A stretch of 64,000 bases of DNA from Escherichia coli O127:H6 str. E2348/69 (GTDB lineage: Bacteria; Pseudomonadota; Gammaproteobacteria; Enterobacterales; Enterobacteriaceae). The DNA lies in the NCBI RefSeq assembly GCF_000026545.1, contig NC_011601.1; one strand, given 5' to 3'. Below are positions 1-64,000 of the stretch, one piece after another (positions within the stretch are counted from its first letter, which is position 1; the number at the start of each line of letters is the position of its first letter). Below the pieces are notes generated by a model. That model worked only from the letters and a program-made list of their open reading frames with translations, was not told the origin of the DNA and made no database searches. The position numbers were made by a program, and so were the translations under genes.

Positions 1-2
1 AT

Positions 3-140
3 CAGTTCGGTGAGCGCGATCAGGTTGCGCCGGGCATTTTCACCGATTACCCGGTACGTGAGCTGCTGGGTATCAGCCAGGCAGATGAGCGCCTGATTTA
101 TAACACGGTGCTGGGCCGGATTGCGGAGGCTGTACGGTGA
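3..140 (+). CDS. tail completion protein (P2 gpS-like), C-terminal fragment; 5' end outside window
   Basis: Open frame running into window start, stop TGA overlapping GTG start of next gene (GTGA), position immediately upstream of gpV homolog. Confidence 0.45.
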   Translation, partial: QFGERDQVAPGIFTDYPVRELLGISQADERLIYNTVLGRIAEAVR

Positions 141-718
141 GCGCAGAACTCATGCGACTGCTGAGCAACATCATTCGCACCGGGATCATCTCTGAAGTTG
201 ATGAGAAGTCCTGGCGCGTGCGCGTTCGCAGCGGCGAACTGGAAACAGGCTGGCTGCGCTGGAACACCACGCGCGCGGGAGCCTTCAATGTGTGGCTGCC
301 GCCATCACCAGGCGAACAGGTGGTAATTGCCTGCATTGGCGGCAACCCGGAAACCGCCATGATAATTGGCAGCCTGTGGAGTGATGCTATTCCGGCCCCC
401 GGCAAAAGCCTGAAAGAAATCGTGGTCAGCGCGCCGGATGGCGCGGTGTTCCGCTACGACGCGGACGCAGGCGCACTGAGCGCCAGCGGCATGAAAACAG
501 CCACCCTGCAGGCATCCGTCAGCGTGACACTGGATACGCCCGTCGTGGAATGCACAGACCTTCTGAGAACGGCGACGCTTGACGTCACAAAAGGGGGAAA
601 GATGAGCGGCAATATCACGCACAGCGGCGGCAATTTCACCTCAAACGGCATCACAGTGCATACGCATAAACACGGTGGCGTTAAAGGTGGCAGCTATTCG
701 ACAGGAGGCCCGCAGTGA
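137..718 (+). CDS. baseplate assembly/spike protein, P2 gpV-like
   Basis: 193 aa ORF, GTG start, position and size match P2 V; followed by W-J-I. Confidence 0.8.
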   Translation: MSAELMRLLSNIIRTGIISEVDEKSWRVRVRSGELETGWLRWNTTRAGAFNVWLPPSPGEQVVIACIGGNPETAMIIGSLWSDAIPAPGKSLKEIVVSAPDGAVFRYDADAGALSASGMKTATLQASVSVTLDTPVVECTDLLRTATLDVTKGGKMSGNITHSGGNFTSNGITVHTHKHGGVKGGSYSTGGPQ

Positions 719-1065
719 CAACCCGCTACACAGGAATGAACCCGGACGGAACGGGAAACCTGAACGATATGGAGCACCTGAAACAGTCAGTCAGGGACAT
801 CCTGACCACCCCGCTGGCAAGCCGGGTTATGCGACGGGAATATGGCAGCCTTGTGCCTGATTTGATTGACGAACCCATGAATAACACCACGCGTCTGCAA
901 TGCATGAGTGCTGCCGTGATTGCGCTGACACGATGGGAACCCCGCATTGCCCTGGACGCTATCGACGTTGTCTGGAAGGCAGGAGGCCGCGCCGGGGTGA
1001 CGCTGTCGGGCACTGTCATGCAGACCATGCAGAATGTTGAATTAACCATCACGCTGAGAGAGTAA
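715..1065 (+). CDS. baseplate protein, P2 gpW-like (GPW/gp25 family)
   Basis: 116 aa ORF overlapping V stop; size and order typical of P2 W. Confidence 0.8.
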   Translation: MTTRYTGMNPDGTGNLNDMEHLKQSVRDILTTPLASRVMRREYGSLVPDLIDEPMNNTTRLQCMSAAVIALTRWEPRIALDAIDVVWKAGGRAGVTLSGTVMQTMQNVELTITLRE

Positions 1066-1068
1066 ATC

Positions 1069-1965
1069 ATGCCTGCTGTTGACCTTTCCCAGTTACCGGA
1101 ACCCGCCATCATCGCGGAGCCTGATTTTGAGGCAATTCTGGCTGACACAAAGGCCATGATGATTGCGTCCTATCCTGCCGAACAGCGTGAAGCCGTCTCC
1201 GCCGCGCTGGAGCTGGAATCGGAACCCCTGAACGTTATCGCTCAAACCATGTCTTTTCGTGAAATGCTGTTACGCCAGCGGGTTAACGAGGGCGCTCGCG
1301 CCTGCATGTTAAGCCACGGTTCAGGGACAAACCTGGACAACCTCGCGGGCAATATGAACACAAAGCGCCTGGTTATCACTCCGGCAACGGATACCACCGA
1401 CGCGGTGATGGAGAGTGACACCTCGCTGAGATTGCGGGCGCAACGGGCGTATGACGGCCTGAGTGTTGCTGGTCCGTCAGGTGCATACGAGTATTTTGCA
1501 CGCAGCGCCAGCGGTCTGGTGCGTGATGCGCGGGCCATCAGCCCGTCTCCGGCCTGTGTGACGGTTTCCATCCTGTCCACTGAAGGCGACGGCACAGCAA
1601 CGGAGGCGTTGCTTAATACCGTTCGCGCCGTTCTGAATGCAGAGGATACCCGCCCGGTGGCCGACCGCCTGACCGTACAGAGCGCCAGAATCGTGACATG
1701 GCGGCTGAATGCAAAACTGTACTTTTACCCCGGCCCGGAATCCGAACCTATTCTGGCCGCGGCTGAATCGTCGTTCAGGAAGTGGCTGGCTGAGCAGGGG
1801 CTTATCGGTCAGGACGTGGCGTTGTCCGCCATTGCTGCCGCACTGCATGTGCACGGTGTGCAACGCGTGGAGATAATCGAACCCACACAGAATATGGCCA
1901 TCAGCGACATACAGGCGGCGCGCTGTGAGTCATTCACCATCAGCGAAGGTGGACGCAATGAGTAA
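1069..1965 (+). CDS. baseplate assembly protein, P2 gpJ-like
   Basis: 298 aa ORF (P2 J about 300 aa), in V-W-J-I-H order. Confidence 0.8.
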   Translation: MPAVDLSQLPEPAIIAEPDFEAILADTKAMMIASYPAEQREAVSAALELESEPLNVIAQTMSFREMLLRQRVNEGARACMLSHGSGTNLDNLAGNMNTKRLVITPATDTTDAVMESDTSLRLRAQRAYDGLSVAGPSGAYEYFARSASGLVRDARAISPSPACVTVSILSTEGDGTATEALLNTVRAVLNAEDTRPVADRLTVQSARIVTWRLNAKLYFYPGPESEPILAAAESSFRKWLAEQGLIGQDVALSAIAAALHVHGVQRVEIIEPTQNMAISDIQAARCESFTISEGGRNE

Positions 1966-2566
1966 TTCGTTGTTACCACCATCAGCCAGCAATTTCATGC
2001 GTTGTGCCGAAGCCGTCGGAACACGCATTACAGACATTCCGGTAGACCTCAACACGCTGTGGTCGCCGGACACCTGCCCGGTGCATCTGCTGCCTTATCT
2101 CGCCTGGGCATTTTCCGTTGACCGCTGGGATCGCAACTGGCCGGAAGAGACAAAGCGACAGGTGATTCGTGATGCATGGCTGATACACCGACACAAAGGG
2201 ACCATCAGCGCACTGCGAAGAGCCGTGGAGCCTCTCGGCTACCTGATTGAAGTAAAGGAGTGGTGGCAACTCAACGAGGAACCGGGAACATTTCGCATTG
2301 TTGTCGGAGTACTTGATCAGGGCATCACCGATGAAATGTATCAGGAACTTGAGCGCCTTATTGCGGATGCAAAACCAGTAAGTCGCCATCTGACGGGGCT
2401 GGCGATCAGCCTGAGTGTGAACGGAAAGATTTTCGTTGGTACGGGATGCTATCACGGCGATGCCCTGACGGTTTATCCCTACACCCCGGAGTCCATTATT
2501 GTCGAAGGGGATTATTTCCCTGCCCCAGCCATTCATTTAATTGATAATCTGAGAGTAAACGCATGA
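1958..2566 (+). CDS. tail protein, P2 gpI-like
   Basis: ORF 1925..2566; in-frame ATG at 1958 overlaps J stop; size and position match P2 I. Confidence 0.75.
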   Translation: MSNSLLPPSASNFMRCAEAVGTRITDIPVDLNTLWSPDTCPVHLLPYLAWAFSVDRWDRNWPEETKRQVIRDAWLIHRHKGTISALRRAVEPLGYLIEVKEWWQLNEEPGTFRIVVGVLDQGITDEMYQELERLIADAKPVSRHLTGLAISLSVNGKIFVGTGCYHGDALTVYPYTPESIIVEGDYFPAPAIHLIDNLRVNA

Positions 2567-4128
2567 CAGTGAAATACTACGCCATTCTGACTAATCAGGG
2601 CGCGGCACGACTGGCTAACGCGACGATGCTCGGCAGTAAGCTGAATCTGACGCAAATGGCCGTTGGTGATGCAAATGGTGTGTTACCAACACCAGACCCT
2701 GCACAAACAAAACTGATTAACCAGAAACGCATTGCACCGCTGAATCTTCTGAGTGTTGACCCTAACAATCAGAGCCAGATTATTGCGGAGCAAATCATCC
2801 CTGAAAACGAGGGAGGATTCTGGATCCGTGAGATTGGTCTTTATGATGATGAAGGTGTACTCATTGCGGTGGCAAACTGCCCGGAAACGTACAAACCGCA
2901 GTTGCAGGAAGGCAGTGGACGCACCCAGACTATCCGCATGATTCTGGTTGTCACGAACACCGAAGCCATCACGCTGAAAATCGACCCGTCTGTGGTTCTG
3001 GCAACCCGCAAATATGTGGATGATAAAATCTCAGAGCACGAACAGTCACGACGTCACCCGGACGCCTCGCTGACCGTAAAAGGTTTTACTCAGTTAAGCA
3101 GTGCAATTAACAGTGAATCAGAAACACTGGCCGCAACACCGAAAGCGGTTAAGGCTGCATATGACCTGGCTAACGGGAAATATACCGCCCAGAACGCCAC
3201 CACTACACAAAAAGGAATTGTTCAGCTCAGTAGCGCCACGAACAGCACGTCTGAAACGCTGGCAGCGACACCAAAAGCTGTTAAGGCGGTAATGGATGAA
3301 ACGAACAAGAAAGCACCATTAAACAGCCCGGCACTGACCGGAACGCCAACAACACCAACAGCGCCACAGGGGACTAATAGTACCCAGATCGCAAGCACGG
3401 CTTTCGTTATGGCCGCGATTGCCGCACTTGTAGATTCGTCACCTGATGCACTGAACACGCTGAACGAACTGGCTGCGGCGCTGGGCAATGACCCGAATTT
3501 TGCGACCACCATGACTAACGCGCTTGCGGGTAAGCAACCGAAGGATGCCACCCTGACGGCGCTGGCAGAGCTTGCTACATCAGCAGATAAACTCCCATAT
3601 TTTACAGGGGCAGATCGTGCCGCGTTAACCGCGTTGACAAGTGTTGGACGTGCCATTCTTGGTAAAACCAGCACTCAGGGAGTTCTTGATTACCTTGGTT
3701 TGGGGGAAGGCTCTGCACTGCCCGTTGGTGTGCCCGTTCCGTGGTCCTCAGCAACACCACCAACGGGCTGGCTGAAATGTAACGGTGCAGCATTTTCTTC
3801 TGAAATGTATCCCAGACTGGCAAGGGCTTATCCCACCAATAAATTACCGGATTTACGCGGTGAATTTATCCGTGGCTGGGATGATGGGCGCGGGATTGAT
3901 GCGGGACGTACCCTGCTTTCAGGGCAGGATGGTACAAGTTTTTCTCATTACGGAGGTAATTTCGACATTGGGTCTGGTCATTCAATCAATAACTATGACC
4001 AAATTGTTTCTAACCAACCAGGCTTTTCCCGTTTTTCATTTGCAGGGCCTTCACGAGGTGATGGGGTTAATTATGTAACCATTCGTCCTCGTAATATTAC
4101 GTTTAATTACATCGTAAGGGCAGCATGA
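2563..4128 (+). CDS. tail fiber protein, P2 gpH-like (constant N-terminal part fused to C-terminal cassette A)
   Basis: 521 aa ORF; internal duplicated SETLAATPKAVKA motif typical of tail fibers; C-terminal 140 aa begin with the GLGEGSALPVGVPVPW repeat shared with two other cassettes. Confidence 0.85.
   Translation: MTVKYYAILTNQGAARLANATMLGSKLNLTQMAVGDANGVLPTPDPAQTKLINQKRIAPLNLLSVDPNNQSQIIAEQIIPENEGGFWIREIGLYDDEGVLIAVANCPETYKPQLQEGSGRTQTIRMILVVTNTEAITLKIDPSVVLATRKYVDDKISEHEQSRRHPDASLTVKGFTQLSSAINSESETLAATPKAVKAAYDLANGKYTAQNATTTQKGIVQLSSATNSTSETLAATPKAVKAVMDETNKKAPLNSPALTGTPTTPTAPQGTNSTQIASTAFVMAAIAALVDSSPDALNTLNELAAALGNDPNFATTMTNALAGKQPKDATLTALAELATSADKLPYFTGADRAALTALTSVGRAILGKTSTQGVLDYLGLGEGSALPVGVPVPWSSATPPTGWLKCNGAAFSSEMYPRLARAYPTNKLPDLRGEFIRGWDDGRGIDAGRTLLSGQDGTSFSHYGGNFDIGSGHSINNYDQIVSNQPGFSRFSFAGPSRGDGVNYVTIRPRNITFNYIVRAA
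3685..3710 (+). promoter_or_regulatory. putative invertase crossover site A (hix/gix-like) at start of cassette A
   Basis: Sequence ...ccttggtttgggggaagg... marks start of ~225 bp repeat; weaker dyad than site B. Confidence 0.4.
3695..3920 (+). repeat. repeat copy A (~225 bp, direct) encoding conserved N-terminal 75 aa of tail-fiber C-terminal cassette
   Basis: Near-identical to 4134..4360 (direct) and reverse complement of 5475..5696. Confidence 0.85.
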
Positions 4129-4149
4129 AAACGTTGGTTTGGGGGAAGG
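4124..4149 (+). promoter_or_regulatory. putative invertase crossover site B (hix/gix-like)
   Basis: catGAAAACgtTGGTTTggggg resembles the AAACC..GGTTT dyad of Hin/Gin sites as recalled; sits exactly at repeat boundary. Confidence 0.45.
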
Positions 4150-4360
4150 CTCTGCACTGCCCGTTGGTGTGCCCGTTCCATGGCCCTCAGCCACGCCGCC
4201 AACGGGATGGCTGAAATGTAACGGCGCAGCATTTTCTTCTGAAAAGTACCCAAAACTGGCAAGGGCTTACCCCACCAATAAATTACCAGACTTACGCGGT
4301 GAATTTATCCGTGGCTGGGATGATGGGCGAGGAATTGATGCGGCACGCGCTTTATTGAGC
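4134..4360 (+). repeat. repeat copy B (direct relative to A)
   Basis: Sequence identity with copy A visible by eye over about 225 bp. Confidence 0.85.
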
Positions 4361-4615
4361 ATTCAAAACGGGATGTTGGAAAAACACCGCCATATTGTTG
4401 TAGCTAACGATGGATATGACACAAAGGATGAATGGGAGTTGGCCACGATTTTCAAAAAAACATATACGCAAGGCAGGGGGCTTGATGCCACAAATACAGG
4501 AGGGAGTTTGATTCCATCACCAACGCTTCATTCACGAGGAAGTATTGGTAACACAGGTGGTAGTGAAACCCGCCCCCGCAATATTGCATTTAACTATATC
4601 GTGAGGGCGGCTTAG
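4139..4615 (+). CDS. alternative tail-fiber C-terminal cassette B (promoterless, lacks fiber N-terminus)
   Basis: 158 aa ORF begins MGEGSALPVGVPVPW and ends PRNIAFNYIVRAA, same architecture as C-terminus of gpH. Confidence 0.6.
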   Translation: MGEGSALPVGVPVPWPSATPPTGWLKCNGAAFSSEKYPKLARAYPTNKLPDLRGEFIRGWDDGRGIDAARALLSIQNGMLEKHRHIVVANDGYDTKDEWELATIFKKTYTQGRGLDATNTGGSLIPSPTLHSRGSIGNTGGSETRPRNIAFNYIVRAA

Positions 4616-4621
4616 TTATAT

Positions 4622-5233
4622 TCAACTGGCTGCTGCCAGTGGTATTTCCGGCAAGTTGATATCTGGTGCCATGTTTATATCCATTGCGTTCAGCGCGTCT
4701 ATATAATCCAGCACGGCATTAAGCCGGGTGGTTTCTGCCTGCGTCAACTTCCGCCCGGCCTGCAACTTCAACTGAATCAGACTTATGGAAGCCATTGCCG
4801 CATCAGCCAGTGACTGGCGCTTGGTTTCTGCCGCTTCTACTGCAGCACGATGTTGTGCCTCAGTATCTGTCACCCATTTTTCACCATCCCATTTATCGTA
4901 TGGTGTTAACGGGGCGATAGTGGTTGTATTTTTCGGGTAGTCACCCAGCGCCGTGATTTCTTCGGTGTTTCCCGTGTCAGTGCTATAGACGGTTTCACCA
5001 CGATGGTCTGGCGCATACTCCCATGAGCTTAAATTCTCCGAACGGCGGATAGCATAGCCCGCTTTATGTGCGCCCGGGGCATCTAAACAGGAATTTGCCG
5101 GAATACCGACACCCACAGCAAGATATTCAGTTGATTCGGAAATATATTCCCGTGTCTCACCATCATAGTTATAAACGACGATGTTTCCTGCCTGTACGGC
5201 AATAAGGTCATCATTTAATATCGCGTTATTCAT
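4622..5233 (-). CDS. tail fiber assembly protein (Tfa/gpG-like chaperone)
   Basis: 203 aa ORF immediately downstream of cassette C on minus strand; size and position typical of Tfa. Confidence 0.65.
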   Translation of the reverse strand: MNNAILNDDLIAVQAGNIVVYNYDGETREYISESTEYLAVGVGIPANSCLDAPGAHKAGYAIRRSENLSSWEYAPDHRGETVYSTDTGNTEEITALGDYPKNTTTIAPLTPYDKWDGEKWVTDTEAQHRAAVEAAETKRQSLADAAMASISLIQLKLQAGRKLTQAETTRLNAVLDYIDALNAMDINMAPDINLPEIPLAAAS

Positions 5234-5700
5234 TATGCGGTTCTCACAATATAATTGAAGGCAATATTGCGTGGGTGGGTTTCATTCCCCTCTGAGGATT
5301 CCGTTCTGTATTGACTGGTAAATCTACCGTTAATTGCACCTTGCCGGACGGCGTTATCTGTCGACAACAGACTATCCCCTCCTTTGTCATTTGGCACCAA
5401 CACCGTGTTATCCCACGCATCCCATGACCGAATATTATGATAATGACTTCCTGTTAACCACCCCTGCATGCTTAAGATGCCCCTTCCGGCATCCACCCCG
5501 CGCCCATCATCCCAGCCACGGATAAATTCACCGCGTAAATCCGGTAATTTATTGGTGGGGTAGGCCTTTGCCAGTTTTGGGTACATTTCAGAAGAAAATG
5601 CTGCACCGTTACATTTCAGCCACCCTGCTGGCGGTGTGGCTGAGGGCCACGGAACAGGTACACCAACGGGCAGTGCAGAGCCTTCCCCCAAACCAACGTT
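5233..5700 (-). CDS. alternative tail-fiber C-terminal cassette C (inverted orientation)
   Basis: Minus-strand frame encodes GLGEGSALPVGVPVPW...PRNIAFNYIVRTA; the annotated Met upstream is probably not a real start. Confidence 0.6.
   Translation of the reverse strand, partial: NVGLGEGSALPVGVPVPWPSATPPAGWLKCNGAAFSSEMYPKLAKAYPTNKLPDLRGEFIRGWDDGRGVDAGRGILSMQGWLTGSHYHNIRSWDAWDNTVLVPNDKGGDSLLSTDNAVRQGAINGRFTSQYRTESSEGNETHPRNIAFNYIVRTA
5475..5696 (-). repeat. repeat copy C (inverted relative to A and B)
   Basis: Reverse complement of copies A/B. Confidence 0.85.
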
Positions 5701-5706
5701 TTCGTT
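5681..5706 (-). promoter_or_regulatory. putative invertase crossover site C (hix/gix-like), inverted, about 60 bp upstream of invertase gene
   Basis: Reverse complement reads cgAAAACgtTGGTTTgggggaagg; position next to invertase as gixR is to gin in Mu. Confidence 0.45.
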
Positions 5707-5762
5707 TTTATCCCTACCTATACCAACTCTGTATTTTTCACGAAACAAAGAGGATGTTTTTT

Positions 5763-6362
5763 ATGCAAATTGGCTATATTCGTGTGTCAACAAATGACCA
5801 GAACACGGATTTACAACGCAATGCACTGAACTGCGCAGGATGTGAACTGATTTTTGAAGATAAAATCAGCGGAACGAAATCAGCCAGACCGGGATTGAAA
5901 AAACTGCTCAGAACGCTATCAGAAGGAGATACGCTGGTTGTCTGGAAGCTGGACAGACTGGGCAGAAGTATGAAACACCTGATCACGCTTATTGAGGAAT
6001 TGCGGGAAAAAGGTGTTAATTTCCGTAGTCTGACGGACAGCATTGACACATCAACACCCATGGGGCGTTTCTTTTTTCACGTCATGGGGGCTTTAGCCGA
6101 AATGGAACGTGAATTAATTGTAGAGCGTACACTGGCCGGGCTGGCAGCAGCACGCGCACAAGGACGCATTGGCGGACGTCGCCCGAAGTTGACAAAAGAA
6201 CAACACGAGCAAATAGCGAGGCTGATTAAAAACGGTCATGACAGGAAACAACTGGCGATCATTTACGACATCGGCATATCGACGATTTATCGTTATCACC
6301 CTGTAGGCGATATACAGGCTGAAGAAACAACCAGGCAGACTCAGGAAAATAAAAACCGCTAA
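5763..6362 (+). CDS. serine DNA invertase, Gin/Pin/Cin/Hin family
   Basis: N-terminus MQIGYIRVSTNDQNTDLQRNAL and internal VVWKLDRLGRSMKHLI, SLTDSIDTSTPMGRFFFHVMGALAEMERELI match Gin/Hin as recalled; C-terminal HTH region. Confidence 0.9.
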   Translation: MQIGYIRVSTNDQNTDLQRNALNCAGCELIFEDKISGTKSARPGLKKLLRTLSEGDTLVVWKLDRLGRSMKHLITLIEELREKGVNFRSLTDSIDTSTPMGRFFFHVMGALAEMERELIVERTLAGLAAARAQGRIGGRRPKLTKEQHEQIARLIKNGHDRKQLAIIYDIGISTIYRYHPVGDIQAEETTRQTQENKNR

Positions 6363-6384
6363 TCTGACCATTAGCGGTTTTGCG
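6349..6384. terminator. bidirectional hairpin between convergent invertase and gpU genes
   Basis: Inverted repeat accgctaat/attagcggt flanked by A-run on one side and T-rich on other. Confidence 0.45.
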
Positions 6385-6388
6385 TTAA

Positions 6389-6883
6389 TCAAAACAGCCC
6401 TTTAACGGAGCTGGCCGCGCTGTTAAGGGATGATGTGACCTTATCTTTGAAGCCGGACAGCATATCACTGAACGATGAGGATTGCAGGCGCTCCCGCAAA
6501 TCCTCATCACAGCGTTCAAGAGTCAGTGAAAATTCTATCTTTTTCGCCTTACCGTAGCGATCAAACTCGGAACGGGTCGTATTCGTTTCAGTCAGTACAT
6601 ACATGCCGTAAATCTGCCCGACACCATCAATCAGAGGCCAGGGGCGTCCTGTATATGCCTGCGTGGTCAGCAACGAAAGCGACACTTCGCCACCTGTAAT
6701 TTCAGGATAAAGCACGCCGGAAAGCACGATGCGATCATCACCTGCGCCGATATACTGCCAGCTTGCTGAACGGTTAACGCGTTCATTTTTCACATGCCGC
6801 CAGCTTTTGTTTTGCTGTAACTGCTGATGCGGCAATGTGCGCAGCTCAAAAACAAACATGCCGTAGATCATCATCATGGCCAT
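6389..6883 (-). CDS. tail protein, P2 gpU-like
   Basis: 164 aa ORF directly downstream of tape measure gene; size and order match P2 U. Confidence 0.75.
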   Translation of the reverse strand: MAMMMIYGMFVFELRTLPHQQLQQNKSWRHVKNERVNRSASWQYIGAGDDRIVLSGVLYPEITGGEVSLSLLTTQAYTGRPWPLIDGVGQIYGMYVLTETNTTRSEFDRYGKAKKIEFSLTLERCDEDLRERLQSSSFSDMLSGFKDKVTSSLNSAASSVKGLF

Positions 6884-6889
6884 GACTCC

Positions 6890-9733
6890 TCAATCTTTAT
6901 CGTAAAAACTGCCACGTCCGGCACGGTCGCGTCGTTCCAATTCTGCCCTGACCATTTCACCGACCAGTTTCGCCAGTTTGCGGGGATTCTGCGTAACAAC
7001 GTTATGCAGATGAACATGAATTTCACCGCCAAATCCGGAGACAACAGGCTCCCGGTTACGGGAAGTTGCAGGAACTGATGCCACTGGCGATCGTATGGCC
7101 TCCGCCACCGGGCGGGAGCTGGCCGCAACAACAGGGACCAGCGCCGGAGGCAGAGGAGTCGGGACCACGGGTGTGATGTTGATTGCGGAAGCAGGCTTAC
7201 TGACCTGCGCAATCTTCCGCTCCTGCCACTCCCCACGAACAGCAAGTGCGCGGGGCAGATTCTTAAAGACAATATCGCCGGGGCCAATGCGTTTTTTCGT
7301 CTCATCAACCAGCTTACCTGTGTTATCAGCAATTTTGCTGAGTCTGCGTAGCGTACCGGTATTGCTGTCTGTGAGCGGTTTGTTGTCTTTGGGTTTATCA
7401 CCTCCGGTGCCATTGCCATTTTCCACAGGCTTCGGCGGATTGATTTTCGCCAGGTCCCCCTGAAGCAAGGCAACCTTGTCCTGAAGAATGGCCGCACGCT
7501 GTGCGTCTTCGATTTTCTTGCGCGCCCTTTCCGCTTCATCCGGAAGGACGCCAAGTTTTTCAAGTATCCACGCCAGCGTATCCAGTAGCATTTTTGCAGG
7601 CGTCAGAACAAGTTGTAACGCACCGCCAAGAACGTTACCGAATATCTCGCCAGCACTGGTACATTTATCCAGCGTTTCCTTGCTGGACTCCATCGGTGAC
7701 AGCAGCGATTTAAACCAGTTAAACACCTGGCTGATCCCGCTTCCGATTGCGTCAAAAACAGGACCAAACCGTTCAAAGGTTTCGCGCAACGGGGCCAGCC
7801 TTTCCATAATCCCGCTGAACACCCCGGCAAAAAATGCCCTGATGGGATCCCAGTATTTCCAGATAAGAACGGCAGCTCCGGCAAGTGCAGCCACGATAAG
7901 ACCAACCGGACTGAACAGCGCCCCGATAGCGCCTCCCAGTAAAGAAACGGAACCCGTCACCATTCCCCATAGTGCTGGCAGGACCCTGACAGCATTCATT
8001 GATCCGGTCAGGAGAGAAAAACCAAGACGCAGTTTTGCCAGCGGACCAGCAAGCACACCAATAGCCAGCGACAACGAGCCAACCGTTGCAGTCATTGCCA
8101 GCAACGCACCGCCTGCTATCAGTAGCTGGCGCGTCAGTGCCGGATGGGCCTGCGCCAGCGCCGTCACCCTTGATACCACCCGCGTGAGCCACTGCGTGAC
8201 AGAACGCAGCGGACCGTCAATCAGATCTGCAATGCGGATGCGCAACCCTTCCCATGCACTGCCGAGTGATTTCAGATCGCCGTCAAGGTTGTTGGCCATA
8301 ACCTTTGCTGTGCGTTCAGCCTCACCGCGCGCGCCTTCAAGTTCTTTTCTCAGTTTGGGTAAGGAACCGTCACCCGCTGCATCAACGAGCGCCATAAACG
8401 ATGTGAAAGCCTCTTCTCCGGCAATGTCCTTAAAGAACGATACCCGGTCAACTTCCCCGTATTTGCGGGTGGCTTTATAAAGGTCGGCCAGCACATCCTC
8501 CATCGGGCGCATTTTGCCCCCGGCATCCGAGACGGACACGCCCAGCTCTTTCAGAGCTTCTGCCGCCGCCTTTGGCGGTGATGCCAGACGAGCCAGGCTG
8601 GCACGCATTGCCGTCCCGGCATCACTCCCTCTGATGCCCATATTCGCCAGCACGCCAGCCATCGCTGCGGCCTGCTCCAGCGATATTCCCAGCTTACCCG
8701 CCACCGGACCTGCATATTTCATGGTTTCGCCCAGTGCGCGAAGGTCAGTGTTGGTACGGGTAAACGCTGCGGTGAGTGTGTCACCGACCCGGTCCATCTG
8801 GTCAGCAGAAAGGCCGAACTGCGTCAGGATATTTGAGCCAATATCTGCCGTCTCGCCGAGATCCATACCGCCAGCCGTTGCCATGCTCAGCACTCCGGGA
8901 AGCGCAGCCTGAATGGCCTGCGGTGTGAAGCCAGCCATTGCAAGAAATGCCTGCCCACTGGCGGCATCGCCTGCGGTGAACTGCGTTTCAGAGCCAAGTT
9001 TTAACGCCTGCTCACGCAGCGCCTTAAACTGCGGGCTGTTCTGGTCGATTCGCGTCAGCGCCTGAACGCGGGACATCTCTTTGCCGAACCCGATCGCGGG
9101 CTGCAAAAAACGCCCGGCAGCATAGCCGCCCGCCGCTGCCGCACCAATTGCCAGCGCACCACCTGTTTTCAGTTTTCCCGCGGTTTCCTGCGCGCGCGAA
9201 TACCGCTCACGCGCCCGCGTTACACGCGCAAGCGCCTGCCGTTCGCGTTCAAGCTGGTTGTTGTACTGTTCGGTGCGTCTGATGGCCTGCTGGATGGTGT
9301 TATCGCTGCCTGTCAGGGAAATGCCGTGGCGTTTCAGCTCTCCGCCAAGTTCCCGCATTTTCTGAATTTCCCGTGTGCGCGATTCATTCAGGCGTTCAAG
9401 CCGGGTGCTTAACTGCTGCATCAGCTTTTGTTGTTTTTCGCTGAGCACTGTACCCGTGCGTTGTAACTGATTAAGAGCGTTAAGCTGGCGTCGTGCTTTC
9501 AATATGCCAGCATCCGCTTTACTGACAGCGTCACGGGCGCGCTCAAATGAACGCGCCTGACGCTCGAGATTTTTGATCGCCCCCTGCGTTCGCTGGATGG
9601 AGTCACCAAACTGCCCCATCAGGCGGCGGGCGTTTTCGGCAGGCCGGGTCAGCCTGTCAACGGCGCTGAAAGCGACCCGGATATCAAGAGTCTTCATTGT
9701 CTGTATTCCCGCTGCGAAGTGCCGCCCGCTCAC
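6890..9733 (-). CDS. tail tape measure protein, P2 gpT-like (start uncertain: GTG 9733 or ATG 9697)
   Basis: 947 aa ORF, Ala/Gly-rich with hydrophobic segments, follows E/E' as in P2. Confidence 0.8.
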   Translation of the reverse strand: MSGRHFAAGIQTMKTLDIRVAFSAVDRLTRPAENARRLMGQFGDSIQRTQGAIKNLERQARSFERARDAVSKADAGILKARRQLNALNQLQRTGTVLSEKQQKLMQQLSTRLERLNESRTREIQKMRELGGELKRHGISLTGSDNTIQQAIRRTEQYNNQLERERQALARVTRARERYSRAQETAGKLKTGGALAIGAAAAGGYAAGRFLQPAIGFGKEMSRVQALTRIDQNSPQFKALREQALKLGSETQFTAGDAASGQAFLAMAGFTPQAIQAALPGVLSMATAGGMDLGETADIGSNILTQFGLSADQMDRVGDTLTAAFTRTNTDLRALGETMKYAGPVAGKLGISLEQAAAMAGVLANMGIRGSDAGTAMRASLARLASPPKAAAEALKELGVSVSDAGGKMRPMEDVLADLYKATRKYGEVDRVSFFKDIAGEEAFTSFMALVDAAGDGSLPKLRKELEGARGEAERTAKVMANNLDGDLKSLGSAWEGLRIRIADLIDGPLRSVTQWLTRVVSRVTALAQAHPALTRQLLIAGGALLAMTATVGSLSLAIGVLAGPLAKLRLGFSLLTGSMNAVRVLPALWGMVTGSVSLLGGAIGALFSPVGLIVAALAGAAVLIWKYWDPIRAFFAGVFSGIMERLAPLRETFERFGPVFDAIGSGISQVFNWFKSLLSPMESSKETLDKCTSAGEIFGNVLGGALQLVLTPAKMLLDTLAWILEKLGVLPDEAERARKKIEDAQRAAILQDKVALLQGDLAKINPPKPVENGNGTGGDKPKDNKPLTDSNTGTLRRLSKIADNTGKLVDETKKRIGPGDIVFKNLPRALAVRGEWQERKIAQVSKPASAINITPVVPTPLPPALVPVVAASSRPVAEAIRSPVASVPATSRNREPVVSGFGGEIHVHLHNVVTQNPRKLAKLVGEMVRAELERRDRAGRGSFYDKD

Positions 9734-9947
9734 GCCAGCTAACCACTTCGCCGGGAGTCATCATGAAGATTTCGGCGGGCGACCAGTTAAAAATGGTGGC
9801 AATATCCGCCACCAGATCTTCGATGTGCTCAAAGCACACCAGGGTGATTACGCTGCCGTCTCCTGCACGCTCTTCGCGCCAGAGTCTGGCTCGCTCATAA
9901 AATTTACAGCCACAGCGCACAACTGAATAAAATCGCGTGACGACATT
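9684..9947 (-). CDS. gpE' extension, expressed as E+E' fusion by programmed -1 frameshift
   Basis: Overlapping frame downstream of an A-run (ttaaaaaaatg) inside E; C-terminus ...NTDNEDS typical of E+E'. Confidence 0.5.
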   Translation of the reverse strand, partial: NVVTRFYSVVRCGCKFYERARLWREERAGDGSVITLVCFEHIEDLVADIATIFNWSPAEIFMMTPGEVVSWRERAALRSGNTDNEDS

Positions 9948-10222
9948 TTTTTAATCATCACTTCATCCAGTTGTGGCGAGGTCACGCGAGGCAACAGCGT
10001 GAACATGGTATCCGCTTTCAGATTCAGCACATCAGACAGCGACAGACCACGCAGGGATCCCGCCTGCTCAATAGCCCCGGTGATCTCCACATATGTGATT
10101 TTTTCGGCACCACGCTCAATTGGCCGGGAAAGTTTTACACCACGTTCGACAGCCATATCCTCACCTGCCGTCACATCATCCGCTACGGTGTTATTCCGGG
10201 TTTCAGTATCGATATTTTTCAT
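9848..10222 (-). CDS. tail assembly chaperone, P2 gpE-like
   Basis: ORF between FII and T; N-terminus MKNIDTETRNN; paired with overlapping E' frame. Confidence 0.7.
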   Translation of the reverse strand: MKNIDTETRNNTVADDVTAGEDMAVERGVKLSRPIERGAEKITYVEITGAIEQAGSLRGLSLSDVLNLKADTMFTLLPRVTSPQLDEVMIKKMSSRDFIQLCAVAVNFMSEPDSGAKSVQETAA

Positions 10223-10277
10223 CAGTTGTCTCCTTTTCAGTCAGAGGCGACGCACTGCGCCGCCTGCATATTACTTA

Positions 10278-10790
10278 TCAGCCAAGCCCGAGCGCGGAAC
10301 GGATGCGATCGGGCACAATGTCCTTGCCGTCCTTCCGGTAAATGAAGTTCAGCAGGTCAATCTCCCACAACGGACGATCGTTAACACTCAGCTTGTAGTA
10401 GGTGTTTTTAATGGCGTAAGTGTGTGATGTGGCTTCGCCCTGTTTGGCTTCCCCCATATCAATTTCCGTCACACGTCCGCGCATTTCGACTTCATACAGG
10501 TCGCTTTCTGCATCGGTGTAATATTCACCCGCAAAACGCAGCAGCGTGCCGTCAATCGTGCCGCCATACTTAAGGAACAGCTCACGAACTGCGCCCCCCA
10601 TGACAAAGCTCGCATCAAGCGCGGAGTCGTCCAGACCGAGATCAATACTTACCGCCCCCATCATGCCACCACCCCGGTAGCTGTCGGTTTTGCGCGTCAG
10701 CTTAGGCAGGGTGACGGACGTCACCTTACCCACTTCGTTTTCACCATCCACAAACAGCGTAAAAAAGCGAAGATGTTTTGGCACAGCCAT
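10278..10790 (-). CDS. tail tube protein, P2 gpFII-like
   Basis: 170 aa ORF directly downstream of sheath gene. Confidence 0.8.
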   Translation of the reverse strand: MAVPKHLRFFTLFVDGENEVGKVTSVTLPKLTRKTDSYRGGGMMGAVSIDLGLDDSALDASFVMGGAVRELFLKYGGTIDGTLLRFAGEYYTDAESDLYEVEMRGRVTEIDMGEAKQGEATSHTYAIKNTYYKLSVNDRPLWEIDLLNFIYRKDGKDIVPDRIRSALGLG

Positions 10791-11974
10791 CAGGCACCTC
10801 CCAGCACCGCAAATGCGGGTTCAAAGTATTCATCAGTAAACGTCTGGTAAAGCTCCATGTCTTCCAGTGGCGGAACGGGCGTATATTTGTAGCGAATACG
10901 CACACGCCCCTGACGTAAATCCGTGGTGCTGTTATCCACCACGTCATACCAGCACTCCGCGCCAATCAGTTTCCCGGCAGTCACCAGTGAATCCAGTTTT
11001 GCCCTGATGGCACTGATAACATCCTTCACGTTCGCAGGCGTCAGTGGACTGTCGATGGTTTCAAACTGCGCTTCCGCAATTGAATCAGCCAGCACCTGTG
11101 CGGTTCGGGTATACACCTCAAAGATGTAGGCGTTCGTTTCCGGTGTGCGGTTGCCCCAGAAGCGGAACCCGTTGCGACGAATAATGGTCGTGATTTCTTT
11201 GTTGTTGAGGCTGTTGGCATCGCTGTCTTCGGCCTGCAACGACCAGAACACATGCCTCGACATCCCCAGCACATTTTTAACCGGAACGTTGGACAGTGAT
11301 TTGTGCCAGCCCTGCTCATGGTCAATGTACGCACGAAGGCCGCACGCATAGGCAGGCGCGGGGAACGTTTCGTTTTTGCCACTTTTCGGGTTGTAGGCGA
11401 TGAAGTCCGGCCATAAGAGCATCACCTCACGTTCGTTGAATTTCTGGCGGTAGGTAATCGCATCAGCCATCGTGTCACAGCCATGACATGAGGCATACAC
11501 AAACGCGCGCAGTTTACCCGCAATCACGCACAGGGATTTTGTCACCGCCTCCGTGTCCAGCTCCGGCGCGGCCAGAATACGCGGACGGTATCCGATGCTT
11601 TCATCCTGCTCTGCAACAAGCAGCGCATACATCCCCGTATAGCTGCCGTCAGATTCAGAACCACCGATAACCAGTTGATCCTGCGTCTTTCCGTCTTCTT
11701 CTTTGTGTTCAGCCACGCGAACGACGATCACCTTTGTGCTCACCTGGTCTGCGATAGCCTTAAGCGCACGATAAAGCGTCCCCGTTGTCCCGCATTTTCC
11801 CAGCACGTCATTGACGCGGGTCAGCAGTGTGGGCTTGTTCAGCGGGAACAGCTTCGCGTCCGCATCATCCGCCGTTGCCACGATACCGATAACACTGGAA
11901 TCAACATCATTAATCGCTGTTACCAGGTCGGTATTTTCCGTAACACGGGCACCATGAAAACGAGTTTCACTCAT
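10790..11974 (-). CDS. contractile tail sheath protein, P2 gpFI-like
   Basis: About 394 aa from internal Met MSETRFHG of 452 aa ORF; position before FII. Confidence 0.8.
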   Translation of the reverse strand: MSETRFHGARVTENTDLVTAINDVDSSVIGIVATADDADAKLFPLNKPTLLTRVNDVLGKCGTTGTLYRALKAIADQVSTKVIVVRVAEHKEEDGKTQDQLVIGGSESDGSYTGMYALLVAEQDESIGYRPRILAAPELDTEAVTKSLCVIAGKLRAFVYASCHGCDTMADAITYRQKFNEREVMLLWPDFIAYNPKSGKNETFPAPAYACGLRAYIDHEQGWHKSLSNVPVKNVLGMSRHVFWSLQAEDSDANSLNNKEITTIIRRNGFRFWGNRTPETNAYIFEVYTRTAQVLADSIAEAQFETIDSPLTPANVKDVISAIRAKLDSLVTAGKLIGAECWYDVVDNSTTDLRQGRVRIRYKYTPVPPLEDMELYQTFTDEYFEPAFAVLGGA

Positions 11975-12131
11975 AGCTTCAGCCCCTTGTATCCGTAAAA
12001 TGATTCGGCAACAATCATCACCCACCACGCGCGTAATCTCACCCCTGCGCCGTTCTCCCGACCCGGCGACAACAAAAAGCAGTAACCCCCTCCGCACGCA
12101 CATGCGACCATGCCGCACAGGGAGGGAACAG

Positions 12132-13232
12132 ATGACCGATACCACCATGCAATTGCTCAGTCAGGGCACAGACCCCGTGAAAATGCCGGATTTTGATATT
12201 CTCGCGGAGGGTAAAACGCTGTCAGGCGTGGCAGAGCGCCTGATGAGCCTGTCACTGACCGACAACCGGGGATTTGAGGCGGACCAGCTCACCATCACGC
12301 TGGATGATGCGGATGGTCAGTTGCAGCTACCGCCACGGGGCGCGCGCCTGACGGTTCTCATTGGCTGGAAAGGAGAACCGCTGACAGAAAAAGGCACTTA
12401 CATTGTTGATGAAATCGCTCACGAAGGACCGCCGGACAGGCTGACTGTTTCAGCCAGAAGCGCAGATTTTCGGGATGAATTTAACGTTAAACGTGAGGTG
12501 TCCTGGCATGATGTGACCGTTGAGCGCGTGGTATCTGCCATCGCTCATCGGTACGGTCTGAAACCGCAAATCAGCGAAATACTGATGGATATCGAAATCG
12601 ACCACGCCGACCAGACCGAAGAAAGCGACATGTCCTTCCTTACGCGCATGGCGGAAATGCTGGGCGCAATCACCACGGTAAAAAGCGGTAATCTGTTATT
12701 CATCATGCCAGGCGGTCGCGTGAACGCACTGGGCCAGCCGTTGCCATCGTTCGCCATCACACGCAGCAGCGGCGATCGCCATCAGTTCCGCATTGCTGAC
12801 CGCGAGGCGTATACGGGTGTACGCGCCTACTGGCTTGATCTTAATTACGGGAAAAAGAAAAAAGTCAGCGTGAAACGCCGCAAACCGAAAAAAGAGAAAA
12901 GCAGCAGCCGTGAAGGTGACTATATGGAAGGTGCGGAAGGCAACGTGTTTGTGTTACGCAAAACTTATCAGAACGAGCAGGCAGCAAGACGCGCAGCGGC
13001 GGCAAAATGGCAGCAGCTACAACGCGGAGCCGCATCATTTTCCATCACGCTGGCACGTGGACGAGCAGAACTCTACCCCGAAATGCATGGCACGGTAACA
13101 GGATTTAAAAGCGAGATTGATAATCAGGACTGGATCATTGCAAAAGCCGAGCACACCATTGATAACAGTGGCTTTACCACGCAGCTTGAGCTTGAAGCCA
13201 AAATCCCGGAATGGATAGCAGAAACAGAGTAA
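12132..13232 (+). CDS. tail protein, P2 gpD-like
   Basis: About 366 aa from MTDTTMQLL; lysine-rich linker; precedes ogr as in P2. Confidence 0.75.
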   Translation: MTDTTMQLLSQGTDPVKMPDFDILAEGKTLSGVAERLMSLSLTDNRGFEADQLTITLDDADGQLQLPPRGARLTVLIGWKGEPLTEKGTYIVDEIAHEGPPDRLTVSARSADFRDEFNVKREVSWHDVTVERVVSAIAHRYGLKPQISEILMDIEIDHADQTEESDMSFLTRMAEMLGAITTVKSGNLLFIMPGGRVNALGQPLPSFAITRSSGDRHQFRIADREAYTGVRAYWLDLNYGKKKKVSVKRRKPKKEKSSSREGDYMEGAEGNVFVLRKTYQNEQAARRAAAAKWQQLQRGAASFSITLARGRAELYPEMHGTVTGFKSEIDNQDWIIAKAEHTIDNSGFTTQLELEAKIPEWIAETE

Positions 13233-13426
13233 ACAACTTAGATGCATTAGCCCTGACATTTGCTAACGCGCTTACAGCAAGAATCATAACCAATCTGACA
13301 GCCTACCCGGTGTCAAAATCAGAAGAGCCTTACATTAGAATATGTTAATTTGTAGCAAACAAATTTACACACAAATGATTACTGCTGAAATAGCCCCCAT
13401 AAATGCCATGTCAAAGGATCCATGTT

Positions 13427-14092
13427 ATGAATATGCAAATTTTTATCGCACCAGCAGCCACAGTTGCTGCAGTCTGCCTTGCTGCATATTTTGCTTTACG
13501 AAATGAACGTAAAAAGAAAGCACTTGAGATTAGAACAACTCAACTAGATCGAATATCTGAGCTAGTAAACCGAGCATCTACCAATTTGATGCAATATACA
13601 GGTACTCTTGCCTCTATACTGGAAGCGCACGCCAAAGATAATTATCTACCGAACAAAAAATTTGACATTAATGTAATTAGCAAATGGAAAGATTGCCTCG
13701 ATGAGAGTGAGGTCTGGGCGATTGATATACAGCAACTAAGAACATGTCAGCACAGTCTGGAGTTTCATCGTGAAAAAGAATGGGCTGAATGGAAAAAAAT
13801 AATTCCACCATTACTTGATAAAATTAACCAATTTTTTCTCATATCTAAGCCAGGGCAACCTGTTACGTTTATAAATGGCCAAAACAAAACAGCTGATGAA
13901 CTACTTGTTTTCTCAAGATATTTGAGAAAACAAACAGCAGAAATTGAATCAGTACGTCAGCTGTTACTTTCTCAAATGAGAGAGGAATTCATCGAGTTAA
14001 CTAGCTTTGAACCTGTCACAATGTTTAGCTTATTTAAATCAATAAAGAAAAATGTCATGCAATTTTTCTGTATCAGTGCTCTTAAAAATTGA
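13427..14092 (+). CDS. hypothetical membrane-anchored protein (N-terminal TM helix), AT-rich insert between D and ogr
   Basis: 229 aa ORF (13403..14092; likely start 13427 or 13433); hydrophobic N-terminus IFIAPAATVAAVCLAAYFAL then charged helical region; markedly lower GC than flanking phage genes. Confidence 0.55.
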   Translation: MNMQIFIAPAATVAAVCLAAYFALRNERKKKALEIRTTQLDRISELVNRASTNLMQYTGTLASILEAHAKDNYLPNKKFDINVISKWKDCLDESEVWAIDIQQLRTCQHSLEFHREKEWAEWKKIIPPLLDKINQFFLISKPGQPVTFINGQNKTADELLVFSRYLRKQTAEIESVRQLLLSQMREEFIELTSFEPVTMFSLFKSIKKNVMQFFCISALKN

Positions 14093-14241
14093 CGCTCTGT
14101 TGCAAGCAACCCCAGTGTTAAACTGGGGTTATTCTTGCTAAGAGACCTTTCTACGGCATCAGTAAACAAAACGAACTATCAGTTGGAGTCTGAGCAAGTT
14201 CAGCCTAAACTAGCGACAGCACTACGTTAAGGGAGGTCGCT

Positions 14242-14502
14242 ATGTTCCGTTGTCCGCTTTGTGGCGCATCTGCCCGTATCCGCACCAGTCGTCCGGAAAA
14301 TGATTCAAACACCGTGCGGCAAAAGTATTACCAGTGTAACAACCTGGAATGCGGCGTATGCTTCTCAACACTGGAAGCTTTCCATAAATTCACATCGAAA
14401 CACGCCTCCGGCATCCACTCTTCAGAAGGTATCCCGTGGCATGAGCTGCCAGCTTCACACAGGGGAAACAATCAGATGAGCTTGCCTTTACCTCAGAATT
14501 AA
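14242..14502 (+). CDS. ogr: late gene transcriptional activator, Ogr/Delta zinc-finger family
   Basis: N-terminus MFRCPLCGASARIRTSR...YYQCNNLECG with Cys-x2-Cys...Cys-x4-Cys pattern as in P2 Ogr; 86 aa, longer than the ~72 aa recalled for P2. Confidence 0.8.
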   Translation: MFRCPLCGASARIRTSRPENDSNTVRQKYYQCNNLECGVCFSTLEAFHKFTSKHASGIHSSEGIPWHELPASHRGNNQMSLPLPQN

Positions 14503-14562
14503 CAGGCAGAATTGCCGGAGTAACAAAAACGCGATAGATTACGCGCGGGTGCCTTTCGGCTG

Positions 14563-14775
14563 ATGGTCGGAGGGAATACCCGAAGGCCAGATGTGGAAAG
14601 GCCCCGGAAAACATCTCTGTTTAACCGAGGCCCTAACCGCATTACCTTGACAAGTGAAAGGTTAGCGCCTCTCCGGAAAAGGAGCAAGTGCTATGTCGCA
14701 AAAATCGCTTACGGCCATCACGTTCTGCGTGACGGCAATCCTCATCATCTGGATGTTGCACGGTTCGCTGTGTGA
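14563..14775 (+). CDS. mok-like overlapping reading frame of hok-family locus
   Basis: 70 aa ORF in different frame overlapping the hok-like ORF, as mok overlaps hok in plasmid R1. Confidence 0.4.
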   Translation: MVGGNTRRPDVERPRKTSLFNRGPNRITLTSERLAPLRKRSKCYVAKIAYGHHVLRDGNPHHLDVARFAV

Positions 14776-14833
14776 AATACGGATGAGCTTCTGGGGAGCG
14801 GAGTTTGCGGCGTTCTTACAGTGTAAGCAGTAA
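14693..14833 (+). CDS. Hok/Gef-family type I toxin (small membrane peptide)
   Basis: 46 aa: MSQKSLTAITFCVTAILIIWMLHGSLCEIRMSFWGAEFAAFLQCKQ; TM segment followed by SLCEIR and E(V/F)AAF motifs of Hok; good SD (aaaaggag) upstream. Confidence 0.75.
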   Translation: MSQKSLTAITFCVTAILIIWMLHGSLCEIRMSFWGAEFAAFLQCKQ

Positions 14834-14917
14834 GGAAACCGCGACGGGGGAGCAATCCCCCGTCAATCGGTTGCCAGGGTAAGGTCGATAAGGCACCCTA
14901 TCTCACAGACATGAACA

Positions 14918-14952
14918 ACAAACCCGCAGCATAAAAACTGCGGGTTTTCTTT
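14918..14952 (+). terminator. rho-independent terminator downstream of hok-like gene
   Basis: aaacccgcagcataaaaactgcgggttttcttttt hairpin plus T-tract. Confidence 0.6.
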
Positions 14953-15099
14953 TTGGTGTCCTCACCGACTTGAAACAGTGATCAGACTATAAGACAAAGC
15001 CCACAATGTAGCGGGCTTACTCCCCTCCCCCCACTAAATGTGGACGCATCGTGGAACGAAGAGATATAAAACATTATAAATCAATTAGTTATTGAAAGA

Positions 15100-15132
15100 A
15101 AAAAGGCCGCAGAGCGGCCTTTTTAGTTAGAT
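15100..15132 (-). terminator. rho-independent terminator of pheST-ihfA operon
   Basis: aaaaaggccgctctgcggccttttttc on minus strand just after ihfA stop. Confidence 0.7.
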
Positions 15133-15136
15133 CAGA

Positions 15137-15436
15137 TTACTCGTCTTTGGGCGAAGCGTTTTCGACCCGGCTTTTTAACTTCTGCCCGGGTCTGAAGGTC
15201 ACCACGCGCCGTGCTGTAATGGGAATATCCTCGCCCGTTTTCGGGTTACGTCCCGGGCGTTGATTCTTATCACGCAGATCGAAGTTACCAAAACCAGAGA
15301 GTTTCACCTGTTCGCCGTTTTCCAGAGCGCGACGGATCTCTTCGAAAAACAGTTCAACCAGTTCTTTGGCATCCCGCTTGCTAAGCCCAAGCTTATCAAA
15401 CAGATATTCTGACATTTCAGCTTTTGTAAGCGCCAT
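15137..15436 (-). CDS. ihfA: integration host factor alpha subunit
   Basis: 99 aa [33 protein letters not shown]... matches IHF-alpha. Confidence 0.95.
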
Positions 15437-15440
15437 AGGT

Positions 15441-17831
<2,391 letters not shown>

Positions 17832-17842
17832 CTATTCCTGCC

Positions 17843-19109
<1,267 letters not shown>

Positions 19110-19154
19110 TCAGGTGCTAAAGTAAAAAAAGAAGCGGAAAATAGCAGCATTCAT
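19110..19154 (-). CDS. pheM: pheST operon leader peptide
   Basis: Minus-strand ATG AAT GCT GCT ATT TTC CGC TTC TTT TTT TAC TTT AGC ACC TGA = [14 protein letters not shown] (5 Phe in 14 aa). Confidence 0.9.
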
Positions 19155-31817: not shown

Positions 31818-34079
31818 ATGTCGCAACATAACGAAAAGAACCCACATCAGCACCAGTCACCACTACACGATTCCAGCGAAGCGAAACCGGGGATGGACTC
31901 ACTGGCACCTGAAGACGGATCTCATCGTCCAGCGGCTGAACCAACACCGCCTGGTGCACAACCTACCGCCCCAGGGAGCCTGAAAGCCCCTGATACGCGT
32001 AACGAAAAACTTAATTCTCTGGAAGACGTACGCAAAGGCAGTGAAAATTATGCGCTGACCACTAATCAGGGCGTGCGCATCGCCGACGATCAAAACTCAC
32101 TGCGTGCCGGTAGCCGTGGTCCAACTCTGCTGGAAGATTTTATTCTGCGCGAGAAAATCACTCACTTTGACCATGAGCGCATCCCGGAACGTATTGTTCA
32201 TGCACGCGGATCAGCAGCTCACGGTTATTTCCAGCCATATAAAAGCTTAAGCGATATCACCAAAGCGGATTTCCTCTCAGATACGAACAAAATCACCCCA
32301 GTATTTGTTAGGTTCTCTACCGTTCAGGGCGGCGCTGGCTCTGCCGATACCGTACGTGATATCCGTGGCTTTGCCACCAAGTTCTATACTGAAGAGGGTA
32401 TTTTTGACCTCGTTGGCAATAACACGCCAATCTTCTTTATCCAGGATGCGCATAAATTCCCCGATTTTGTTCATGCGGTAAAACCAGAACCGCACTGGGC
32501 AATTCCACAAGGGCAAAGCGCCCACGATACTTTCTGGGATTATGTTTCTCTGCAACCTGAAACTCTGCACAACGTGATGTGGGCAATGTCGGATCGCGGT
32601 ATCCCGCGCAGTTACCGCACTATGGAAGGCTTCGGTATTCATACCTTCCGCCTGATTAATGCCGAAGGGAAGGCAACGTTCGTACGTTTCCACTGGAAAC
32701 CACTGGCAGGTAAAGCCTCACTCGTTTGGGATGAAGCACAAAAACTAACCGGACGTGACCCGGACTTCCACCGCCGCGAGTTGTGGGAAGCGATTGAAGC
32801 AGGCGATTTTCCTGAATACGAACTGGGCTTCCAGTTGATTCCTGAAGAAGACGAATTCAAGTTCGACTTCGATCTTCTCGATCCAACCAAACTTATCCCG
32901 GAAGAATTGGTGCCTGTTCAGCGTGTCGGCAAAATGGTGCTCAATCGTAATCCGGATAACTTCTTTGCTGAAAACGAACAGGTGGCTTTCCATCCAGGGC
33001 ATATTGTCCCCGGTCTGGATTTCACCAACGACCCGTTATTGCAGGGGCGTTTGTTCTCTTATACCGATACACAAATCAGTCGTCTTGGTGGGCCGAATTT
33101 CCATGAAATTCCGATTAACCGCCCGACCTGCCCTTACCATAATTTCCAGCGTGACGGCATGCATCGTATGGGGATCGACACTAACCCGGCGAATTACGAA
33201 CCGAACTCGATCAACGATAACTGGCCGCGCGAAACACCGCCGGGGCCGAAACGCGGCGGTTTTGAATCATACCAGGAACGCGTGGAAGGAAATAAAGTTC
33301 GCGAGCGCAGTCCATCGTTTGGCGAATATTATTCCCATCCGCGTCTGTTCTGGCTAAGTCAGACGCCATTCGAGCAGCGCCATATTGTCGATGGTTTCAG
33401 TTTTGAGTTAAGCAAAGTAGTTCGTCCGTATATTCGTGAGCGCGTTGTTGACCAGCTGGCGCATATTGATCTCACTCTGGCCCAGGCGGTGGCGAAAAAT
33501 CTCGGTATCGAACTGACTGATGACCAGCTGAATATCACCCCACCTCCGGACGTCAACGGTCTGAAAAAGGATCCATCCTTAAGTCTGTACTCCATTCCTG
33601 ACGGTGATGTGAAAGGTCGCGTGGTAGCAATTTTGCTTAATGATGAAGTGAGATCGGCAGACCTTCTGGCCATTCTCAAGGCGCTGAAGGCCAAAGGCGT
33701 TCATGCCAAACTGCTCTACTCCCGAATGGGGGAAGTGACTGCGGATGACGGTACGGTGTTGCCTATAGCTGCTACCTTTGCCGGTGCGCCTTCGCTGACG
33801 GTCGATGCAGTCATTGTCCCTTGCGGCAATATTGCGGATATCGCTGACAACGGCGATGCCAACTACTATCTGATGGAAGCCTACAAACACCTTAAACCGA
33901 TTGCGCTGGCAGGAGACGCGCGCAAGTTTAAAGCAACAATCAAGGTCGCTGACCAGGGTGAAGAAGGGATTGCGGAAGCTGACAGCGCCGATGGTAGTTT
34001 TATGGATGAACTGTTAACGCTGATGACAGCACACCGCGTGTGGTCACGCATTCCTAAGATTGACAAAATCCCGGCGTAA
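31818..34079 (+). CDS. katE: catalase HPII
   Basis: 753 aa [38 protein letters not shown]...; catalase core then C-terminal flavodoxin-like domain. Confidence 0.95.
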
Positions 34080-34124
34080 ATATGGATAAGGTCACGCCCC
34101 TGGGGAGTGACCTTACCACCTTAC

Positions 34125-34895
<771 letters not shown>

Positions 34896-36248
34896 TTAAT
34901 GTGCTTTTTTAAGCTCTGCGATGCAGTCGGCAAAATTTGGCAGCCATTTCTCGTGCGCCAGAATCATCTCGCGTGCCAGCAGCTCAGCATCGCGATCGGA
35001 ATGCACCAACGGACTAAGGTTTAGCGCCAGTAAGACATCGTTAAATTCTCCACTAAGTGCGGCGTTGCTGGCAGCAATCTCGAAGCCTTTGATGGTGTGA
35101 ATCAGCCCCATCACTTTATCATCGAAATGCGTAATGCGCGGATGTGGCGTCGCGCCATCGCGCCCCAGCGTACAGGTCATTTCTACCGCCCAGTCTGCCG
35201 GAATATTATCAATATGCCCATGATGCGGGATATTAACGTAATGTTCTGCTTGCTTGTCGTTATAGATAGCGTTGATCACTTCGCACGCAGCATCAGAATA
35301 ATAAGCCCCACCGCGCTGTTCCAGTTCTTTCGGCTTAACGTTCAACTCCGGGTTTTTATATAGCTCAAAAAGTTGTTTCTCGACTTTCTGTACTACCTGC
35401 GCTCGTGCGCCGCCTTTGTAGTATTCGCCCATTTCAATAGCCAGCATCTCTTTTTGCTTGAAGTAATAAAGCAAATAAGAACACGGCAACAGATTCATAG
35501 AACGAATTAAGCCTTCGCTAAATGGCAGATCGAAAATATTTTTAACGCCAGATGCTTTTAACTGCCCGGATGCCACACCATCAAGCAATTCGGCAAAGCG
35601 TGATTTGCCATTTACCAGCACATCCTTAATGAACACCATATGGTTGAGGCCGAACAGATCGATAGATAAATCATCGCTGTCTTTCAGCATCAGAACATCG
35701 CGAATAAACATCTTCATGCCGATCGGAATATTACACACGCCGATAAAGCGTTTAAATCCGGTATGACGATAAACGGCTTCAGTGACCATTCCCGCCGGGT
35801 TAGTGAAGTTAATCACCCATGCATTCGGACATAGTTCTTCGACATCTTTTACGATGTCAAAAATCACCGGAATGGTACGCAGACCTTTAAACAGACCGCC
35901 CGCGCCGTTAGTTTCCTGACCAAGATAACCATGACTTAATGGAATACGTTCATCCAGTTCCCGCGCCGGTAATTGGCCAACGCGCAGTTGGGTAGTAACG
36001 AAATCAGCATCTTTCAATGCTTCGCGGCGATCCAGCGTTTTATAAAGCTTCATCGGGACGCCAGCGTTATCAATCATCCGTTGGCAGAGATCAAAAATAA
36101 TATCCAGTTTCGCTTTACCACCTTCGACATCCACCAGCCATAATTCGCTGACCGGCAATTCGTGATAACGCTTAATAAATCCTTCCAGTAACTCCGGGGT
36201 ATAGCTGCTCCCGCCACCAATAGTGACGACTTTTAATTTCTGGCTCAT
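34896..36248 (-). CDS. chbF: 6-phospho-beta-glucosidase (family 4 glycosidase)
   Basis: 450 aa from MSQKLKVVTIGGGSSYTPEL. Confidence 0.9.
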   Translation of the reverse strand: MSQKLKVVTIGGGSSYTPELLEGFIKRYHELPVSELWLVDVEGGKAKLDIIFDLCQRMIDNAGVPMKLYKTLDRREALKDADFVTTQLRVGQLPARELDERIPLSHGYLGQETNGAGGLFKGLRTIPVIFDIVKDVEELCPNAWVINFTNPAGMVTEAVYRHTGFKRFIGVCNIPIGMKMFIRDVLMLKDSDDLSIDLFGLNHMVFIKDVLVNGKSRFAELLDGVASGQLKASGVKNIFDLPFSEGLIRSMNLLPCSYLLYYFKQKEMLAIEMGEYYKGGARAQVVQKVEKQLFELYKNPELNVKPKELEQRGGAYYSDAACEVINAIYNDKQAEHYVNIPHHGHIDNIPADWAVEMTCTLGRDGATPHPRITHFDDKVMGLIHTIKGFEIAASNAALSGEFNDVLLALNLSPLVHSDRDAELLAREMILAHEKWLPNFADCIAELKKAH

Positions 36249-36351
36249 AATTTCTCCCTTCAGTACAGAATACTGATATCTGGCATATCTGCCCCCCGGA
36301 CACAAATAATCCAGCAACAGGACAGATATGTGAATTGTCAGGTATAACGAC

Positions 36352-37194
36352 TTACTGATTAAATTCAGTCAATTTCTTACGATAGCTCTTAGGCGTAAAG
36401 GATGTTAATTTCTTAAACGTTTTAATAAACAAGCTCGGGCTACTATAACCGGCCTCAAACGCAATATCCGTCACTGAATAGTTGGTCATTTCCAGTTGTT
36501 TTTTGGCAAAATTAATACGGATTTCATTAATAATCTGCATTGGCGTTTTACCATAGTATCGTTGAGTCGCTCGCGTCAAATATTCCTGTGATTTGGCTGA
36601 CAACGTCACCATATTCTCCAGCGCCGACTCACTGAACTGCTCTTTATCATGCATCTTTTCTACCGTACTTTTCAGCCACTGCGGTATATCATCAATCACC
36701 TGTTCTTCGCGGTAATAACGTAAACGGTTAATGACATAAAAAGTAACCATCTCAACAAACTCTTCCAGCCCTGTTTCGCGGAAATTCAATGAAGAAATCA
36801 CTGTTTCCACATAGGTGAGAAAAGCGTTATTGGTCCGGTATACCTGCGAAGCTACAAAGCAATAAGGCAACAACGGCAGGTAATGCTGCTCAAAAAAGCG
36901 TTTACTGATCCCAACGTTCAATATACGCGTGGCACCAAATTCATAAAAACTTTGATGGTGCGAACCTAACGGAATAAAAACAAAATCGCCCCGTTCCAGT
37001 AACACGCGCTTACCGTTAATCTCCTGGAAATAACGCCCGGTTAATACCAGAGTAAATTCATAATAGTCGTGCTGATGCAGTCCGCTGATACTCTCAGTTT
37101 TATTGTAGATAAACACATGGAAGTTTTTGCCATTAAACAACTGCTGTTCCCGGGCAGTGGCAATTTCCGGCGCGTTAATCACTGGCTGCATCAT
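36352..37194 (-). CDS. chbR: AraC-family dual regulator of chb operon
   Basis: 280 aa with C-terminal AraC HTH. Confidence 0.9.
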
Positions 37195-37201
37195 CGACTC
37201 C

Positions 37202-37552
37202 TTATGCCTTCAGTTTTTCATGAAGCTCAATTAATTCAGTAATCAGTTCACGCGCAAGCATGGACGTCATTAAATGATCCTGAGCGTGGACCAGCACCAG
37301 ACTCACTTTCATCTTACCTTCGCCAGCATCGCCTTCAATCAGTTTCGTCTGTACCAGATGCGCTTCATTCAATGCCATCCGTGACTGATCCATCATCGCT
37401 TTTGCTGCGGCAAAATCGCCCTGCTTCGCCTGTTTCAGTGCCGCATACGCCAGGCTACGCGCTTGTCCGGAGTTGATGATAAGCCCCATCACCACTTCTT
37501 CCAGCTCTTCAGCTTCCGTTTGCGTATCGGGAATATTATCGAGATCCATCAT
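37202..37552 (-). CDS. chbA: PTS N,N'-diacetylchitobiose-specific EIIA
   Basis: 116 aa lactose/cellobiose-family IIA. Confidence 0.9.
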
Positions 37553-37602
37553 ACATCGTTCCTCTCTATTCTTACCGGCACGATTACCCGTACCGGCATC
37601 AA

Positions 37603-38961
37603 TTAAAATTTCAGGGCGTTGGCGATATCTTCTTCGCTCTCTTCTTTATCAATCGCGTTTTGTGCTTTGTTAGCGACCACAACAAAGGGCAGATAAATTA
37701 ACGTTGCGATACCAAGGTTGAAGAGTGCGACCAGCAATGCGGCGACGCTACCGTTGGTGTTAAAGAAGGCTCCCAGACCGGTTGGCATGGTCCACGGTGC
37801 AATATTGGTCACCGGTGGAATAATGCCCATGTAGTACGCTGCCAGGGTGATTGCCGCCAGAATCGGTTGTACCAGTACAAACGGGATAAACATCACCGGG
37901 TTCATGATAATTGGCAGACCAAACAGAATCGGTTCGTTAATCTGGAAGATGCCGGACGGCAGCGCCAATTTTGCCACCTGACGATAATCAGCACGGCGAG
38001 AAGCGATTAAGATAGCCAGGATCAGGCCTAAAGTCACGCCACTGCCACCAAGGAAAATAAAGGAGTCCAGCATCGGTTTGGCCCAGATATGGAAGGTCTT
38101 ACCGGCTGCCAGCGCCGCTTCGACGGAACCATATTGCTGATAGGTCGCGATATTTTCCAGCGCCCACGGCGTCATAATGCCGTTGTCCAGTGCGGTCAGC
38201 GCCAGCGCGCCATGAATACCGAAGAACCAGAGCAGTGGAACAAAGATCACATAGGCCCAGCCTACCACGCTACCCAACGATGCCAGTGGGGTTGAGATGG
38301 TATCCATAATGATCTGATGGAAGTTAGTGCCCCAGGTATTCAACGCCCAGGCAATAATCCCCATCACGGAAAGAATAATAAAACCGGGAATTAATGCTGA
38401 GAAAGAGCGCGAAACCGATGTCGGAACGCTATCAGGTAACTTAATGACCCAGTTACGATGAACAATAAAGGTAAATATTTCTGCCACCACCAGGCCAATA
38501 ATAATCCCGGAGATGATATTCGCCCCACCTAACCAGTTTGCGCCAACCGCATAGGCCTCACCGACACTATATGGGGTGACGGTCATAAATGCTGCAACGG
38601 ATAACAACCCGGCCGCCAGCGCATCGACTTTACGCTCTTCTGCCAGCGCCATGCCAATAAAGAACGGGGCCATTAAAGACATTATCCCTAATGTTCCGTT
38701 ATATACGTTGCCGCCAATACCTTTCAGACCATTAAGTGTTTCAATGGTTGAGGCATCCAGGCGAATACCTAAGGAATAAAAAAACGACCCCTCCCCAAAG
38801 CTTAGAAAAACGTTGTTAATTAATACAAACATGGCCCCCGCAAGGGTTAACGGCATTAAGCGAATAAAGCCATTTTTGATTGCATTAACGTGTGGCTGCT
38901 TTCCTATTTTAACTGCAAAAGGGAGGAGTACCTTTTCAAGCGATGCAATAACATTACTCAT
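37603..38961 (-). CDS. chbC: PTS N,N'-diacetylchitobiose-specific EIIC
   Basis: 452 aa multi-TM IIC. Confidence 0.9.
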
Positions 38962-39045
38962 AGAAAAATACCCTTAAAAACCGCAATTTAAATATTGCGG
39001 TATTGATTTATGAAATAACTCTTTGACGGGAAAATTTAAAATAAA

Positions 39046-39366
39046 TTAATTTGCTGCGGCTTTTTTAATCGCTGCAACCGCAGCCTTAAGCACGCCTAAA
39101 CCATCGACTTTGCCATAAAGCAGCGAGTCAATTACTTCAACCGGTTTGTTGGGTAACAAACGCTGGATTTCGGGCAACATATAAGCAATCTGCGGCCCTA
39201 ATAACACGACATCGGCATTCTGACCTTTTTCACCAGCCAGTGTTTCCGGAAATGCTTCAATAATGACCGGAACTTCATATTTTTCTGCCTGTGCGCGCAT
39301 TTTTGATACCAGTAAAGAGGTAGACATGCCCGCAGAACAAAACAGATAAATGTGTTTCTTTTCCAT
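39046..39366 (-). CDS. chbB: PTS N,N'-diacetylchitobiose-specific EIIB
   Basis: 106 aa, [20 protein letters not shown] with active-site Cys. Confidence 0.9.
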
Positions 39367-39604
39367 AAAACTGCCCTCATCGACGATTATCTGTCAGCCA
39401 GACACTCCGCAAGCCTTAACCTGCTTCCATGCTCTGGGTAACTTGCGAAACCAACATGACTTTTTTTGTGGCTGAAAGGAGTATACGGTATAGGCCTGAG
39501 CAATAGTATTTCTTTGACCTTAAAAATTGTCTCTCCTTGACCTGTGGTTATGACCCTCTTCACATTTCGGGCAAATAATTCGCGAAGATAATTAAGAACA
39601 CAGG

Positions 39605-39640
39605 CCAAAAAAAAACCGGCGCAATGGCCGGTTTCCGTTG
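39605..39640 (-). terminator. terminator after osmE
   Basis: aaccggccattgcgccggtt hairpin followed by T9 on minus strand. Confidence 0.65.
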
Positions 39641-39665
39641 TTACTCAAGCTTTCAGGCGAAGTGA

Positions 39666-40004
39666 TTACTTCGGAGCCTGTGGATCAGTGTCGTATTCAG
39701 CACAGGTCTGATAACCGGAGTTGATGACATGTCCGGTATCATCTAACGCGACAAAGTAGGTTTCTGCTTTACCATCACGTTGACCCAGGATGTAGGTCTG
39801 GCAAGTACCACGAGCATGGATCATGCTCACTTCAGACGAAGGTTTACCCGCAATTTGTGCAACCTGCGCCCGGCTCATGCCTTTTTTGACGTCTTTCACC
39901 ACAGGCTGTACAAACTGGTCTTTGGTACGATCATAAGCCGTACAACCCGCCAGCATGGTTAATACCGCCGCTGCACTCAGAATTCCTGCCATATTCTTGT
40001 TCAT
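39666..40004 (-). CDS. osmE: osmotically inducible lipoprotein E
   Basis: 112 aa with lipobox LAGC. Confidence 0.9.
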
Positions 40005-40205
40005 ATTCCGTCCTCTTGTTTATCAGCGTGTTAGATAAGCCTGGAATACATTGGGCGCTTTTTCAAGCCCGTGAACGAAACGGCTCCGCTTTCAGAGGAT
40101 TCCTGTATGACGTTTTAACCACCATTCAGCCCGCTGTCGCTTGTCGTTTCAGTAGCAACGGGTTAGCTTTAAGGAAGTTTTGTCTTTTCTGTCTGGAGGG
40201 GTTCA

Positions 40206-41033
40206 ATGACATTGCAACAACAAATAATAAAGGCGCTGGGCGCAAAACCGCAGATTAATGCTGAAGAGGAAATTCGTCGTAGTATCGATTTTCTGAAAAG
40301 CTACCTGCAAACTTATCCGTTCATTAAATCACTGGTGCTCGGGATCAGCGGCGGTCAGGACTCCACGCTTGCCGGTAAGCTGTGCCAGATGGCGATTAAT
40401 GAGCTGCGCCAGAAAACCGGCAACGAATCACTGCAATTTATTGCCGTACGCCTGCCCTATGGTGTCCAGGCCGACGAACAAGATTGCCAGGATGCCATCG
40501 CCTTTATTCAACCGGATCGCGTATTAACCGTTAATATCAAGGGCGCGGTACTCGCCAGCGAGCAGGCATTGCGGGAAGCAGGCATTGAACTGAGCGATTT
40601 TGTCCGTGGCAATGAAAAAGCGCGTGAGCGGATGAAAGCACAATATAGCATTGCGGGTATGACCAGCGGTGTCGTGGTAGGCACCGATCATGCAGCAGAA
40701 GCCATTACCGGATTCTTCACTAAATATGGTGACGGCGGTACGGACATTAATCCGCTGTATCGTCTCAACAAACGTCAGGGTAAGCAGTTACTGGCGGCAT
40801 TAGGTTGCCCGGAACACCTTTATAAGAAAGCGCCAACGGCCGATCTTGAAGATGATCGCCCTTCTCTGCCGGATGAAGTGGCACTCGGCGTGACCTATGA
40901 CAATATCGACGACTATCTGGAAGGGAAAAACGTACCTGAACAGGTCGCCAGAACAATAGAGAACTGGTATCTGAAAACCGAACATAAACGCCGTCCGCCA
41001 ATTACCGTTTTCGATGATTTCTGGAAAAAGTAA
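40206..41033 (+). CDS. nadE: NH3-dependent NAD+ synthetase
   Basis: 275 aa, SGGQDS PP-loop motif. Confidence 0.95.
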
Positions 41034-41230
41034 TAATTTGCACATATTGGTTTGTACGAAAAAGAGTACTTTGTTCACGCCGGATGCGGCGTGAACGCCT
41101 TACTCGACCTACAAAACTATGCAAATTCAATACATTGCAGGAGTCGAATAGGCCTGACAGGCGTAGCACGTCAAACGGTGTAACCTTTGTCATCGACCCG
41201 CCTCTTTTTTAATCGCTCTCCGCCTGTTAC

Positions 41231-41249
41231 ACTGGATAGATAACCAGCA
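41231..41249 (+). promoter_or_regulatory. LexA (SOS) box upstream of cho
   Basis: aCTGgatagataacCAGca fits CTG-N10-CAG, 14 bp upstream of cho start. Confidence 0.6.
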
Positions 41250-41262
41250 TTCGGAGTCAACA

Positions 41263-42763
<1,501 letters not shown>

Positions 42764-42789
42764 TTAGTGGCGATCAGGCTTTTTTTGCA

Positions 42790-42870
42790 TCTGTTTGAGA
42801 ACAAAAAAGAAAACCGCCGATCCTGTCCACCGCATTACTGCAAGGTAGTGGACAAGACCGGCGGTCTTAA
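42790..42870 (-). terminator. terminator after spy
   Basis: ggacaggatcggcggttttctttttt on minus strand. Confidence 0.6.
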
Positions 42871-42887
42871 GTTTTTTGGCTGAAAGA

Positions 42888-43373
42888 TTATTCAGCAGTT
42901 GCAGGCATTTTACCTTTTGCCGCTGGACGTTCTGTCAGACGCTTCTCAAAATTAGCATTAAATTGCTTTTTCTGTTCCGGCGTCAGGATGTTGTAAATCT
43001 TGTTCTGGGTTTCCATGTGCGCCAGCATGTTAGCTTTGCGCTGTTCTTCCATTTTTGCGATCTGCGCTTCAGCTTTTGCTTTATCGAAGGTATCGCTGGC
43101 AATGATGTCATGCATTGCGCGGCGTTCTTCCAGCGGCGGACGTTTCATCTGGTCACGCTGGCCTTTCATGATTTCGCGGATCTGCTGTTTCTGCGCGTCG
43201 GTCAGGTTCAGGTCTTTGAACATCATGTCCTCATGCGGACCGAACTTGCCTTTGTGGTGCATCATCGGCTTCGCGTCAGCCGGTGCTGCGGTAGTGGTGT
43301 CTGCGGCATGGGCCAGGTTAGCCGCGCCAAGAGCCAGGGTAGAGGCAACAAACAGTGCAGTTAATTTACGCAT
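42888..43373 (-). CDS. spy: periplasmic chaperone Spy
   Basis: 161 aa with signal peptide, LTDAQKQQIREIMK. Confidence 0.95.
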   Translation of the reverse strand: MRKLTALFVASTLALGAANLAHAADTTTAAPADAKPMMHHKGKFGPHEDMMFKDLNLTDAQKQQIREIMKGQRDQMKRPPLEERRAMHDIIASDTFDKAKAEAQIAKMEEQRKANMLAHMETQNKIYNILTPEQKKQFNANFEKRLTERPAAKGKMPATAE

Positions 43374-43702
43374 ATTCTATATCCTTCCTTTCAGTTATTT
43401 ATTACGGCTTTCTTAAGTAGCGTGCCGTGTTGACGAGATTAACTTTACTGACTTTAGCGTCAATTAATCAGAGCAACGGTAAAACAATGAAAGTGTAAAA
43501 AACACTTTTTCGCCAATTATGGAGAAAAAAAGAAAATTTGATGGAGAGTAATGAGAGAATATTACAACACGATGATTTTGCAGAGATTATGAAGAACTAT
43601 ACCGGATGACTGATGATAAATAAAGCAAATAACCAGGATTAATCTGTATTAATTTATAAGAAAGTAACTTAATACCCGCAGAATGATTTCTGCGGGTAAG
43701 TA

Positions 43703-49766
<6,064 letters not shown>

Positions 49767-49802
49767 TTAATAATAAGTAATGTTTGCGCTGTAAATGTAG
49801 AT

Positions 49803-49819
49803 TGCAGGGTTCGTGCCAG
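49803..49819 (-). promoter_or_regulatory. sigma-54 promoter of astCADBE
   Basis: Minus strand reads CTGGCACGAACCCTGCA (GG-N10-GC), about 70 bp upstream of astC start. Confidence 0.7.
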
Positions 49820-50175
49820 CCAGTGATAAAAGTGCATAAACGGCGGAGGCTAACTGGAAATCAAGCAGTTATAACCACATCATATGCATTTAAAGTGCAT
49901 ATAAAGTGAATACGTTTGCGATGTGGGTGAATAAAAAGAATAAAAAACGCAATGTTATGCAGAAGTAAAATATAATTCTGGAATTGTGATCATTGACGAA
50001 ATTTACTGGAAATTACTGCGCCATTCTGACGCAACGCGCACCAAAAGCGGGCATTTTTTGCGCCATCGTTGACATCATTAACAACCATCGATCAAATCAC
50101 TTAACAACAGGCGGTAAGCAAAGCGAAATTCTGCTACCATCCACGCACTCTTTATCTGAATAAATGGCAGCGACT

Positions 50176-50982
50176 ATGAAATTTGTCTCTTTTAATATCA
50201 ACGGCCTGCGCGCCAGACCTCACCAGCTTGAAGCCATCGTCGAAAAGCACCAACCGGATGTGATTGGCCTGCAGGAGACAAAAGTTCATGACGATATGTT
50301 TCCGCTCGAAGAGGTGGCGAAGCTCGGCTACAACGTGTTTTATCACGGGCAGAAAGGCCATTATGGCGTGGCGCTGCTGACCAAAGAGACGCCGATTGCC
50401 GTGCGTCGCGGCTTTCCCGGTGACGACGAAGAGGCGCAACGGCGGATTATTATGGCGGAAATCCCCTCGCCGCTGGGCAATGTCACCGTGATCAACGGTT
50501 ACTTCCCGCAGGGTGAAAGCCGCGACCATCCGATAAAATTCCCGGCAAAGGCGCAGTTTTATCAGAATCTGCAAAACTACCTGGAAACCGAACTCAAGCG
50601 TGAAAATCCGGTGCTGATTATGGGCGATATGAATATCAGTCCTGGCGACCTGGATATTGGCATTGGCGAAGAGAACCGTAAGCGCTGGCTGCGTACCGGA
50701 AAATGTTCTTTCCTTCCGGAGGAACGCGAATGGATGGAGAGGCTGATGAGCTGGGGGTTGGTCGATACCTTCCGCCATGCGAATCCGCAAACAGCAGATC
50801 GTTTCTCATGGTTTGATTACCGCTCAAAAGGTTTTGACGATAATCGCGGTCTGCGCATCGACCTGCTGCTCGCCAGCCAACCGCTGGCAGAATGTTGCGT
50901 AGAAACCGGCATCGACTATGAAATTCGCAGCATGGAAAAACCGTCCGATCACGCCCCCGTCTGGGCGACCTTCCGCCGCTAA
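50176..50982 (+). CDS. xthA: exodeoxyribonuclease III
   Basis: 268 aa from [14 protein letters not shown]. Confidence 0.95.
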
Positions 50983-51148
50983 TTTAGCTGATCTCCTGGC
51001 TCAAACTGGGTCAGGAGAATTAACCTTGAGAAAAATCAACAAACTGTCAGTAATGATTTGTTGCCTGCCGTCCTTTGTTATACCGTCACTGCGTTTTTAG
51101 TTGTCTGACCACTTCTCTATTATCAAGTTTGATATAGGAAACTCCACG

Positions 51149-51859
51149 ATGAACGCTGAGCGTAAATTTCTTTTTGCCTGTCTTATTTTTGCGCTGGTCA
51201 TTTACGCTATCCACGCTTTCGGTTTATTCGATCTGCTCACCGATTTACCCCACTTACAGACACTCATTCGCCAGAGCGGATTGTTCGGCTATAGCCTCTA
51301 TATTCTGTTATTCATCATTGCCGCCCTCTTTCTGTTACCAGGAAGCATACTGGTGATCGCGGGAGGAATAGTTTTTGGCCCGCTCTTAGGGACACTACTC
51401 TCATTAATTGCCGCCACGCTGGCCTCCTCGTGCTCATTCCTGCTGGCGCGCTGGCTGGGACGTGATTTACTGCTGAAATACGTTGGCCATAGCCATACCT
51501 TCCAGGCCATTGAAAAAGGCATTGCGCGTAACGGTATTGATTTTCTTATTCTGACCCGCTTAATCCCGTTGTTTCCTTACAATATTCAAAATTACGCTTA
51601 CGGATTAACCACAATCGCCTTCTGGCCTTATACCCTTATTTCGGCACTCACGACCCTACCCGGTATTGTTATTTATACCGTGATGGCAAGCGATCTCGCC
51701 AATGAAGGCATTACGCTGCGCTTTATTTTACAACTCTGTCTGGCGGGCCTGGCACTGTTTATTCTCGTCCAGCTCGCAAAACTCTACGCCCGACACAAAC
51801 ATGTGGATCTGTCTGCTTCTCGCCGCTGCCCACTTTCTCACCCAAAAAATGAAGGATAG
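51149..51859 (+). CDS. ydjX: DedA/TVP38-family inner membrane protein YdjX
   Basis: 236 aa from MNAERKFLF. Confidence 0.85.
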   Translation: MNAERKFLFACLIFALVIYAIHAFGLFDLLTDLPHLQTLIRQSGLFGYSLYILLFIIAALFLLPGSILVIAGGIVFGPLLGTLLSLIAATLASSCSFLLARWLGRDLLLKYVGHSHTFQAIEKGIARNGIDFLILTRLIPLFPYNIQNYAYGLTTIAFWPYTLISALTTLPGIVIYTVMASDLANEGITLRFILQLCLAGLALFILVQLAKLYARHKHVDLSASRRCPLSHPKNEG

Positions 51860-51863
51860 AACG

Positions 51864-52541
51864 ATGTTGCAACATTATTCAGTGTCATGGAAAAAAGGAC
51901 TGGCTGCACTCTGCTTACTGGCTGTTGCTGGGCTTAGCGGCTGCGATCAAAAAGAGAATGCGGCTGCAAAAGTGGAATACGACGGACTTTCGAACAGCCA
52001 ACCGCTGCGTGTCGATGCCAATAACCATACGGTAACCATGCTGGTGCAAATTAATGGTCGTTTCCTCACCGACGACACTCGTCACGGTATTGTGTTTAAA
52101 GATGGCTCCAACGGACATAAATCGCTGTTTATGGGTTATGCGACTCCGAAAGCATTTTATGAAGCCCTGAAAGAGGCAGGTGGTACGCCGGGCGAAAACA
52201 TGACGATGGATAATAAAGAAACGACTCATGTCACAGGCAGCAAACTGGATATTTCGGTCAACTGGCAAGGGGCGGCAAAAGCGTATTCCTTCGATGAAGT
52301 GATTGTTGACAGTAATGGCAAGAAACTGGACATGCGCTTTGGCGGTAATTTAACGGCAGCAGAAGAGAAGAAAACGGGTTGCCTGGTGTGTCTGGATAGC
52401 TGCCCGGTCGGCATCGTCAGCAATGCAACATACACTTATGGTGCGGTGGAAAAACGCGGCGAAGTGAAATTCAAAGGCAATGCCTCAGTTCTCCCGGCGG
52501 ATAACACGCTGGCAACGGTTACCTTTAAAATCACCGAATAA
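51864..52541 (+). CDS. ydjY: uncharacterized protein YdjY
   Basis: 225 aa from MLQHYSVSWKKGL; signal/lipoprotein-like N-terminus (LSGC). Confidence 0.8.
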   Translation: MLQHYSVSWKKGLAALCLLAVAGLSGCDQKENAAAKVEYDGLSNSQPLRVDANNHTVTMLVQINGRFLTDDTRHGIVFKDGSNGHKSLFMGYATPKAFYEALKEAGGTPGENMTMDNKETTHVTGSKLDISVNWQGAAKAYSFDEVIVDSNGKKLDMRFGGNLTAAEEKKTGCLVCLDSCPVGIVSNATYTYGAVEKRGEVKFKGNASVLPADNTLATVTFKITE

Positions 52542-52554
52542 AGCAGGATAACGG

Positions 52555-53262
52555 ATGATGAAGATGCAATCGCGTAAAATCTGGTACTACCGTATAACCC
52601 TCATCATCCTGTTGTTCGCTGTGCTGCTGGCATGGGCGCTGCTTCCCGGCGTCCATGAGTTTATCAATCGCAGCGTTGCGGCGTTTGCCGCCGTGGACCA
52701 ACAGGGTATAGAACGCTTTATTCAGTCTTACGGCGCACTGGCGGCAGTTGTCTCGTTCTTGTTGATGATTTTACAGGCCATTGCTGCACCGCTACCTGCG
52801 TTTTTGATCACCTTTGCCAATGCGTCGCTGTTTGGCGCGCTCTGGGGCGGCTTGCTGTCGTGGACCAGTTCGATGGCCGGCGCGGCGCTGTGCTTTTTTA
52901 TCGCCAGAGTGATGGGCCGCGAAGTGGTGGAAAAGTTAACGGGAAAAACGGTACTCAATAGTATGGACGGCTTTTTTACCCGCTATGGTAAACACACCAT
53001 TCTGGTATGCCGATTATTGCCTTTTGTGCCTTTTGATCCCGTAAGCTATGCTGCCGGTTTGACTTCAATACGTTTTCGCTCGTTTTTTATCGCCACCGGG
53101 CTTGGTCAGTTACCAGCGACTATTGTTTATTCCTGGGCGGGCAGCATGTTAACAGGCGGTACTTTCTGGTTTGTCACCGGACTGTTTATTCTGTTTGCCC
53201 TGACCGTGGTGATTTTTATGGCGAAGAAAATATGGCTTGAGCGCCAGAAGAGGAATGCCTGA
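52555..53262 (+). CDS. ydjZ: DedA/TVP38-family inner membrane protein YdjZ
   Basis: 235 aa. Confidence 0.85.
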   Translation: MMKMQSRKIWYYRITLIILLFAVLLAWALLPGVHEFINRSVAAFAAVDQQGIERFIQSYGALAAVVSFLLMILQAIAAPLPAFLITFANASLFGALWGGLLSWTSSMAGAALCFFIARVMGREVVEKLTGKTVLNSMDGFFTRYGKHTILVCRLLPFVPFDPVSYAAGLTSIRFRSFFIATGLGQLPATIVYSWAGSMLTGGTFWFVTGLFILFALTVVIFMAKKIWLERQKRNA

Positions 53263-53810
53263 TGGGTTTACCGCCGCTTAGCAAAATTCCTTTCATTTTA
53301 CGTCCGCAGGCGTGGCTGCATCGTCGCCATTACGGCGAGGTGCTAAGCCCGATTCGCTGGTGGGGGCGGATCCCGTTTATCTTTTATCTGGTGTCGATGT
53401 TTGTCGGCTGGCTGGAGCGCAAACGCTCACCGCTGGATCCGGTAGTACGATCGCTTGTCAGCGCGCGCATTGCGCAAATGTGCCTGTGTGAGTTTTGCGT
53501 GGATATCACCAGTATGAAAGTCGCCGAGCGCACTGGCAGCACCGATAAACTGCTGGCAGTGGCTGACTGGCGGCAAAGCCCGCTCTTTAGCGATGAAGAA
53601 CGGCTGGCGCTGGAGTACGCCGAAGCCGCAAGCGTAACGCCGCCAACGGTCGATGATGCCCTGCGCGCCCGACTGGTTACGCATTTTGACGCTCAGGCGC
53701 TCACCGAACTGACGGCATTGATAGGCCTGCAAAATCTGTCAGCCCGTTTTAATTCTGCCATGGACATTCCCGCTCAGGGGCTGTGCCGTATTCCTGAAAA
53801 ACGTTCTTAA
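53262..53810 (+). CDS. ynjA: carboxymuconolactone decarboxylase-family protein YnjA
   Basis: 182 aa. Confidence 0.85.
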   Translation: MGLPPLSKIPFILRPQAWLHRRHYGEVLSPIRWWGRIPFIFYLVSMFVGWLERKRSPLDPVVRSLVSARIAQMCLCEFCVDITSMKVAERTGSTDKLLAVADWRQSPLFSDEERLALEYAEAASVTPPTVDDALRARLVTHFDAQALTELTALIGLQNLSARFNSAMDIPAQGLCRIPEKRS

Positions 53811-53819
53811 GGAGAGAAG

Positions 53820-54986
53820 ATGCGCCATTGTGGGTGGTTGCTGGGATTGTTATCGCTGTTTTCTTTGGCAACACATGCCAGTGACTGGCAGGAAATAAAA
53901 AATGAGGCCAAAGGACAAACCGTCTGGTTTAACGCCTGGGGCGGCGATACCGCAATTAACCGCTATCTCGACTGGGTTAGCGGCGAGATGAAAACCCATT
54001 ACGCTATAAACCTGAAGATTGTTCGTCTCGCGGATGCCGCAGACGCGGTGAAGCGCATTCAGACCGAAGCTGCTGCCGGACGCAAAACAGGCGGCTCGGT
54101 GGATCTGCTCTGGGTGAACGGCGAAAACTTCCGCACCTTAAAAGAGGCCAATTTATTACAAACGGGCTGGGCGGAGACTCTGCCCAACTGGCGCTATGTC
54201 GACACACAGCTGCCGGTGCGGGAAGATTTTTCAGTGCCTACAGAAGGGGCTGAATCGCCCTGGGGTGGCGCACAACTGACGTTTATCGCCCGCCGCGATG
54301 TTACGCCACAGCCACCACAAACGCCGCAAGCGTTGCTGGAGTTTGCTAAAGCCAATCCTGGCACGGTTACCTATCCGCGCCCACCGGACTTTACCGGCAC
54401 GGCGTTTCTTGAACAGTTGCTGATTATGCTGACGCCCGATCCCGCCGCATTAAAAGAAGCGCCGGACGATGCGACTTTCGCCCGTGTCACTGCTCCCTTG
54501 TGGCAATATCTTGATGCGCTGCATCCGTATTTGTGGCGCGAAGGAAAGGATTTCCCGCCTTCGCCCGCGCGGATGGATGCTCTGCTGAAAGCCGGCACAT
54601 TGCGCCTGTCGCTGACCTTTAATCCCGCGCATGCGCAGCAAAAAATCGCCAGCGGCGATTTACCCGCCAGCAGTTACAGCTTTGGCTTTAGCGAGGGAAT
54701 GATTGGCAACGTGCATTTCGTCACCATTCCCGCCAACGCGAATGCCAGTGCTGCGGCGAAGGTAGTTGCCAATTTCCTGCTCTCACCCGATGCACAACTG
54801 CGTAAAGCAGACCCTGCTGTCTGGGGCGATCCTTCGGTTCTCGATCCGCAAAAACTGCCTGACGGGCAGCGCGAAATATTGCAATCAAGAATGCCGCAGG
54901 ATCTGCCGCCGGTACTGGCTGAACCGCACGCAGGTTGGGTAAATGCGCTGGAACAAGAATGGCTACACCGTTACGGTACGCATTAA
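53820..54986 (+). CDS. ynjB: ABC transporter periplasmic binding protein YnjB
   Basis: 388 aa with signal peptide. Confidence 0.85.
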   Translation: MRHCGWLLGLLSLFSLATHASDWQEIKNEAKGQTVWFNAWGGDTAINRYLDWVSGEMKTHYAINLKIVRLADAADAVKRIQTEAAAGRKTGGSVDLLWVNGENFRTLKEANLLQTGWAETLPNWRYVDTQLPVREDFSVPTEGAESPWGGAQLTFIARRDVTPQPPQTPQALLEFAKANPGTVTYPRPPDFTGTAFLEQLLIMLTPDPAALKEAPDDATFARVTAPLWQYLDALHPYLWREGKDFPPSPARMDALLKAGTLRLSLTFNPAHAQQKIASGDLPASSYSFGFSEGMIGNVHFVTIPANANASAAAKVVANFLLSPDAQLRKADPAVWGDPSVLDPQKLPDGQREILQSRMPQDLPPVLAEPHAGWVNALEQEWLHRYGTH

Positions 54987-56494
54987 TCTTTTTGCTGTGG
55001 GCGATGGTGGCGGTGATTTATGCACCGCTGATCCCGGCAGCTCTCACGCTGATATCGCCTGCTTTGTCGTTGACACACTGGCAGACGTTATTTGCCGATC
55101 CACAGTTACCGCAGGCATTACTGGCAACGCTGGTGTCGACAACCATCGCGGCGGTCGGGGCGTTGTTGATTGCCCTGCTGGTGATTGTGGCGCTGTGGCC
55201 TGGGCCGAAATGGCAGCGTATGTGCGCCCGTCTGCCGTGGCTGCTCGCCATTCCCCATGTGGCTTTTGCCACCAGCGCCCTTCTGCTCTTTGCTGACGGA
55301 GGGCTGCTTTATGACTATTTCCCGTATTTCACTCCGCCAATGGACCGATTTGGCATCGGTCTGGGCCTCACCCTTGCAGTGAAAGAAAGCGCATTTCTGC
55401 TGTGGATCTTAGCGGCAGTATTGAGCGAAAAACGGCTGTTGCAGCAAGTTATTGTACTGGATTCGCTGGGCTACAGCCGCTGGCAATGCCTGAACTGGCT
55501 GTTGTTGCCCTCCGTCGCACCTGCACTGGCAATGGCGATGCTGGCGATTGTCGCCTGGTCGCTGTCGGTCGTGGATGTGGCGATTATCCTTGGGCCAGGT
55601 AATCCCCCGACGCTGGCAGTAATTAGCTGGCAGTGGTTAACTCAGGGCGACGCCGATCAACAAACGAAAGGCGCACTCGCCAGCCTGCTGCTGATGCTGT
55701 TACTCGCCGCCTACGTTTTGCTGGGCTATCTGCTATGGCGTAGCTGGCGGCGTACTATTCCCCGCGTAGATGGCGTTCGTAAGCCTGCCACGCCTTTATT
55801 GCCCGGCATTACGCTGGCGAGTTTTTTACCCTTGACCGGTGTGCTGTGTGTGGTTCTGTTGGCGATCCTCGCGGATCAGTCGACGATCAATAGTGAAGCG
55901 CTCATCAATAGCCTGACGATGGGACTTACCGCGACGTTTATCGCTTTAATCCTGATACTGGCGTGGCTGGAATGGGGATCGTCACGTCGGCACTTCTGGC
56001 TATGGTTGCCCATTTTATTACCCGCTCTGCCACTGGTGGCGGGCCAGTACACGCTGGCGCTCTGGCTGAACCTGGATGGGAGCTGGACGGCGGTGGTCTG
56101 GGGGCATCTGCTGTGGGTAATGCCGTGGATACTGTTTATCCTGCAACCCGCCTGGCAGCGCATTGATTTACGGTTAATTTTGATTGCGCAAACACTGGGC
56201 TGGTCGCGGGCCAAAATCTTCTTTTACGTGAAATGCCCACTCATGTTGCGCCCTGCTCTGATTGCCTTCGCGGTGGGATTTTCAGTCAGTATTGCGCAGT
56301 ATATGCCGACGCTGTGGCTGGGCGCGGGGCGTTTTCCGACGCTCACCACTGAGGCGGTGGCATTAAGCAGCGGCGGCAGCAACGGTATTCTCGCCGCCCA
56401 GGCTTTATGGCAACTGCTATTACCGCTTATTATTTTTGCCCTGACCGCGTTAGTCGCAAAATGGGTAGGTTATGTCAGACAAGGACTCCGCTAA
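54959..56494 (+). CDS. ynjC: ABC transporter permease YnjC
   Basis: About 511 aa multi-TM; start chosen to give K-12 length. Confidence 0.8.
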   Translation: MATPLRYALIFLLWAMVAVIYAPLIPAALTLISPALSLTHWQTLFADPQLPQALLATLVSTTIAAVGALLIALLVIVALWPGPKWQRMCARLPWLLAIPHVAFATSALLLFADGGLLYDYFPYFTPPMDRFGIGLGLTLAVKESAFLLWILAAVLSEKRLLQQVIVLDSLGYSRWQCLNWLLLPSVAPALAMAMLAIVAWSLSVVDVAIILGPGNPPTLAVISWQWLTQGDADQQTKGALASLLLMLLLAAYVLLGYLLWRSWRRTIPRVDGVRKPATPLLPGITLASFLPLTGVLCVVLLAILADQSTINSEALINSLTMGLTATFIALILILAWLEWGSSRRHFWLWLPILLPALPLVAGQYTLALWLNLDGSWTAVVWGHLLWVMPWILFILQPAWQRIDLRLILIAQTLGWSRAKIFFYVKCPLMLRPALIAFAVGFSVSIAQYMPTLWLGAGRFPTLTTEAVALSSGGSNGILAAQALWQLLLPLIIFALTALVAKWVGYVRQGLR

Positions 56495-57147
56495 TGCTCT
56501 GCGTGAAAAATGTTTCGCTACGTTTACCAGAAAGCCGCTTGCTGAAAAACGTTAACTTTACGGTGAGTAAAGGTGACATTGTCACGTTAATGGGGCCGTC
56601 TGGCTGTGGAAAATCCACTCTGTTTTCATGGATGATTGGTGCGCTGGCCGGACAGTTTTCTTGTACAGGTGAGCTATGGCTCAATGAGCAACGGATTGAC
56701 ATGCTACCCACCGCACAGCGTCAGATTGGCATTCTTTTCCAGGATGCACTGTTATTTGACCAGTTCAGCGTCGGGCAAAATTTACTGCTGGCTCTGCCAG
56801 CGGCACTCAAAGGTGTTGCAAGGCGCGATGCGGTAAATGATGCGCTGGAGCGTGCGGGGCTTGGCGGTATGTTCCATCAGGATCCTGCCACTTTGTCTGG
56901 CGGTCAGCGAGCGCGCGTTGCTCTGCTTCGCGCCCTTCTCGCTCAGCCAAAAGCGTTGCTACTGGATGAGCCATTCAGCCGTCTTGATGTGGCTCTGCGC
57001 GATAATTTTCGCCAGTGGGTGTTCAGCGAAGTTCGCGCCCAGGCGATCCCAGTCGTTCAGGTAACGCACGATCTCCAGGATGTTCCTGCTGATAGTTCTG
57101 TTCTGGATATGGCGCAGTGGTCAGAAAATTACAACAAACTGCGATAA
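56494..57147 (+). CDS. ynjD: ABC transporter ATP-binding protein YnjD
   Basis: 217 aa from MLCVKNVSL; Walker A GPSGCGKST. Confidence 0.85.
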   Translation: MLCVKNVSLRLPESRLLKNVNFTVSKGDIVTLMGPSGCGKSTLFSWMIGALAGQFSCTGELWLNEQRIDMLPTAQRQIGILFQDALLFDQFSVGQNLLLALPAALKGVARRDAVNDALERAGLGGMFHQDPATLSGGQRARVALLRALLAQPKALLLDEPFSRLDVALRDNFRQWVFSEVRAQAIPVVQVTHDLQDVPADSSVLDMAQWSENYNKLR

Positions 57148-57213
57148 CGCAAAGTTTTTCCCAATGCGTCAGTTCAGAATGGCGCACTCAAAACTACAAT
57201 GTCGGGATTTTCG

Positions 57214-58521
57214 ATGAAACGTGTTTCTCAAATGACCGCGCTGGCAATGGCTTTAGGGCTGGCTTGCGCTTCTTCGTGGGCCGCTGAACTGGCGAAGCCT
57301 CTTACACTTGACCAGCTTCAACAACAAAATGGCAAAGCGATAGATACTCGCCCCAGCGCGTTTTATAACGGCTGGCCACAAACCTTAAATGGCCCTTCTG
57401 GTCATGAACCTGCAGCCTTAAACCTCTCTGCTAGCTGGCTCGACAAAATGAGCACCGAACAGCTTAACGCGTGGATCAAGCAACATAACCTGAAAGCCGA
57501 TGCCCCGGTGGCGCTATACGGTAATGGCAAAGATGTCGACGCCGTCAAAACGCGACTGCAAAAAGCAGGTTTTACGCATATCTCCATTCTGAGTGACGCG
57601 CTAAGCGAACCTTCCCGTCTGCAAAAACTGCCGCATTTTGAGCAGCTGGTTTATCCGCAATGGCTGCACGACCTGCAACAAGGTAAAGAGGTTATGGCGA
57701 AACCTGCCGGTGACTGGAAAGTCATTGAAGCGGCCTGGGGCGCTCCTAAGCTTTACCTTATCAGCCATATTCCCGGCGCTGACTACATCGATACCAACGA
57801 AGTGGAAAGCGAACCGCTGTGGAACAAAGTTTCTGATGAACAACTAAAAGCGATGCTGGCAAAACACGGCATTCGCCATGACACCACGGTCATTCTGTAC
57901 GGGCGTGACGTATACGCTGCAGCGCGTGTGGCGCAAATTATGCTTTATGCCGGCGTGAAAGATGTGCGCCTGCTGGACGGAGGCTGGCAAACCTGGTCCG
58001 ACGCGGGTCTGCCCGTTGAGCGCGGAACGCCACCGAAAGTGAAAGCGGAACCGGATTTCGGCGTGAAGATCCCGGCACAACCGCAACTGATGCTTGATAT
58101 GGAACAGGCGCGTGGACTGCTGCATCGCCAGGATGCATCGCTGGTGAGCATTCGTTCGTGGCCAGAATTTATCGGTACGACCAGCGGTTACAGCTATATT
58201 AAACCAAAAGGTGAAATAGCCGGAGCACGTTGGGGACACGCTGGTAGCGACTCGACGCATATGGAAGATTTCCATAACCCGGATGGCACCATGCGCAGCG
58301 CCGATGATATTACCGCCATGTGGAAAGCATGGAATATCAAACCAGATCAGCAAGTTTCATTCTACTGCGGCACCGGCTGGCGCGCGTCCGAAACCTTTAT
58401 GTACGCACGAGCAATGGGCTGGAATAACGTCTCCGTTTACGACGGCGGCTGGTACGAATGGAGCAGCGATCCAAAAAATCCGGTAGCAACCGGTGAACGC
58501 GGCCCGGACAGCAGCAAATAA
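57214..58521 (+). CDS. ynjE: rhodanese-domain sulfurtransferase YnjE
   Basis: 435 aa from MKRVSQMTAL with signal peptide; CGTGWR active-site loop. Confidence 0.85.
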   Translation: MKRVSQMTALAMALGLACASSWAAELAKPLTLDQLQQQNGKAIDTRPSAFYNGWPQTLNGPSGHEPAALNLSASWLDKMSTEQLNAWIKQHNLKADAPVALYGNGKDVDAVKTRLQKAGFTHISILSDALSEPSRLQKLPHFEQLVYPQWLHDLQQGKEVMAKPAGDWKVIEAAWGAPKLYLISHIPGADYIDTNEVESEPLWNKVSDEQLKAMLAKHGIRHDTTVILYGRDVYAAARVAQIMLYAGVKDVRLLDGGWQTWSDAGLPVERGTPPKVKAEPDFGVKIPAQPQLMLDMEQARGLLHRQDASLVSIRSWPEFIGTTSGYSYIKPKGEIAGARWGHAGSDSTHMEDFHNPDGTMRSADDITAMWKAWNIKPDQQVSFYCGTGWRASETFMYARAMGWNNVSVYDGGWYEWSSDPKNPVATGERGPDSSK

Positions 58522-58529
58522 CATTGCAA

Positions 58530-59156
58530 TTACTGACGCTGGAGTGACTTCAGCGTCAGATACCCACTCCACACCCGCGTAAAGGTCGTCATCCAGCACA
58601 ACGCACCAAATACCCACGCAAACCACGGAAAACAGGCCGGAAAGAGGCAACTCAGAACAAACAGCAAAATCGTCTCGCTGCCTTCGGTTAAGCCGCCCAG
58701 ATAATAAAACGATTTATGCGCATAACCGGGATTATCAATCTGATGTTTCGCCGCCAGCGCAGCAAAAGCGAGAAAACTGCTGCCCGTGCCGATAAACGCA
58801 AACAGCAGCCAGCCGCCTGCCAGGGCGTTTTGCTCCGGTGCGGCGAGGATAAACCCAAAAGGCACCAGCGCGTAAAAAAGAAAATCGAGAGAAATATCGA
58901 GAAAGCCGCCCGCGTCGGTAAGCCCCCTGCGCCGCGCCAGCGCACCGTCCAGACCATCAAGCAGCCTGTTCAACAAAATGACGATTAGCGCCGCCAGATA
59001 CCAGCCCAGCGCCAGAAACGGCAGTGCCAGCACGCCGATGGCAAATCCCACTAATGTTAAACCATCTGGCGTGATGCCGGGTTTATCCAGCACCTTCACA
59101 CACTGATGCAACAAAGGTTTAATTCGGGGATGAAGATGGCGGTCTAGCACAGGCAC
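58530..59156 (-). CDS. ynjF: CDP-alcohol phosphatidyltransferase-family membrane protein YnjF
   Basis: 208 aa ORF, DG(x2)AR motif. Confidence 0.85.
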   Translation of the reverse strand: MPVLDRHLHPRIKPLLHQCVKVLDKPGITPDGLTLVGFAIGVLALPFLALGWYLAALIVILLNRLLDGLDGALARRRGLTDAGGFLDISLDFLFYALVPFGFILAAPEQNALAGGWLLFAFIGTGSSFLAFAALAAKHQIDNPGYAHKSFYYLGGLTEGSETILLFVLSCLFPACFPWFAWVFGALCWMTTFTRVWSGYLTLKSLQRQ

Positions 59157-59236
59157 TCCTTAAATATAAAGCCTTTCTGATTGAGCAACAGTGCGGATAT
59201 TATGGCATTTTTCGCTTATCTGCCCGTGTGTAATTT

Positions 59237-59644
59237 ATGAAAATGATTGAAGTTGTTGCCGCCATCATCGAACGTGATGGCAAAATTTTACTCGCGCAAC
59301 GCCCTGCCCAGAGCGATCAGGCGGGATTATGGGAGTTTGCCGGTGGTAAAGTCGAGCCGGATGAAAGCCAGCGGCAGGCGCTGGTGCGTGAGTTAAACGA
59401 AGAACTGGGCATCGAAGCAACTGTTGGTGACTATGTTGCCAGCCATCAGCGAGAAGTTTCGGGGCGGATTATCCATCTTCATGCCTGGCACGTACCCGAC
59501 TTCCACGGGACGTTACAGGCACATGAACATCAGGCGCTGGTCTGGTGCTCACCTGAAGAGGCGCTGCGATATCCGCTGGCCCCTGCTGACATTCCATTAT
59601 TAGAGGCGTTTATGGCTTTACGCGCCGCCAGACCAGCGGATTAG
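59237..59644 (+). CDS. nudG: Nudix CTP pyrophosphohydrolase
   Basis: 135 aa, Nudix box GGKVEPDESQRQALVRELNEELGI. Confidence 0.9.
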   Translation: MKMIEVVAAIIERDGKILLAQRPAQSDQAGLWEFAGGKVEPDESQRQALVRELNEELGIEATVGDYVASHQREVSGRIIHLHAWHVPDFHGTLQAHEHQALVWCSPEEALRYPLAPADIPLLEAFMALRAARPAD

Positions 59645-59882
59645 TGCTAAGGGTTTTGTCATCCCGCTGGCATTGCAGCAGTATTCCTTCGGCTTTAATT
59701 ACCGCCCCTTCAGAATAATTTTGATCCTGATAAACGCAGCACTGAGTACAGGGCTGCGCTGACTGCCCGCCTGAACTGAACACTTCTGGCGGTACGTTTA
59801 CCTCCACGTCCGGACGATAATGCGGGTTAGCCAGTGCAATTATTGGAAATGCTAATACTACGGCGAACAATGCTCGACTCAC
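59610..59882 (-). CDS. ynjH: DUF1496 secreted protein YnjH
   Basis: 90 aa with signal peptide. Confidence 0.8.
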   Translation of the reverse strand: MSRALFAVVLAFPIIALANPHYRPDVEVNVPPEVFSSGGQSAQPCTQCCVYQDQNYSEGAVIKAEGILLQCQRDDKTLSTNPLVWRRVKP

Positions 59883-60117
59883 AGGGAACTCCTTAACGTT
59901 ATTGTCTCTGCTACTGATAACGGTAGCCGGGTGGCAAAACTTTAGCGTCTGAGTTATCGCATTTGGTTATGAGATTACTCTCGTTATTAATTTGCTTTCC
60001 TGGGTCATTTTTTTCTTGCTTACCGTCACATTCTTGATGGTATAGTCGAAAACTGCAAAAGCACATGACATAAACAACATAAGCACAATCGTATTAATAT
60101 ATAAGGGTTTTATATCT

Positions 60118-61461
60118 ATGGATCAGACATATTCTCTGGAGTCATTCCTCAACCATGTCCAAAAGCGCGACCCGAATCAAACCGAGTTCGCGCAAGCCGT
60201 TCGTGAAGTAATGACCACACTCTGGCCTTTTCTTGAACAAAATCCAAAATATCGCCAGATGTCATTACTGGAGCGTCTGGTTGAACCGGAGCGCGTGATC
60301 CAGTTTCGCGTGGTATGGGTTGATGATCGCAACCAGGTGCAGGTCAACCGTGCATGGCGTGTGCAGTTCAGCTCTGCCATCGGCCCGTACAAAGGCGGTA
60401 TGCGCTTCCATCCGTCAGTTAACCTCTCCATTCTCAAATTCCTCGGCTTCGAACAAACCTTCAAAAATGCCCTGACTACTCTACCGATGGGCGGTGGTAA
60501 AGGCGGCAGCGATTTCGACCCGAAAGGAAAAAGCGAAGGCGAAGTTATGCGTTTCTGCCAGGCGCTGATGACTGAACTGTATCGCCACCTGGGCGCGGAT
60601 ACTGACGTTCCGGCAGGTGATATCGGCGTTGGTGGTCGTGAAGTCGGCTTTATGGCGGGGATGATGAAAAAGCTCTCCAACAATACCGCCTGCGTCTTCA
60701 CCGGTAAGGGCCTTTCATTTGGCGGCAGTCTTATTCGCCCGGAAGCTACCGGCTACGGTCTGGTTTATTTCACAGAAGCAATGCTAAAACGCCACGGTAT
60801 GGGTTTTGAAGGAATGCGCGTTTCCGTTTCTGGCTCCGGCAACGTCGCCCAGTACGCTATCGAAAAAGCGATGGAATTTGGTGCTCGAGTGATCACTGCG
60901 TCAGACTCCAGCGGCACTGTAGTTGATGAAAGCGGATTCACGAAAGAGAAACTGGCGCGCCTTATCGAAATCAAAGCCAGCCGCGATGGTCGAGTGGCAG
61001 ATTACGCCAAAGAATTTGGTCTGGTCTATCTCGAAGGCCAACAACCGTGGTCTGTACCGGTTGATATCGCCCTGCCTTGCGCCACCCAGAACGAACTGGA
61101 TGTTGACGCCGCGCATCAGCTTATCGCCAATGGCGTTAAAGCCGTCGCCGAAGGGGCAAATATGCCGACCACCATCGAAGCGACTGAACTGTTCCAGCAG
61201 GCAGGCGTACTGTTTGCACCGGGTAAAGCGGCTAATGCTGGCGGTGTAGCAACATCGGGCCTGGAAATGGCGCAAAACGCTGCGCGCCTGGGCTGGAAAG
61301 CCGAGAAAGTTGACGCACGTTTGCATCACATCATGCTGGATATCCACCATGCCTGTGTTGAGCATGGTGGTGAAGGTGAGCAAACCAACTACGTGCAGGG
61401 CGCGAACATTGCCGGTTTTGTGAAGGTTGCGGATGCGATGTTAAGCCAGGGCGTGATTTAA
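60118..61461 (+). CDS. gdhA: NADP-specific glutamate dehydrogenase
   Basis: 447 aa MDQTYSLESFLNHVQKRDPNQTEFAQAVREV. Confidence 0.95.
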   Translation: MDQTYSLESFLNHVQKRDPNQTEFAQAVREVMTTLWPFLEQNPKYRQMSLLERLVEPERVIQFRVVWVDDRNQVQVNRAWRVQFSSAIGPYKGGMRFHPSVNLSILKFLGFEQTFKNALTTLPMGGGKGGSDFDPKGKSEGEVMRFCQALMTELYRHLGADTDVPAGDIGVGGREVGFMAGMMKKLSNNTACVFTGKGLSFGGSLIRPEATGYGLVYFTEAMLKRHGMGFEGMRVSVSGSGNVAQYAIEKAMEFGARVITASDSSGTVVDESGFTKEKLARLIEIKASRDGRVADYAKEFGLVYLEGQQPWSVPVDIALPCATQNELDVDAAHQLIANGVKAVAEGANMPTTIEATELFQQAGVLFAPGKAANAGGVATSGLEMAQNAARLGWKAEKVDARLHHIMLDIHHACVEHGGEGEQTNYVQGANIAGFVKVADAMLSQGVI

Positions 61462-61467
61462 GACAAT

Positions 61468-61502
61468 TGTGCCGGATACAGCGCAAACGCCTTATCCGGC
61501 CA
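61468..61502. repeat. REP-like palindromic element between gdhA and topB
   Basis: gccggatacagcgcaaacgccttatccggcc dyad typical of E. coli REP. Confidence 0.6.
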
Positions 61503-61537
61503 TAAAAATCTTCAGTATCAGATGGTTGAAAGAACCT

Positions 61538-63493
61538 TTATGTTATCACTCCATTGCCCGCCTCTTCTGATGGCGGGCTTTTTTTCGGCGCTCTCTTGCG
61601 TGGCGAATCCTTTATCTTCCCCTCTCCACCGCCGGGAGCCATTATTCCCCGAAACTGCCTTACCGACGTGCGCTTTGCCTGATCAATCAACTGGTACAAT
61701 GTCCCCACCAGCGGCTGCATAAAGTCCTGATAGCGACACTGCTTTTCGCTGATTTGCGTCAGCACCGATTCCCAGTGCGCGGTCATGTCCGGTCGCGTCG
61801 CCATTTCTGGCAGCGAATGGAATAGCGCTTTTCCGGCGTCGGTGGAGTGGATATAGCGCCCTTTTTTGGTCAGGAAACCCCGCTTGAACAACAGTTCAAT
61901 AATCCCGGCACGCGTTGCTTCTGTCCCCAGACCATCGGTCGCACGAAGGATCTTTTTCAGATCTTTGTCCTGCACAAAGCGCGCGATCCCGGTCATCGCC
62001 GAAAGCAGTGTTGCATCGGTAAAATGGCGCGGCGGTTGGGTTTGCCGCTCTACCACTTCGCCTTTTTCGCACAACAATTCATCGCCTTTCGCCACCACAG
62101 GCAGCGGCGTGCCGTCGTTTTCTTCATCGCGCTCTTTGCTGCCTAACAGCGTGCGCCAGCCTGCTTCAACAAGAAAACGGGCTTTAGCGACAAATTTGCC
62201 TTTGGCAATGTCCAGTTCGATAACACACTTGCGGAACACCGCATCCGGGCAGAACTGCATCAAGTACTGACGGGCAATCAGGTTATAGACCTTCGCTTCG
62301 TTCTCCGTCAGGTTGATCGCAGAACTCCGTGCGGTCGGAATGATGGCGTGGTGCGCATCGACCTTTTTGTCATCCCAACAGCGGTTGCGTATATCTGGAT
62401 CTACCACTGGCTGCGGCAACAGATCCGGTGCATGAACGCTGATAGCATTCATCACCGCGTGGCGTCCGGCAAAATGTTCTTCTGGCAAATAGCGGCAATC
62501 GGAACGCGGATAAGTGATTAGCTTGTGCGTTTCGTACAGCTTCTGGCAGATATCAAGCACGTTCTGCGCGCTCAGACCAAAACGTTTAGCCGCTTCAATC
62601 TGCAACGCCGAAAGAGAAAACGGTAGCGGCGCGGATTCTGATTCCCGTTTATCGTTATAGCTGGTGACAATAGCTGGTTGACCACTAATGCGGTTAACCA
62701 CATGCTCCGCCAGTGGACGATGTAACAAGCGCCCTTCTTCATCCTGGTACGGTTCACACGCTTCGCTCGGTTGCCAGATAGCGGTGAACCGCTCATCGGC
62801 AGGTGTCACGATATGTGCTTTGACTTCAAAGAAATCTTTCGCCACGAAGTTTTCAATCTCTTCGTCGCGGCGCACCACCAGTCCGAGTACGGGCGTCTGC
62901 ACGCGTCCCACGGAAAGTACGCCCTGATAACCGGCATTGCGACCGAGAATGGTGTAAGCGCGGGTCATATTGATGCCGTACAGCCAGTCAGCTCGGGCTC
63001 GCGCCAGTGCAGAAACGCACAGCGGTACAAACTCGCTATTGGAGCGAAGACGATCGATCGCCCGCTCAACCGCCTGCGGGTTCAGGTCGTTTATCAAACA
63101 ACGCTGTACCTGCTGGCGCTTTTCCGGTGCCAGTTGCAGGTAGTCCAGCACTTCATCCACCAGCAGTTGCCCTTCGCGATCCGGGTCTCCGGCGTGAACG
63201 ATTTCGCTGGCTTCATGCAGGAAGCGTTTGATGACATTAAGTTGTTTAGTCACGGAGGGTCGGGGCTGTAATTGCCACTTTTCCGGGACAATTGGCAAAT
63301 CCGCAAGATTCCAGCGCGCATAGCGGCTGTCGTAGGCGTCTGGCTGCGCCTGCTCAAGCAGGTGACCGATACACCAGGTCACCACCTGACCATTACCGCA
63401 CTCGATAAAGCCATCGCCTTTCCGGTGCGGTTTAGGCAGGACATCAGCAATGGCGCGCGCCAGACTCGGTTTTTCGGCAATAAACAACCGCAT
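61538..63493 (-). CDS. topB: DNA topoisomerase III
   Basis: About 651 aa from [19 protein letters not shown] (Toprim N-terminus). Confidence 0.9.
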
Positions 63494-63497
63494 TGAA

Positions 63498-64000: not shown

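Follow-up and report, generated by a model that had tools for sequence, protein, structure and literature searches.

The two-state inversion switches of tail fibres, namely the G segment of Mu, the C segment of P1 and the P segment of e14, each alternate between two states by means of two sites, and their two Sv-U modules have one chaperone apiece. Din invertases are known to cross-complement one another, and Gin, Cin, Pin and Hin are interchangeable. A multiple-inversion system, Min of plasmid p15B, was reportedly described by Sandmeier et al. in 1990 (PNAS 87:1109) and 1992 (J Bacteriol 174:3936). The shufflon of R64 is characterized by the tyrosine recombinase Rci and 19-bp sfx repeats. FRphi, an Enterobacter prophage with a gin-type recombinase, has three C-terminal tail-fibre isoforms, a mixture of which was seen in long reads of both prophage and virion DNA; the tests covered a gin deletion as well as locked isoforms, and one isoform was found to use FhuA as its receptor (Nat Microbiol 2026, PMC13418256).

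The closest description concerns the same locus. Using paired-end sequencing and PCR, Goldberg et al. (2014, Genome Med 6:112, PMC4272514) found three partially homologous repeats in identical DNA, within a P2-like prophage of EPEC E2348/69, and termed the system 'complex phase variation' or a shufflon. The existence of a multi-way switch at this locus has thus been known since 2014, and switches of this kind since Min of p15B. Since the demonstration was made in the same strain, confirmation adds little; what we add are the 26-bp sites, their core dinucleotide, an enhancer-like region, the single-chaperone layout and the relation to larger arrays in prophages and P1-like plasmids. Our analysis leaves us with little doubt that the locus, which lies in an apparently complete P2-like prophage of E2348/69, is a tail-fibre switch of the Gin/Cin/Pin/Min (Din) type that works by multiple inversions.

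Repeat blocks, cassettes and crossover sites

The window, i.e., the whole stretch of 64,000 nucleotides that was analysed, is 100% identical to NZ_LT827011, a match that identifies it as E. coli O127:H6 E2348/69. A repeat search of the window found a block of ~215 nt in triplicate, two copies being direct and one inverted, with 89-92% identity. The direct pair spans 3687-3908 and 4126-4347 (222 nt, 91%), and the inverted pairs span 4127-4365 and 5465-5703 (239 nt, 89%) and 3692-3906 and 5485-5699 (215 nt, 92%). Such a set of repeats is far beyond chance, and the first-pass annotation, which had described a ~225 bp block occurring twice on the plus strand and once inverted, was borne out. The peptide GLGEGSALPVGVPVPW...RGEFIRGWDDGRG is encoded by all three copies. 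Compared copy with copy, the constant blocks differ at 18-21 nt but in just 4-5 amino acids per 213 nt/71 aa; these differences are mostly synonymous, so all copies are under selection. The features of the fibre region are as follows.

2563..3694, plus strand: tail-fibre gene H, constant N-terminal part of 377 codons, fixed and outside the invertible DNA, within the ORF 2563-4128
3683..3708, plus strand: crossover site A, TTCTTGATTACC TT GGTTTGGGGGAA, core TT at 3695-3696
3697..4128, plus strand: cassette Sv1, gpH-fused at present, constant block and 72-aa variable tip, stop codon at 4126-4128
4122..4147, plus strand: crossover site B, AGCATGAAAACG TT GGTTTGGGGGAA, core at 4134-4135, left half formed by the last codons and stop of Sv1
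4136..4615, plus strand: cassette Sv2, constant block and 88-aa variable tip, own promoter and start absent
4622..5233, minus strand: tail-fibre assembly (chaperone) gene, tfa, directly downstream of Sv3, its ATG (5231-5233) overlapping the Sv3 stop (5233-5235)
5233..5694, minus strand: cassette Sv3, inverted, constant block and 82-aa variable tip with the end IVRTA, 66 bp upstream of the invertase gene
5683..5708, minus strand: crossover site C, which reads AAAACGAAAACG TT GGTTTGGGGGAA in the coding orientation, core at 5695-5696

The gpH protein contains the Pfam domain Phage_tail_fib (1-150), two Phage_fiber_2 repeats and a Collar domain (aa 389-436), and the constant part of gene H shows 82% nucleotide identity to P2 gene H. 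The three variable ends share 27-32% pairwise identity and all close with PRNI(T/A)FNYIVR(A/T)A, in line with the differing ends of ~70-90 aa and the common tail noted earlier. All three tips can be joined in frame to the constant gpH part, to give products of 521, 537 and 531 aa, as had been proposed for the fusion of the gpH N-terminus to any of three ends. The second copy, previously described as a promoterless cassette, proved to be the start-less Sv2. In RefSeq, the start-less cassettes are labelled as separate genes or pseudogenes. The assembly gene belongs to PHROG 105 tail fiber assembly (E 3.7e-91) and is annotated in RefSeq as a tail fiber assembly protein; it accompanies only one cassette, Sv3, and both Sv1 and Sv2 are without one.

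Sites A, B and C are 26 bp long; in each, two imperfect inverted half-sites of 12 bp flank a 2-bp core, TT in all three. For comparison, sites were taken from the e14, P1 and Mu records, of which the P1 record annotates the crossover between two T's. The pix sites of e14, CTCTCGAAAACC TT GGTTTGGGAGAA and TTTTCATAAACG TT GGTTTGGGAGAA, P1 cixL, CAATCCTAAACC TT GGTTTAAGAGAA, whose TT contains the annotated crossover, and Mu gix, TTATCCAAAACC TC GGTTTACAGGAA, all align with sites A, B and C, in keeping with the hix/gix resemblance suspected at the copy starts. The starts first assigned to the copies (3695, 4134 and 5696) fall exactly on the core dinucleotides. The start sequence thought to be shared by the copies was found at copies B and C as GAAAACGTTGGTTT, whereas copy A reads GATTACCTTGGTTT.

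Invertase and inversion states in E2348/69

Beyond site C lie three further features.

5763..6362, plus strand: Gin/Pin-family serine DNA invertase gene, 199 aa, adjoining the inverted copy
5781..5852, plus strand: enhancer-like region, invertase gene nt 19-90, blocks at 5787-5797 (TCAACAAATGA) and 5835-5845 (GCAGGATGTGA), 48 bp apart
6352..6381, unstranded: hairpin terminator separating the invertase gene from convergent gpU

The invertase matches the Gin structures 4m6f and 3uj3 (E 3e-91; 3.3e-91 for 4m6f, residues 1-185), its C-terminus matches the Hin DNA-binding domain 1hcr, and it is assigned to PHROG 125 DNA invertase. Its YIRVSTNDQ motif aligns with YVRVSTNDQ of Gin and the catalytic Ser is intact, in agreement with the family and active site assigned in the first reading. 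Gin, Cin, PinE of e14 and the invertase of a P1-like plasmid are 72.8%, 73.7%, 82.5% and 94.7% identical to it, respectively. When aligned with the P1 cin enhancer (AF234172), gin and pinE, the enhancer-like blocks were invariant across the four genes, but they also encode conserved residues. A single full match to the Fis consensus was found at 5833-5847, as judged from the sequence. We infer that inversion requires both Fis and the enhancer.

The repeat sequence printed by Goldberg et al. is identical to window positions 3692-3906. Their paired-end reads and PCR showed two overlapping inversions, large and small, with four coexisting variants, which PCR confirmed, and three alternative C-termini (PMC4272514). 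The forward orientation accounted for 90 +/- 3% at the inversion NC_011601 1891695-1893703, and the value was 49 +/- 37% for 1892127-1893703; all four variants occurred together in clonal cultures, and flipping goes on constantly in uninduced E2348/69 cultures (PMC4272514). The read mapping and PCR suggested as a check in the first-pass annotation had therefore already been published for this strain. We found that NZ_CP059840.2, a second complete assembly of the same strain, matches the sequence predicted for A x C recombination over 5,500 bp without a single mismatch, and that Sv3 is gpH-fused in it. The A x C junction lies within 3695-3731, the first 37 bp of the repeat. The core common to the sites is TT; the single assembly junction narrows the crossover to this 37-bp interval, not to the dinucleotide.

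The two overlapping invertible segments measure about 2.0 and 1.56 kb. Among the inversions predicted earlier, A x C and B x C stand, whereas A x B is possible only after a first flip, because A and B are direct repeats in the present state. The reachable DNA states are four, not more. In two of the four, tfa is antisense to the late operon.

According to the mechanism that we propose, the late tail operon would transcribe the fixed N-terminal part of gpH (2563-3694) and continue into the cassette currently behind site A. Each of the three cassettes encodes a complete tail-collar tip, comprising a conserved 71-aa first half, a variable insert of 72-88 aa and a conserved last strand. Each opens at a 26-bp TT-core site; at internal sites, the cassette that comes before contributes the left half-site with its end (IVRAA-stop-AAACG). 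The serine invertase encoded beyond site C would exchange strands at the TT core between inversely oriented sites, with help from the enhancer-like region near the 5' end of its coding sequence and presumably from Fis. When the order seen here, [Sv1+, Sv2+, tfa-/Sv3-], undergoes A x C inversion, the result is [Sv3+/tfa+, Sv2-, Sv1-], and B x C results in [Sv1+, Sv3+/tfa+, Sv2-]; a second flip, from either product, leads to [Sv2+, tfa-/Sv3-, Sv1-]. The outcome is four DNA states and three fibre proteins of the lengths given above, whose tips probably bind different receptors.

Related arrays and alternative explanations

Related E. coli prophages carry 2-5 such cassettes and sites in varied permutations, and the internal sites in all of these relatives have the common left flank ...GCATGAAAACG. 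EC9 and EC9682 contain the same four cassettes in orders that are three inversions apart, with breakpoints at the site cores. Sv1 lies inverted beside the invertase in EC9 and 14EC047, and Sv2 is gpH-fused in STEC1590 and inverted beside the invertase in EC9682. The 92-kb P1-like phage-plasmid NZ_CP196102 has 13 sites and cassettes, among them homologues of Sv1, Sv2 and Sv3, together with one tfa and the 94.7% identical invertase mentioned above. The array sizes observed were thus 2, 3, 4, 5 and 13 cassettes.

These relatives bear on the identity of the catalyst, which is probably the adjacent invertase. Two other prophages of E2348/69, one Mu-like and one P2-like, each have an inversion system of their own (PMC4272514), and since their Din-family invertases may act in trans, the adjacent gene may not be the sole catalyst. 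It is even conceivable that a real switch is driven mainly in trans by one of these, the local gene being weakly expressed or redundant, as suggested by the similar cores of the two further invertible loci, AAACCTTGGTTTGGGAGAA and TTGTTTGGGAGAAG (PMC4272514), by the inversion of the e14 P segment in trans by PinQ of the Qin prophage (PMC12529663) and by the interchangeability of Gin, Cin, Pin and Hin. However, the local gene is intact and has an enhancer-like region, it is retained in relatives that retain cassettes, and it goes together with this type of cassette in many prophages and plasmids, invertases with 94.7-97.9% identity adjoining the arrays of loci L011 and L020. We therefore regard predominant action in trans as unlikely and favour the local invertase.

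We give still less credence to the idea that the lysogen keeps the locus not for phage host range but for the benefit of the host, for example through killing of the tailocin type or through an anti-phage protein that masks receptors, as StfE2 of e14 does. An inversion-made tail-fibre chimera does block T2 adsorption in K-12 (PMC12529663), and constant flipping in uninduced cultures would suit such a role, but lysogens do not normally express late tail genes. Moreover, the prophage seems to be complete: it runs from integrase to ogr and has the full set of head, tail and lysis genes, so that ordinary host-range variation is sufficient, and the locked isoforms of FRphi differ in infectivity, one of them using FhuA (PMC13418256).

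Each constant block moves together with the cassette to which it belongs (identity 99%, as against about 90%), and its first ~20 nt (GGGGG/CTC versus TAGGAG/TTC variants) do not always do so in relatives; this exchange of the leading ~20 nt among cassettes points to some added gene conversion or homologous exchange. That the inversions themselves arise by general RecA-dependent homologous recombination between 215-bp inverted repeats, with the neighbouring invertase incidental, is hardly credible: the repeats are long (215-239 nt, 89-92% identical), short leading segments seem to be swapped, and the variation from 2 to 5 cassettes needs deletion or duplication between direct repeats, but all junctions examined lie at the extreme upstream repeat edge, at the 26-bp pix/cix/gix-like site, the constant blocks remain about 10% divergent, there is a Gin homologue that is intact and contains a conserved enhancer-like region, and the share of inverted forms in clonal cultures reaches 10-50% (PMC4272514), much more than RecA would achieve on 215 bp with 90% identity.

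Within the site-specific switch thus preferred, chaperone-less cassettes each carry the next left half-site (last codons, stop and AAACG), and arrays could therefore grow or shrink. As the single tfa is welded to one cassette type, chaperone expression itself would be switched on and off by flipping, and one tfa per array implies that most tips would fold without a dedicated chaperone. It is possible, although we hold this tentatively and with some doubt, that P2-like prophages and P1-like phage-plasmids share an open-ended modular cassette system with a single tfa flipped on and off. In a bolder version, by analogy with StfE2 of e14, the lysogen might exploit the flipping tips for its own defence.

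Multi-way tail-fibre switches allow temperate phages and phage-tail weapons to hedge their bets over several receptors. Such switches also cause mis-annotation and mis-assembly, clonal cultures being mixtures; of practical use here are the exact coordinates of the crossover sites, the set of four reachable states and the finding that public assemblies of the same strain differ only by this flip. The single-chaperone design with cassettes carrying half-sites could guide P2/P4-based delivery particles with switchable host range.

Comparison with known inversion systems

The locus resembles Mu G, P1 C and e14 P in its invertase (73-82% identity), in its 12-2-12 sites, whose sequence is nearly that of e14 pix (TTTTCATAAACG TT GGTTTGGGAGAA), and in switching the fibre C-terminus. 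As in the Gin, Cin and Pin systems, an enhancer or enhancer-like region lies at the 5' end of the invertase gene, and as in Mu, this gene lies beyond the far site. A two-state switch of the Mu G, P1 C or e14 P type was rejected, since there are three sites, three tips and one tfa. Like the R64 shufflon, the locus has a cluster of invertible segments that overlap and by which the C-terminal end of a surface adhesin, PilV in R64, is exchanged. The serine-type recombinase and 26-bp hix-like sites rule out an R64-type shufflon, and the term 'shufflon' therefore applies by analogy only. FRphi, likened here by description, is a different phage in a different host.

In kind, the locus resembles Min of p15B, with which it shares a Din-family serine invertase, more than two sites, overlapping segments and a constant tail-fibre 5' part with alternative 3' cassettes; here, three sites, two overlapping segments and three fusions were found. 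Homology to a Min-type system runs through the P1-like plasmid NZ_CP196102, p15B itself being likened by description. Min has six or more sites and hundreds of states, whereas the E2348/69 locus resides in a P2-like prophage and, with three sites, three tips and four states, is the Min-like, more than two-way switch that the first-pass annotation had envisaged.

Organization of the locus and its cassettes

The DNA examined is chromosomal and belongs to E. coli O127:H6 E2348/69; positions 2563-6362 of the window matched both NZ_LT827011 and NZ_LT903847 at 100%, and about 3,000 E. coli genomes gave a match. The first 15 kb cover the half of a P2-like prophage that holds the tail genes; the prophage extends from an integrase beside btuC to ogr and hok beside ihfA and looks complete. 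The genes V, W, J, I and H are followed by a start-less cassette, a tail-fibre assembly (chaperone) gene, a second start-less cassette and a recombinase gene.

Features of the locus
2563-4128, +, tail-fibre gene H (gpH)
ends at 4615, +, first start-less cassette
4622-5233, -, tail-fibre assembly gene (tfa)
5233-5694, -, second start-less cassette
5763-6362, +, recombinase gene (199 aa)

The phage collection contained no close full-length relative of the locus (best coverage, 35%). NCBIfam assigned no family to gpH, the cassettes or tfa, and the invertase drew only sub-threshold recombinase models; PHROGs, Pfam and PDB were the informative resources for these genes.

A repeat search of the window detected one direct pair (3687-3908/4126-4347, 91% identity) and two inverted pairs (4127-4365/5465-5703, 89%; 3692-3906/5485-5699, 92%), far beyond chance, confirming the three repeat copies claimed in the first-pass annotation. 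Each copy is headed by a crossover site (A, B or C), behind which lie the cassettes Sv1, Sv2 and Sv3, respectively. The 71 conserved codons behind each site represent the start of the Pfam Collar domain, and are followed by 72, 88 or 82 aa of variable sequence (pairwise identity, 27-32%) and a common PRNIxFNYIVRxA end. Compared with one another, the three constant blocks show 18-21 differences over 213 nt, against only 4-5 over 71 aa, which means that all of them have been kept functional. Joining the fixed part of gpH at the site core to Sv2 or Sv3 gave ORFs of 537 and 531 aa, respectively. RefSeq calls the start-less cassettes (4139-4615 and 5233-5691) separate 'phage tail protein' genes that start at a TTG within the crossover site, and the displaced Sv1 in a flipped assembly of the same strain (L019, 5919-6353) is annotated as a pseudogene 'missing N-terminus'; both kinds of call are artefacts that arise from annotating an invertible locus.

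Crossover sites, recombinase and candidate enhancer

Each repeat copy opens with a 26-bp sequence in a 12-2-12 layout, aligned below with known sites. According to the P1 record annotation, crossover occurs between the two T's.

Crossover sites (left half, core, right half)
Site A: TTCTTGATTACC TT GGTTTGGGGGAA, core 3695-3696
Site B: AGCATGAAAACG TT GGTTTGGGGGAA, core 4134-4135
Site C (coding orientation): AAAACGAAAACG TT GGTTTGGGGGAA, core 5695-5696
e14 pix sites (e14 record): CTCTCGAAAACC TT GGTTTGGGAGAA and TTTTCATAAACG TT GGTTTGGGAGAA
P1 cixL (P1 record): CAATCCTAAACC TT GGTTTAAGAGAA
Mu gix (Mu record): TTATCCAAAACC TC GGTTTACAGGAA

At the internal site B, the left half-site consists of the last codons of the preceding cassette, its stop codon and AAACG, and the flank ...GCATGAAAACG lies upstream of every internal site in the relatives. 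Within the first ~20 nt past the site cores of the related loci L002-L010, we observed two right half-site/first-codon variants, TTGGTTTGGGGGAAGGCTC and TTGGTTTAGGAGAAGGTTC, spread over the cassettes irrespective of cassette identity, as exemplified by Sv2 in the window versus L002 and L007 (STEC1590), and by Sv3 in L005 versus L010 (EC9682). The opening ~20 nt of a constant block thus sometimes part from their cassette, which hints at some short-patch gene conversion among the copies in addition to site-specific exchange.

The recombinase matched the Mu Gin crystal structures 4m6f and 3uj3 over residues 1-185 (E about 1e-91), its catalytic motif YIRVSTNDQ is intact, and its C-terminus matched the Hin DNA-binding domain. 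It is 72.8% identical to Gin, 73.7% to Cin, 82.5% to e14 PinE and 94.7% to the invertase of a P1-like phage-plasmid. This adjacent invertase is the probable catalyst. In the P1 record, the Cin enhancer is annotated at nt 19-90 of cin. A four-gene alignment of this stretch showed two invariant blocks, TCAACAAATGA (5787-5797) and GCAGGATGTGA (5835-5845), 48 bp apart and separated by variable sequence, the latter block forming part of a sequence that matches the Fis consensus in full. The blocks are consistent with a Fis-dependent enhancer, which is not thereby proven because they also code for conserved residues.

Inversion and its DNA states

The inversion was described by Goldberg et al. (2014; PMC4272514) from single-colony sequencing of E2348/69. 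In a P2-like prophage, they reported "two interlaced funnels" and three partially homologous inverted repeats; four variants of the locus were confirmed by PCR, and three alternative C-termini were noted for one protein. Their Table S1 lists a large inversion (NC_011601 1891695-1893703; forward form, 90 +/- 3%) and a small one (1892127-1893703; 49 +/- 37%), and prints the leftmost repeat, whose 215 nt correspond exactly to window 3692-3906. We built the predicted gpH::Sv3 junction and searched it against complete E. coli genomes. It was present at 100% in NZ_CP059840.2, another assembly of E2348/69, with the gene order H-Sv3, tfa(+), Sv2(-), Sv1(-), invertase. When 3695-5696 was inverted in silico, the window showed 0 mismatches to this assembly over 5,500 bp, and the comparison placed the crossover within the initial 37 bp of the repeat (3695-3731). 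RecA-type homologous recombination as the main mechanism was rejected on the junction position and the inversion frequency.

Sites A and B are in direct orientation, so that the present order permits only two inversions, A x C and B x C.

States of the locus
Present order: Sv1+, Sv2+, tfa-/Sv3-
After A x C: Sv3+/tfa+, Sv2-, Sv1-
After B x C: Sv1+, Sv3+/tfa+, Sv2-
After a second flip from either product: Sv2+, tfa-/Sv3-, Sv1-

The A-B inversion proposed in the first-pass annotation is thus unavailable in the present order, and becomes possible after a first flip. The total is four DNA states and three proteins, in agreement with PMC4272514. The chaperone gene accompanies Sv3 only, and two of the four states place it antisense to the late operon. 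Scanning 3500-6500 for sigma-70 promoters and terminators yielded nothing exceeding shuffled background, and no promoter driving tfa/Sv3 leftwards from the invertase side. Deletion between direct sites by Din invertases is rare.

Relatives, neighbouring genes and known systems

Among related prophages of other strains, the number of cassettes varies (2, 3, 4 or 5), which shows that loss or gain happens on evolutionary time scales. EC9 and EC9682 share the same set of four cassettes, and three inversions separate their two orders; the left flanks are position-specific and fixed, with the cassette-specific right parts swapped at the core. The window's Sv1 is inverted beside the invertase in EC9, its Sv2 is joined to gpH in STEC1590, and the constant block goes with its own cassette (99% versus about 90% identity). 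The 92-kb P1-like plasmid NZ_CP196102 carries 13 sites and cassettes, including homologues of Sv1, Sv2 and Sv3, with one tfa and the 94.7% identical invertase. Its array (NZ_CP196102.1; L020, 159-7054) has 11 cassettes in one orientation and 2 in the opposite one. Some of them are duplicated, and close by lies a second recombinase fragment, which is frameshifted. Frameshifted or truncated cassettes, tfa and gpH occur in some relatives, namely L006 (14EC047), L008 and L009; in L006, frameshifts affect many genes along the locus and are more readily attributed to errors of long-read assembly than to decay.

Elsewhere in the prophage, the U-T-E-FII-FI tail block (6389-11974, minus) runs in the reverse of its direction in the canonical P2 order (H G ... 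FI FII E T U D ogr), and V-W-J-I-H as well as D and ogr (plus strand, 12000-13232 and 14242-14502) keep the P2 orientation, so that FI and D diverge across a ~150-bp spacer. This layout is common to all related prophages fetched. To examine whether the invertase made this rearrangement, we searched the block borders (6363-6388 and 11975-12131), and found no hix-like sites or inverted repeats. The RefSeq start of gpD (VgrG/Pvc8 family) at 12441 gives 263 aa, and a partial 'hypothetical protein' (12388-12480) overlaps it on the opposite strand. The ORF is open from 12000 (12000-13232), and initiation at an MTDTTMQLLSQG near 12132 would yield ~367 aa, close to P2 gpD (387 aa); the start is probably mis-called, rather than the gene truncated. 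Upstream of the window in the same prophage (L018, 12708-15991), ParM-like and partition genes precede an AAA-family ATPase and S8 peptidase gene pair, between the replication and portal genes, at the place that holds variable cargo such as old/tin in P2-like phages; by analogy, the pair is possibly a defence system. A Hok/Gef toxin gene (14693-14833) occupies the right end of the prophage, immediately before ihfA, and a frameshifted ShET2/EspL2-family type III effector pseudogene (22978-23758) lies between thrS and yniD.

Three independent lines, namely the published experiment, the second same-strain assembly and the permuted relatives, establish that the locus inverts. With small corrections, they support the three-cassette tail-fibre switch originally proposed, and its mechanism is well founded. 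The locus is already known, having been described experimentally in E2348/69 in 2014 (PMC4272514), which reports two further inversion systems in this strain. Invertases of those systems could contribute in trans to the switch, as documented for PinQ on e14 (PMC12529663). A three-isoform gin "shufflon" of Enterobacter phage FRphi, one isoform of which uses FhuA, has been functionally dissected (PMC13418256).

In its recombinase, its 26-bp crossover sites and the inversion that takes place at them, the locus conforms to a Din-family invertase system, with a candidate enhancer in the invertase gene. It is not an R64-type shufflon, because its enzyme is a serine and not a tyrosine recombinase. 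Multi-inversion tail-fibre switches of this kind have been known since 1990. With its three sites, more than the two of the two-state switches of Mu, P1 and e14, and with its overlapping segments, the locus is of the type of Min of p15B, for which the P1-like plasmid NZ_CP196102 served as the sequence comparison.

Follow-up and report, generated by a model that had tools for sequence, protein, structure and literature searches.

A P2-type tail-fibre gene and its domains

The DNA considered here (the window) is a stretch of 64,000 nt from Escherichia coli O127:H6 str. E2348/69, contig NC_011601.1, and all coordinates refer to it unless amino acid or gene positions are given. Near its beginning lies a tail-fibre gene of a P2-like prophage, located downstream of homologues of the P2 genes V, W, J, and I. 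The DNA of this ORF is 100% identical to positions 1849776-1851341 of NZ_LT827011.1 (E. coli O127:H6 E2348/69), annotated as "phage tail-collar fiber domain-containing protein". The gene and the features of its shaft are as follows:

2563..4128, + strand: P2 gpH-homologue tail-fibre gene with the repeat (ORF, 521 aa)
2563..3012, + strand: PF12571, "Phage tail-collar fibre protein, N-terminal", aa 1-150 (Pfam E 1.7e-62, profile 1-150/150)
within 2563-4128, + strand: two copies of PF03406, "Phage tail fibre repeat" (Pfam E 6e-42)
3064..3195, + strand: PF03406 unit 1, aa 168-211, ASLTVKGFTQLSSAINSESETLAATPKAVKAAYDLANGKYTAQN (own unit profile E 7e-31, profile 1-44)
3091-3159, + strand: conserved core of unit 1, aa 177-199, QLSSAINSESETLAATPKAVKAA
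3196..3327, + strand: PF03406 unit 2, aa 212-255, ATTTQKGIVQLSSATNSTSETLAATPKAVKAVMDETNKKAPLNS (own unit profile E 8.7e-31)
3223-3291, + strand: conserved core of unit 2, aa 221-243, QLSSATNSTSETLAATPKAVKAV
aa 389-436 of the same ORF, + strand: Collar domain PF07484 (Pfam)

The protein is recognized as a phage tail fibre by its PF12571 and Collar domains, by matches to PHROG tail-fibre families, and by its position after V, W, J, and I, while no NCBIfam model matches it. The PF12571 domain is presumed to be the baseplate-attachment end of the fibre. The earlier note had called the protein gpH, and this label is right: it has the PF12571 N-terminus, its gene lies 3′ of the gpI homologue in the order V-W-J-I-H, and its residues from about 151 to 380 are nearly identical to those of P2 gpH. 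A same-strand gpG/Tfa gene directly downstream, another P2 gpH-type trait, is absent from this locus.

The two units in protein and in DNA

Two peptides of about 22 residues, said in the earlier note to recur some 40 codons apart, are both present as quoted there. These peptides, the cores QLSSAINSESETLAATPKAVKAA and QLSSATNSTSETLAATPKAVKAV, are identical at 20 of 23 residues and are offset by exactly 44 codons, and each belongs to a longer unit of 44 residues; the two units are contiguous head-to-tail and share 27/44 residues. PF03406, a family of tandem units of about 40 residues, matches the protein in two stretches with a score of 141.4 bits against a gathering cut-off of 22, the best stretch (aa 213-253) lying in unit 2. 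The units match the family end to end (1-41 of 42), far over the curated cut-off, with the same period of about 40 residues (here exactly 44) and the same placement inside a tail-fibre protein; there is no difference of substance, and the units of E2348/69 represent the plain two-copy case. The motifs are thus, on the evidence of these profile matches, the conserved cores of two copies of PF03406 (Phage_fiber_2; InterPro IPR005068) and already known.

Two further ORFs overlap the repeat, one of 63 aa (3101-3292, + strand, in another frame) and one of 150 aa (3222-3674, − strand); neither shows any sign of being a gene.

The comparison with P2 H that the earlier note had proposed as a check gives a clear answer, since P2 gpH (NP_046775.1) holds two near-identical units at the same place (aa 169-212 and 213-256), complete with the unit-specific tails AAYDLANGKYTAQD and MDETNKKAPLNS. 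Both proteins have the same N-terminal family and stand in the same V-W-J-I-H gene order, and over aa ~151-380 the DNA is 88% identical. The N-terminal domain of P2 gpH is much more diverged than the shaft (about 40% protein identity over the first 100 alignment columns). The distal tips are unrelated: the E2348/69 fibre ends in a Collar-domain, T4 gp37-like tip within an invertible cassette region, whereas the tip of P2 is fixed and followed by gene G.

The repeat had also been claimed to exist at the DNA level. It does, with 50/69 identical nucleotides in the cores (72%) and 79/132 over the full units (60%), although this hardly exceeds what the protein likeness would bring about. In a null model with synonymous codons redrawn from the gene's own usage, 71.6 ± 3.9 identical nucleotides are expected between the units against the 79 observed, and 10.2 ± 2.4 identical codons against 12/27. 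At 12 of the 20 conserved core residues, the synonymous codons differ. The longest exact in-register run shared by the copies is 8 nt (20 nt in P2), no period-132 array is seen at the repeat by Tandem Repeats Finder, and a DNA repeat search has recovered only a 17-nt fragment. Given these identities, the 8-nt run, and the codon null, the repeat in the DNA follows almost entirely from that in the protein.

A function of the repeat in DNA or RNA, as a site or an RNA element, has been considered and rejected, conservation being confined to the protein level.

Unit number, origin, and possible role

Such repeats had been described as common in tail fibres, and this is amply borne out. Besides the existence of a curated Pfam family, a search of 50%-identity cluster representatives with a 196-residue shaft segment that includes the repeat has given 27,237 relatives (E ≤ 0.001), a single unit used as tblastn query has matched 426 phage records (from P2-like, lambdoid, and Stx phages, from P1/P7, and from Mu), and 2,150 of 5,426 complete E. 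coli genomes carry DNA of the repeat region, at up to 11 places per genome. In Mu S (gp49; PDB sequences 5yvq, 9ki1, and 8ju3) and in the N-terminal part of lambda Stf, a unit with the same invariant core is found at aa 112-151 and aa 356-395, respectively; these fibres differ from that of E2348/69 in having a single copy and other N-terminal attachment domains. In the P1 gene S record M81956.1, a 132-nt (44-codon) "repeated element a1" and a partial "a0" are annotated in the constant segment. According to our own profile, a full unit coincides with a1 and the tail of a preceding partial unit with a0; P1 thus carries a full unit and a partial one, after which comes a different, 222-nt repeat "b", absent from the E2348/69 gene. 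The P1 record reportedly belongs to the work of Sandmeier, Iida & Arber 1992 (J Bacteriol 174:3936), and motifs common to such fibres are said to have been treated by Haggård-Ljungquist et al. 1992 and by Sandmeier 1994.

Because a word-indexed homologue search returned mostly contig-end fragments, copy numbers were taken instead from annotated phage records and from an exhaustive search of representatives. Units in annotated fibres were counted with a profile of our own built from the units:

Mu S: 1 unit
lambda Stf: 1 unit
Stx2a phage fibre: 1 unit
P1 S: about 1.75 units
P2: 2 units
186: 2 units
E2348/69, ORF 2563-4128: 2 units
SW9: 3 units
fiAA91-ss: 3 units
vB_EcoM-12474III: 4 units
P2DC1: 4 units

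The run of units begins at aa 169 in P2, 186, SW9, fiAA91-ss, 12474III, and P2DC1 and at aa 168 in the E2348/69 gene, and in the P2-like fibres it holds the 44-residue register; from fibre to fibre, the unit number changes by whole steps of 44 residues. Among 149 representatives, the number of units ranges from 0 to 13, and successive units most often start 44 aa apart (81 cases) and next most often 56 aa apart (32 cases).

The alleles with three and four copies are the most instructive. Their internal units are 83-92% identical in DNA to their neighbours, with exact runs of 33-38 nt. When typed at the 52 sites where units 1 and 2 of P2 differ, they appear unit-2-like at the 5′ sites and unit-1-like at the 3′ sites, the switch falling at about nt 63-84 of the unit, within the SETLAATPKAV core. 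Chimeras with the head of unit 2 and the tail of unit 1 are what one would expect when unit 2 on one molecule crosses over with unit 1 on a second; judging from this pattern, new units arise through unequal crossover inside the SETLAATPKAV core. The 3- and 4-copy P2-like fibres therefore document unequal crossover as a route of fibre length change.

Thus, the statement of the earlier note that these repeats can mediate length variation by recombination stands for the relatives (1-4 units in the fibres listed, 0-13 among representatives, with chimeric internal units) and probably does not extend to the E2348/69 allele itself. Exact runs of about 20-30 nt or more are needed for homologous recombination. 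Having 64% identity over the first 117 nt of each unit and a maximum exact run of 8 nt, the two copies of ORF 2563-4128 would make a poor substrate, and recombination between them is unlikely. Sampled alleles from E. coli genomes that are at least 98% identical to the E2348/69 gene show no length change and no copy-number variant.

Two other accounts of the repeat may be dismissed almost completely. That the two motifs resemble each other by chance or through low complexity might be entertained for a fibre sequence in which A, S, and T abound, as they do in the repeat region. The probability of this is negligible, since the best 23-mer self-match after shuffling the protein (30 shuffles) reaches only 7-10 identities against the 20/23 observed, PF03406 is matched with an E value of 6e-42, and the motif is kept across hundreds of phage records. 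Scarcely more credit is due to a recent tandem DNA duplication in the prophage fibre gene, acting as a recombination hotspot that actively generates length variants in this lineage. The units are indeed adjacent and in register, and unequal crossover does occur in the repeat of relatives, but a recent event would have left high identity with exact runs of about 20-30 nt or more, whereas here one finds 60% identity over 132 nt, a longest run of 8 nt, synonymous sites no more alike than chance, and no array detectable by Tandem Repeats Finder. Moreover, both units recur in P2 and 186, each with its own characteristic tail, which makes the duplication older than these phages and no peculiarity of the E2348/69 gene, and close alleles (at least 98% identical) retain its length. 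With the DNA likeness lying at about the level predicted from the protein, the duplication is an old one whose protein has been conserved by selection, and not a recent DNA repeat. Very probably, then, the two motifs represent an old PF03406 duplication, in which each unit would be a length module and the conserved core would serve as a patch for fibre exchange.

As a length module, each unit would form a self-contained structural element of the presumably trimeric proximal fibre, and fibre length or reach would grow by a fixed increment with each unit; we infer from the sequences that one unit may equal one increment. An AlphaFold2 monomer model of aa 150-300 from a 31-sequence alignment is of low confidence (mean pLDDT 48, pTM 0.16), and so is a model of aa 164-262 in triplicate, linked by 25-residue Gly/Ser stretches and based on 25 matched rows (pLDDT 30). 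What recurs in both is only a short helix, on PKAVKAAYDLA. When the PDB was searched by sequence, with the whole protein or the unit profile as query, the unit was found only in the Mu S entries mentioned above (5yvq, 9ki1, 8ju3); the Mu cryo-EM paper mentions only that "the N-terminus of gp49" was built and does not specify how far the N-terminal model extends. The unit is very widespread, yet none of the structures returned by the PDB searches is known to show it resolved. A 2021 paper on repeat modelling lists PF03406 among the families without known structure (PMC8078820), and according to Ghosh et al. 2012, the "Pf2" domain is poorly known in both structure and function (PMC3368898).

Rotary-shadowing EM of a collagen-like fibre led the latter authors to suggest that Pf2 forms a bead between collagen stalks (PMC3368898), and such a globular shape speaks against a length module in the form of a thin shaft. 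It may tentatively be proposed, with doubt outweighing confidence, that the PF03406 unit folds on its own into a trimeric "bead" and that unequal crossover adjusts the number of beads so that the reach of the fibre suits the thickness of the host's surface layer (O-antigen or capsule); if so, the unit count would be a simple, evolvable dial of host range. Still less probable is a role of the core as a binding motif, at which a chaperone, a baseplate protein, or a surface glycan might dock, or as a flexible joint; the copies would then tune avidity or flexibility instead of length. Units of unrelated phages share 14 invariant positions (A1, K6, G7, L11, S17, E20, A23, A24, T25, K27, A28, V29, K30, and D34), a stronger conservation than in many fibre shaft repeats, and both the bead suggested by EM and the helix placed on PKAVKAAYDLA by the two low-confidence models would suit a binding element. 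Against it, no ligand or partner is known, and the units occur in fibres borne by quite different baseplates and tails (the myoviruses P2, Mu, and P1, the siphovirus lambda, and an Stx phage), which disfavours a specific baseplate partner, while a structural module accounts better for fibres with as many as 13 units. The preferred reading is still that of an old duplication with the unit as a length module.

Since the family is curated and P2 has the repeat in the same place, its occurrence in the E2348/69 gene is of little import in itself and should be regarded as a textbook feature of enterobacterial phage tail fibres.

Mosaic borders and an apparent invertible tip region

The second part of the preferred reading concerns the exchange of fibre parts. 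The gene is a mosaic: its nt 1-465 are 98.7% identical in DNA to Escherichia phage 500465-2, and its nt 451-1048 are about 88% identical to P2, Wphi, and others, with no P2 DNA match reported 5′ of nt 451. A mosaic junction lies just 5′ of the repeat, at about 3013-3033 of the window, and many E. coli matches start there too. Matches in E. coli genomes also start or end at the borders of the conserved block and of the units (query positions about 64-84, 216-221, 260, and 338), and the fibres to which they belong bear P2-type, lambdoid Stf-type ("prophage tail fiber N-terminal domain"), or P1-plasmid-type annotations. That conserved motifs are patches for fibre reassortment is an old idea, and these borders fit it, suggesting that the conserved core may serve as a shared homology patch for the exchange of distal parts among P2-like, lambdoid, P1, and Mu fibres.

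Most of the close database matches to the repeat segment (matches P0001-P0120) are protein fragments from contigs 200-650 nt long, which suggests that the repeat motif, present in several prophages per genome, is a common breaking point in short-read assemblies. With its DNA in many prophages per genome, the motif is likely both an assembly breakpoint and a junction for fibre mosaicism.

Other widely shared fibre motifs are located 3′ of the repeat (3328-3597, aa 256-345), among them SPALTGTPTTPTAPQGTNSTQIASTAFV and an ALVDSSPDALNTLNELAAALGNDPNFATT segment, the latter matching "tail collar fibers gp4", PDB 9d93, over aa 275-342 with an E value of 2.9e-9. A 9-nt micro-repeat, AACACCAAC, present 2.1 times at 3342-3360, codes for TPTTPT.

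The most interesting feature nearby is not the repeat but the tip-switching region just downstream. The distal tip of the fibre gene lies within 3687-6362, which looks like an invertible region of the Gin/Cin/Min type. It contains three homologous blocks of about 220 nt, each coding for a Collar-domain tip, together with the following elements:

3687-3908, + strand: tip block 1, in frame in H
4126-4347, + strand: tip block 2, start of the promoterless ORF 4139-4615
4622-5233, − strand: Caudo_TAP assembly gene (tfa), inside the invertible region
5465-5703, − strand: tip block 3, start of ORF 5233-5748
5763-6362, + strand: serine invertase (Resolvase + HTH_7)

The homology of the three blocks starts at ...AAAACGTTGGTTTGGGGGAAGG, a sequence similar (17/26 by eye) to the gix site of Mu, TTATCCAAAACCTCGGTTTACAGGAA, at the boundary of the G segment. 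Since two of the blocks lie in direct orientation, one can conceive of deletion products as well as inversion products. Neither of the plus-strand tips (3709-4128 and 4139-4615) is followed by a tail-fibre assembly gene, and the only tfa nearby (4622-5233, − strand) belongs to the minus-strand tip; in place of an assembly gene, the expressed tip (3687-4128) is followed by the promoterless tip cassette. The expressed tip resembles the receptor-binding tip of T4 gp37 (PDB 2xgf, E 9.6e-13), including the C-terminal ...NI(A/T)FNYIVRAA, and also a "short tail fiber" (PDB 9cuy).

Follow-up and report, generated by a model that had tools for sequence, protein, structure and literature searches.

Can a single chaperone gene serve three alternative fibre tips, or do some of these tips fold without it? 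This question is raised by the tail-fibre region of a P2-like prophage of Escherichia coli E2348/69 (EPEC), in which three alternative tips are swapped by DNA inversion and one tail-fibre assembly (Tfa) gene is present. A sequence-only reading of the 64-kb stretch of DNA analysed here (the window) had left three answers side by side: ends A and B fold without a dedicated chaperone, the single Tfa serves all three, or the present orientation gives a non-functional fibre. The Min-type shufflon and this EPEC locus have both been described already, and the locus is not a new kind of element. The window is 100% identical to E2348/69, and Goldberg et al. 2014, by sequencing and PCR, found three inverted repeats at this locus of the strain's P2-like prophage and four variants of it existing side by side (PMC4272514). 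Our analysis concerns the place of the Tfa gene in this switch.

Anatomy of the invertible region

The complete gpH gene (2563-4128, plus strand; Pfam Phage_tail_fib, Phage_fiber_2 and Collar) carries cassette A as its last ~140 aa. Its constant 5' part (2563..3682, plus strand; PF12571, PF03406), which comprises the N-terminal fibre domain and the fibre repeats and reaches to crossover site A, is 99-100% conserved among relatives, independently of the cassette that follows. Crossover site A (3683-3708, plus strand; TTCTTGATTACC-TT-GGTTTGGGGGAA) lies inside gpH at the start of a ~220-bp repeat that is common to cassettes A, B and C at 89-92% identity. Cassette A (3697..4128, plus strand; Pfam Collar), now fused to gpH, combines the shared collar N-half with a 61-aa insert and terminates with the conserved RPRNITFNYIVRAA, followed by the TGA stop at 4126-4128. 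Crossover site B (4122-4147, plus strand; AGCATGAAAACG-TT-GGTTTGGGGGAA) overlaps this stop codon, and cassette B (4136..4615, plus strand; Pfam Collar), a silent promoter-less 3' end, begins after a gap of 10 nt; the listed open reading frame is 4139-4615, the true cassette begins at 4136 and the TTG start given in RefSeq is an ORF-calling convenience.

The TAG stop of cassette B (4613-4615) and that of the Tfa gene (4622..5233, minus strand; 203 aa) are 6 nt apart, the two genes lying tail-to-tail in what we call the pivot segment. Tfa is recognized by PF02413 (E=1.9e-31; score 109 bits, cut-off 22) over residues 78-198, its conserved C-terminal domain. Its ATG overlaps the TAA stop of cassette C (TAATG at 5231-5235). 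Cassette C (5233..5694, minus strand; Pfam Collar), also a silent 3' end, is the only one with Tfa directly 3', and a Tfa profile search found no second Tfa in the 64-kb window; the earlier observation that the gene adjoins cassette C alone, A and B being without one, is thus borne out. Crossover site C (5683-5708, minus strand; AAAACGAAAACG-TT-GGTTTGGGGGAA) completes the set of three 26-bp sites, which are found in both orientations and have the common form xxxxxxxAAACG/CC-TT-GGTTTGGGGGAA.

Beyond site C, a spacer (5709..5762, plus strand) presumably contains the invertase promoter; it belongs only to arrays whose invertase is Min-type, being kept in all the aligned arrays and different in the classical two-end loci. 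The serine DNA invertase itself (5763..6362, plus strand; Din family, Min-type, 199 aa; PF00239, PF02796) has the MQIGYIRVST-type start common to all aligned arrays. A strong hairpin terminator (6352..6381, minus strand), formed by a 12-bp stem followed by TTTTTATTTT with its T-run on the minus strand, lies where the invertase gene and gpU converge. Finally, a 61-nt inverted repeat (left arm 4554..4614, partner 5234-5294), whose arms consist of the conserved 3' ends of cassettes B and C, flanks the Tfa gene. The idea that Tfa might flip by itself through homologous recombination at this repeat was considered and rejected, the arms being too diverged (77% complementary, longest exact match only ~11 nt).

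Intact T4-like collar tips

All three cassettes have the Collar domain (PF07484) and are homologous to the tip of T4 gp37 (2XGF, E=1e-12), with which the terminal NI(A/T)FNYIVR(A/L)A motif is aligned. The HxH motif is present in B (KHRH) and in C (SHYH) and absent from A. The resemblance to the T4 gp37 and gp38 pair thus covers the Collar domain, the HxH of B and C, the terminal NIAFNYIVR(A/L)A and a Tfa-family chaperone; it stops at the long needle of gp37, replaced here by inserts of 60-85 aa, at gp57A, which is absent here, and at the exchange of tips by inversion.

The earlier suspicion that A and B might be degenerate pseudo-cassettes does not survive. All the Tfa-less cassettes are intact, the variable part of B-type cassettes shows a dN of ~0.02 for a dS of ~0.95 against diverged B-type relatives, and a Klebsiella P1-like plasmid (the Min-type array L087) has the insert of A at 100% identity. 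The B cassette of another array, L071, is nearer to the B of classical loci (dS ~0.2) than to that of the window (dS ~0.97), which points to exchange between array and classical contexts.

A Min-type system with one Tfa in the pivot segment

The locus is a Min-type (Din-family) multiple DNA inversion system. Its invertase is 97% identical to the Min-type enzyme of pMCR_SCKP-LL83, and a Fis-dependent recombinational enhancer is therefore likely within the 5' portion of its gene. The segment of pMCR_SCKP-LL83 has been reported to be 99% identical to p15B min (PMC5786510). The cassette families are also common to E2348/69 and this plasmid (A 100%, B 95%, C 92%), and Tfa is 83% identical to that of the L087 array. 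About 14 related arrays, carried by P2-like and P1-like elements and containing at least three and up to ~9 cassettes, each have exactly one Tfa gene, always in the pivot segment.

The multiple inversion system of p15B, studied by Sandmeier, Iida and Arber (1991/1992), reportedly has six sites and 240 isomers, the number that our isomer model also gives for six sites. Like E2348/69, p15B Min has a constant 5' gene and several head-to-tail 3' cassettes, and it and its P1-like phage-plasmid copies have the same 26-bp site type, array-specific spacer and single pivot Tfa. Unlike it, p15B Min stands on the S gene of a P1-type plasmid rather than on a P2-type gpH of a chromosomal prophage, and it has six sites and 240 isomers instead of three cassettes, three sites and four isomers.

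In our isomer model, the three sites generate four isomers. The reading frame over the site core is identical at all three, and the predicted isoforms measure 521, 537 and 531 aa. H::B and H::C fusions are present in relatives (L032, L040 and L007); L007, a near-identical E2348/69-like contig, is the isomer produced by inversion between sites A and C, H::C-Tfa(+), rearranged exactly at the sites. Because Tfa lies in the pivot segment, every inversion flips it: it is co-oriented with gpH always with cassette C, in one of the two isomers with A, and never with B, and in the present H::A isomer it is antisense to gpH. The statement that A is followed by B with no chaperone gene on the plus strand therefore describes the present isomer correctly, but a single inversion between sites B and C brings Tfa into the plus orientation downstream of H::A.

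The comparison made earlier with Mu and P1, where each variable end has its own U/U' chaperone, is correct, but the closer comparator is p15B Min, in which a single Tfa is the rule. The Mu G (Gin) and P1 C (Cin) systems and the two-end P2-like switches such as pro483 have in common with E2348/69 a Din-family invertase downstream of the fibre gene and co-oriented with it, a constant 5' part with alternative 3' ends, and a Tfa/U-family chaperone inside the invertible DNA. They differ in having two ends with their own Tfa each (c> T> <T x); the pattern c> T> <T is found in pro483 and in most IMG/VR loci, whereas E2348/69 has one Tfa for three ends, with two ends but a single Tfa in the pivot segment and an additional single-cassette segment.

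Two further systems are informative. The shufflon of the Enterobacter phage FR-phi has three alternative C-termini, a Gin-like invertase and isoforms in proportions 50/25/25, and related loci have up to six paralogues (Nat Microbiol 2026, PMC13418256). Compared by its published description, it fits the 2:1:1 expected from the four-isomer topology derived here, but FR-phi is a siphovirus, and a single one of its isoforms could infect the host tested (PMC13418256). The P2-type tailocin loci of xenorhabdicin and carotovoricin resemble E2348/69 by their collar-ended main fibres, extra fibre fragments and DNA inversions; xenorhabdicin differs in being a tailocin and not a prophage, in the lack of a local invertase and in its more diverged cassettes. 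The authors of the xenorhabdicin work pose the same question as ours: 'a common chaperone, or chaperone activity is not essential' (PMC13280938).

Tfa does not track the insert and probably goes with the collar scaffold

Over 82 cassette-Tfa pairs, the mean identity is 28% between inserts and 73% between Tfa N-domains, with a Spearman rho of 0.11. One cluster of Tfa N-domains (at least 90% identity, 42 members) is paired with 14 unrelated insert types, and the Tfas behind a B-type cassette and behind an unrelated cassette are 97%/94% identical. Whether a cassette has Tfa shows no link to the class of insert structure (HxH, GDAIRN or another) or to the C-terminal 16 aa, which do not differ between cassettes that have a Tfa of their own and cassettes that have none. 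Inserts so dissimilar behind N-domains so alike, and near-identical Tfas beside unrelated inserts, suggest that Tfa probably serves the shared collar scaffold. B-type cassettes with a 96% identical insert are moreover found in classical loci with their own Tfa of the same family. The description of Tfa as cognate to cassette C consequently has to be abandoned, the Tfa lineage not tracking the variable insert.

In the related arrays scored, C-type cassettes always have Tfa directly 3', and an own Tfa was never seen behind A-type cassettes. Tfas of the present sublineage (at least 78% identity) are tied to a C-type cassette in all the arrays scored; this is a counterpoint to a shared Tfa, and an insert-specific use within arrays is possible.

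Collar-ended fibres without Tfa also exist. In elements of the E. coli type, Tfa lies directly 3' of 87 of the 122 collar cassettes; among species representatives, 52 of the 91 scorable collar-ended genes are without it, as are most of the collar-ended genes retrieved from Xenorhabdus and Photorhabdus. In Rahnella, in Pluralibacter and in one MAG, the gene order is I-H(collar)-FI-FII and Tfa is missing from the surrounding +-7 kb. These Tfa-less natural fibres come mostly from other genera and are known here from genes alone. Since collar-ended gpH genes occur in nature without Tfa, folding of such fibres without it is possible, and it is plausible that ends A and B fold without a dedicated chaperone.

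A proposed shared and facultative Tfa

The model we propose, to which we give about an even chance of being right, is that we have here the invertible core of a Min-type (p15B-like) switch whose single Tfa is a shared helper of the collar scaffold, and not the private chaperone of C. Three promoter-less 3' cassettes, encoding T4-gp37-like collar receptor-binding tips, can be joined in frame to the constant gpH by the Min-type serine invertase acting on the three 26-bp sites, with four isomers as the outcome. The Tfa lineage would go with the conserved scaffold common to all the cassettes, the collar N-half plus the ...RPRNIAFNYIVRAA end, to which Tfa would bind. The pivot segment holds Tfa between the variable parts of B and C, and each inversion flips the gene. 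The late transcript of gpH includes it in H::C and, of the two H::A isomers, in one; it is antisense, and presumably unexpressed, in the present H::A isomer and always in H::B. In these antisense isomers the tip would fold with no phage Tfa or only a trace of it, which is likely to be possible and perhaps less efficient.

The same motif closes T4 gp37, which requires gp38; lambda Tfa can substitute for gp38, and Tfa-family proteins can therefore act across divergent collar tips. The idea that the single Tfa serves all three cassettes is favoured as regards specificity, Tfa not being insert-tracking, but geometry limits it: B is never co-oriented with Tfa, and the word shared literally covers B only if Tfa is made from the antisense orientation.

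In a first alternative, Tfa would be obligatory for every collar tip. Only H::C and the H::A obtained after the small inversion would be infectious, the present isomer and H::B would be fibre-defective as the cost of the switch, and B would stay intact through exchange with loci in which a Tfa of its own accompanies it. P2 gpH needs gpG just as T4 gp37 needs gp38, the majority of collar cassettes of E. coli-type elements are followed by Tfa, the B-type cassettes own one in classical loci, and the dS values of the L071 B cassette point to the exchange; no promoter for Tfa in the minus orientation was found, and the terminator bars the way. The present orientation might conceivably, then, give a non-functional fibre. 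However, half of the isomers and one cassette per array would then never be of any use, and yet independent arrays have, in the tail-to-tail position, at least three different types of intact insert. In no array does Tfa lie outside the invertible DNA, and Tfa-less collar-ended gpH genes belong to otherwise intact-looking tail clusters. We consider this alternative unlikely.

A second explanation would restrict the need for Tfa to the C-type tip, A and B being self-folding and the asymmetry a matter of design. It agrees with the constant position of Tfa behind C-type cassettes, with overlapping stop and start codons, with the A-type cassettes never seen with their own Tfa and with the frequency of Tfa-less collar fibres in nature. 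It seems rather improbable to us: B-type cassettes have a Tfa of their own in classical loci, near-identical Tfas accompany unrelated inserts, no structural class or C-terminal signature splits the cassettes with Tfa from those without, and the C-Tfa association may be plain physical linkage, there being no crossover site between them.

It could also be that Tfa is made in every isomer, from a weak or late promoter on the invertase side, by read-through of the tail operon or in trans from other copies of the genome or other prophages, a catalytic amount being enough. Chaperones act catalytically, the operon running from the tail sheath to gpU converges on the module, and the array-specific spacer beside the invertase is conserved. 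A Shine-Dalgarno-like GAGA/GAGG precedes the Tfa ATG, within the conserved codons for ...IVRAA, and translation of Tfa therefore need not be coupled to cassette C. But no match to a sigma-70-like promoter consensus was found on either strand between 3600 and 7000, and by manual reading a TTGACA inside the 5' end of the invertase gene has no usable -10. Two matches to the P2 Ogr-type late promoter (TGT-N12-ACA), at 5385-5402 and 5730-5747, are wrongly spaced to any -10 and were taken as chance; at the other tail operons of this phage, neither gpV nor FI is preceded by the motif. Read-through of the convergent FI-FII-E-T-U operon into Tfa is unlikely, the hairpin terminator between gpU and the invertase arguing against it, and P1-like carriers of the same arrays have no convergent operon. 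Production of Tfa in every isomer consequently appears very doubtful.

A more speculative proposal, which we would also call very improbable, makes the pivot position of Tfa a second, binary layer of variation: each inversion would toggle the production of the chaperone, A (and every non-pivot cassette of larger arrays) would be made with or without Tfa, and B would be a dedicated Tfa-independent tip. In Mu, Tfa reportedly remains bound to the fibre tip; if it does so here, there would be more receptor-binding phenotypes than cassettes.

The last explanation, a hidden small chaperone gene or an intramolecular chaperone domain for A and B, or their decay into pseudo-cassettes, hardly deserves credence and is already refuted at the level of sequence: the gaps after A and B measure 10 and 6 nt and, cassette B aside, no plus-strand ORF exceeds 51 aa within 4128-5233; the cassettes end 14 aa past the insert in the collar's own C-terminal strand, like T4 gp37, with no extra C-terminal domain of the peptidase S74 type and no further Pfam match; and intact reading frames under purifying selection rule out decay.

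In conclusion, the feature is modest but real, and its value lies in a sharpened and testable question on the sharing of Tfa. The Min-type arrays constitute a natural experiment, the same cassette being found with the Tfa gene sense or antisense according to the parity of the inversions. The engineering of phage and tailocin host range usually assumes that its own chaperone travels with each fibre tip. If many collar tips indeed need no more than one scaffold-directed Tfa, or no Tfa at all, a fibre could be retargeted by exchanging nothing but its 60-85-aa insert.

Organization of the fibre locus

The window matches the E. coli O127:H6 EPEC E2348/69 chromosome at 100% identity. The tail region of the P2-like prophage occupies the first 14 kb of the window and comprises gpV (137-718), gpW (715-1065), gpJ (1069-1965), gpI (1925-2566) and the fibre gene gpH (2563-4128), whose product combines a P2 fibre N-terminal domain, fibre repeats and a C-terminal Pfam 'Collar' domain. 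It is followed by the cassette B ORF (4139-4615, plus strand) and, on the minus strand, by the tail-fibre assembly chaperone gene Tfa (4622-5233; PF02413, E=1.9e-31) and the cassette C ORF (5233-5748), both cassettes encoding a Collar domain, and then by a resolvase-family invertase with an HTH_7 domain (5763-6362). The genes for gpU (6389-6883), the tape measure (6890-9733) and, beyond it, E, tube and sheath lie on the strand opposite to gpV-gpH, and gpD (12000-13232) on the plus strand. Over 6389-13232 the gene order departs from that of P2, with FI-FII-E-T-U reversed against V-W-J-I-H and pointing towards the invertase. Among similar invertase/'tail protein' junctions, some have matches in Xuanwuvirus (P88-like) phages. 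The prophage apparently ends after gpD and one further ORF (13403-14092), and the other ~50 kb of 13403-64000 looks chromosomal.

The three collar regions share a ~220-bp repeat (89-92% identity), direct for A and B and inverted for C, each copy being opened by a 26-bp Din-type crossover site (...AAACG/CC-TT-GGTTTGGGGGAA): site A at 3683-3708 (plus), site B at 4122-4147 (plus) and site C at 5683-5708 (minus). Site B contains the TGA stop of cassette A, the stops of cassette B and Tfa are 6 nt apart, and the stop of cassette C is overlapped by the Tfa ATG. In RefSeq, cassettes B and C, both silent, are listed as separate 'phage tail protein' coding sequences with TTG starts inside the crossover site (4139; 5691/5748); it is almost certain that neither is a gene in its own right. 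A 61-nt, 77% inverted repeat, made up of the conserved 3' ends of B and C (4554-4614, 5234-5294), brackets Tfa; it is too diverged to be flipped often by homologous recombination and may explain how, over evolutionary time, Tfa became attached to different cassettes.

The cassette tips have homology to gp37, the tip of the T4 long fibre (2XGF, E=1e-12), the very C-terminus of gp37 included (NIAFNYIVRLA against NI(T/A)FNYIVRAA in the cassettes), and to the solved short tail fibre 9CUY (E=3e-14). HxH motifs resembling the metal-binding motifs of T4 gp37 and gp12 occur in cassettes B (KHRH; 4349-4572) and C (SHYH; 5276-5481); the cassette A insert (3910-4086) has no HxH and belongs to a different class, and a third class in related arrays, GDAIRNI(T/E)G, matches 9CUY.

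One Tfa gene and genuine cassettes

The sequence-only reading correctly placed a Tfa behind cassette C only: a search of the whole 64 kb with a profile built from about 150 related Tfas matched the 4622-5233 gene and no second one. The small chaperone ORF imagined downstream of A or B is not there, the plus strand from the end of A to the start of Tfa holding no ORF of more than 51 aa besides cassette B itself, and no additional domain that might serve as an intramolecular chaperone was found at the C-termini of the cassettes. Nor are A and B degenerate pseudo-cassettes. They are real, since the Tfa-less cassettes of good assemblies are all intact from site to conserved end, the B-type variable part of this locus compared with diverged copies gives dN of about 0.02 and dS of about 0.95, and the cassette A insert has 100% protein identity in the Klebsiella P1-like plasmid pMCR_SCKP-LL83 (2556-2984 of the fetched locus, L087). 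Hidden ORFs, intramolecular chaperones and pseudo-cassettes are thereby excluded as the answer for A and B. The identity of the A insert implies that P1-like plasmids and P2-like chromosomal prophages have recently exchanged cassettes across genera.

Isomers of the locus

For the same locus type in E2348/69, Goldberg et al. (2014; PMC4272514) described three inverted repeats, two overlapping inversions and four coexisting variants with three alternative C-termini. Our model, in which the DNA between sites B and C is one pivot segment (B insert, Tfa, C insert) and only oppositely oriented sites recombine, gives four isomers: gpH fused to A (H::A) with Tfa antisense to gpH, which is the state in the window; H::A with C and sense Tfa downstream; H::C with sense Tfa; and H::B with antisense Tfa. 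The resulting A:B:C ratio of 2:1:1 agrees with the 50/25/25 isoform frequencies of the three-isoform shufflon of phage FR-phi (PMC13418256). More generally, Tfa is always co-oriented in the model with the cassette upstream of it and never with the tail-to-tail cassette, all others having a co-oriented Tfa in half of their isomers; with six sites it gives 240 isomers, the figure reportedly attached to p15B. The claim that cassette A has no chaperone therefore holds for the present isomer only, because the enumeration includes H::A with a sense Tfa; cassette B, rather than A, is the real outlier.

Another arrangement (H::C, Tfa(+), b(-), a(-)) is found in an IMG/VR contig (L007) differing by one base in the compared segments, with breakpoints exactly at the crossover sites. 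L007 and L040 both derive from the 28-kb viral contig UViG_2695420596_000005, in which an H::C-type junction region is accompanied by an H::B junction with truncated Tfa; coexisting isomers were probably assembled here into one chimeric contig.

A family trait of Min-type arrays

The invertase and Tfa are 97% and 83% identical to their counterparts in pMCR_SCKP-LL83, whose array holds the A, B and C inserts at 100%, 95% and 92% identity and whose invertible segment is, according to its authors, 99% identical to the p15B min region (PMC5786510). These relationships identify the module as a Min-type multiple-inversion system joined to a P2-type gpH.

Collar cassettes, Tfas and invertases were mapped by profiles in 80 viral loci, 80 species-representative loci and several E. 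coli and plasmid loci. Most E. coli-type loci are either fixed genes or two-end switches of the classical kind, with a Tfa of its own behind the collar cassette, and the classical ones have a Pin/Cin-like invertase (MLIGYVRVST...). The multi-cassette arrays (that of the window and the fetched loci L002, L003, L004, L007, L008, L010, L012, L024, L027, L032, L071, L087 and L088) have 3 or more collar cassettes, about 9 in the largest, and a single Tfa, always at the junction of plus- and minus-oriented cassettes (c> <T <c). Those with an alignable invertase start are all of Min type (MQIGY(I/V)RVST...) and, L010 excepted, have a distinct spacer; upstream of the invertase start this 55-bp spacer is specific to multi-cassette arrays, two-end switches having a different one. 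Array complexity thus appears, from these alignments, to be predicted by invertase lineage, and the single Tfa is a trait of Min-type fibre shufflons, not a peculiarity of this prophage. In Photorhabdus (L128, L133, L145, L158), three or four collar-ended fibre genes stand in tandem on one strand, about 1-2.5 kb apart, with a single Tfa behind one of them, apparently the 'many tips, one Tfa' design in a non-invertible form.

How the A and B ends may fold

If Tfa were obligatory, half of the isomers, the current one included, would be fibre-defective. We consider this unlikely. No Tfa occurs within 7 kb on either side in Rahnella laticis, a Pluralibacter MAG and another MAG, whose tail clusters (I - collar-ended H - sheath - tube) look intact, the Rahnella insert being similar to a Tfa-less cassette of the E. 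coli TUM1887 array, and an adjacent Tfa is missing in 52 of the 91 scorable collar-ended genes of species representatives, mostly Xenorhabdus and Photorhabdus. These gene arrangements suggest that, in at least some collar systems, fibres can form without Tfa.

That Tfa is needed by the C tip only, as its position behind C and the label of 'cognate' chaperone would have it, is decidedly doubtful, the Tfa lineage not following the variable insert. Among 82 collar-cassette/Tfa pairs, mean identity is 28% for the inserts and 73% for the N-terminal 100 aa of Tfa, with a Spearman rho of only 0.11; fibre binding is reportedly assigned to this N-terminal domain (North et al. 2019). The 42 members of one N-domain cluster (at least 90% identity) go with 14 unrelated types of insert, and the Tfas behind a B-type cassette (L065) and an unrelated one (L023) are 97%/94% identical. 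Classical loci hold B-type cassettes (96% identical insert) with their own Tfa, 66-72% identical to that of the window, which is about the family median (67%, N-terminal part). Cassettes end in the same 16 residues (E[TN]RPRNIAFNYIVRAA) with or without a Tfa of their own, and no correlation was found between Tfa presence and insert class (HxH, GDAIRN or other). On the simplest interpretation, the Tfa lineage would act on the conserved collar scaffold, so that one copy could serve any cassette. The replacement of T4 gp38 by lambda Tfa on gp37, reportedly an old observation, fits such a scaffold-directed Tfa in Min-type arrays.

That Tfa is somehow made in all isomers is improbable. In the present isomer and in H::B, its gene is antisense to the gpH transcript. 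Between the module and the convergent sheath-to-gpU operon stands a hairpin with a 12-bp stem (6352-6381; AAAACCGCTAAT...ATTAGCGGTTTT), followed on the minus strand by TTTTTATTTT; it lies exactly between the stop codons of the invertase (plus) and gpU (minus), overlapping the last invertase codons. Because its T-run is by far the stronger on the minus strand, the hairpin probably terminates the sheath-to-gpU operon, an operon that P1-like carriers of the same arrays do not have. A search of both strands over 3600-7000 gave no sigma-70-like promoter. TGT-N12-ACA has seven matches in the 64-kb window, two of them inside the 2-kb module, in the C insert (5385-5402) and in the invertase spacer (5730-5747); as Ogr-type late promoters this pair would be misplaced and of unfit spacing, and we take it as chance, the motif being absent from this phage's other tail operons. 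From the terminator, the promoter search and the misplaced motif, we infer that H::A with antisense Tfa and H::B would make little or no Tfa.

The model to which we give about an even chance combines a shared, scaffold-directed and probably facultative Tfa with an expression that toggles at each inversion: because Tfa lies in the pivot segment, each inversion would flip it and switch its expression on or off. The system is of a known kind and the locus itself is already published. Min-type arrays nevertheless provide a natural setting in which to test cleanly whether a collar-type fibre tip requires Tfa at all.

Follow-up and report, generated by a model that had tools for sequence, protein, structure and literature searches.

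We propose that the hairpin lying where the genes of a Din-family invertase and of the tail protein U converge, in a P88-like prophage, is an ordinary bidirectional intrinsic (Rho-independent) terminator, which would work better in the direction of the tail operon; on the sequence at hand, we consider this reading highly probable. The anatomy of the hairpin supports the model, as it fits a two-way terminator common to the convergent invertase and U genes and stronger in the U direction. The strongest evidence for a function is comparative: among relatives, a hairpin keeps this position and does not keep its sequence. The element is only a new instance of its kind, in a common and already sequenced phage lineage.

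The hairpin and its genomic setting

The window, by which we mean the whole 64-kb stretch of DNA analysed, carries the right part of a P88-like prophage (Xuanwuvirus, Peduoviridae), and Xuanwuvirus phages (P88, P884B11, Citrobacter phiSM and others) match this region at 92-96% identity. The 551 nt tested across the junction are 100% identical to the chromosome of E. coli 1303 and, partial matches included, this probe finds a counterpart in 1498 of 5426 complete E. coli genomes. The genes V-W-J-I-H and the invertible fibre cassettes are found on the + strand, followed by the invertase on the same strand, the U-T-E-FII-FI block on the - strand and D on the + strand again; a cargo ORF, ogr, hok and the end of the prophage near ihfA lie to the right of D (Table 1). 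In this last part, the Pfam matches are an Ogr/Delta zinc-finger protein, a Hok toxin and a host IHF/HU-family gene, which from its sequence we take to be ihfA. The leftward operon FI-FII-E-T-U has U as its final gene, and D is located 5.2 kb from U on the opposite strand. P88 and phiSM are annotated with the same gene order and with a DNA invertase, and the Pfam matches of the two convergent genes (Resolvase and HTH_7; Phage_P2_GpU) bear out their first naming as an invertase and U.

Read directly, positions 6349-6391 are aTAAAAACCGCTAATctgaccATTAGCGGTTTTgcgttaatca. The two arms (6352-6363, AAAACCGCTAAT; 6370-6381, ATTAGCGGTTTT) form a perfect stem of 12 bp closed by a loop of 6 nt (CTGACC, 6364-6369). 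The 9-bp stem that had originally been pointed out, accgctaat/attagcggt, is exact and corresponds to the G+C-containing core of the hairpin (6355-6363/6370-6378), which the outer A-T pairs lengthen to 12 bp. It had been placed within the 26 bp that separate the two stop codons; the size of this gap is correct (6363-6388, between the invertase TAA at 6360-6362 and the U TGA at 6391-6389 on the - strand), but the left arm coincides with the end of the invertase ORF, its final codons (K-N-R) and its stop, so that the intergenic part is restricted to the loop and the right arm, from which the U stop codon is 7 nt away. The A-run described on one side and the T-rich sequence described on the other are both present on the + strand, the former at 6346-6355 (AAAATAAAAA) and the latter 3' of the stem (TTTTGCGTT).

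Four of the 12 pairs are G-C, and this A+T-rich stem confers on the hairpin a moderate stability for a terminator. The minimum free energy of the whole hairpin is -15.7 kcal/mol on the + strand (z = -2.95, with 1 of 200 shuffles equally good) and -18.4 kcal/mol on the - strand (z = -2.24), the centroid fold energy ranges from -14.7 to -17.6 kcal/mol, and the 9-bp core folded by itself has -10.9 (+) and -12.3 (-) kcal/mol. In the whole 64-kb window, only three perfect hairpins, this one included, have arms of at least 12 bp and loops of 3-8 nt, and 30 first-order Markov simulations of 64 kb yielded a mean of 0.0; the hairpin exceeds chance expectation. Its 26-mer occurs once in the window, even when 3 mismatches are allowed, which rules out a dispersed repeat of the REP type. 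An Rfam search of positions 1-16000, at E-values up to 1, returned no match at the hairpin, nor any between 6000 and 7000.

Table 1. Positions of the hairpin, its flanking tracts and the neighbouring prophage genes in the window
Feature	Position	Strand	Basis
Din-family DNA invertase, 199 aa	5763..6362	+	Pfam Resolvase 3.4e-51, HTH_7; start codon and ribosome-binding site; P88/phiSM annotation
Tail 3' of the stem, tail-operon (U-sense) transcript	6342..6351	-	TATTTTCCTG; with four stem T's, UUUUUAUUUU; T-rich in all relatives
Hairpin, probable bidirectional intrinsic terminator	6352..6381	.	Sequence, fold, - strand scan match, stem kept in 13 distinct relatives
Candidate U-tract, invertase-sense transcript	6378..6386	+	TTTTGCGTT; weaker than the - strand tract; P88 and phiSM have TTTTTGTGTT
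gpU tail gene, last of the leftward late tail operon	6389..6883	-	Pfam Phage_P2_GpU 5.5e-39; 41% identical to P2 U
T tape measure	6890-9733	-	Pfam PhageMin_Tail; P88/phiSM annotation
E/E'	about 9684-10222	-	P88/phiSM annotation
FII tube	10278-10790	-	Pfam Phage_tube; P88/phiSM annotation
FI sheath	10790-11974	-	Pfam Phage_sheath; start codon; P88/phiSM annotation
Ogr-type activator dyad TCT-N12-ACA, predicted	12054..12071	.	Within the 157-bp divergent FI|D intergenic region
gpD gene, apart from U, divergent from FI	12132..13232	+	Pfam Phage_GPD; start codon; same place in P88, phiSM, phiT5282H, 3LV2017
ogr homologue	14242-14502		Pfam Ogr/Delta zinc-finger

Direction of the predicted termination

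The hairpin has the stem-loop of an intrinsic terminator (a stem of at least 5 bp with G+C, a loop of 3-8 nt) and the position of one, at the 3' end of the transcription units, just past the U stop and overlapping the invertase stop. Its layout is also that of a bidirectional terminator, with a single palindrome between convergent genes, the A-run on its 5' side and the T-run on its 3' side. A U-rich tract is found in the direction of the tail operon (- strand), where the sequence is T-rich in 13 of the 13 family variants, and the RNA downstream of the 9-bp core, UUUUAUUUU, constitutes a near-ideal tail. In the invertase sense, the corresponding RNA is UUUGCGUU, a short and interrupted tract with 5 U in 8 positions (UUUUGUGUU in relatives). 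A consensus terminator scan called the hairpin on the - strand only (12 pairs, tail TATTTTCCTG), and between H and the hairpin it detected no + strand candidate better than the hairpin itself. The original prediction that both transcripts could be terminated here is supported by the two-way anatomy and by the good U-sense tract, and is weakened for the invertase side by the poorer + strand tract and the lack of a scan call on that strand. Because this U-tract is short and interrupted and the scan made no + strand call, the termination of the invertase-sense transcripts may be partial.

In the model we propose, the hairpin would act as a two-way Rho-independent terminator between two transcription units of the prophage that run towards each other. 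The late tail operon FI-FII-E/E'-T-U would be transcribed from the right, presumably from an Ogr-dependent promoter in the FI|D region; the RNA polymerase would pass the U stop, then the stem ACCGCUAAU...AUUAGCGGU and finally UUUUAUUUU, thereby releasing the transcript. From the left would come the invertase transcript, together with a putative read-through of the V-W-J-I-H tail-fibre late operon, and on this strand the complementary hairpin would be followed by the weaker tract UUUGCGUU. The hairpin would define the 3' ends of both units and probably stabilise them; as an insulator between two strongly expressed late units, it would spare the invertase and fibre genes antisense transcripts from the tail operon, and the tail genes those of the opposite unit. 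The anatomy, the gene order and the presence of a hairpin at this position in relatives are observed; termination itself, how efficient it is on either strand and which promoters drive the units are inferred.

The promoter invoked on the right is suggested by the predicted dyad of Table 1. In P2, a dyad of this type (TGT-N12-ACA) is expected about 80 nt upstream of the FI start, and the TCT-N12-ACA found here is 88 nt from the FI ATG, compared with 82 nt for the P2 pF dyad located by the same scan, which falls inside the annotated activator site of P2. The dyad is conserved in P88, phiSM, phiT5282H and 3LV2017, that is, in three genera. It is presumed to be the late promoter element that would start the operon ending at the hairpin; inspection of the FI|D region by eye revealed no convincing -10 element, the activator dyad being the only promoter feature there.

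The hairpin family of the window comprises 13 distinct sequences, in which the loop occurs in 5 versions and the 10-bp core is never broken. Only three substitutions are found in the stem; each leaves a G.U wobble in the U-sense RNA and would leave an A.C mismatch in the invertase-sense one, a hint that selection would act mainly on the RNA of the tail operon, with 3 of 3 variants giving a p value of 0.125 only. Every member of the family keeps an A-run on the U-proximal side of the hairpin and a T-run on the other. Compensatory double changes were absent from the 13 sequences, in which 8 of the 12 pairs are invariant, and hence covariation is uninformative; for this reason, we relied on the unrelated hairpins that occupy the same position in other relatives.

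An IMG/VR search with a gpU alignment provided 80 loci (related viral contigs). In most of them a hairpin is present 3' of the U stop, at 0-47 nt, and at least 15 sequence families, unrelated to one another, are represented among these hairpins. Of the 54 distinct downstream sequences, 40 (74%) carry a perfect-stem hairpin at -10 kcal/mol or lower, against 15% of 540 control windows taken from adjacent coding DNA (Mann-Whitney p = 3e-12), and the figure of 74% is conservative because RNAfold detected imperfect stems, such as GTCGCCA...TGGCGAC in 9 loci, that escaped the perfect-stem finder. The Novemvirus phage phiT5282H has a hairpin of unrelated sequence past the U stop (AAGCGGGCAnnnTGCCCGCTT), as does the Reginaelenavirus phage 3LV2017 (AAAGCCCCTT...AAGGGGCTTT). 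In E. coli prophages whose U is 94-97% identical and whose neighbouring gene differs, the homology with the window ends at 6383-6387 and a different hairpin follows U. Nothing except the A+T-rich composition of the stem would favour a functionless palindrome produced by chance, an idea that can practically be dismissed in view of the simulations, of the excess over the control windows under this strict test and of a stem that is conserved around a variable loop.

The hairpin is separable from both adjacent genes, since it is kept in PhiR44_2, where the invertase is reduced to a 3' remnant of 55 nt, and in Chuche, where other sequence takes the place of the left flank to within about 10 nt of the stem, and since the P1-type invertase genes lack it: those of P1-like plasmids match the window only to 6306, about 55 nt before the stop.

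The persistence of the hairpin with U when the invertase is absent, the contrast between the two tails, the scan call on the - strand only and the three natural stem variants that stay paired only in the U-sense RNA would all be accounted for if the hairpin terminated the tail operon only, the invertase-sense transcripts then reading into antisense U or being stopped by collision or by Rho. This one-way scheme nevertheless leaves unexplained the retention of both the A-run and the T-run in every family member, the better + strand tract of the P88-type variants (TTTTTGTGTT) and the fact that the unrelated hairpins found beside convergent neighbours mostly have both A- and T-runs on their flanks (for example, AAAACGCCCG...CGGGCGTTTT), and we grant it only a small, though appreciable, chance against the bidirectional terminator. 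Some relatives, especially those with a co-directional downstream gene, have hairpins with poor T-tracts; in these, the conserved need may be a 3' stabiliser or a pause site and not an efficient terminator.

Orientation of the tail block relative to P2

In P2, the F operon has the order FI-FII-E-T-U-D, and U and D overlap by one base (TAATG). The phage phiCTX and the R-type pyocins share this contiguous FI...U-D order, and given that background the order of P88 would be a derived state. In the window, D does not directly follow U on one strand (Table 1): the FI-U block is inverted relative to P2, to the V-H block and to D-ogr, and one of the junctions of the inverted block falls at the hairpin. 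The presence of a terminator directly after U had been thought unexpected and had been taken as support for an inversion junction at this place. The first point is not supported: a terminator is expected there because U is the terminal gene of a leftward operon and D is not adjacent to it. The second point stands in part, as the FI-U block is indeed inverted with one end at the hairpin, but the hairpin provides no independent evidence for the inversion because it follows from the gene order; the inverted FI-U architecture would have created the need for a terminator here. The comparison with the U-D junction of P2, which had been suggested as a check, opposes the TAATG overlap of P2 to genes that are well separated here, and the latter order proves to be fixed across three genera.

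Indeed, the same gene order is found in Xuanwuvirus, Novemvirus and Reginaelenavirus, including phiT5282H and 3LV2017, whose U is only 62-73% identical to that of the window. All 80 IMG/VR loci have the order of the window and none has D after U. With a chimeric probe that fuses the 3' end of U to the 5' end of D, a joined arrangement being called at a coverage of at least 80%, U and D were joined on one strand in none of the 1412 E. coli genomes carrying both alleles. When both orientations were sought among the 80 loci, 13 phage records and these 1412 genomes, one orientation only was found. No inverted repeats or crossover sites pair the region of about 6340-6400 with that of about 11975-12131, and the Din-type sites of the invertase (core TTCCCCCAAACCAA, centre AAACC-NN-GGTTT) are located only at about 3690, 4127 and 5703, around the fibre cassettes. 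These comparisons argue that the FI-U inversion is ancient, fixed and clade-wide, and not local, recent or programmed.

Two candidates were rejected on these grounds. The hairpin is not a Din-type crossover site, as its AAAACC lies on the outside of the dyad and not at its centre, and FI-U is not an invertible segment, as it has no flanking inverted repeats and no genome with the alternative orientation was found.

The inverted state of the block, one end of which is at the hairpin, and the gene for a site-specific invertase that directly adjoins it could evoke an inversion scar, left by a recent or invertase-driven flip of the tail block, the terminator being an anomaly of that event. The distribution of the order over three genera with such divergent U genes and over all the loci and genomes surveyed, the lack of repeats or sites pairing the ends of the block and the confinement of the invertase sites to the fibre cassettes make this scenario scarcely credible; moreover, P88 and phiSM, both with this gene order, are viable phages (PMC5285337, PMC6456863). 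The papers on these two phages and a 2026 survey of P2-like viruses are silent on the gene order, the inversion and the terminators.

The F operon of P2 and ogr end at an annotated Rho-independent terminator (24265-24288 in NC_001895, AAAGCCCCTCAGTCGAGGGGCTTTTTT), which resembles the hairpin of the window in that it ends a late tail operon of a Peduoviridae phage and is made of an A-run, a stem containing G+C, a short loop and a T-run. The two have unrelated sequences, and the P2 terminator faces attP and not a convergent gene. It is located after the contiguous U-D-ogr, whereas in the window the operon ends at U, and D-ogr is transcribed rightward on its own. The hairpin helps to draw the operon map of a prophage type that is very common, in which the tail operon ends at U and D belongs to a separate divergent unit, and annotators should not transfer to these phages the operon structure of P2, from FI to D and ogr.

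The cargo slot beyond U and comparison with known systems

The first gene beyond U could be classified in 79 of the 80 IMG/VR loci. It is a convergent invertase in 26 of them, a convergent tail-fibre assembly gene (Caudo_TAP) in 23, a co-directional hexapeptide acetyltransferase in 16 and a convergent GT9-family glycosyltransferase in 5, the others being singletons, among them an apparent IS transposase; the slot thus has at least five alternative neighbours. A hairpin past U occurs with any of them, be it the invertase, the fibre-assembly gene, the acetyltransferase or the glycosyltransferase.

The hairpin borders a cargo slot whose position matches that of the Z/fun locus of P2, between G and FI. 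In P2-like phages, this Z/fun slot is recognised as a hot spot for foreign genes. In both phage types, a variable and non-essential gene separates the fibre module from the F-operon block. The P2 occupant, fun(Z), is encoded on the opposite strand between the fibre gene G and FI, and the slot of P88-like prophages is either empty or filled by an invertase, a hexapeptide acetyltransferase or a GT9 glycosyltransferase. The two slots differ in what they abut: with FI-U inverted, the P88-like slot abuts the 3' end of U and the terminator, whereas that of P2 abuts the pF promoter. The hairpin marks the place of this slot, which receives surface-modifying genes (O-acetyltransferase, heptosyltransferase-family) or a host-range switch.

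Breakpoints of homology are found close to the hairpin on both sides and in different lineages, on the left at about 6343 in Chuche and about 6304 in PhiR44_2, and on the right at 6383-6387. Could the hairpin be the physical boundary for the exchange of cargo cassettes in P88-like prophages, hairpin-forming DNA or terminator-associated recombination driving the mosaicism? We regard this as unlikely. With such a boundary, each cassette (invertase, acetyltransferase, GT9 glycosyltransferase) would bring its own hairpin abutting the U stop. The breakpoints a few bases from the hairpin and the number of alternative neighbours might also be taken to mean that the palindrome acts as DNA, either as the site of a dimeric protein or as a recombination hot spot for cargo exchange, termination then being incidental. 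We judge this very unlikely: unrelated hairpin sequences at the same place fit a structural requirement of the RNA and not a sequence-specific DNA site, the centre of the hairpin is not that of a Din-type crossover site, and breakpoints at an intergenic boundary are expected anyway from selection on mosaic phage genomes.

The preferred reading, a bidirectional intrinsic terminator, can be set beside other known arrangements. In the Din modules (Mu gin, P1 cin, e14 pin), as in the window, the invertase gene directly borders the invertible tail-fibre segment on its outer side and points away from it; the hairpin does not belong to such a module, as the P1-type invertase genes attest. Bidirectional terminators between convergent genes of E. 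coli have been described as prevalent (Ju et al. 2019, as summarised in bioRxiv 10.1101/2022.10.23.513370), and according to that summary this class is unlike intrinsic terminators in its RNA sequence and works via collisions between polymerases. The hairpin shares with these convergent-pair terminators a single stem-loop, so placed that it could end both transcripts, and a very short distance between the two stops (26 bp here). It differs from the collision-dependent class, as that summary presents it, by its canonical A- and U-tracts, and because these tracts are present it would need no collision model. The practical value of the hairpin is modest and current understanding is left unchallenged; for synthetic biology, it offers a compact natural candidate of 30 bp for a bidirectional terminator.

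A candidate late promoter region and a second cargo slot

Transcription of FI and D, which are divergent in this P88-like prophage, may proceed from two late promoters that are both served by one candidate Ogr-type dyad, the only one found in the intergenic region between these genes (11975-12131). The dyad lies 88 nt from the start of FI and 69 nt from that of D, and the spacing to D is steady at 68-71 nt in the three genera compared. In Klebsiella phage 3LV2017, the corresponding element is a perfect TGT-N12-ACA.

Downstream of D, the interval that precedes ogr is a second cargo slot, distinct from the variable position between the fibre module and U. It is occupied here by an ORF for which no match was found in Pfam or PADLOC, whereas the same position is empty in P88 and contains other ORFs in phiSM, one of which is annotated as TagO.

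The tail-fibre switch

The tail-fibre switch (3690-5750) looks like a multi-cassette arrangement and not a simple two-state G-segment. Its three crossover sites are of the Din type and share the core TTCCCCCAAACCAA, and it has three variable C-terminal cassettes, the first of which is the one presently joined to H. In the present orientation, no fibre-assembly gene is found on the + strand of the switch.

Some relatives have IS elements in their tail region. In the related viral locus L089, a truncated U is followed directly by a 345-aa ORF that, judged by eye, appears to encode an IS transposase, and the tail region contains IS100 (IS21 family) in Escherichia phage 520873 (loci H1/H2) and in phage 503458 (loci H8/H9).

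Additional hairpins and the prophage end

A second small terminator-like hairpin, located in the final codons of U and just upstream of the main hairpin where U and the convergent invertase gene meet, is probably incidental because its T-tract, TTTTGATT in the window, is interrupted in P88 (TTCTGATT). Besides the main hairpin, the window contains only two perfect hairpins with arms of at least 12 bp, one in the cargo ORF and the other in host DNA.

The prophage end carries a toxin-antitoxin pair of the hok/sok type (14547-14833). It is adjoined (14920-15436) by a host gene of the IHF/HU family, read from its sequence as ihfA, together with an sRNA match and two strong hairpins that look bidirectional.

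Features of the prophage and of the adjacent host DNA (window positions)
Feature	Position	Strand	Remark
Crossover site A	~3690-3715		within H
Fibre cassette 1	3692-4128		joined to H
Crossover site B	4127-4150		direct relative to A
Fibre cassette 2	4139-4615	+	silent
Fibre-assembly gene	4622-5233	-	sole copy in switch
Fibre cassette 3	5233-5748	-	
Crossover site C	5680-5703		inverted
Small hairpin	6395-6413	-	6-bp stem
Ogr-type dyad	12054-12071		TCT-N12-ACA
229-aa cargo ORF	13403-14092	+	A+T-rich
Perfect hairpin	13905-13933		12-bp arms
sok-like RNA match	14547-14706		48.4 bits, under Rfam gathering score of 59
Hok ORF	14693-14833		Pfam HOK_GEF, 4e-7
Strong hairpin	14920-14947		
STnc540 sRNA match	15051-15195	-	exceeds Rfam gathering score
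Strong hairpin	15100-15124		
IHF/HU-family gene	15137-15436	-	Pfam Bac_DNA_binding
Perfect hairpin	29047-29084		15-bp arms; host DNA

Follow-up and report, generated by a model that had tools for sequence, protein, structure and literature searches.

The window, by which we mean the whole stretch of 64,000 nt of the E. coli E2348/69 chromosome that was analysed, opens with part of a P88-like prophage adjoining ihfA. According to the E2348/69 annotation, the right end of this P2-family prophage meets ihfA-pheT; the window begins within the prophage, at gene V, and holds its right-hand ~15 kb. Genes were called from an open reading frame (ORF) listing together with PHROG searches. The genes V, W, J, I, and H (137-4128), identified as ORFs with family assignments, are located on the plus strand and are followed by tail-fibre C-terminal cassettes and one tail-fibre assembly gene (4139-5748), and then by a plus-strand gene for a serine DNA invertase of the Hin/Gin/Pin type (5763-6362; PHROG 125 DNA invertase, E=5e-100), which the E2348/69 annotation names "recombinase family protein".

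The reading frames that come next are all on the minus strand. By increasing coordinate, they encode a gpU-like tail protein (6389-6883; PHROG 76, E=5e-75; 99-100% identity to P88 and phiSM), the gpT tape measure protein of 935 aa (6890-9697; PHROG 28, E=8e-217; equal in length to that of P88 and 98% identical to it), an E' reading frame (9684-9839; annotated as a GpE family tail protein in both E2348/69 and P88), a gpE-like tail assembly chaperone (9848-10222; PHROG 103, E=3e-36), the gpFII tail tube protein (10278-10790; PHROG 55, E=8e-60, labelled "head closure" in PHROGs and major tail tube in relatives), and the gpFI tail sheath protein of 394 aa (10790-11974; PHROG 23, E=3e-128; 99% identity to P88). 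A slippery heptamer, A AAT TTT, at 9899-9905 on the minus strand links E to E', as read from the sequence in both frames, and, by analogy with the E/E' pair of P2, E' is probably reached from E by a -1 frameshift at this heptamer.

Beyond FI, a divergent spacer of 157 bp (11975-12131), with predicted back-to-back late promoters, leads to the plus-strand gene D (12132-13232; PHROG 52, E=2e-164; 99% identity to P88), which encodes gpD, a late control D or baseplate hub-like tail protein of 366 aa. D is followed by a plus-strand ORF of low GC content (13403-14092), to which no function was assigned and for which no match was found in PADLOC, NCBIfam, or PHROGs. The next plus-strand gene (14242-14502) encodes an Ogr/Delta-like zinc-finger late activator, the translation of which contains a CX2C-X24-CX4C motif; it was assigned through PHROG 603 and is listed in RefSeq as "Ogr/Delta-like zinc finger protein", and its NCBIfam match to PRK09678 (E=2e-11) is under the curated cutoff. 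It is followed by a hok/gef toxin gene, also on the plus strand.

With homologues of FI, FII, E with E', T, U, and D (PHROG E values from 3e-36 to 8e-217), the locus contains a contractile-tail module of the Peduoviridae (P2-like phages), but not in the canonical organisation of the P2 P_F operon, given the opposite strands of FI through U (minus) and of D (plus), which lies beyond the 157 bp divergent spacer. The P_F operon of P2 and of Yersinia phage L-413C has seven tail proteins in common with the window (D 49%, FI 45% identity), and likewise includes the E/E' frameshift arrangement and goes with an Ogr-family activator. In P2, however, these genes all run in one direction with U next to D, whereas in the window FI through U face away from D, and D must have a promoter of its own. 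This arrangement had been pointed out in a preliminary description of the locus, and all of its coordinates for U, T, E/E', FII, and FI (6389-11974) on the minus strand amid plus-strand neighbours were confirmed by the ORFs and the PHROG matches, as were, in the sequence, the gaps of 26 bp between the stop codons of the invertase gene and U and of 157 bp between the start codons of FI and D. The co-directional order FI-FII-E-E'-T-U-D with U abutting D, given there as the P2 type, is indeed seen in L-413C, Cartapus, and ST512-KPC3phi13.2.

Distribution of the inverted gene order

A megablast search of positions 4000-14800 of the window against phage genomes yielded matches to, among others, P88, Xuanwuvirus P884B11, and Citrobacter phage phiSM; these are collinear with the query, with an identity of 92-96%, from the invertase up to the last position of the query. 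In the annotated genomes of P88 and phiSM, the invertase is on the plus strand, U, T, E, FII, and FI are on the minus strand, and D is on the plus strand. From V through ogr, P88 (Xuanwuvirus P88; NC_026014) and phiSM (OR565851) have the same gene order and strands as the window, with 94.6-95.9% nucleotide identity over the matched 75% of positions 4000-14800. They differ from it in the tail-fibre C-terminal cassettes and in the content of the invertible segment, and they lack the low-GC ORF that the window has between D and ogr. The nucleotide identity of 94.6% to P88 over 75% of the 10.8 kb query and the identical synteny, as seen in the right-hand ~15 kb of the prophage, suggest that it may belong to the genus Xuanwuvirus.

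The same layout was found in more distant phages. D and FI were searched by tblastn against 50,697 phage records, and their strands and positions were compared within each record. FI was adjacent to D and divergent from it in 47 of the 48 records with a D identity of at least 62%; in the 48th, Klebsiella CP052639.1, the 5' end of FI still lies beside D, but the record is otherwise rearranged. Altogether, the inverted layout spans five ICTV genera of the Peduoviridae, namely, Xuanwuvirus, Novemvirus (Enterobacter phiT5282H), Reginaelenavirus (Klebsiella 3LV2017 and Kp4871-3), Reipivirus (Kp4847-1 and ST16-OXA48phi5.4), and Senquatrovirus (Salmonella SEN4/5), and is also present in Serratia phage KSP20. 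Among the IMG/VR loci retrieved with the D protein, minus-strand FI adjoins plus-strand D in 82 of 82, with the invertase present or absent, and SEN5, T5282H, and many Xuanwuvirus loci have the inverted order with no invertase gene at the U junction. The next-nearest phages, in which D is 49-55% identical (Kapieceevirus, Elveevirus Cartapus, and Peduovirus L-413C), have the canonical order, in which the genes are co-directional and U abuts D, and the inverted phages are monophyletic in a neighbour-joining tree of D comprising 10 taxa. The distribution over genera, the canonical outgroups, the grouping in the D tree, and the members without an invertase therefore point to one old, inherited inversion. 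As compared with P2, the block represents an old inversion that defines the lineage and is present in already published genomes, and the minus-strand order U-T-E'/E-FII-FI is very probably the normal, inherited gene order of a P2-like (Peduoviridae) clade. The ancestor of this clade would have inverted a segment carrying the late promoter P_F together with FI through U, with one breakpoint upstream of P_F and the other between U and D.

The layout is also frequent among E. coli chromosomes. The two junctions of the block match E. coli E2348/69 at 100% identity. The 701 bp FI-D junction was present at a coverage of at least 80% in 1354 of the 5426 complete E. coli genomes (~25%). A control representing the canonical junction was constructed from the 3'-terminal 351 nt of U, in sense orientation, and the first 351 nt of D; at least one of its halves occurred in 1412 genomes, at a median of two separate places per genome, and the two halves were joined in 0 of the 5426. 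Thus, the orientation of the FI-U block is fixed, and the block does not flip. The preliminary description was right in that a block of ~5.6 kb with P_F and FI-U is inverted compared with P2 and that D has been separated from it, and comparison with related P2-like genomes showed the block to be inverted with respect to the canonical phages and collinear with the P88-like phages. None of the three causes that it had proposed, namely, a prophage-inactivating rearrangement, an invertase-mediated event, and an assembly artefact, agrees with the results. Related intact phages sharing the order would, by its own account, speak against its reading; such phages exist. An artefact, or an event confined to this strain, is contradicted by the FI-D junction, which is present in a quarter of the complete E. 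coli genomes and in all close relatives examined. Complete genomes obtained independently and phage genomes sequenced from virions agree across several laboratories and sequencing platforms, which leaves misassembly with a negligible probability.

Every gene in the window has its full length, and the identity to P88 is 97-100%, the exception being E, which shows 73% identity to P88 and 97% to phiSM. In length, each gene of the block equals its P88 counterpart, and the identity to P88 amounts to 98-100% for U, T, FII, FI, and D, so that nothing in the sequence of the block suggests decay of the prophage. P88 was induced with mitomycin C, formed plaques, and was sequenced from phage DNA (PMC5285337); SEN4/5 form plaques and have myovirus morphology (PMC5261728); and phiSM forms plaques and lysogenises K-12 (PMC6456863). 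The tail of phiSM was described as non-contractile by electron microscopy (PMC6456863), which conflicts with the sheath gene in its genome, and because of this description the case for a working contractile tail is weaker from phiSM than from P88 or SEN4/5. These observations bear on the proposal that a strain-specific inversion inactivated the prophage by orphaning D from its promoter. The contrast with the P2 gene order is the one point in its favour; the abundance of the junction in E. coli, the equal gene order in plaque-forming phages (PMC5285337, PMC5261728), the intactness of all genes, and a conserved promoter-like layout upstream of D (see below) make it extremely improbable. For genome annotation, this means that in P88-like prophages, present in roughly one out of four complete E. 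coli genomes, minus-strand FI-U beside plus-strand D should be read neither as decay nor as misassembly. We found no paper on the inverted order, and the papers on P88 and SEN4/5 are silent on inversion or orientation.

The invertase and the U-side junction

The invertase gene is adjacent to an invertible tail-fibre segment (3695-5699), which lies between inverted repeats at 3692-3906 and 5485-5699; a third copy of the repeat, in direct orientation, is located at 4127-4365. The ORFs within the segment encode tail-fibre C-terminal ends and a tail-fibre assembly protein. In the region from 2500 to 12400, the only long inverted repeats are those at 3692-3906, 4127-4365, and 5465-5703 (215-239 nt, 89-92% matching), all of them in the tail-fibre region. 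Compared with another E2348/69 assembly, CP059840.2, the window differs only by the inversion of 3695-5699 (99.95% identity). The tail-fibre segment has repeats at its ends, a neighbouring invertase, and two observed orientations, and thereby resembles the Hin/Gin/Cin/Pin segments, in which a serine invertase likewise lies beside a repeat-bounded segment. Because the repeats are found only there, and because of the inversion seen in CP059840.2, ordinary tail-fibre switching accounts for the substrate of the enzyme: the tail-fibre segment is a real invertase substrate, and it is outside the 5.6 kb block. By contrast with the Hin/Gin/Cin/Pin segments, the FI-U block has no flanking inverted repeats and occurs in one orientation only, the opposite junction being found in none of the 5426 genomes, against 1354 with the observed one.

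The adjacent Hin/Gin/Pin-type invertase might nevertheless have flipped the block at secondary sites, or might flip it still, as the preliminary description had considered. The distance between the end of the invertase gene and the block is 26 bp, and the enzyme appears to be active, given that the orientation of the tail-fibre segment differs between assemblies of one strain. We consider such an event highly improbable. The ends of the block are not paired by inverted repeats, and the search of the two junctions that had been proposed in the preliminary description yielded no repeat pairing 6363-6389 with 11975-12131. Moreover, the opposite orientation of the block is absent from the complete E. 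coli genomes, and SEN5, T5282H, and many Xuanwuvirus loci, which have no invertase gene at the junction, share the order. The invertase may conceivably have had a role in the single ancestral event, but nothing supports this. The enzyme would have no substrate other than the tail-fibre segment to its left.

Between the invertase gene and U, the 26 bp gap and the last bases of the invertase gene together form a hairpin, AAAAACCGCTAAT-ctgacc-ATTAGCGGTTTT (6352-6381), which the terminator scan reported as a minus-strand hit with 12 pairs. The hairpin is bordered by a run of A at one end and a run of T at the other and could therefore terminate both convergent transcripts. This predicted bidirectional intrinsic terminator would separate the invertase gene from the end of U, towards which it is transcribed.

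The FI-D spacer and its predicted late-activator dyad

The length of the FI-D spacer (153-157 bp) is conserved in four genera. P2 late promoters are Ogr-dependent and have the consensus TGT-N12-ACA, as summarised in PMC3931495 with reference to Christie and Calendar (1985) and Julien and Calendar (1995). An exact search for TGT-N12-ACA found no site in the spacer of the window, and a dyad in this spacer, GTTCT-N12-ACAAC (12052-12073; core TCT-N12-ACA at 12054-12071, centred at 12062.5), was recognised as a one-mismatch version only after the spacers had been compared across genera. This predicted P2-type late-activator (Ogr/Delta family) dyad has five of the six core bases of TGT-N12-ACA and is the sole site in the spacer within one mismatch. 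At the homologous position, the match to TGT-N12-ACA is exact in SEN5 (GTTGT-N12-ACAAT), Kp4871-3 (GTTGT-N12-ACAAC), and CP052639, and P88 and phiSM have the identical 157 bp spacer with the same dyad. One-mismatch sites are common by chance, at ~0.5 per 157 bp; therefore, the case for the dyad rests on its conserved position and not on the match itself. The dyad is the single conserved island in the alignment of the spacers across four genera, a comparison of lineages that are related to one another, in which the extended dyad motif was defined after the sites had been seen.

In P2, the late-promoter dyad is centred near -55. In seven of seven FI-D spacers, which represent five genera and one unclassified Klebsiella record, nAnnAT hexamers are located 44-49 nt (within 1 nt) from the centre of the dyad on both sides, that is, where a -10 element would be expected with the dyad at -55 in either direction. 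In the window, the predicted -10 hexamers are GATGAT for P_F (12014-12019, minus strand) and GACCAT for the D promoter (12106-12111, plus strand), each 44-49 nt from the dyad centre, and five lineages have D-side hexamers at the identical offset (GACCAT, GACGAT, AACCAT, AATCAT, and GATCCT). A scan of the spacer for sigma-70 consensus promoters found none, as expected for activator-dependent promoters. The dyad centre is 68.5-76.5 nt from the D start codon and 81.5-88.5 nt from the FI start codon. The latter distance is similar to that of the P_F dyad from FI in canonical phages (78.5-85.5 nt), and P2 and L-413C likewise have a TGT-N12-ACA-type dyad ~80 nt upstream of the FI start codon (PMC3931495). 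This similarity fits a promoter that moved together with its operon.

The preserved spacing also bears on the question whether the resident genes were inverted or a foreign FI-U module was acquired by recombination in the opposite orientation. Tail modules are mosaic among P2-like phages, and Smp131 has other rearrangements of its tail genes (PMC3931495), both of which would be in line with an acquired module. However, the divergence from the canonical phages is alike inside the block (FI 45-49%, FII 42-48%, and U 46-48% identity) and outside of it (V, W, J, and I 41-60%, D 49-52%). The sole gene well under the range of the others is T, with 24-37% identity. Likewise, the canonical distance between the dyad and the FI start codon fits a resident promoter and operon that turned round. 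Because of the similar divergence inside and outside the block, T excepted, and of the preserved dyad-FI spacing, a simple inversion appears more economical than the insertion of a foreign module, which we regard as improbable.

In the proposed mechanism, the Ogr-type dyad would have travelled with the inverted block and would now lie in the middle of the ~155 bp spacer, ~55 nt upstream of the leftward FI-U promoter and ~55 nt upstream of the rightward D promoter. From the sequence comparison, we infer that one Ogr-type site probably serves divergent promoters for FI-U and for D. We lean, with some reserve, towards the broader reading that a single palindromic Ogr-type site is a bidirectional element for P_F and the D promoter, and that the inversion was tolerated because the inverted symmetric site could activate D at once. 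Alternatively, the layout could be typical of the lineage, with D being transcribed from an activator-independent promoter or from a second, unrecognised site and not from the shared dyad. The imperfect dyad in the window and the weak match of GACCAT to the -10 consensus would be compatible with such a promoter. On the other hand, there is one candidate site per spacer, and the symmetric geometry is conserved in the seven FI-D spacers and mirrored in the P-O spacer described below, so that a D promoter independent of the dyad seems rather unlikely.

If one shared site indeed serves both directions, the layout suggests that a late operon can be split by inversion, with its regulation being kept, because the activator site is symmetric, and the clade would offer a naturally evolved case of an operon that an inversion has divided around such a site. 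We found no paper commenting on such a reading of a shared symmetric site in P88-like phages. The genomes with this gene layout are already public, and the inferred shared activator site is the only, mildly new element.

The divergent P-O spacer

The arrangement proposed for the FI-D spacer would mirror that of another divergent spacer of the same prophage, located between the terminase (P) and scaffold (O) genes. This ~155 bp spacer contains one GTTCT-N12-ACAAC dyad, that is, the extended motif of the FI-D spacer, at distances of 73.5 and 81.5 nt from the start codons on either side. The hexamers TAATCT and CATCAT are located at the same offset as in the FI-D spacer, ~46 nt on each side of the dyad. 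Judging from these shared sequence features, the capsid-gene spacer appears to operate like the FI-D spacer. In the P2-type phage L-413C, the P-O spacer contains no plausibly placed site, the lone one-mismatch match being 9.5 nt from the O start codon. The P_P/P_O region of P2-like phages resembles the FI-D region in its ~155 bp divergent spacer, its central dyad, and its -10-like hexamers ~46 nt on each side; unlike the FI-D region, it controls packaging and capsid genes, and its existence is independent of any rearrangement. For the P2-like phage Smp131, a shared TGT-N12-ACA site has been proposed for the divergent promoters P_P' and P_O' (PMC3931495).

The invertible tail-fibre segment

The invertible tail-fibre segment (3695-5699) has opposite orientations in the window and in CP059840.2, another assembly of strain E2348/69. 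Three repeat copies were identified in the region of this segment (3692-5748), two of them direct (3692-3906 and 4127-4365) and the third inverted (5465-5703). The sole tail-fibre assembly gene in this region (4622-5233) is located on the strand opposite to H, and the ORF at 4139-4615 looks like a third C-terminal cassette that has been stranded. In the orientation present in the window, H (2563-4128) carries a terminal cassette that lacks a co-oriented tail-fibre assembly gene.

A motif copy within T and an ORF between D and ogr

The extended motif GTTCT-N12-ACAAC, the predicted dyad of an Ogr/Delta-type late activator, has one copy in each of the FI-D and P-O spacers and a third at 7612-7633 (minus strand) within the tape measure gene T, on the coding strand of T. 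For the extended motif, about 0.3 matches per 40 kb are expected by chance, and the copy in T may represent either a chance occurrence or an internal late promoter.

Between D and the ogr-like gene, the plus strand contains an ORF (13403-14092) whose predicted product of 229 aa has a hydrophobic N-terminus. The GC content of the stretch harboring this ORF is about 40%, compared with about 55% nearby. No match was found in PHROGs, PADLOC, or NCBIfam, and the ORF is present in just 9 of the 82 related loci, that is, IMG/VR viral contigs retrieved with the D protein. Possibly, it is a cargo or exclusion gene occupying a variable spot.

The right prophage end and the region beyond

Close to the right end of the prophage, immediately ahead of ihfA, a Hok/Gef (MokW-like) toxin gene is encoded on the plus strand (14693-14833). 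At 15051-15195 (minus strand), Rfam identifies a match to STnc540, an enterobacterial sRNA (41.3 bits versus a gathering score of 38); the match overlaps the 3′ end of ihfA together with downstream sequence and adjoins the prophage junction. Past thrS, at about 22978-23763 (plus strand), the E2348/69 annotation lists a frameshifted pseudogene of a ShET2/EspL2-family type III effector.

Database records of related phages

CP052639.1, a 32 kb linear Klebsiella pneumoniae record ("plasmid unnamed"), is a P2-like phage genome entered as a plasmid. In this record the sheath gene is broken in two: the 5′ part adjoins D, while the 3′ part is found on the opposite strand at a distance of about 2 kb. 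The split reflects either misassembly or an additional rearrangement. In OR565851.1 (Citrobacter phage Shae_phiSM), the GenBank product names appear to be off by one gene across 13024-15475: the sheath gene is labeled "late control gene D protein", whereas "ogr" is the name given to D. This phiSM genome encodes a sheath gene despite the tail having been described as non-contractile by electron microscopy (PMC6456863).

What the first reader, a model, noticed from the sequence alone, without database searches (positions are those of the whole stretch)
9684..10222. E/E' programmed frameshift with an unusually long zero-frame gpE
The E frame contains an A-run (gtgatgattaaaaaaatg, codons about 88-92) where a -1 slip would enter the overlapping E' frame ending ...NTDNEDS. 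The zero frame continues for about 30 more codons (124 aa total) instead of ending shortly after the slip site as in the lambda G/GT and P2 E/E' examples I recall.
Basis: partly seen in the sequence, partly recalled or inferred. Interest (0 to 1): 0.3.

Follow-up and report, generated by a model that had tools for sequence, protein, structure and literature searches.

The report
P2-type E/E' tail chaperone frameshift

Summary

The window is 100% identical to E. coli E2348/69. It carries a P88-like (Xuanwuvirus, Peduoviridae) prophage with the gene order FI-FII-E-E'-T-U.

The proposed slip site is not supported.
- P88 and its close relatives, plus window-type loci L044 and L051, have a -1-frame TGA between the A-run and E'.
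- gpE homology, including invariant D97 and F108, continues in the zero frame to codon ~109.
- The only X_XXY_YYZ heptamer in the overlap is A_AAT_TTT (9905-9899, N107-F108). It lies one codon upstream of the position of P2's T_TTT_TTG.
- That heptamer is unchanged in all 78 relatives recovered by protein similarity.
- Conservation switches from the zero frame to the -1 frame at this point.

After this site the zero frame runs 16 codons. Thirteen Peduoviridae examined range from 5 to 22, and P2 has 6. Most of gpE's extra length is an N-terminal extension.

One minor new point: this allele has lost P2's T6G (TTTTTTG→TTTTATG). Klebsiella Reipivirus phages have independently lost it (CCCTTTCTTG).

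Low interest.

The parts
9848..10222 (-). gpE, the zero-frame tail assembly chaperone (124 aa). ATG at 10222, TAA at 9850-9848.
   Evidence: ORF and translation. phrog_103 E=4e-33. Pfam PF10109 Phage_TAC_7 E=0.0029, below its cut-off, covering residues 29-109. tblastn to P2-type gpE over residues 26-114. RefSeq WP_000789085.1 'tail protein'.
10230..10235 (-). Shine-Dalgarno sequence AAGGAG, 7 nt upstream of the gpE ATG.
   Evidence: Read directly from the sequence.
9899..9905 (-). Proposed slippery heptamer A_AAT_TTT (last base of V106, then N107 and F108). It is followed by ATG where relatives have TTG.
   Evidence: It is the only X_XXY_YYZ heptamer in the 106-nt overlap. It lies one codon upstream of P2's annotated T_TTT_TTG site. 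It is unchanged in 78/78 protein-recovered IMG/VR relatives. It belongs to the H_HH.U_UU.Y class, among the most efficient in E. coli (PMC4066793).
9684..9899 (-). E' extension read in the -1 frame after the slip (YERARLWREERAGDGSV...RSGNTDNEDS*, 71 aa). The predicted E+E' fusion is 179 aa.
   Evidence: Translation. Pfam PF06528 Phage_P2_GpE E=1.2e-12. phrog_1756 2.5e-38, covering fusion residues 104-177. Downstream of F108 the -1 frame is better conserved than the zero frame.
9946..9952 (-). A7 run (K91 K92 plus the first base of M93). It is judged not to be the programmed site.
   Evidence: A -1 stop follows it in the P88 lineage and in L044/L051. 118 of 120 IMG/VR loci have the run, whether or not the -1 frame downstream is open.
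9951..9953 (-). TAA in the -1 frame. This is the 5' limit of the window in which a productive -1 shift can occur in this allele.
9852..9894 (-). Possible stem-loop 4-8 nt downstream of the heptamer (-18.9 kcal/mol). Weak and allele-specific; not established as a stimulator.
   Evidence: z=-2.05 (6 of 200 shuffles). z=-1.58 (22 of 300 shuffles). Absent from P88, L080, phiT5282H and KSP20.
6890..9697 (-). Tape-measure gene T. Its ATG at 9697 overlaps the end of E' by 14 nt, as in P2.
   Evidence: Pfam PF10145 E=3.6e-58. RefSeq CDS coordinates.
10278..10790 (-). Tail tube gene FII, immediately upstream of E.
   Evidence: Pfam PF04985 E=7.5e-47.

Best explanation
The region is the tail-assembly-chaperone gene pair E/E' of a P88-like, P2-family prophage.

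Most ribosomes translate gpE (124 aa) to the TAA at 9850-9848. A minority slip back one base on A_AAU_UUU (9905-9899). At that moment tRNA-Asn is in the P site (AAU→AAA) and tRNA-Phe is in the A site (UUU→UUU, a cognate re-pairing). These ribosomes then read TAT GAG CGA... in the -1 frame to the TGA at 9686-9684. The product is a 179-aa E+E' fusion (...AVAVNF-YERARLW...NTDNEDS).

By analogy with lambda G/GT and P2 E/E+E', the shared gpE part would bind the tape-measure protein T. The E' part would recruit the tube protein. The slip frequency would set the ratio of the two proteins.

Shown here: the ORF geometry, the homology of both parts, the position and conservation of the heptamer, and the switch of coding constraint at that point.

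Inferred: that slippage actually occurs there, its efficiency, and the roles of the two proteins.
For: 1. Synteny and homology. The gene order is FII-E-E'-T. E' matches PF06528 (1.2e-12) and phrog_1756. E matches phrog_103 and P2-type gpE.

2. A_AAT_TTT is the only canonical heptamer in the overlap.

3. Position. In the protein alignment F108 is invariant, and window N-F-M aligns with P2 G-F-L. P2's annotated site T_TTT_TTG sits on that F-L pair.

4. The close relative P88 reads GTA AAT TTT TTG, so it carries both heptamers. Its -1 frame is closed upstream by a TGA, which confines its site to within 11 codons of the heptamer.

5. GTAAATTTT is unchanged in 78/78 loci recovered by protein similarity. 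The next codon is ATG in 68 and TTG in 10. In a scan-order sample of 120 loci the split is 55 ATG to 65 TTG.

6. A second lineage, Klebsiella Reipivirus, has GTC CCT TTC TTG. That is C_CCU_UUC at the same codon pair, with no T6G. phiT5282H has both C_CCT_TTT and T6G.

7. Frame-specific conservation, window versus P88. Upstream of F108, the zero frame matches 14/16 and the -1 frame 9/16, with a stop in the -1 frame. Downstream, the zero frame matches 8/16 and the -1 frame 12/17. phiT5282H, KSP20 and Kp E16 show the same direction.

8. Reporter data in E. coli place H_HH.U_UU.Y heptamers among the most efficient. The rule given is cognate A-site re-pairing (PMC4066793).

9. Viability. Phage phiSM has an overlap region, including the site, identical to the window's. 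It forms plaques and lysogens on E. coli K-12 (PMC6456863). E+E' is annotated as essential in P2.
Against: - There is no direct evidence of the fusion protein or of slippage for any P88-like phage. GenBank and RefSeq annotate E and E' as two separate CDSs.
- The allele lacks P2's experimentally studied T6G motif.
- No conserved downstream stimulatory structure or upstream SD-like element was found, so the efficiency is unknown.
- In this allele the -1 frame is also open back to the A7 run, so ORF geometry alone does not exclude that site here.
- The 78/78 invariance comes from only two or three closely related lineages, so it counts as few independent observations.
Confidence: 0.8

Rival explanations
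1. One reading: the -1 slip occurs on the A7 run (I90 K91 K92, 9952-9946). It could be ribosomal, with P-site tRNA-Lys slipping AAA→AAA. It could also be RNA polymerase adding one A. Either route gives the fusion ...VMIKK-NVVTRFYSVVRCGCKFYERARLW....
For: In this allele the -1 frame is open from the TAA at 9953-9951, immediately before the run. A-runs are known slippery sequences in E. coli: A_AA.A is a weakly active tetramer, and A7 is under-represented in E. coli genes (PMC4066793). The run is present in 118/120 relatives.
Against: - The run is not in X_XXY_YYZ register; it reads U_AAA_AAA.
- The P88 lineage keeps the run but has a -1 TGA 3-4 codons later.
- L044 and L051, which carry the window's allele, have the same stop through one synonymous change.
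- The -1 frame between the run and the heptamer is poorly conserved (9/16 against 14/16 for the zero frame), and it contains stops in four other lineages.
- The fusion would replace the conserved gpE segment that contains invariant D97 and F108.
- AAA-AAA is simply the commonest Lys-Lys codon pair.
Confidence: 0.05
2. There is no frameshift. E' is made as an independent 51-aa protein from the GTG at 9839, as GenBank and RefSeq annotate it.
For: All P88-like records seen annotate a separate 156-nt CDS, 'GpE family phage tail protein'. The GTG is conserved between the two alleles.
Against: - There is no Shine-Dalgarno sequence 5-10 nt upstream of the GTG. The nearest GGAGA is about 20 nt away.
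- -1-frame conservation, including the motif ER.GDG shared with phiT5282H, KSP20 and Klebsiella phages, extends about 20 codons upstream of that GTG, right up to the heptamer.
- phrog_1756 matches from fusion residue 104.
- The homologous P2 E' is annotated in the P2 record as expressed only as the E+E' fusion by a -1 frameshift. [quoted passage not shown]
Confidence: 0.07
3. The TTTTTTG→TTTTATG change inactivated the frameshift site. This prophage would then make no E+E' and be tail-defective.
For: The canonical P2 heptamer T_TTT_TTG is absent. No efficiency measurement exists for the remaining site in this context.
Against: - The ATG allele is in 55 of 120 scan-order IMG/VR loci, and 593 E. 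coli genome records match the region at ≥95% identity. That is too common for a lethal lesion.
- Plaque-forming phage phiSM has an overlap region, including the site, identical to the window's. Phages P88_4B11, 503458 and 520873 are deposited as phage genomes and are 97% identical over this region; P88_4B11 has the same site.
- E and E' remain intact ORFs.
- A_AAU_UUU is itself a competent heptamer class in E. coli.
Confidence: 0.05

Closest known systems
Bacteriophage P2 E / E+E' (-1 frameshift in the FI-FII-E-T-U-D tail operon; Christie et al. 2002, as summarised in PMC3931495 and annotated in NC_001895)
   Same: The proteins are homologous: gpE at 33% identity over the shared domain, and E' matches Pfam PF06528. 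The position between FII and T is the same. E' is in the -1 frame and overlaps the start of T. The slip occurs at the invariant Phe codon near the end of the gpE domain.
   Different: - The heptamer is A_AAT_TTT, one codon upstream, instead of T_TTT_TTG.
- The zero-frame tail after the site is 16 codons rather than 6.
- The -1 linker before the conserved E' domain is about 10 residues longer and carries an ER.GDG motif.
- gpE has an N-terminal extension of about 23 residues.
- The FI-U block is inverted relative to D-ogr.
Escherichia phage P88 and relatives (Xuanwuvirus / Gemsvirus) E/E'
   Same: Same clade, 84-86% nucleotide identity. Same N-terminal extension, same 16-codon tail and same GTA AAT TTT codons.
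   Different: P88 keeps TTG after TTT, so both A_AAT_TTT and T_TTT_TTG are present. It also has a -1 TGA between the A-run and the site. The window allele has ATG, so only A_AAT_TTT remains, and it lacks that stop.
Klebsiella Reipivirus phages (ST16-OXA48phi5.4, Kp4845-1) E/E'
   Same: They have also lost T6G and keep only an X_XXU_UUY heptamer (C_CCT_TTC) on the residue-Phe codon pair at the same aligned position. The tail is 17 codons.
   Different: gpE is only about 50% identical. The P-site codon is Pro rather than Asn. There is no N-terminal extension (105 aa).
Phage lambda G / GT
   Same: The logic is the same: a chaperone gene upstream of the tape-measure gene, with low-frequency -1 slippage that fixes the ratio of short to long product (PMC5009743).
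   Different: There is no sequence similarity. Lambda uses G_GGA_AAG. Within Peduoviridae, Mannheimia phiMhaA1 uses that motif.
Rous sarcoma virus gag-pol slippery site A_AAU_UUA (from my own knowledge, not checked here)
   Same: Nearly the same heptamer, with Asn-AAU in the P site and a UUN codon in the A site.
   Different: It is a eukaryotic retrovirus, needs a downstream structure, and has an unrelated function.

Membership tests
P2-type E/E' (G/GT-like) tail assembly chaperone frameshift | The gene pair lies between the tail tube gene and the tape-measure gene. | tested here: met
   FII (PF04985, 7.5e-47) at 10278-10790. T (PF10145, 3.6e-58) at 6890-9697. Both flank E/E' on the same strand.
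P2-type E/E' (G/GT-like) tail assembly chaperone frameshift | The downstream ORF is in the -1 frame, overlaps the 3' end of the upstream ORF, and has no ribosome-binding site of its own. | tested here: met
   E' is offset by -1. There is a 106-nt overlap window. No SD lies within 5-10 nt of the candidate GTG starts at 9839 or 9920.
P2-type E/E' (G/GT-like) tail assembly chaperone frameshift | The upstream product is homologous to gpE / tail assembly chaperone. | tested here: met
   phrog_103 4e-33. tblastn to P2-type gpE about 1e-7 over residues 26-114. Alignment A1 has 19 invariant columns. Pfam PF10109 reaches only E=0.0029, below its cut-off. NCBIfam gave no hit.
P2-type E/E' (G/GT-like) tail assembly chaperone frameshift | The -1 extension is homologous to P2 E' (Pfam Phage_P2_GpE). 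| tested here: met
   PF06528 E=1.2e-12, 47.5 bits against a cut-off of 23. phrog_1756 2.5e-38.
P2-type E/E' (G/GT-like) tail assembly chaperone frameshift | A slippery X_XXY_YYZ heptamer lies in the overlap at a conserved position. | tested here: met
   A_AAT_TTT at 9905-9899 is the only heptamer in the overlap. It lies at the invariant Phe and is unchanged in 78/78 relatives.
P2-type E/E' (G/GT-like) tail assembly chaperone frameshift | The specific P2 motif T_TTT_TTG (T6G) or T7. | tested here: not met
   The window reads TTTTATG. T6G is present in P88, phiT5282H, KSP20, P2, Burkholderia, Ralstonia and Yersinia phages. T7 is present in Smp131 and Zymomonas. This motif is typical of the group, not defining: Reipivirus and Mannheimia phages also lack it.
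P2-type E/E' (G/GT-like) tail assembly chaperone frameshift | The E+E' fusion protein is actually made by -1 slippage and is needed for tail assembly. | not testable with these tools
   Only indirect support: plaque-forming phiSM carries the identical site.
A-run (dnaX / IS-type A_AAA_AAR) frameshift or transcriptional slippage site | The run is in X_XXY_YYZ register, and the -1 frame downstream is open and conserved in relatives. | tested here: not met
   The register is U_AAA_AAA. The -1 frame is closed by TGA in the P88 lineage and in L044/L051, and is poorly conserved.

The most novel reading that the evidence does not exclude
In the P88/phiT5282H/Reipivirus branch of Peduoviridae, the working slippery element may not be P2's T6G. 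It may instead be an X_XXU_UUY heptamer, or minimally the tetramer U_UUY on the invariant Phe codon, one codon upstream. If so, T6G could be lost independently, as in E. coli (TTTTATG) and in Klebsiella (TTTCTTG). The two coexisting E. coli alleles (about 55:65 in IMG/VR) would then be a natural experiment in tuning the E:E+E' ratio. The window allele may have gained a compensating downstream hairpin.
Probability: 0.45. Interest if true: 0.3.

Novelty: new member of a known kind. Interest (0 to 1): 0.15.

Why it matters
Mainly for annotation. About a quarter of complete E. coli genomes (1369 of 5426) carry this prophage module. Every record inspected here, including E2348/69, annotates E and E' as two separate proteins, with no ribosomal-slippage join.

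Placing the site at AAATTTT gives the correct 179-aa E+E' product. It also prevents a wrong join at the A-run.

Scientifically it adds a small point. The P2 T6G motif is dispensable in at least two lineages, where a neighbouring X_XXU_UUY heptamer remains. That fits the E. coli rule that cognate A-site re-pairing drives -1 slippage. It opens no major question.

Tried and rejected
- Downstream stimulatory RNA structure. The window allele folds into a -18.9 kcal/mol hairpin 4-8 nt after the heptamer. Its z-score is only -1.6 to -2.05, and nothing comparable exists in P88, the recombinant L080, phiT5282H, KSP20 or P2. I did not accept it as a conserved stimulator.
- Upstream SD-like stimulator. 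None is visible in the 20 nt before the heptamer.
- Solved structures of gpE relatives. There was no significant PDB hit.
- NCBIfam. No family matched the fusion protein.
- The original P2 paper (PMC135442) is not in the held library. P2 facts therefore come from the P2 RefSeq annotation, its sequence and secondary accounts (PMC3931495; PMC5009743).
- The P88 paper (PMC5285337) does not mention the frameshift. The only five papers in the library that mention Xuanwuvirus are not about this phage group, judging by title and abstract.
- An internal start at M23 as an explanation for the long gpE. Rejected because P88 has no Met at that position, and the annotated ATG has a good SD.
- Structure prediction was not run. 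Sequence conservation of residues 93-108 already answered the question.
Full report
**What is in the sequence**

The finding lies on the minus strand. An ORF runs from the ATG at 10222 to the TAA at 9850-9848 and encodes 124 aa. An AAGGAG Shine-Dalgarno sequence sits 7 nt upstream of the ATG. The A7 run occupies 9952-9946, within codons I90 K91 K92 M93. The -1 frame is open from a TAA at 9953-9951 to a TGA at 9686-9684 and ends ...RSGNTDNEDS.

**Identity and context**

- The 701-bp region is 100% identical to E. coli E2348/69.
- It is 97% identical to Xuanwuvirus P88_4B11, Citrobacter phage phiSM, and phages 503458 and 520873.
- It is 84-86% identical to P88, Chuche, 500465-2 and PhiR44_2.

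The gene order on the minus strand is FI, FII, E, E', T, U. FII matches PF04985 (7.5e-47) and T matches PF10145 (3.6e-58). The -1 peptide matches Pfam Phage_P2_GpE (1.2e-12) and phrog_1756 (2.5e-38). The zero-frame protein matches phrog_103 (4e-33) and P2-type gpE over residues 26-114. This is a genuine P2-family E/E' pair. Every record inspected annotates E and E' as two separate CDSs, with no slippage join.

**Where the slip site is**

In P2, the annotated site is T_TTT_TTG on codons F84-L85, six codons before the gpE stop. In a five-genus gpE alignment, F108 of the window is invariant, and window N-F-M aligns with P2 G-F-L. The only X_XXY_YYZ heptamer in the window's 106-nt overlap is A_AAT_TTT at 9905-9899 (V106-N107-F108), one codon upstream of the P2 position.

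Four lines of evidence argue against the A-run:

1. P88, Chuche, 500465-2 and PhiR44_2 keep the A7 run. They have a -1 TGA three to four codons after it, and they read GTA AAT TTT TTG at the homologous site.
2. L044 and L051 carry the window's own allele but have a synonymous CGC→CGT change that creates the same -1 TGA. Both are 36-38-kb viral contigs.
3. KSP20, Kp E16KP0115 and P2 also have -1 stops within the 15 codons before the Phe.
4. A fusion made at K92 would discard the conserved zero-frame segment that contains invariant D97 and F108.

Coding constraint switches frame at the heptamer:

| Region (window vs P88) | Zero frame | -1 frame |
|---|---|---|
| 16 codons up to F108 | 14/16 identical | 9/16 identical, with a stop |
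| Downstream of F108 | 8/16 identical | 12/17 identical |

The same direction holds against phiT5282H, KSP20 and Kp E16. An ER.GDG motif is shared in the -1 frame across these genera.

**Is the remaining heptamer credible?**

- GTAAATTTT is unchanged in all 78 loci recovered by protein similarity from IMG/VR. The next codon is ATG in 68 and TTG in 10.
- In a scan-order sample of 120 loci, the two alleles are about equally common: 55 ATG and 65 TTG.
- Klebsiella Reipivirus phages read GTC CCT TTC TTG. That is C_CCU_UUC at the same codon pair, with no T6G.
- phiT5282H carries both C_CCT_TTT and T6G.
- Systematic reporter data in E. coli place H_HH.U_UU.Y heptamers among the most efficient. The rule given is that cognate A-site re-pairing matters most. 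U_UU.C and U_UU.U are also the second and third best tetramers (PMC4066793).
- Phage phiSM has an overlap region, including the site, identical to the window's. It forms plaques and lysogens on K-12 (PMC6456863). E+E' is annotated as essential in P2.

I infer that A_AAU_UUU is a working site, but no experiment shows this directly.

**Is gpE unusually long?**

Zero-frame codons remaining after the heptamer:

| Phage | Codons after the heptamer |
|---|---|
| Mannheimia phiMhaA1 (G_GGA_AAG) | 5 |
| P2, Kp ST147-VIM1phi7.1, Yersinia 06.16-2 | 6 |
| Zymomonas pZM36 | 8 |
| Smp131 | 11 |
| Burkholderia vB_SBP36 | 14 |
| P88 | 15 (T6G) or 16 (AAATTTT) |
| Window, phiT5282H, KSP20, Kp E16KP0115, Kp4876-2 | 16 |
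| Reipivirus | 17 |
| RsoM1USA | 22 |

Sixteen codons is typical. The figure of 'about 30' came from choosing the wrong site. The rest of the extra length against P2 (124 aa versus 91 aa) is a variable N-terminal extension of about 23 residues, rich in T, D, N and E. P88 shares this extension.

**Stimulatory elements**

A hairpin at 9894-9852 (-18.9 kcal/mol) follows the heptamer in this allele. It is only marginally better than shuffled sequence: z=-2.05 and z=-1.58. Relatives lack it. I treat it as unproven.

**Rivals**

| Rival explanation | Confidence |
|---|---|
| Ribosomal or transcriptional slippage at the A-run | 0.05 |
| Independent initiation of E' at GTG 9839 | 0.07 |
| Frameshift site inactivated, prophage tail-defective | 0.05 |

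- Independent initiation is unlikely because there is no SD, and -1-frame conservation extends about 20 codons upstream of that GTG.
- An inactivated site is contradicted by the allele's frequency and by plaque-forming phiSM.

**Verdict**

This is a known kind of element, the P2/lambda-type tail chaperone frameshift, in an unannotated member. The one modestly new observation is that the canonical T6G has been replaced by, or reduced to, a neighbouring X_XXU_UUY heptamer in two lineages.

Noticed in passing
window 13233-14241 (ORF 13427-14092, + strand): There is a low-GC insert of about 1 kb (35-39% against about 54% in the flanks) between gpD and ogr. It holds one 221-aa ORF with no credible Pfam or PADLOC match. 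P88_4B11 lacks the insert; there D is followed directly by ogr. It may be prophage cargo (a moron).
   Followed up: partly
window 6389-13232: The FI-FII-E-E'-T-U block lies on the opposite strand to D-ogr, with a DNA invertase gene next to U. P2 has FI FII E T U D ogr co-linear. The inverted arrangement is shared by P88 and P88_4B11, so it is a genus feature.
   Followed up: partly
window 9684-10222; also L001, L002, L005-L007, L219: GenBank and RefSeq (PGAP) annotate gpE (124 aa) and a 51-aa 'GpE family phage tail protein' from GTG 9839 as separate CDSs in every P88-like record seen. None carries a ribosomal-slippage join. 1369 of 5426 complete E. coli genomes carry this module.
   Followed up: yes
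L008 and L220 (Klebsiella Reipivirus), site GTC CCT TTC TTG: A second lineage lacks T6G at the E/E' site and keeps only C_CCT_TTC on the Pro-Phe codon pair.
   Followed up: partly
L094 (Mannheimia phage phiMhaA1-BAA410): Its gpE homolog has a lambda-type G_GGA_AAG heptamer five codons before the stop, in place of a T-run.
   Followed up: no
L003 (Citrobacter phage phiSM) and PMC6456863: The paper describes phiSM virions as siphovirus-like with non-contractile tails. Its genome nevertheless encodes a P2-type tail tube gene (FII) and the 1185-nt gene upstream of it at the sheath (FI) position, which that record labels 'late control gene D protein'.
   Followed up: no
window 14693-14833 and 15137-15436: A hok/gef-family toxin gene lies at the prophage end. 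The prophage abuts ihfA-pheT-pheS, which is probably the integration site region.
   Followed up: no

Follow-up and report, generated by a model that had tools for sequence, protein, structure and literature searches.

A low-GC moron cassette between genes D and ogr of an Escherichia coli P2-like prophage and its probable allele of the anti-phage gene DS-43

A probable allele of DS-43 in the E2348/69 prophage

A 64,000-nucleotide stretch of DNA from E. coli E2348/69 (the window in what follows) contains about 1 kb of low-GC DNA between prophage genes D and ogr. This insert is a moron cassette at a variable, previously little-noted site, and its gene is very probably an allele of the validated stand-alone anti-phage gene DS-43.

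The protein encoded by the insert matches WP_001057122.1 at 219 of 221 positions with no gaps (BLASTP E=5e-169). WP_001057122.1 is DS-43 (working identifier D668), described in the DefensePredictor study as a single-gene transcription unit of a natural E. coli isolate (DeWeirdt et al., Science 2026, PMC13092281); the E2348/69 allele differs from it at I100R and N133D. In that study, E. coli MG1655 carrying the cloned genes was challenged with 24 phages, and a gene was considered validated if the efficiency of plating decreased at least ten-fold or plaques became smaller. For D668, Table S6 lists defensive = TRUE, the category 'Structural defense homolog', and log-odds of 4.94. The log10 titre drops given in Table S7 are 6.34 for Bas19, 5.11 for SECphi18, 5.0 for both Bas1 and Bas3, 4.78 for Bas9, and 0.52, with small plaques, for Bas11. 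Table S6 also lists pBAD = TRUE, while the main text tells of native promoter regions; DS-43 is covered there by no main-text discussion, mechanism or genomic-context analysis (PMC13092281).

Protection is known for a 99% identical allele, as a plasmid clone in K-12, and by homology should extend to the allele of the E2348/69 prophage. The initial annotation had singled out this gene as the best candidate in the window for an undescribed anti-phage or host-modulating function. The anti-phage part of this proposal agrees with the published experiment, in which DS-43 was scored defensive in MG1655. Given the 219/221 identity, the role is already known and the gene is no longer undescribed, as DS-43 was published in 2026.

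Over its 1009 bp, the insert matches the E. coli E2348/69 chromosome (O127:H6 EPEC) with 100% identity; of 5426 complete E. coli genomes, 57 contain it, in each case on the chromosome. RefSeq places it in a P2-like prophage adjoining ihfA and pheT. The cassette (13233..14241, plus strand) is bounded on the left by the gene for gpD (late control D / tail protein, 12132..13232, plus strand; 'phage late control D family protein' in RefSeq) and on the right by ogr, encoding the Ogr/Delta zinc-finger late activator (14242..14502, plus strand; 'Ogr/Delta-like zinc finger protein'). As the initial annotation had noted, the DNA between these genes is of lower GC content: in 300-bp windows it varies from 0.34 to 0.40 within the insert vs 0.50-0.58 in either flank, with the mean of 0.38 compared to about 0.53 around. 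The lysis genes of the prophage are ~15 kb from the insert gene. The sole deposited phage with this gene is Escherichia phage 520873 (Xuanwuvirus), with DNA identity of 94%; its copy appears to be disrupted, as the annotated CDS has 399 bp and the tblastn match spans 71% of the protein.

The insert has one long ORF on the plus strand, with possible start codons at 13403 or 13427, again as initially described. The start at 13427, yielding a 221-aa protein (13427..14092, plus strand; the hypothetical protein WP_001057121.1), is likely, since it is preceded by a Shine-Dalgarno sequence AAGGA 8 nt upstream of the ATG (13414..13418, plus strand), is the one chosen in RefSeq, and is the point from which homologues align. 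The standard promoter scan upstream of the gene gave no match, and a lenient scan yielded the -10-like TAGAAT at 13336-13341. This hexamer overlaps a 16-nt block, GAATATGTTAATTTGT, which is identical in a 74% identical Kluyvera homologue from another kind of prophage, while the surrounding sequence has diverged; over its whole length, the three-sequence upstream alignment has the mean column identity of 82%. Together, TAGAAT and the conserved block (13336..13353, plus strand) suggest that the gene has its own, putative, promoter. Directly downstream of the gene we found an intrinsic-terminator-like hairpin with a T-rich tail (14108..14138, plus strand, the hairpin itself spanning 14108-14130; 9-bp stem with five G-C pairs). 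The dN/dS values of 0.25-0.33, calculated against the 86% and 74% identical homologues, imply that the gene encodes a protein under purifying selection.

The D-ogr junction and the borders of its cassettes

To characterize the junction in relatives, we used 80 viral contigs with gpD at least 98% identical, 73 of which hold both D and ogr; this sample is skewed to close relatives of the E2348/69 prophage. The junction was empty in 36 of the 73 loci, where D and ogr are 40-42 bp apart, consistent with the initial annotation, in which the two genes are otherwise adjacent in P2-like phages. No more than seven loci carried the 1009-bp DS-43 insert, and an eighth had the gene on a contig that stops short of ogr. 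The remaining 30 loci contained other cargo of 19 types, 1.2-3.8 kb in length, with GC content of 0.32-0.43 and in either orientation. PADLOC identified Thoeris type I (ThsA, ThsB), Shedu SduA, PifA-like, bSEFIR, and PDC-S06 among these cargos; NCBIfam matches included a His-Xaa-Ser radical-SAM system, a ParA-like ATPase, and an alpha/beta hydrolase, and the rest had no match. The initial proposal of a moron is supported by at least 20 alternative low-GC cargos at D-ogr, by the terminator-like hairpin downstream of the gene, and by the upstream block conserved with the homologue.

The known defence hotspots of P2-like phages are old/tin between A and Q and Z/fun between G and FI (Rousset 2022, PMC9122126; Vassallo 2022; de Sousa 2026). 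The D-ogr junction resembles them in being a small locus between conserved phage genes with fast cargo turnover, many defence systems, and low GC content. It is not named in the accessible literature on P2-like hotspots, which gives A-Q, G-FI, and a few minor sites, and it may overlap the class termed 'within the late genes' by de Sousa et al. or, in iLund4u, the 'third hotspot between a tail protein and CI'.

The structure of the cassettes emerged when junctions with and without cargo were compared. Empty junctions read TGA-GCAACTTAGAATAGCGGCAGC...ATG and contain a single copy of a 9-bp sequence, CAACTTAGA, which in occupied junctions is present at both cargo ends as a direct repeat. In E2348/69, the left copy is at 13234..13242 (plus strand), and the right copy, at about 14203-14211, is degenerate. 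Inwards from the repeat, unrelated cargos have conserved borders in common, ~75 nt long on the left and ~45 nt on the right. The E2348/69 cassette was tested against profiles that exclude its own sequence, and both borders were recovered: the left one at 13241..13315 (plus strand; nhmmer profile of 15 other, unrelated cargos, E=1.2e-10) and the right one at 14167..14208 (plus strand; profile of 16 other cargos, E=1.7e-5, and junction alignments). In addition, the right border probably provides the promoter of ogr, for which the candidate elements are the -35 box TTGGAG (14183-14188) and, 17 nt further, the -10 box TAAACT (14206-14211), on the plus strand.

A BLAST search with a left border retrieved GenBank record AJ512685, the Z region of phage P2-EC67, where the matching sequence is annotated as 'left inverted repeat' and flanks a 'putative lysogenic conversion protein'. 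An earlier left-border profile, built from 16 cassettes including one identical to that of E2348/69 (L013), matched this left inverted repeat with E=7.5e-10 and, when reversed, the right inverted repeat with E=0.019; the earlier right-border profile, likewise with L013 included, matched the same record with E=9e-4. The left-border profile also matched upstream of the 74% identical Kluyvera homologue, which resides in a lambdoid prophage (E=8.7e-13). Morons for 'lysogenic conversion' that are flanked by inverted repeats in the Z/fun region of P2 are reportedly the subject of a 2004 article by Nilsson et al. in Mol Biol Evol 21:1. Both the Z/fun morons, as represented by AJ512685, and the D-ogr cassette comprise a low-GC single gene between conserved late genes, with matching borders, whereas the sites differ, G-FI vs D-ogr. 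Judging from the border matches, the cargos at D-ogr and the morons at Z/fun belong to one kind of bordered cassette.

Within single D-ogr cassettes, the inverted similarity between the two ends is weak and not significant (mean z 0.44), L069, L026, and L081 alone standing out, and a reversed left-border match was seen in one cassette type (L081, L084, L087) and in the Z-region record. This leaves unsupported the idea of a transposon-like element that has inverted repeats at its termini and duplicates 9 bp of its target, and, as the inversion is weak within cassettes, we describe conserved borders and a direct repeat rather than a proven transposon. A small ORF running from the end of D through the left border was also considered, given its codon-like conservation, and was rejected, since it has in-frame stops in many cassettes. 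RNAalifold predicted no pairs in the left border, and inspection of the borders by eye yielded no convincing match to dif- or cer-like Xer sites, sigma-54 motifs, or Ogr-type late-promoter motifs.

The DS-43 family and its predicted protein

DS-43 is a small, Enterobacterales-restricted family moving among P2-like and lambdoid prophages, integrative and conjugative elements (ICEs), and F-like plasmids. Among 1.84 billion representative proteins, an exhaustive phmmer search yielded no more than 24 relatives, and among 5.8 billion clusters, a profile search yielded 34, none of them with a Pfam domain; all relatives with a named organism belong to Enterobacterales, and the host range includes plant-associated Pantoea and Erwinia. 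In all these settings the gene is single-gene cargo. The 86% identical allele occupies D-ogr of P2-like prophages integrated at other chromosomal sites, and the 74% identical Kluyvera allele lies in its lambdoid prophage beside a colicin-like gene, oriented opposite to Q. Yersinia homologues are located between the gene for antiterminator Q and lysis genes, that is, at the Q-lysis moron site of lambdoid prophages, and Salmonella and other homologues are found within ICEs.

Further homologues adjoin an integrase and PD-Lambda-1/SNIPE, have Gabija GajA/GajB ~0.8 kb away, or adjoin an nSTAND NTPase gene. Other defence genes in the same loci as distant homologues, adjoining or a few genes off, are AbiD, a Ppl-like gene, and PDC-S67. 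Eight plasmid copies of the family were found and six of them examined; a replication initiator gene is nearby in four of the six, and these plasmid loci also contain AbiD, a Ppl-like gene, or, on one plasmid, pifC with a P-loop NTPase gene after it. A small tyrosine recombinase adjoins the homologue in four of the six plasmid copies examined. We observed no conserved partner gene across the examined contexts: the neighbours are DUF6710, PDC-S67-like, or none, and the two upstream partner genes are unrelated to each other.

The initial annotation described one N-terminal transmembrane helix and a helix-rich soluble domain with no motif that could be placed in a known family, and these features hold for the predicted protein. 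The N-terminal segment IFIAPAATVAAVCLAAYFA has a Kyte-Doolittle score of 2.11 (19-residue window), and residues 4-24 probably form a transmembrane helix; for DS-43, Table S8 of PMC13092281 places the transmembrane segment at residues 1-23 and lists a coiled coil over residues 158-184. In each of the 18 family members examined, hydrophobicity is highest in this segment (scores of 1.3-2.7), which in about half of the homologues falls below the usual Kyte-Doolittle threshold of 1.6. Most likely, this short helix tethers the protein to the inner membrane. As there is no basic residue before the segment and RNERKKK comes after it, by the positive-inside rule the predicted topology would have the N-terminus outside and a helical bundle of ~195 residues in the cytoplasm, leaving just 3-8 residues outside.

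The AlphaFold2 model, built with an 18-sequence alignment (mean pLDDT 87, pTM 0.72), is helical beyond the N-terminus as well, with a continuous helix at residues 4-71 and further helices at 81-93, 101-114, 116-136, 156-192, and 199-219. Conservation in the family alignment peaks in the transmembrane and juxtamembrane region, with means of 0.63-0.66 vs 0.30-0.45 elsewhere. The alignment also contains invariant H114 (codon at 13766-13768, plus strand) and W122 (13790-13792, plus strand), both within the motif FH(R)xxEW.

The single protein had no significant match in Pfam, PHROGs, PADLOC, or NCBIfam, nor did a Pfam scan of the 18 aligned family members produce anything significant. The lone PADLOC 2.0 match, REase_II (E=0.023) to residues 16-48, that is, the membrane-helix and juxtamembrane region, is spurious and below the level of membership. 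A profile search of PDB sequences with E up to 10 gave chance helical matches only, Foldseek with the predicted structure retrieved family members only from AFDB50 and no match from BFVD, and Rfam had no match within the insert. Neither the library searches nor Foldseek revealed homology to a structural or late phage protein. No likeness to Imm, SieA, Cor, Llp, gp15, or holins was seen in PHROGs, Pfam, or BFVD, and no lysis genes adjoin the gene in the E2348/69 prophage.

Possible modes of action

The best HHpred defence hit of DS-43 is Csx28, with the probability of 55.7% over 17% of the query (Table S8, PMC13092281); the entry code given there is 8GI1, and one Csx28-family cluster is labelled 'DUF4760 domain-containing protein'. 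Csx28, an accessory protein of type VI-B2 CRISPR systems, has 177 aa, with one transmembrane helix at the N-terminus and a four-helix bundle in the cytoplasm; its octamer is a pore that depolarises the membrane after Cas13b activation (10.1101/2021.11.02.466367). DS-43 shares with it the antiviral role and, as predicted, the N-terminal transmembrane helix and the cytoplasmic four-helix bundle. Unlike Csx28, DS-43 is ~45 residues longer, lacks the Rx4-6H motif, having invariant H114 and W122 instead, and has no Cas13b partner, being a single gene with no cas genes in any context examined.

Profile and structure comparisons do not allow us to demonstrate membership in the Csx28/DUF4760 family. 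Pfam DUF4760 had no match to the protein at E<=10, and none was listed at E<=0.1 among the 18 family members; hhalign of the family profile against the Csx28-like DS-13A aligned 32 transmembrane residues with less than 1% probability, and 8GI1 was not found in the profile search of PDB sequences. The Foldseek match to a DUF4760 protein was weak (E=0.41, TM-score 0.42). The four-helix bundle is a very common fold. The only hints of a link to Csx28 are the name 'DUF4760 domain-containing protein' carried by one UniRef entry, an E. coli protein at least 90% identical, and the category 'Structural defense homolog' assigned by the authors of DefensePredictor.

By analogy with Csx28, DS-43 may assemble into a membrane oligomer which, once infection is sensed, would open or perturb the membrane; the cell would then depolarise, and the infection would abort or stall. 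As there is no Cas13b partner, DS-43 would have to sense the phage by itself. As functional surfaces, the best candidates would be the invariant motif FH(R)xxEW and the segment of high conservation in and next to the membrane. This infection-triggered, depolarising oligomer is our leading model, to be taken as tentative.

A non-abortive block of phage entry, that is, superinfection exclusion, is possible and nearly as likely, the oligomer being ahead. Here, siphovirus DNA would be stopped at the inner membrane, or a TonB- or PMF-dependent step of T1-like phages would be disturbed, and the cell would survive. The restricted phages (Bas1, Bas3, Bas9, Bas11, SECphi18, and Bas19), T1-like Drexlerviridae and a related siphovirus by the classification of the BASEL collection, are all siphoviruses, and a drop of 10^5 to 10^6 without plaques is what an early block typically gives. 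The conservation peak in the transmembrane and juxtamembrane segment would suit a contact inside the membrane, and one homologue adjoins SNIPE/PD-Lambda-1, which acts at genome entry. On the other hand, the predicted topology is nearly all cytoplasmic, with so few residues outside, and the protein shows no resemblance to exclusion proteins of the Imm, SieA, Cor, Llp, or gp15 type.

Two further explanations bear on whether defence is the natural role at all. A plasmid-expressed membrane protein could alter envelope or receptor levels and so protect indirectly, while the gene serves another purpose, such as fitness or virulence conversion. Morons of P2-like prophages are indeed not always defence genes, neaT of another such prophage being a fitness factor (PMC3573123); E2348/69 is an EPEC pathogen, and the assay relied on a plasmid clone, with the above-mentioned discrepancy between pBAD and native promoters (PMC13092281). 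We nevertheless consider this improbable: the protection is strong and limited to a subset of the 24-phage panel, in many unrelated elements and hosts, Pantoea and Erwinia among them, homologues have known defence genes next to them, and the alternative D-ogr cargos are defence systems. Least probable is a late or lysis-associated accessory role, for instance in lysis timing, with expression by read-through from late operons. While the terminator scan detected no terminator between D and the gene, and the Yersinia homologue lies between Q and lysis genes, the gene is also carried by plasmids and ICEs, is oriented opposite to Q in the Kluyvera prophage, and is absent from most P2-like relatives; moreover, DS-43 protects a non-lysogen against other phages.

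Returning to the depolarising oligomer, a broader version, which we regard as rather doubtful, is that DS-43 might be a self-contained sensor and effector, a Csx28-like pore without a CRISPR partner that detects the siphovirus at the inner membrane, and that, in addition, D-ogr and Z/fun might share one kind of cassette delimited by border repeats, which a site-specific mechanism would transfer from one phage hotspot to another and also to other types of phage.

With the anti-phage role of DS-43 already published, what is new here is its genomic context, in a D-ogr hotspot together with Thoeris, Shedu, and many uncharacterised cargos, as well as the cassette borders common to D-ogr cargos and Z/fun morons and the narrow, mobile, Enterobacterales-restricted distribution of the family. 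Since it also holds these other cargos, D-ogr is a further place to mine for defence genes. The conserved membrane-proximal segment and the invariant His and Trp, also described here, are targets for mutagenesis, and a mechanism by which a 221-residue protein would both sense and stop siphovirus infection can be tested.

Borders of the D-ogr cassette

Unrelated cargos of the D-ogr junction have in common a 9-bp direct repeat, CAACTTAGA, and conserved border sequences, which in the window occupy 13234-13315 and 14167-14211. The border sequences have matches in the inverted repeats annotated for a moron of the P2 Z region (AJ512685, phage P2-EC67), at 3-115 and 1255-1345 of that record. In a lambdoid prophage (L093), the gene is accompanied by the left border (5813-5888 of that locus).

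A 45-codon ORF on the plus strand (13211-13348) starts within the 3' end of D and continues through the left border. When the cassettes are compared, conservation in this frame is codon-like (NLDVLTQT.AGTLT...), but many copies carry in-frame stops; the ORF may be a remnant of an older coding sequence. In addition, the match to the cassette region is broken into two pieces in the E. coli genomes AR_0128 and AR_0118 (genome matches H8 and H9). As the match is split and an IS1A transposase gene is annotated beneath it, this suggests that IS1 has inserted into the cassette in both genomes.

Homologues on plasmids and in Pantoea

In two Pantoea plasmids, a gene for a protein of some 200 amino acids sits directly upstream of the homologue of the cassette gene, overlapping it in L100 (5310-6612) and separated from it by 10 nt in L103 (3325-4612). 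Its match in PADLOC is the candidate PDC-S67. A different Pantoea-type contig (L005, 4857-6298) has, upstream of the homologue, a gene for a DUF6710 protein, unrelated to the PDC-S67-like gene.

On F-like and other plasmids, a tyrosine recombinase gene of about 245 codons is arranged tail-to-tail with the homologue, the two overlapping in L100 (5932-7343) and L101 (1355-2766) and being separated by 9 nt in L102 (6121-7341) and L104 (3932-5341). A replication initiator gene is found near the homologue in L101, L102, L104, and L105. The recombinase is absent from the gene listing around the homologue in L105; some 1.1 kb downstream of this homologue there are pifC and a gene for a P-loop NTPase.

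Other features of the prophage and its surroundings

Directly after ogr, we found a hok/sok-type toxin-antitoxin module on the plus strand (14547-14833), with a Hok/Gef ORF at 14693-14833; the Rfam match to sok, at 48.4 bits (E=3.4e-9), falls short of its gathering score, 59. In prophages at other chromosomal integration sites (L095-L097), ogr is followed by the same module, which is therefore carried by the phage. Between the prophage end and ihfA, there is a minus-strand match to the enterobacterial sRNA STnc540 (15051-15195; 41.3 bits, above the gathering score of 38).

According to the annotation only, the FI-to-U tail operon is on the strand opposite to D, unlike in P2. Also known solely from the RefSeq annotation is an invertase-like gene of the recombinase family (about 5763-6362; 12531-13130 in the annotated region L001), adjoined by duplicated or partial tail-fibre genes. 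Past thrS and outside the prophage, RefSeq has a truncated, frameshifted pseudogene of a ShET2/EspL2 family type III effector (about 22978-23758; 29746-30526 in L001).

The D-ogr junction as a cargo site

The D-ogr junction (13233-14241) is a cargo hotspot in this P2-like lineage, where at least 20 unrelated inserts, all of low GC content, were found (loci L013-L092). The recognised cargos include Thoeris I, Shedu, PifA-like, bSEFIR, PDC-S06, and an HxsABC radical-SAM system. About 12 cargos at these loci have no recognisable family, and these are candidates for further defence genes.

What the first reader, a model, noticed from the sequence alone, without database searches (positions are those of the whole stretch)
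14510..14955. hok/mok-like type I toxin locus between ogr and host ihfA
A 46 aa ORF (14693..14833) has the Hok/Gef signature (TM helix, SLCEIR, EFAAF) and a strong SD. It is overlapped by a 70 aa ORF in another frame, like mok, and followed by a GC-rich folded 3' region and terminator, as in hok mRNAs. I recall no hok locus downstream of ihfA in K-12. It is either cargo at the prophage right end, which would act as an addiction module, or a strain-specific chromosomal hok copy that marks the insertion site. An antisense Sok-like RNA would be expected on the minus strand near 14540..14620 but cannot be established from sequence alone.
Basis: partly seen in the sequence, partly recalled or inferred. 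Interest (0 to 1): 0.6.

Follow-up and report, generated by a model that had tools for sequence, protein, structure and literature searches.

The report
Known Hok toxin locus in prophage
This is a real but already catalogued Hok-family toxin/antisense-RNA module carried as cargo just inside the end of a P2-like prophage in E. coli E2348/69; the only unusual point is that its subfamily has no conserved mok leader frame.

Summary
The 46-aa ORF (14693..14833, +) is real and is a Hok/Gef-family toxin: Pfam HOK_GEF E=4.8e-7, PHROG 251 E=1e-22, and every family-conserved residue is present. RefSeq already annotates it as "Hok/Gef family protein". The DNA occurs in 1548 of 5426 complete E. coli genomes. 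A 2026 preprint cloned this exact peptide (72_1621) for its toxicity assays and does not list it among the three non-toxic homologs.

The locus is prophage cargo, not a host gene. The window is identical to E. coli E2348/69. There a P2-like prophage lies between ihfA and btuC, bounded by a 25-bp direct repeat (the ihfA terminator; window 15095-15119). The hok transcript ends 140 bp inside that boundary. In 96 of 120 related loci, ogr lies directly upstream.

Predicted folds reproduce the plasmid R1 hok folding scheme (tac/fbi closure, ucb, dcb), and the pairings are kept across 57 relatives. An antisense Sok candidate (about 14651 to 14593, minus strand) has the same build as the annotated SokC and SokB.

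The 70-aa "mok-like" ORF is not conserved: 0 of 57 relatives have a canonical mok start. Sok transcription and the regulatory mechanism remain inferred. Low interest: ordinary and known.

The parts
14512..14540 (+). Predicted hok promoter: -35 TTGCCG (14512-14517), 17-nt spacer, -10 TAGATT (14535-14540)
   Evidence: Read from the sequence. It scores 8 of 12, below the 9-of-12 threshold of the consensus scan, which reported no promoter. Across 117 loci with 30 distinct upstream segments, TTGnnn and TAnAtT hexamers stay at a fixed distance from GGGTGCC while the spacers diverge. No transcript data.
14547..14952 (+). Predicted full-length hok mRNA (about 406 nt); both ends are inferred
   Evidence: The Rfam RF01794 model is modelled on the sense strand and starts at the mRNA 5' end in hokC, hokB and R1. 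Its position 1 aligns to 14547. The 3' end follows the terminator at 14920-14947. MFE -177.8 kcal/mol, z=-8.06.
14547..14561 (+). tac-like 5' element (GGGUGCCUUUCGGCU)
   Evidence: It pairs with 14883-14898 in the full-length MFE, with 14565-14581 when the RNA is cut at 14890, and with 14593-14605 when cut at or before 14880. Across the family, 95.1% (tac/fbi) and 97.8% (tac/ucb) of cells are paired.
14593..14607 (+). ucb-like box (GGAAAGGCCCCGG)
   Evidence: It pairs with the GAGG box in the full-length fold and with tac in the truncated fold. Nearly invariant in alignment A1.
14625..14634 (+). GAGG box, homologous to the mok SD/Sok-target region of R1, but with no mok start codon after it
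   Evidence: It aligns with the R1, hokC and hokB GAGGC motif. R1's mok SD is GAGG at nt 104-107 and its mok ATG is at 116-118 (PMC9841398). It pairs with ucb (closed form) or with dcb 14664-14671 (truncated form); 98.6% and 97.7% of cells are paired. 0 of 57 relatives have a canonical start behind it that reaches the hok SD.
14636..14652 (+). Hypervariable patch, complementary to the predicted single-stranded 5' tail of Sok
   Evidence: The least conserved stretch of the leader in A1. It corresponds to the first 16 nt of the unpaired 5' tail of the Sok candidate.
14593..14651 (-). Predicted Sok antisense RNA (about 56-60 nt; 5' end G at 14651, 3' end about 14590-14597)
   Evidence: Same build as the annotated SokC (59 nt) and SokB (57 nt): a 5' tail, a homologous GGCCUCGG/CCGGGGCC hairpin and a U-rich end. 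Two stem positions are standard pairs only on the minus strand: 57/57 and 56/57 there, against 3/57 and 39/57 on the plus strand. No expression data.
14659..14687 (-). Predicted Sok promoter: -35 TTGCTC (14687 to 14682), 17-nt spacer, -10 TAACCT (14664 to 14659)
   Evidence: Same layout as upstream of the annotated SokB (TTGCCG-17-TAAGAT, then 7 nt to the G at +1) and as in R1. Invariant or nearly so in A1. It is weak by consensus (6 of 12; not reported), and the invariance could instead reflect the dcb and SD roles of the sense strand.
14663..14674 (+). dcb-like box (UAGCGCCUCUCC)
   Evidence: It pairs with the hok SD/AUG (14681-14693) in the full-length fold and with the GAGG box in the truncated fold. 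Helix 9 is 93.8% paired across the family, with only one-sided GC/GU changes.
14679..14684 (+). hok Shine-Dalgarno (AAGGAG), 8 nt before the ATG
   Evidence: Sequence. Conserved AAGGAG across hok loci.
14693..14833 (+). hok-family toxin gene, 46 aa (WP_000078916.1)
   Evidence: The identical peptide is listed as 72_1621 in the preprint's set of homologs cloned for toxicity assays.
14563..14775 (+). 70-aa ORF in the -1 frame: not conserved, probably not a gene
14843..14864 (+). GC-rich 3' UTR hairpin (GACGGGGGAG/CUCCCCGUC)
   Evidence: Helix 17 is 99.6% paired, with two pairs changed on both sides. It may correspond to the protective 3' stem-loop of the truncated R1 hok mRNA (PMC9841398); this is inferred.
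14883..14898 (+). fbi-like fold-back element, complementary to the mRNA 5' end
   Evidence: AAGGCACCC (14890-14898) is the exact complement of GGGUGCCUU (14547-14555). Paired in the MFE. Kept in 95.1% of cells, varying only by GC/GU changes.
14920..14947 (+). Intrinsic terminator of the hok transcript
   Evidence: Helix 18 has 6 pairs with changes on both sides within the P2-like clade.
14242..14502 (+). ogr (late-gene activator) of the P2-like prophage, the upstream neighbour
   Evidence: ogr lies upstream on the same strand in 96 of 120 related loci.
15095..15119 (.). Prophage/host junction: 25-bp att core, identical to the ihfA terminator
   Evidence: Direct repeat GGCCGCTCTGCGGCCTTTTTTCTTT at both prophage ends in E2348/69, and a single copy at the K-12 empty site.

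Best explanation
The locus is a hok/sok-family type I toxin-antitoxin module carried as accessory cargo in the ogr-to-att slot of a P2-like (P88/Xuanwuvirus-type) prophage integrated in the ihfA terminator of E. coli E2348/69.

Shown:
- A 46-aa Hok-family membrane-toxin gene under coding constraint.
- Its position inside the prophage.
- A leader and 3' UTR homologous to those of canonical hok mRNAs.

Inferred from folding and comparison:
- A stable mRNA of about 406 nt (14547-14952) is made in a closed form. Its 5' end (tac) pairs with a 3' fbi element, the GAGG box pairs with ucb, and the dcb box covers the hok SD and AUG.
- Slow 3' trimming removes fbi. The 5' end then takes ucb, the freed GAGG box takes dcb, and the hok SD opens.
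- A short, unstable antisense RNA (Sok, about 14651 to 14593, minus strand) binds the GAGG-box region of the trimmed mRNA. This keeps hok silent, by holding dcb on the SD and/or by RNase III cleavage.
- Because the subfamily has no conserved mok frame, control is probably exerted directly on the hok ribosome-binding site rather than through translational coupling.

Biological role (inferred, untested): killing or growth arrest of cells once Sok synthesis stops. This could stabilise the prophage. Alternatively, as reported for hokW-sokW of Sp5, it could aid lysis on induction.
For: Toxin identity:
- Pfam HOK_GEF E=4.8e-7 and PHROG 251 E=1.3e-22, full length.
- All family-conserved residues are present: C12, T14, L26, C27, E28, E37 and C44 (against the logo described).
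- RefSeq and UniRef call it "Hok/Gef family protein".
- The identical peptide was cloned for the preprint's toxicity assays and is not among its three named non-toxic homologs.
- Coding constraint lies in the hok frame only.

Prophage cargo:
- 100% identity to E2348/69 and the prophage gene map.
- The att repeat and the empty K-12 site.
- The same slot in P88 and Chuche, and ogr upstream in 96 of 120 loci.

RNA anatomy:
- Alignment with R1-type hok, hokC and hokB across the leader, SD and 3' fbi.
- Rfam hok-leader model hit at E=4e-9, with the model's strand verified on reference loci.
- MFE z=-8.06 with 5'/3' closure, and the switch between tac/fbi, a metastable hairpin and tac/ucb on 3' truncation.
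- Both conformations are kept in 92-94% of cells across 57 relatives, against 33-52% when partners are slid, with two-sided changes in several helices.

Sok:
- Same build as SokC and SokB, stem pairing specific to the minus strand, conserved promoter layout and a hypervariable recognition tail.

No mok.
Against: - No transcript, 5'/3'-end or protein data for this locus were available. Sok, both promoters and the mRNA ends are predictions.
- Both promoters fall below the consensus scan's threshold, and the Sok -10 is weak (TAACCT).
- The Rfam score (48.4 bits) is below the gathering score of 59, and both NCBIfam Hok models are below their curated cut-offs.
- The structures tested on the family were derived from the window sequence itself, which inflates the slid-partner control. 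The tac/fbi and dcb/SD helices show only one-sided (GC/GU) changes, so they are compatible with pairing but not proven by covariation.
- In this particular allele, an in-frame AUU at -52 (10 nt after GAGG) or the ATG at 14563 could still start a mok-like frame that crosses the hok start.
- The preprint's toxicity result is inferred from its text plus Table S2. The figure itself was not available.
Confidence: 0.85

Rival explanations
1. The locus works exactly like R1 hok/sok. A mok leader frame (the 70-aa ORF from ATG 14563, or the same frame started at AUU 14641 or UUG 14647) is translated, hok translation is coupled to it, and Sok blocks the mok start.
For: In the window the -1 frame is open from 14563 across the hok start. 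An AUU lies 10 nt after the GAGG box and is in that frame. Ten of 57 relatives keep a near-cognate start whose frame reaches the hok SD. [quoted passage not shown]
Against: 0 of 57 relatives have a canonical start behind the GAGG box that reaches the hok SD. In 46 of 57 there is either no start-like codon or the frame stops before the SD. The frame is closed in P88, Chuche and 933W. The R1, hokC and hokB mok ATG aligns to CATTACC here. The overlapping frames show no coding constraint. The ATG at 14563 lies 16 nt from the mRNA 5' end, inside the tac hairpin, with no SD.
Confidence: 0.12
2. It is an orphan or decaying hok copy. The toxin gene is kept silent by its mRNA structure alone, no functional Sok is made, and the locus has no role, as has been argued for several inactivated K-12 chromosomal hok loci.
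For: The Sok promoter is weak by consensus and no promoter was called. The Rfam and NCBIfam scores are sub-threshold. At least one relative (L090) has lost its 5' tac region.
Against: The locus is present in 1548 of 5426 complete genomes, mostly full length. The CDS shows coding constraint. Promoter hexamers persist in divergent contexts. Stem positions pair only on the antisense strand. A hypervariable tail next to a conserved hairpin is the pattern expected if antisense recognition is under selection. The peptide is not listed among the non-toxic homologs.
Confidence: 0.08
3. It is a strain-specific chromosomal hok locus that merely marks the prophage insertion site.
For: It lies within about 300 bp of the host gene ihfA.
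Against: It lies inside the 25-bp att duplication. K-12 homology resumes only at 15095, and the K-12 ihfA-btuC spacer has no hok. Isolated phage genomes (P88, Chuche, PhiR44_2, Xuanwuvirus P884B11) carry it next to ogr.
Confidence: 0.02

Closest known systems
hok/sok of plasmid R1 (parB), the reference type I toxin-antitoxin system
   Same: A small Hok/Gef membrane-toxin peptide with the C-x-T and LCE motifs. An mRNA of about 400 nt with a leader of about 146 nt. A 5'/3' tac-fbi closure, ucb and dcb boxes, and a conserved GAGG box. An antisense RNA with a 5' tail plus hairpin, encoded opposite the leader. A Sok promoter overlapping the dcb/SD region.
   Different: The peptide is only 28% identical and shorter (46 against 52 aa). 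There is no mok start codon where R1 has ATG 116-118. The dcb-to-SD distance is 8 nt shorter. dcb is predicted to cover the hok SD/AUG directly. It is carried by a prophage, not a plasmid. The Rfam leader score is 48 bits, against 87 bits for the R1-type leader.
Chromosomal hokC/mokC/sokC and hokB/mokB/sokB of E. coli K-12
   Same: Homologous leader, Sok hairpin sequence (GGCCUCGG...CGGGGCC) and Sok length (57-59 nt). The Sok 5' end lies about 42-49 nt upstream of the hok ATG.
   Different: The K-12 loci have annotated mok frames starting 57-58 nt upstream of hok; this subfamily does not. The K-12 loci are chromosomal; this one is phage cargo.
hokW-sokW of Stx2 prophage Sp5 (Takada et al. 2021, PMC8621323)
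   Same: A prophage-borne hok/sok module. That one was shown experimentally to be a type I TA system and was reported to aid lysis and phage release on induction.
   Different: It is not the same locus. HokW is 51 aa (MKQQKAM...DYESEK by the published primers) and is hokC/hokD-like. Sp5 and 933W carry a second locus, the 46-aa relative of the window's peptide (74% identical; DNA 81%), downstream of lom. The database label "MokW-like host killing" on the window's family is a family name, not evidence of identity with HokW or Mok.
Hok cluster 72 in Escalera-Maurer et al., bioRxiv 10.1101/2025.08.07.668861
   Same: The identical peptide (72_1621) and the Stx-phage variant (72_1589) are catalogued in a high-abundance cluster and were cloned for arabinose-induced toxicity assays. 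The paper also reports that hok is enriched in prophages.
   Different: That work states explicitly that it did not analyse Mok, Sok or the mRNA elements. The anatomy, the att mapping and the absence of mok reported here are additions.

Membership tests
Hok/Gef toxin family (Pfam PF01848) | Significant match to the family profile over most of a peptide of about 50 aa | tested here: met
   Pfam HOK_GEF i-Evalue 4.8e-7, residues 7-44 on model positions 5-42 of 42. PHROG 251 E=1.3e-22, residues 1-46.
Hok/Gef toxin family (Pfam PF01848) | Family-conserved residues (C16, T18, L30, C31, E32, E41 in logo numbering, plus C or Y near the C-terminus) after an N-terminal hydrophobic helix | tested here: met
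   C12, T14, L26, C27, E28, E37 and C44 align with the conserved columns of Hok R1, HokB, HokC, HokD, HokE, PndA and the 51-aa peptide 35_712 (MKQQKAM…DYESEK, matching the ends deducible for HokW from the published primers). The logo is described.
Hok/Gef toxin family (NCBIfam HokA equivalog NF007290 and Hok subfamily NF007279) | Score at or above the curated cut-off | tested here: not met
   34 bits against a cut-off of 89, and 21.6 against 73. So it is not HokA or a member of those narrow models. It is a divergent subfamily within the wider Hok/Gef family.
Hok/Gef toxin family | Toxicity on overexpression | not testable with these tools
   Not testable here. The literature lists the identical peptide, 72_1621, among 45 cloned homologs, of which only three others are named as non-toxic. 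This is inferred from the text and Table S2, and it is a preprint.
hok/sok type I TA system (R1 paradigm) | hok mRNA with a long leader and a 3' fbi element complementary to the 5' tac element | tested here: met
   GGGUGCCUU (14547-14555) and AAGGCACCC (14890-14898) are exact complements. The 15-bp closure appears in the MFE and is kept in 95.1% of cells in 57 relatives, with GC/GU changes only.
hok/sok type I TA system (R1 paradigm) | Alternative ucb/dcb pairings that give closed and open leader conformations | tested here: inconclusive
   Predicted by MFE for the full-length and truncated RNAs and conserved at 94-98% pairing. However, the boxes are almost invariant, so covariation cannot prove them, and no probing data are available.
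hok/sok type I TA system (R1 paradigm) | Cis-encoded antisense Sok RNA with its own promoter opposite the leader | tested here: inconclusive
   A candidate at about 14651 to 14593 (-) has the SokB/SokC architecture, minus-strand-specific stem pairs and a conserved promoter layout. The promoter is weak by consensus, and no expression data could be examined.
hok/sok type I TA system (R1 paradigm) | Overlapping mok reading frame whose translation is coupled to hok | tested here: not met
   0 of 57 relatives have a canonical start behind the GAGG box that reaches the hok SD. The positive controls (R1, hokC, hokB) pass the same test. The 70-aa ORF is closed in most relatives.
Rfam RF01794 ("sok"; in fact the hok mRNA leader) | Score at or above the gathering threshold (59 bits) | tested here: not met
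   48.4 bits, E=4.3e-9, full model length, + strand 14547-14706. hokC scores 118, hokB 110, R1-type 87, P88 48 and 933W 36 bits. The locus is missed by a gathering-threshold scan of the window.
hokW-sokW of Sp5 (PMC8621323) | Same gene as the published HokW (51 aa, MKQQKAM...DYESEK) | tested here: not met
   The peptide 35_712 (MKQQKAM…DYESEK), which matches the ends of HokW deducible from the published primers, is 28% identical to the window peptide. The window's relative in 933W is a separate locus downstream of lom.
P2-like prophage accessory cargo ("moron") at the ogr-att junction | Located inside the att repeats, absent from the empty site, with its own promoter and terminator, and present in related free phage genomes in the same slot | tested here: met

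The most novel reading that the evidence does not exclude
This prophage-borne Hok subfamily (cluster 72; P2-like and Stx phages) is a variant of hok/sok that does not depend on mok. The element that serves as the mok SD in R1 has become a purely structural anti-anti-SD. In the trimmed mRNA it captures the dcb box and so uncovers the hok SD. Sok represses by occupying it, acting as an RNA relay on the hok ribosome-binding site rather than through translational coupling. The hypervariable Sok tail would then define many non-cross-reacting specificity alleles, which would allow up to 7 copies per genome.
Probability: 0.35. Interest if true: 0.45.

Novelty: already known. Interest (0 to 1): 0.2.

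Why it matters
As posed, the finding adds nothing new. The peptide is annotated in RefSeq in more than 1500 complete E. coli genomes, sits in a PHROG family, and was catalogued and cloned for toxicity testing in a recent survey of Hok diversity. [quoted passage not shown]

The modest added value is in the anatomy:
- The locus is placed exactly, 140 bp inside the att junction of a P2-like prophage that integrates in the ihfA terminator.
- The hok mRNA elements and a Sok candidate are mapped for a subfamily that Rfam's gathering threshold misses.
- The subfamily lacks the mok frame that the R1 paradigm treats as essential.

If that last point holds experimentally, it would show that translational coupling is dispensable in part of the Hok family. 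It would also give a compact natural model of direct RNA-relay control.

Tried and rejected
I replaced it with a degenerate DNA pattern for WGAEFAAF. That pattern selects on the coding region only, so it does not bias the RNA elements.
- I first assumed the locus was the published hokW-sokW because of the "MokW-like" database labels. The primers in PMC8621323 show that HokW is a different, 51-aa peptide, so I rejected this.
- The consensus promoter scan found no promoter on either strand. The promoters are therefore argued only from positional homology and conservation.
- I considered the Rfam "sok" hit on the + strand as possible evidence for a sense-strand sRNA. I rejected this because the model is modelled on the hok mRNA leader in all reference loci.
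- I searched for mini-uORFs and near-cognate starts behind the GAGG box. None is conserved.
- Literature searches for a description of hok in P88/P2-like phages or of the E2348/69 prophage found nothing relevant.
- PADLOC shows no defence-system model for the peptide or for its 229-aa neighbour.
- I did not predict a structure for the peptide. It would not be informative for a 46-aa membrane peptide.
Full report
**Observation**

The window holds a 46-aa ORF at 14693..14833 (+), MSQKSLTAITFCVTAILIIWMLHGSLCEIRMSFWGAEFAAFLQCKQ. An AAGGAG Shine-Dalgarno lies 8 nt upstream. A 70-aa ORF in another frame (14563..14775) overlaps it. A GC-rich hairpin (14843-14864) and a terminator-like hairpin with a T-run (14920-14947) follow.

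**Identity of the peptide**

- It matches Pfam HOK_GEF (E=4.8e-7) and, over its full length, PHROG 251 (E=1.3e-22).
- It matches the NCBIfam HokA and Hok-subfamily models only below their curated cut-offs.
- Aligned with Hok R1, HokB, HokC, HokD, HokE, PndA and the 51-aa peptide 35_712 (which matches the HokW ends deducible from the published primers), it is only 22-30% identical. It still keeps every family-conserved position: C12, T14, L26, C27, E28, E37, and C44 at the C/Y site. The conserved positions are those listed in bioRxiv 10.1101/2025.08.07.668861.
- Among 38 distinct family CDSs, variation is concentrated at third codon positions (25 variable sites, against 12 and 6 at positions 1 and 2). 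The ratio of synonymous to amino-acid-changing variants is 1.8 in the hok frame and 0.17-0.22 in the other two frames. It is a real coding gene.

**It is already known**

- The 461-bp region is 100% identical to E. coli E2348/69, where RefSeq annotates WP_000078916.1 as "Hok/Gef family protein". Matches occur in 1548 of 5426 complete E. coli genomes.
- Public sources name the peptide Hok/Gef or HokA.
- The identical peptide is entry 72_1621 (plasmid LRP137, a high-abundance cluster) in Table S2 of the 2026 preprint on Hok diversity. It was cloned there for arabinose-induced toxicity assays. The text states that 42 of 45 tested homologs were toxic and names the three that were not; 72_1621 is not among them. 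The caveat is that this comes from a preprint and that I inferred the result from the text and table, not from the figure.

**Host gene or prophage cargo?**

- In E2348/69 a complete P2-like prophage lies between ihfA and btuC. It carries capsid, terminase, tail, lysis and replication genes, an integrase, and ogr.
- The two ends share a 25-bp direct repeat, GGCCGCTCTGCGGCCTTTTTTCTTT. This is the ihfA terminator and is present once at the K-12 ihfA-btuC site. In the window the repeat is at 15095-15119.
- The hok transcript ends near 14952, 140 bp inside that boundary.
- Free phage genomes (P88, Chuche, PhiR44_2, Xuanwuvirus P884B11, a Citrobacter phage) carry the same locus at 94-98% identity next to ogr.
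- Of 120 related loci with enough upstream DNA, 96 have ogr directly upstream on the same strand (median gap 193 nt), 11 have lom and 13 have neither.
- The locus is therefore cargo of the ogr-to-att slot. The "chromosomal copy marking the insertion site" alternative is rejected.

**A correction to the database labels**

Phage records call the peptide "MokW-like host killing", which suggests the published hokW-sokW of Sp5 (PMC8621323). That paper's HokW is 51 aa, and its primers give MKQQKAM...DYESEK. That is a canonical hokC/hokD-type gene. The window's relative in 933W/Sp5 (74% peptide identity, 81% DNA identity) is a second locus downstream of lom. The hokW-sokW experiments are a useful analogy for what a prophage hok can do. 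They are not data on this subfamily.

**RNA anatomy**

- The window locus aligns with an R1-type hok, hokC, hokB and the 933W copy along the whole transcript. This covers the 5' end (GGGUGCC...), an AAAGGCCCCG box, a GAGGC box, an AGCGCCUCU box, the AAGGAG SD, and a 3' segment complementary to the 5' end.
- Rfam RF01794, named "sok", is in fact modelled on the hok mRNA leader, from +1 to the hok ATG. It hits the hok sense strand in hokC, hokB and R1 at 87-118 bits. In the window it hits 14547-14706 (+) at 48.4 bits (E=4e-9), below the gathering score of 59. That places the mRNA 5' end at about 14547 and marks the subfamily as divergent. A gathering-threshold scan of the window misses it.
- Upstream, TTGCCG-17-TAGATT (14512-14540) is a plausible promoter. 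Across 30 distinct upstream contexts the two hexamers stay in place while the spacers diverge. The consensus scan's threshold is not reached.

**Folding**

- The 406-nt RNA (14547-14952) has an MFE of -177.8 kcal/mol, z=-8.06 against shuffles.
- In the MFE, the 5' 15 nt pair with 14883-14898 (tac/fbi). The GAGG box (14625-14632) pairs with 14600-14607 (ucb). The hok SD and AUG (14681-14693) pair with 14663-14674 (dcb).
- Cut at 14890, the 5' end forms a local hairpin with 14565-14581, like the metastable structure described for nascent R1 hok mRNA.
- Cut at or before 14880, the 5' end pairs with 14593-14605 (tac/ucb) and the GAGG box pairs with 14664-14671 (dcb). The hok SD is then largely free.
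- This matches the R1 scheme summarised in PMC9841398.
- On 57 distinct relatives (alignment A1), the full-length structure is formed in 92.4% of cells and the rearranged leader in 94.1%, against 33-52% when partners are slid by 1-3 columns. Two-sided changes occur in the long-range leader/3'-UTR helix, the 3' hairpin and the terminator.
- Caveats: the structures come from the window sequence itself, the sequences are closely related, and the key boxes (tac/fbi, GAGG/dcb, dcb/SD) vary only by GC/GU changes. They are consistent with the pairings but are not proven by covariation.

**Sok**

- K-12 annotates SokC and SokB as 59- and 57-nt RNAs whose 5' ends lie 48-49 nt upstream of the hok ATG.
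- The homologous stretch on the window's minus strand (about 14651 to 14593) folds into an unpaired 5' tail, a GGCCUCGG/CCGGGGCC hairpin homologous to those of SokB and SokC, and a U-rich end.
- Upstream lies TTGCTC-17-TAACCT, then 7 nt to a G. This is the same layout as for SokB (TTGCCG-17-TAAGAT, 7 nt, G) and R1.
- Two stem positions are standard pairs on the minus strand in 57/57 and 56/57 sequences, but on the plus strand in only 3/57 and 39/57 (G·U against C·A). This argues that the antisense hairpin itself is selected.
- The stretch complementary to the Sok tail (14636-14652) is the most variable part of the leader. That is expected if the tail sets pairing specificity, and genomes carry up to 7 copies.
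- No expression data could be examined, so Sok remains a prediction.

**mok**

- R1's mok ATG is at nt 116-118, behind the GAGG SD at 104-107. hokC and hokB have ATGs 57-58 nt upstream of hok. In the window and in 933W that position reads CATTACC or CGTACC.
- The 70-aa ORF starts at an ATG 16 nt from the mRNA 5' end. In most relatives that frame is closed 13-55 nt before the hok ATG and has no start codon. The other frames are closed at -15 to -51.
- I also allowed near-cognate starts 4-12 nt after the GAGG box. Of the 57 relatives:
  - 0 have a canonical start whose frame reaches the hok SD.
  - 10, the window included, have only a near-cognate start that does (AUU at -52 in the window).
  - 30 have a start-like codon whose frame stops earlier.
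  - 16 have no start-like codon.
  - 1 has no GAGG box in the searched interval.
- R1, hokC and hokB all pass this test. The overlapping frames show no coding constraint. The "mok-like" argument is therefore not supported.

**Most likely mechanism**

- Shown: a Hok-family toxin gene in prophage cargo with a hok-type mRNA architecture.
- Inferred: a closed, stable full-length mRNA; 3' trimming that releases tac; a tac/ucb and GAGG/dcb switch that opens the hok SD; and Sok binding to the GAGG-box region of the trimmed mRNA. Sok would keep dcb on the SD and/or trigger RNase III cleavage.
- Because mok is absent from the subfamily, control probably acts directly on the hok ribosome-binding site. 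I give the overall identification 0.85. I give about 0.35 to the specific mok-independent relay and 0.12 to the R1-type mok-coupled rival in this allele.
- The biological role is open. Candidates are prophage stabilisation by post-segregational killing, help with lysis on induction (as for hokW-sokW), or exclusion of other phages (cited for R1 hok/sok).

**Verdict**

The finding is real, correctly recognised as a Hok locus, and correctly suspected to be prophage cargo. It is already annotated, catalogued and, according to the preprint, toxic. Novelty: already known. Interest: low (0.2). The one point worth a specialist's attention is the absence of a conserved mok frame in this prophage-borne subfamily. 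The sources I read did not analyse it.

Noticed in passing
window 15095-15119 (and L004 37560-37584): The P2-like prophage integrates in the transcription terminator of ihfA. The 25-bp att core is the terminator hairpin itself and is rebuilt at both junctions. The gene next to the att site encodes a subunit of IHF.
   Followed up: partly
window 15051-15195 (-): Rfam STnc540 (RF02082) passes its gathering score (41.3 against 38) over the ihfA 3' end and terminator. The distal third of the model aligns poorly, because prophage DNA replaces the sequence downstream of the terminator that K-12 has there.
   Followed up: partly
window 13403-14092 (+): A 229-aa ORF lies between the tail gene D and ogr. 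RefSeq annotates a 221-aa hypothetical protein, WP_001057121.1, here. It has no significant NCBIfam match (best E=0.012) and no PHROG or PADLOC match. P88 and Chuche lack a gene of this size in this position, so it looks like a second cargo gene of unknown function.
   Followed up: partly
window about 5763-6362 (L004 9858-10457): RefSeq annotates a "recombinase family protein" flanked by partial tail-fibre genes. This looks like an invertible tail-fibre (host-range switching) segment in the prophage.
   Followed up: no
L008 (phage 933W) 1522-1810, and Sp5: Stx phages 933W and Sp5 carry two different hok loci: the published hokW (51 aa) and a 46-aa relative of the window's peptide directly downstream of lom. 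The database label "MokW-like host killing" is applied to Hok peptides and is misleading.
   Followed up: yes
window 14636-14652, A1 columns about 101-120: A hypervariable patch sits between two highly conserved blocks of the hok leader. It coincides with the predicted Sok 5' recognition tail. Some genomes carry up to 7 copies of the locus, which suggests many specificity alleles that avoid cross-talk.
   Followed up: partly
L090 9684-10109: One family member has its 5' tac region replaced by unrelated sequence but keeps the fbi element, the Sok region and an intact hok CDS. It may be an inactivated or deregulated copy.
   Followed up: no
L004 25443-30380 (same prophage, outside the window): The prophage also carries an S8-family peptidase plus AAA ATPase gene pair and ParM-like partition genes between the portal and replication genes. 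These are further accessory cargo that might be a defence or maintenance system.
   Followed up: no
window 19036-19160 (-) and 41113-41155 (+): Ordinary host features were found in the whole-window Rfam scan: the pheST leader (Phe_leader, 74 bits) and an ES036 (CssrF) sRNA match (42.9 bits).
   Followed up: no
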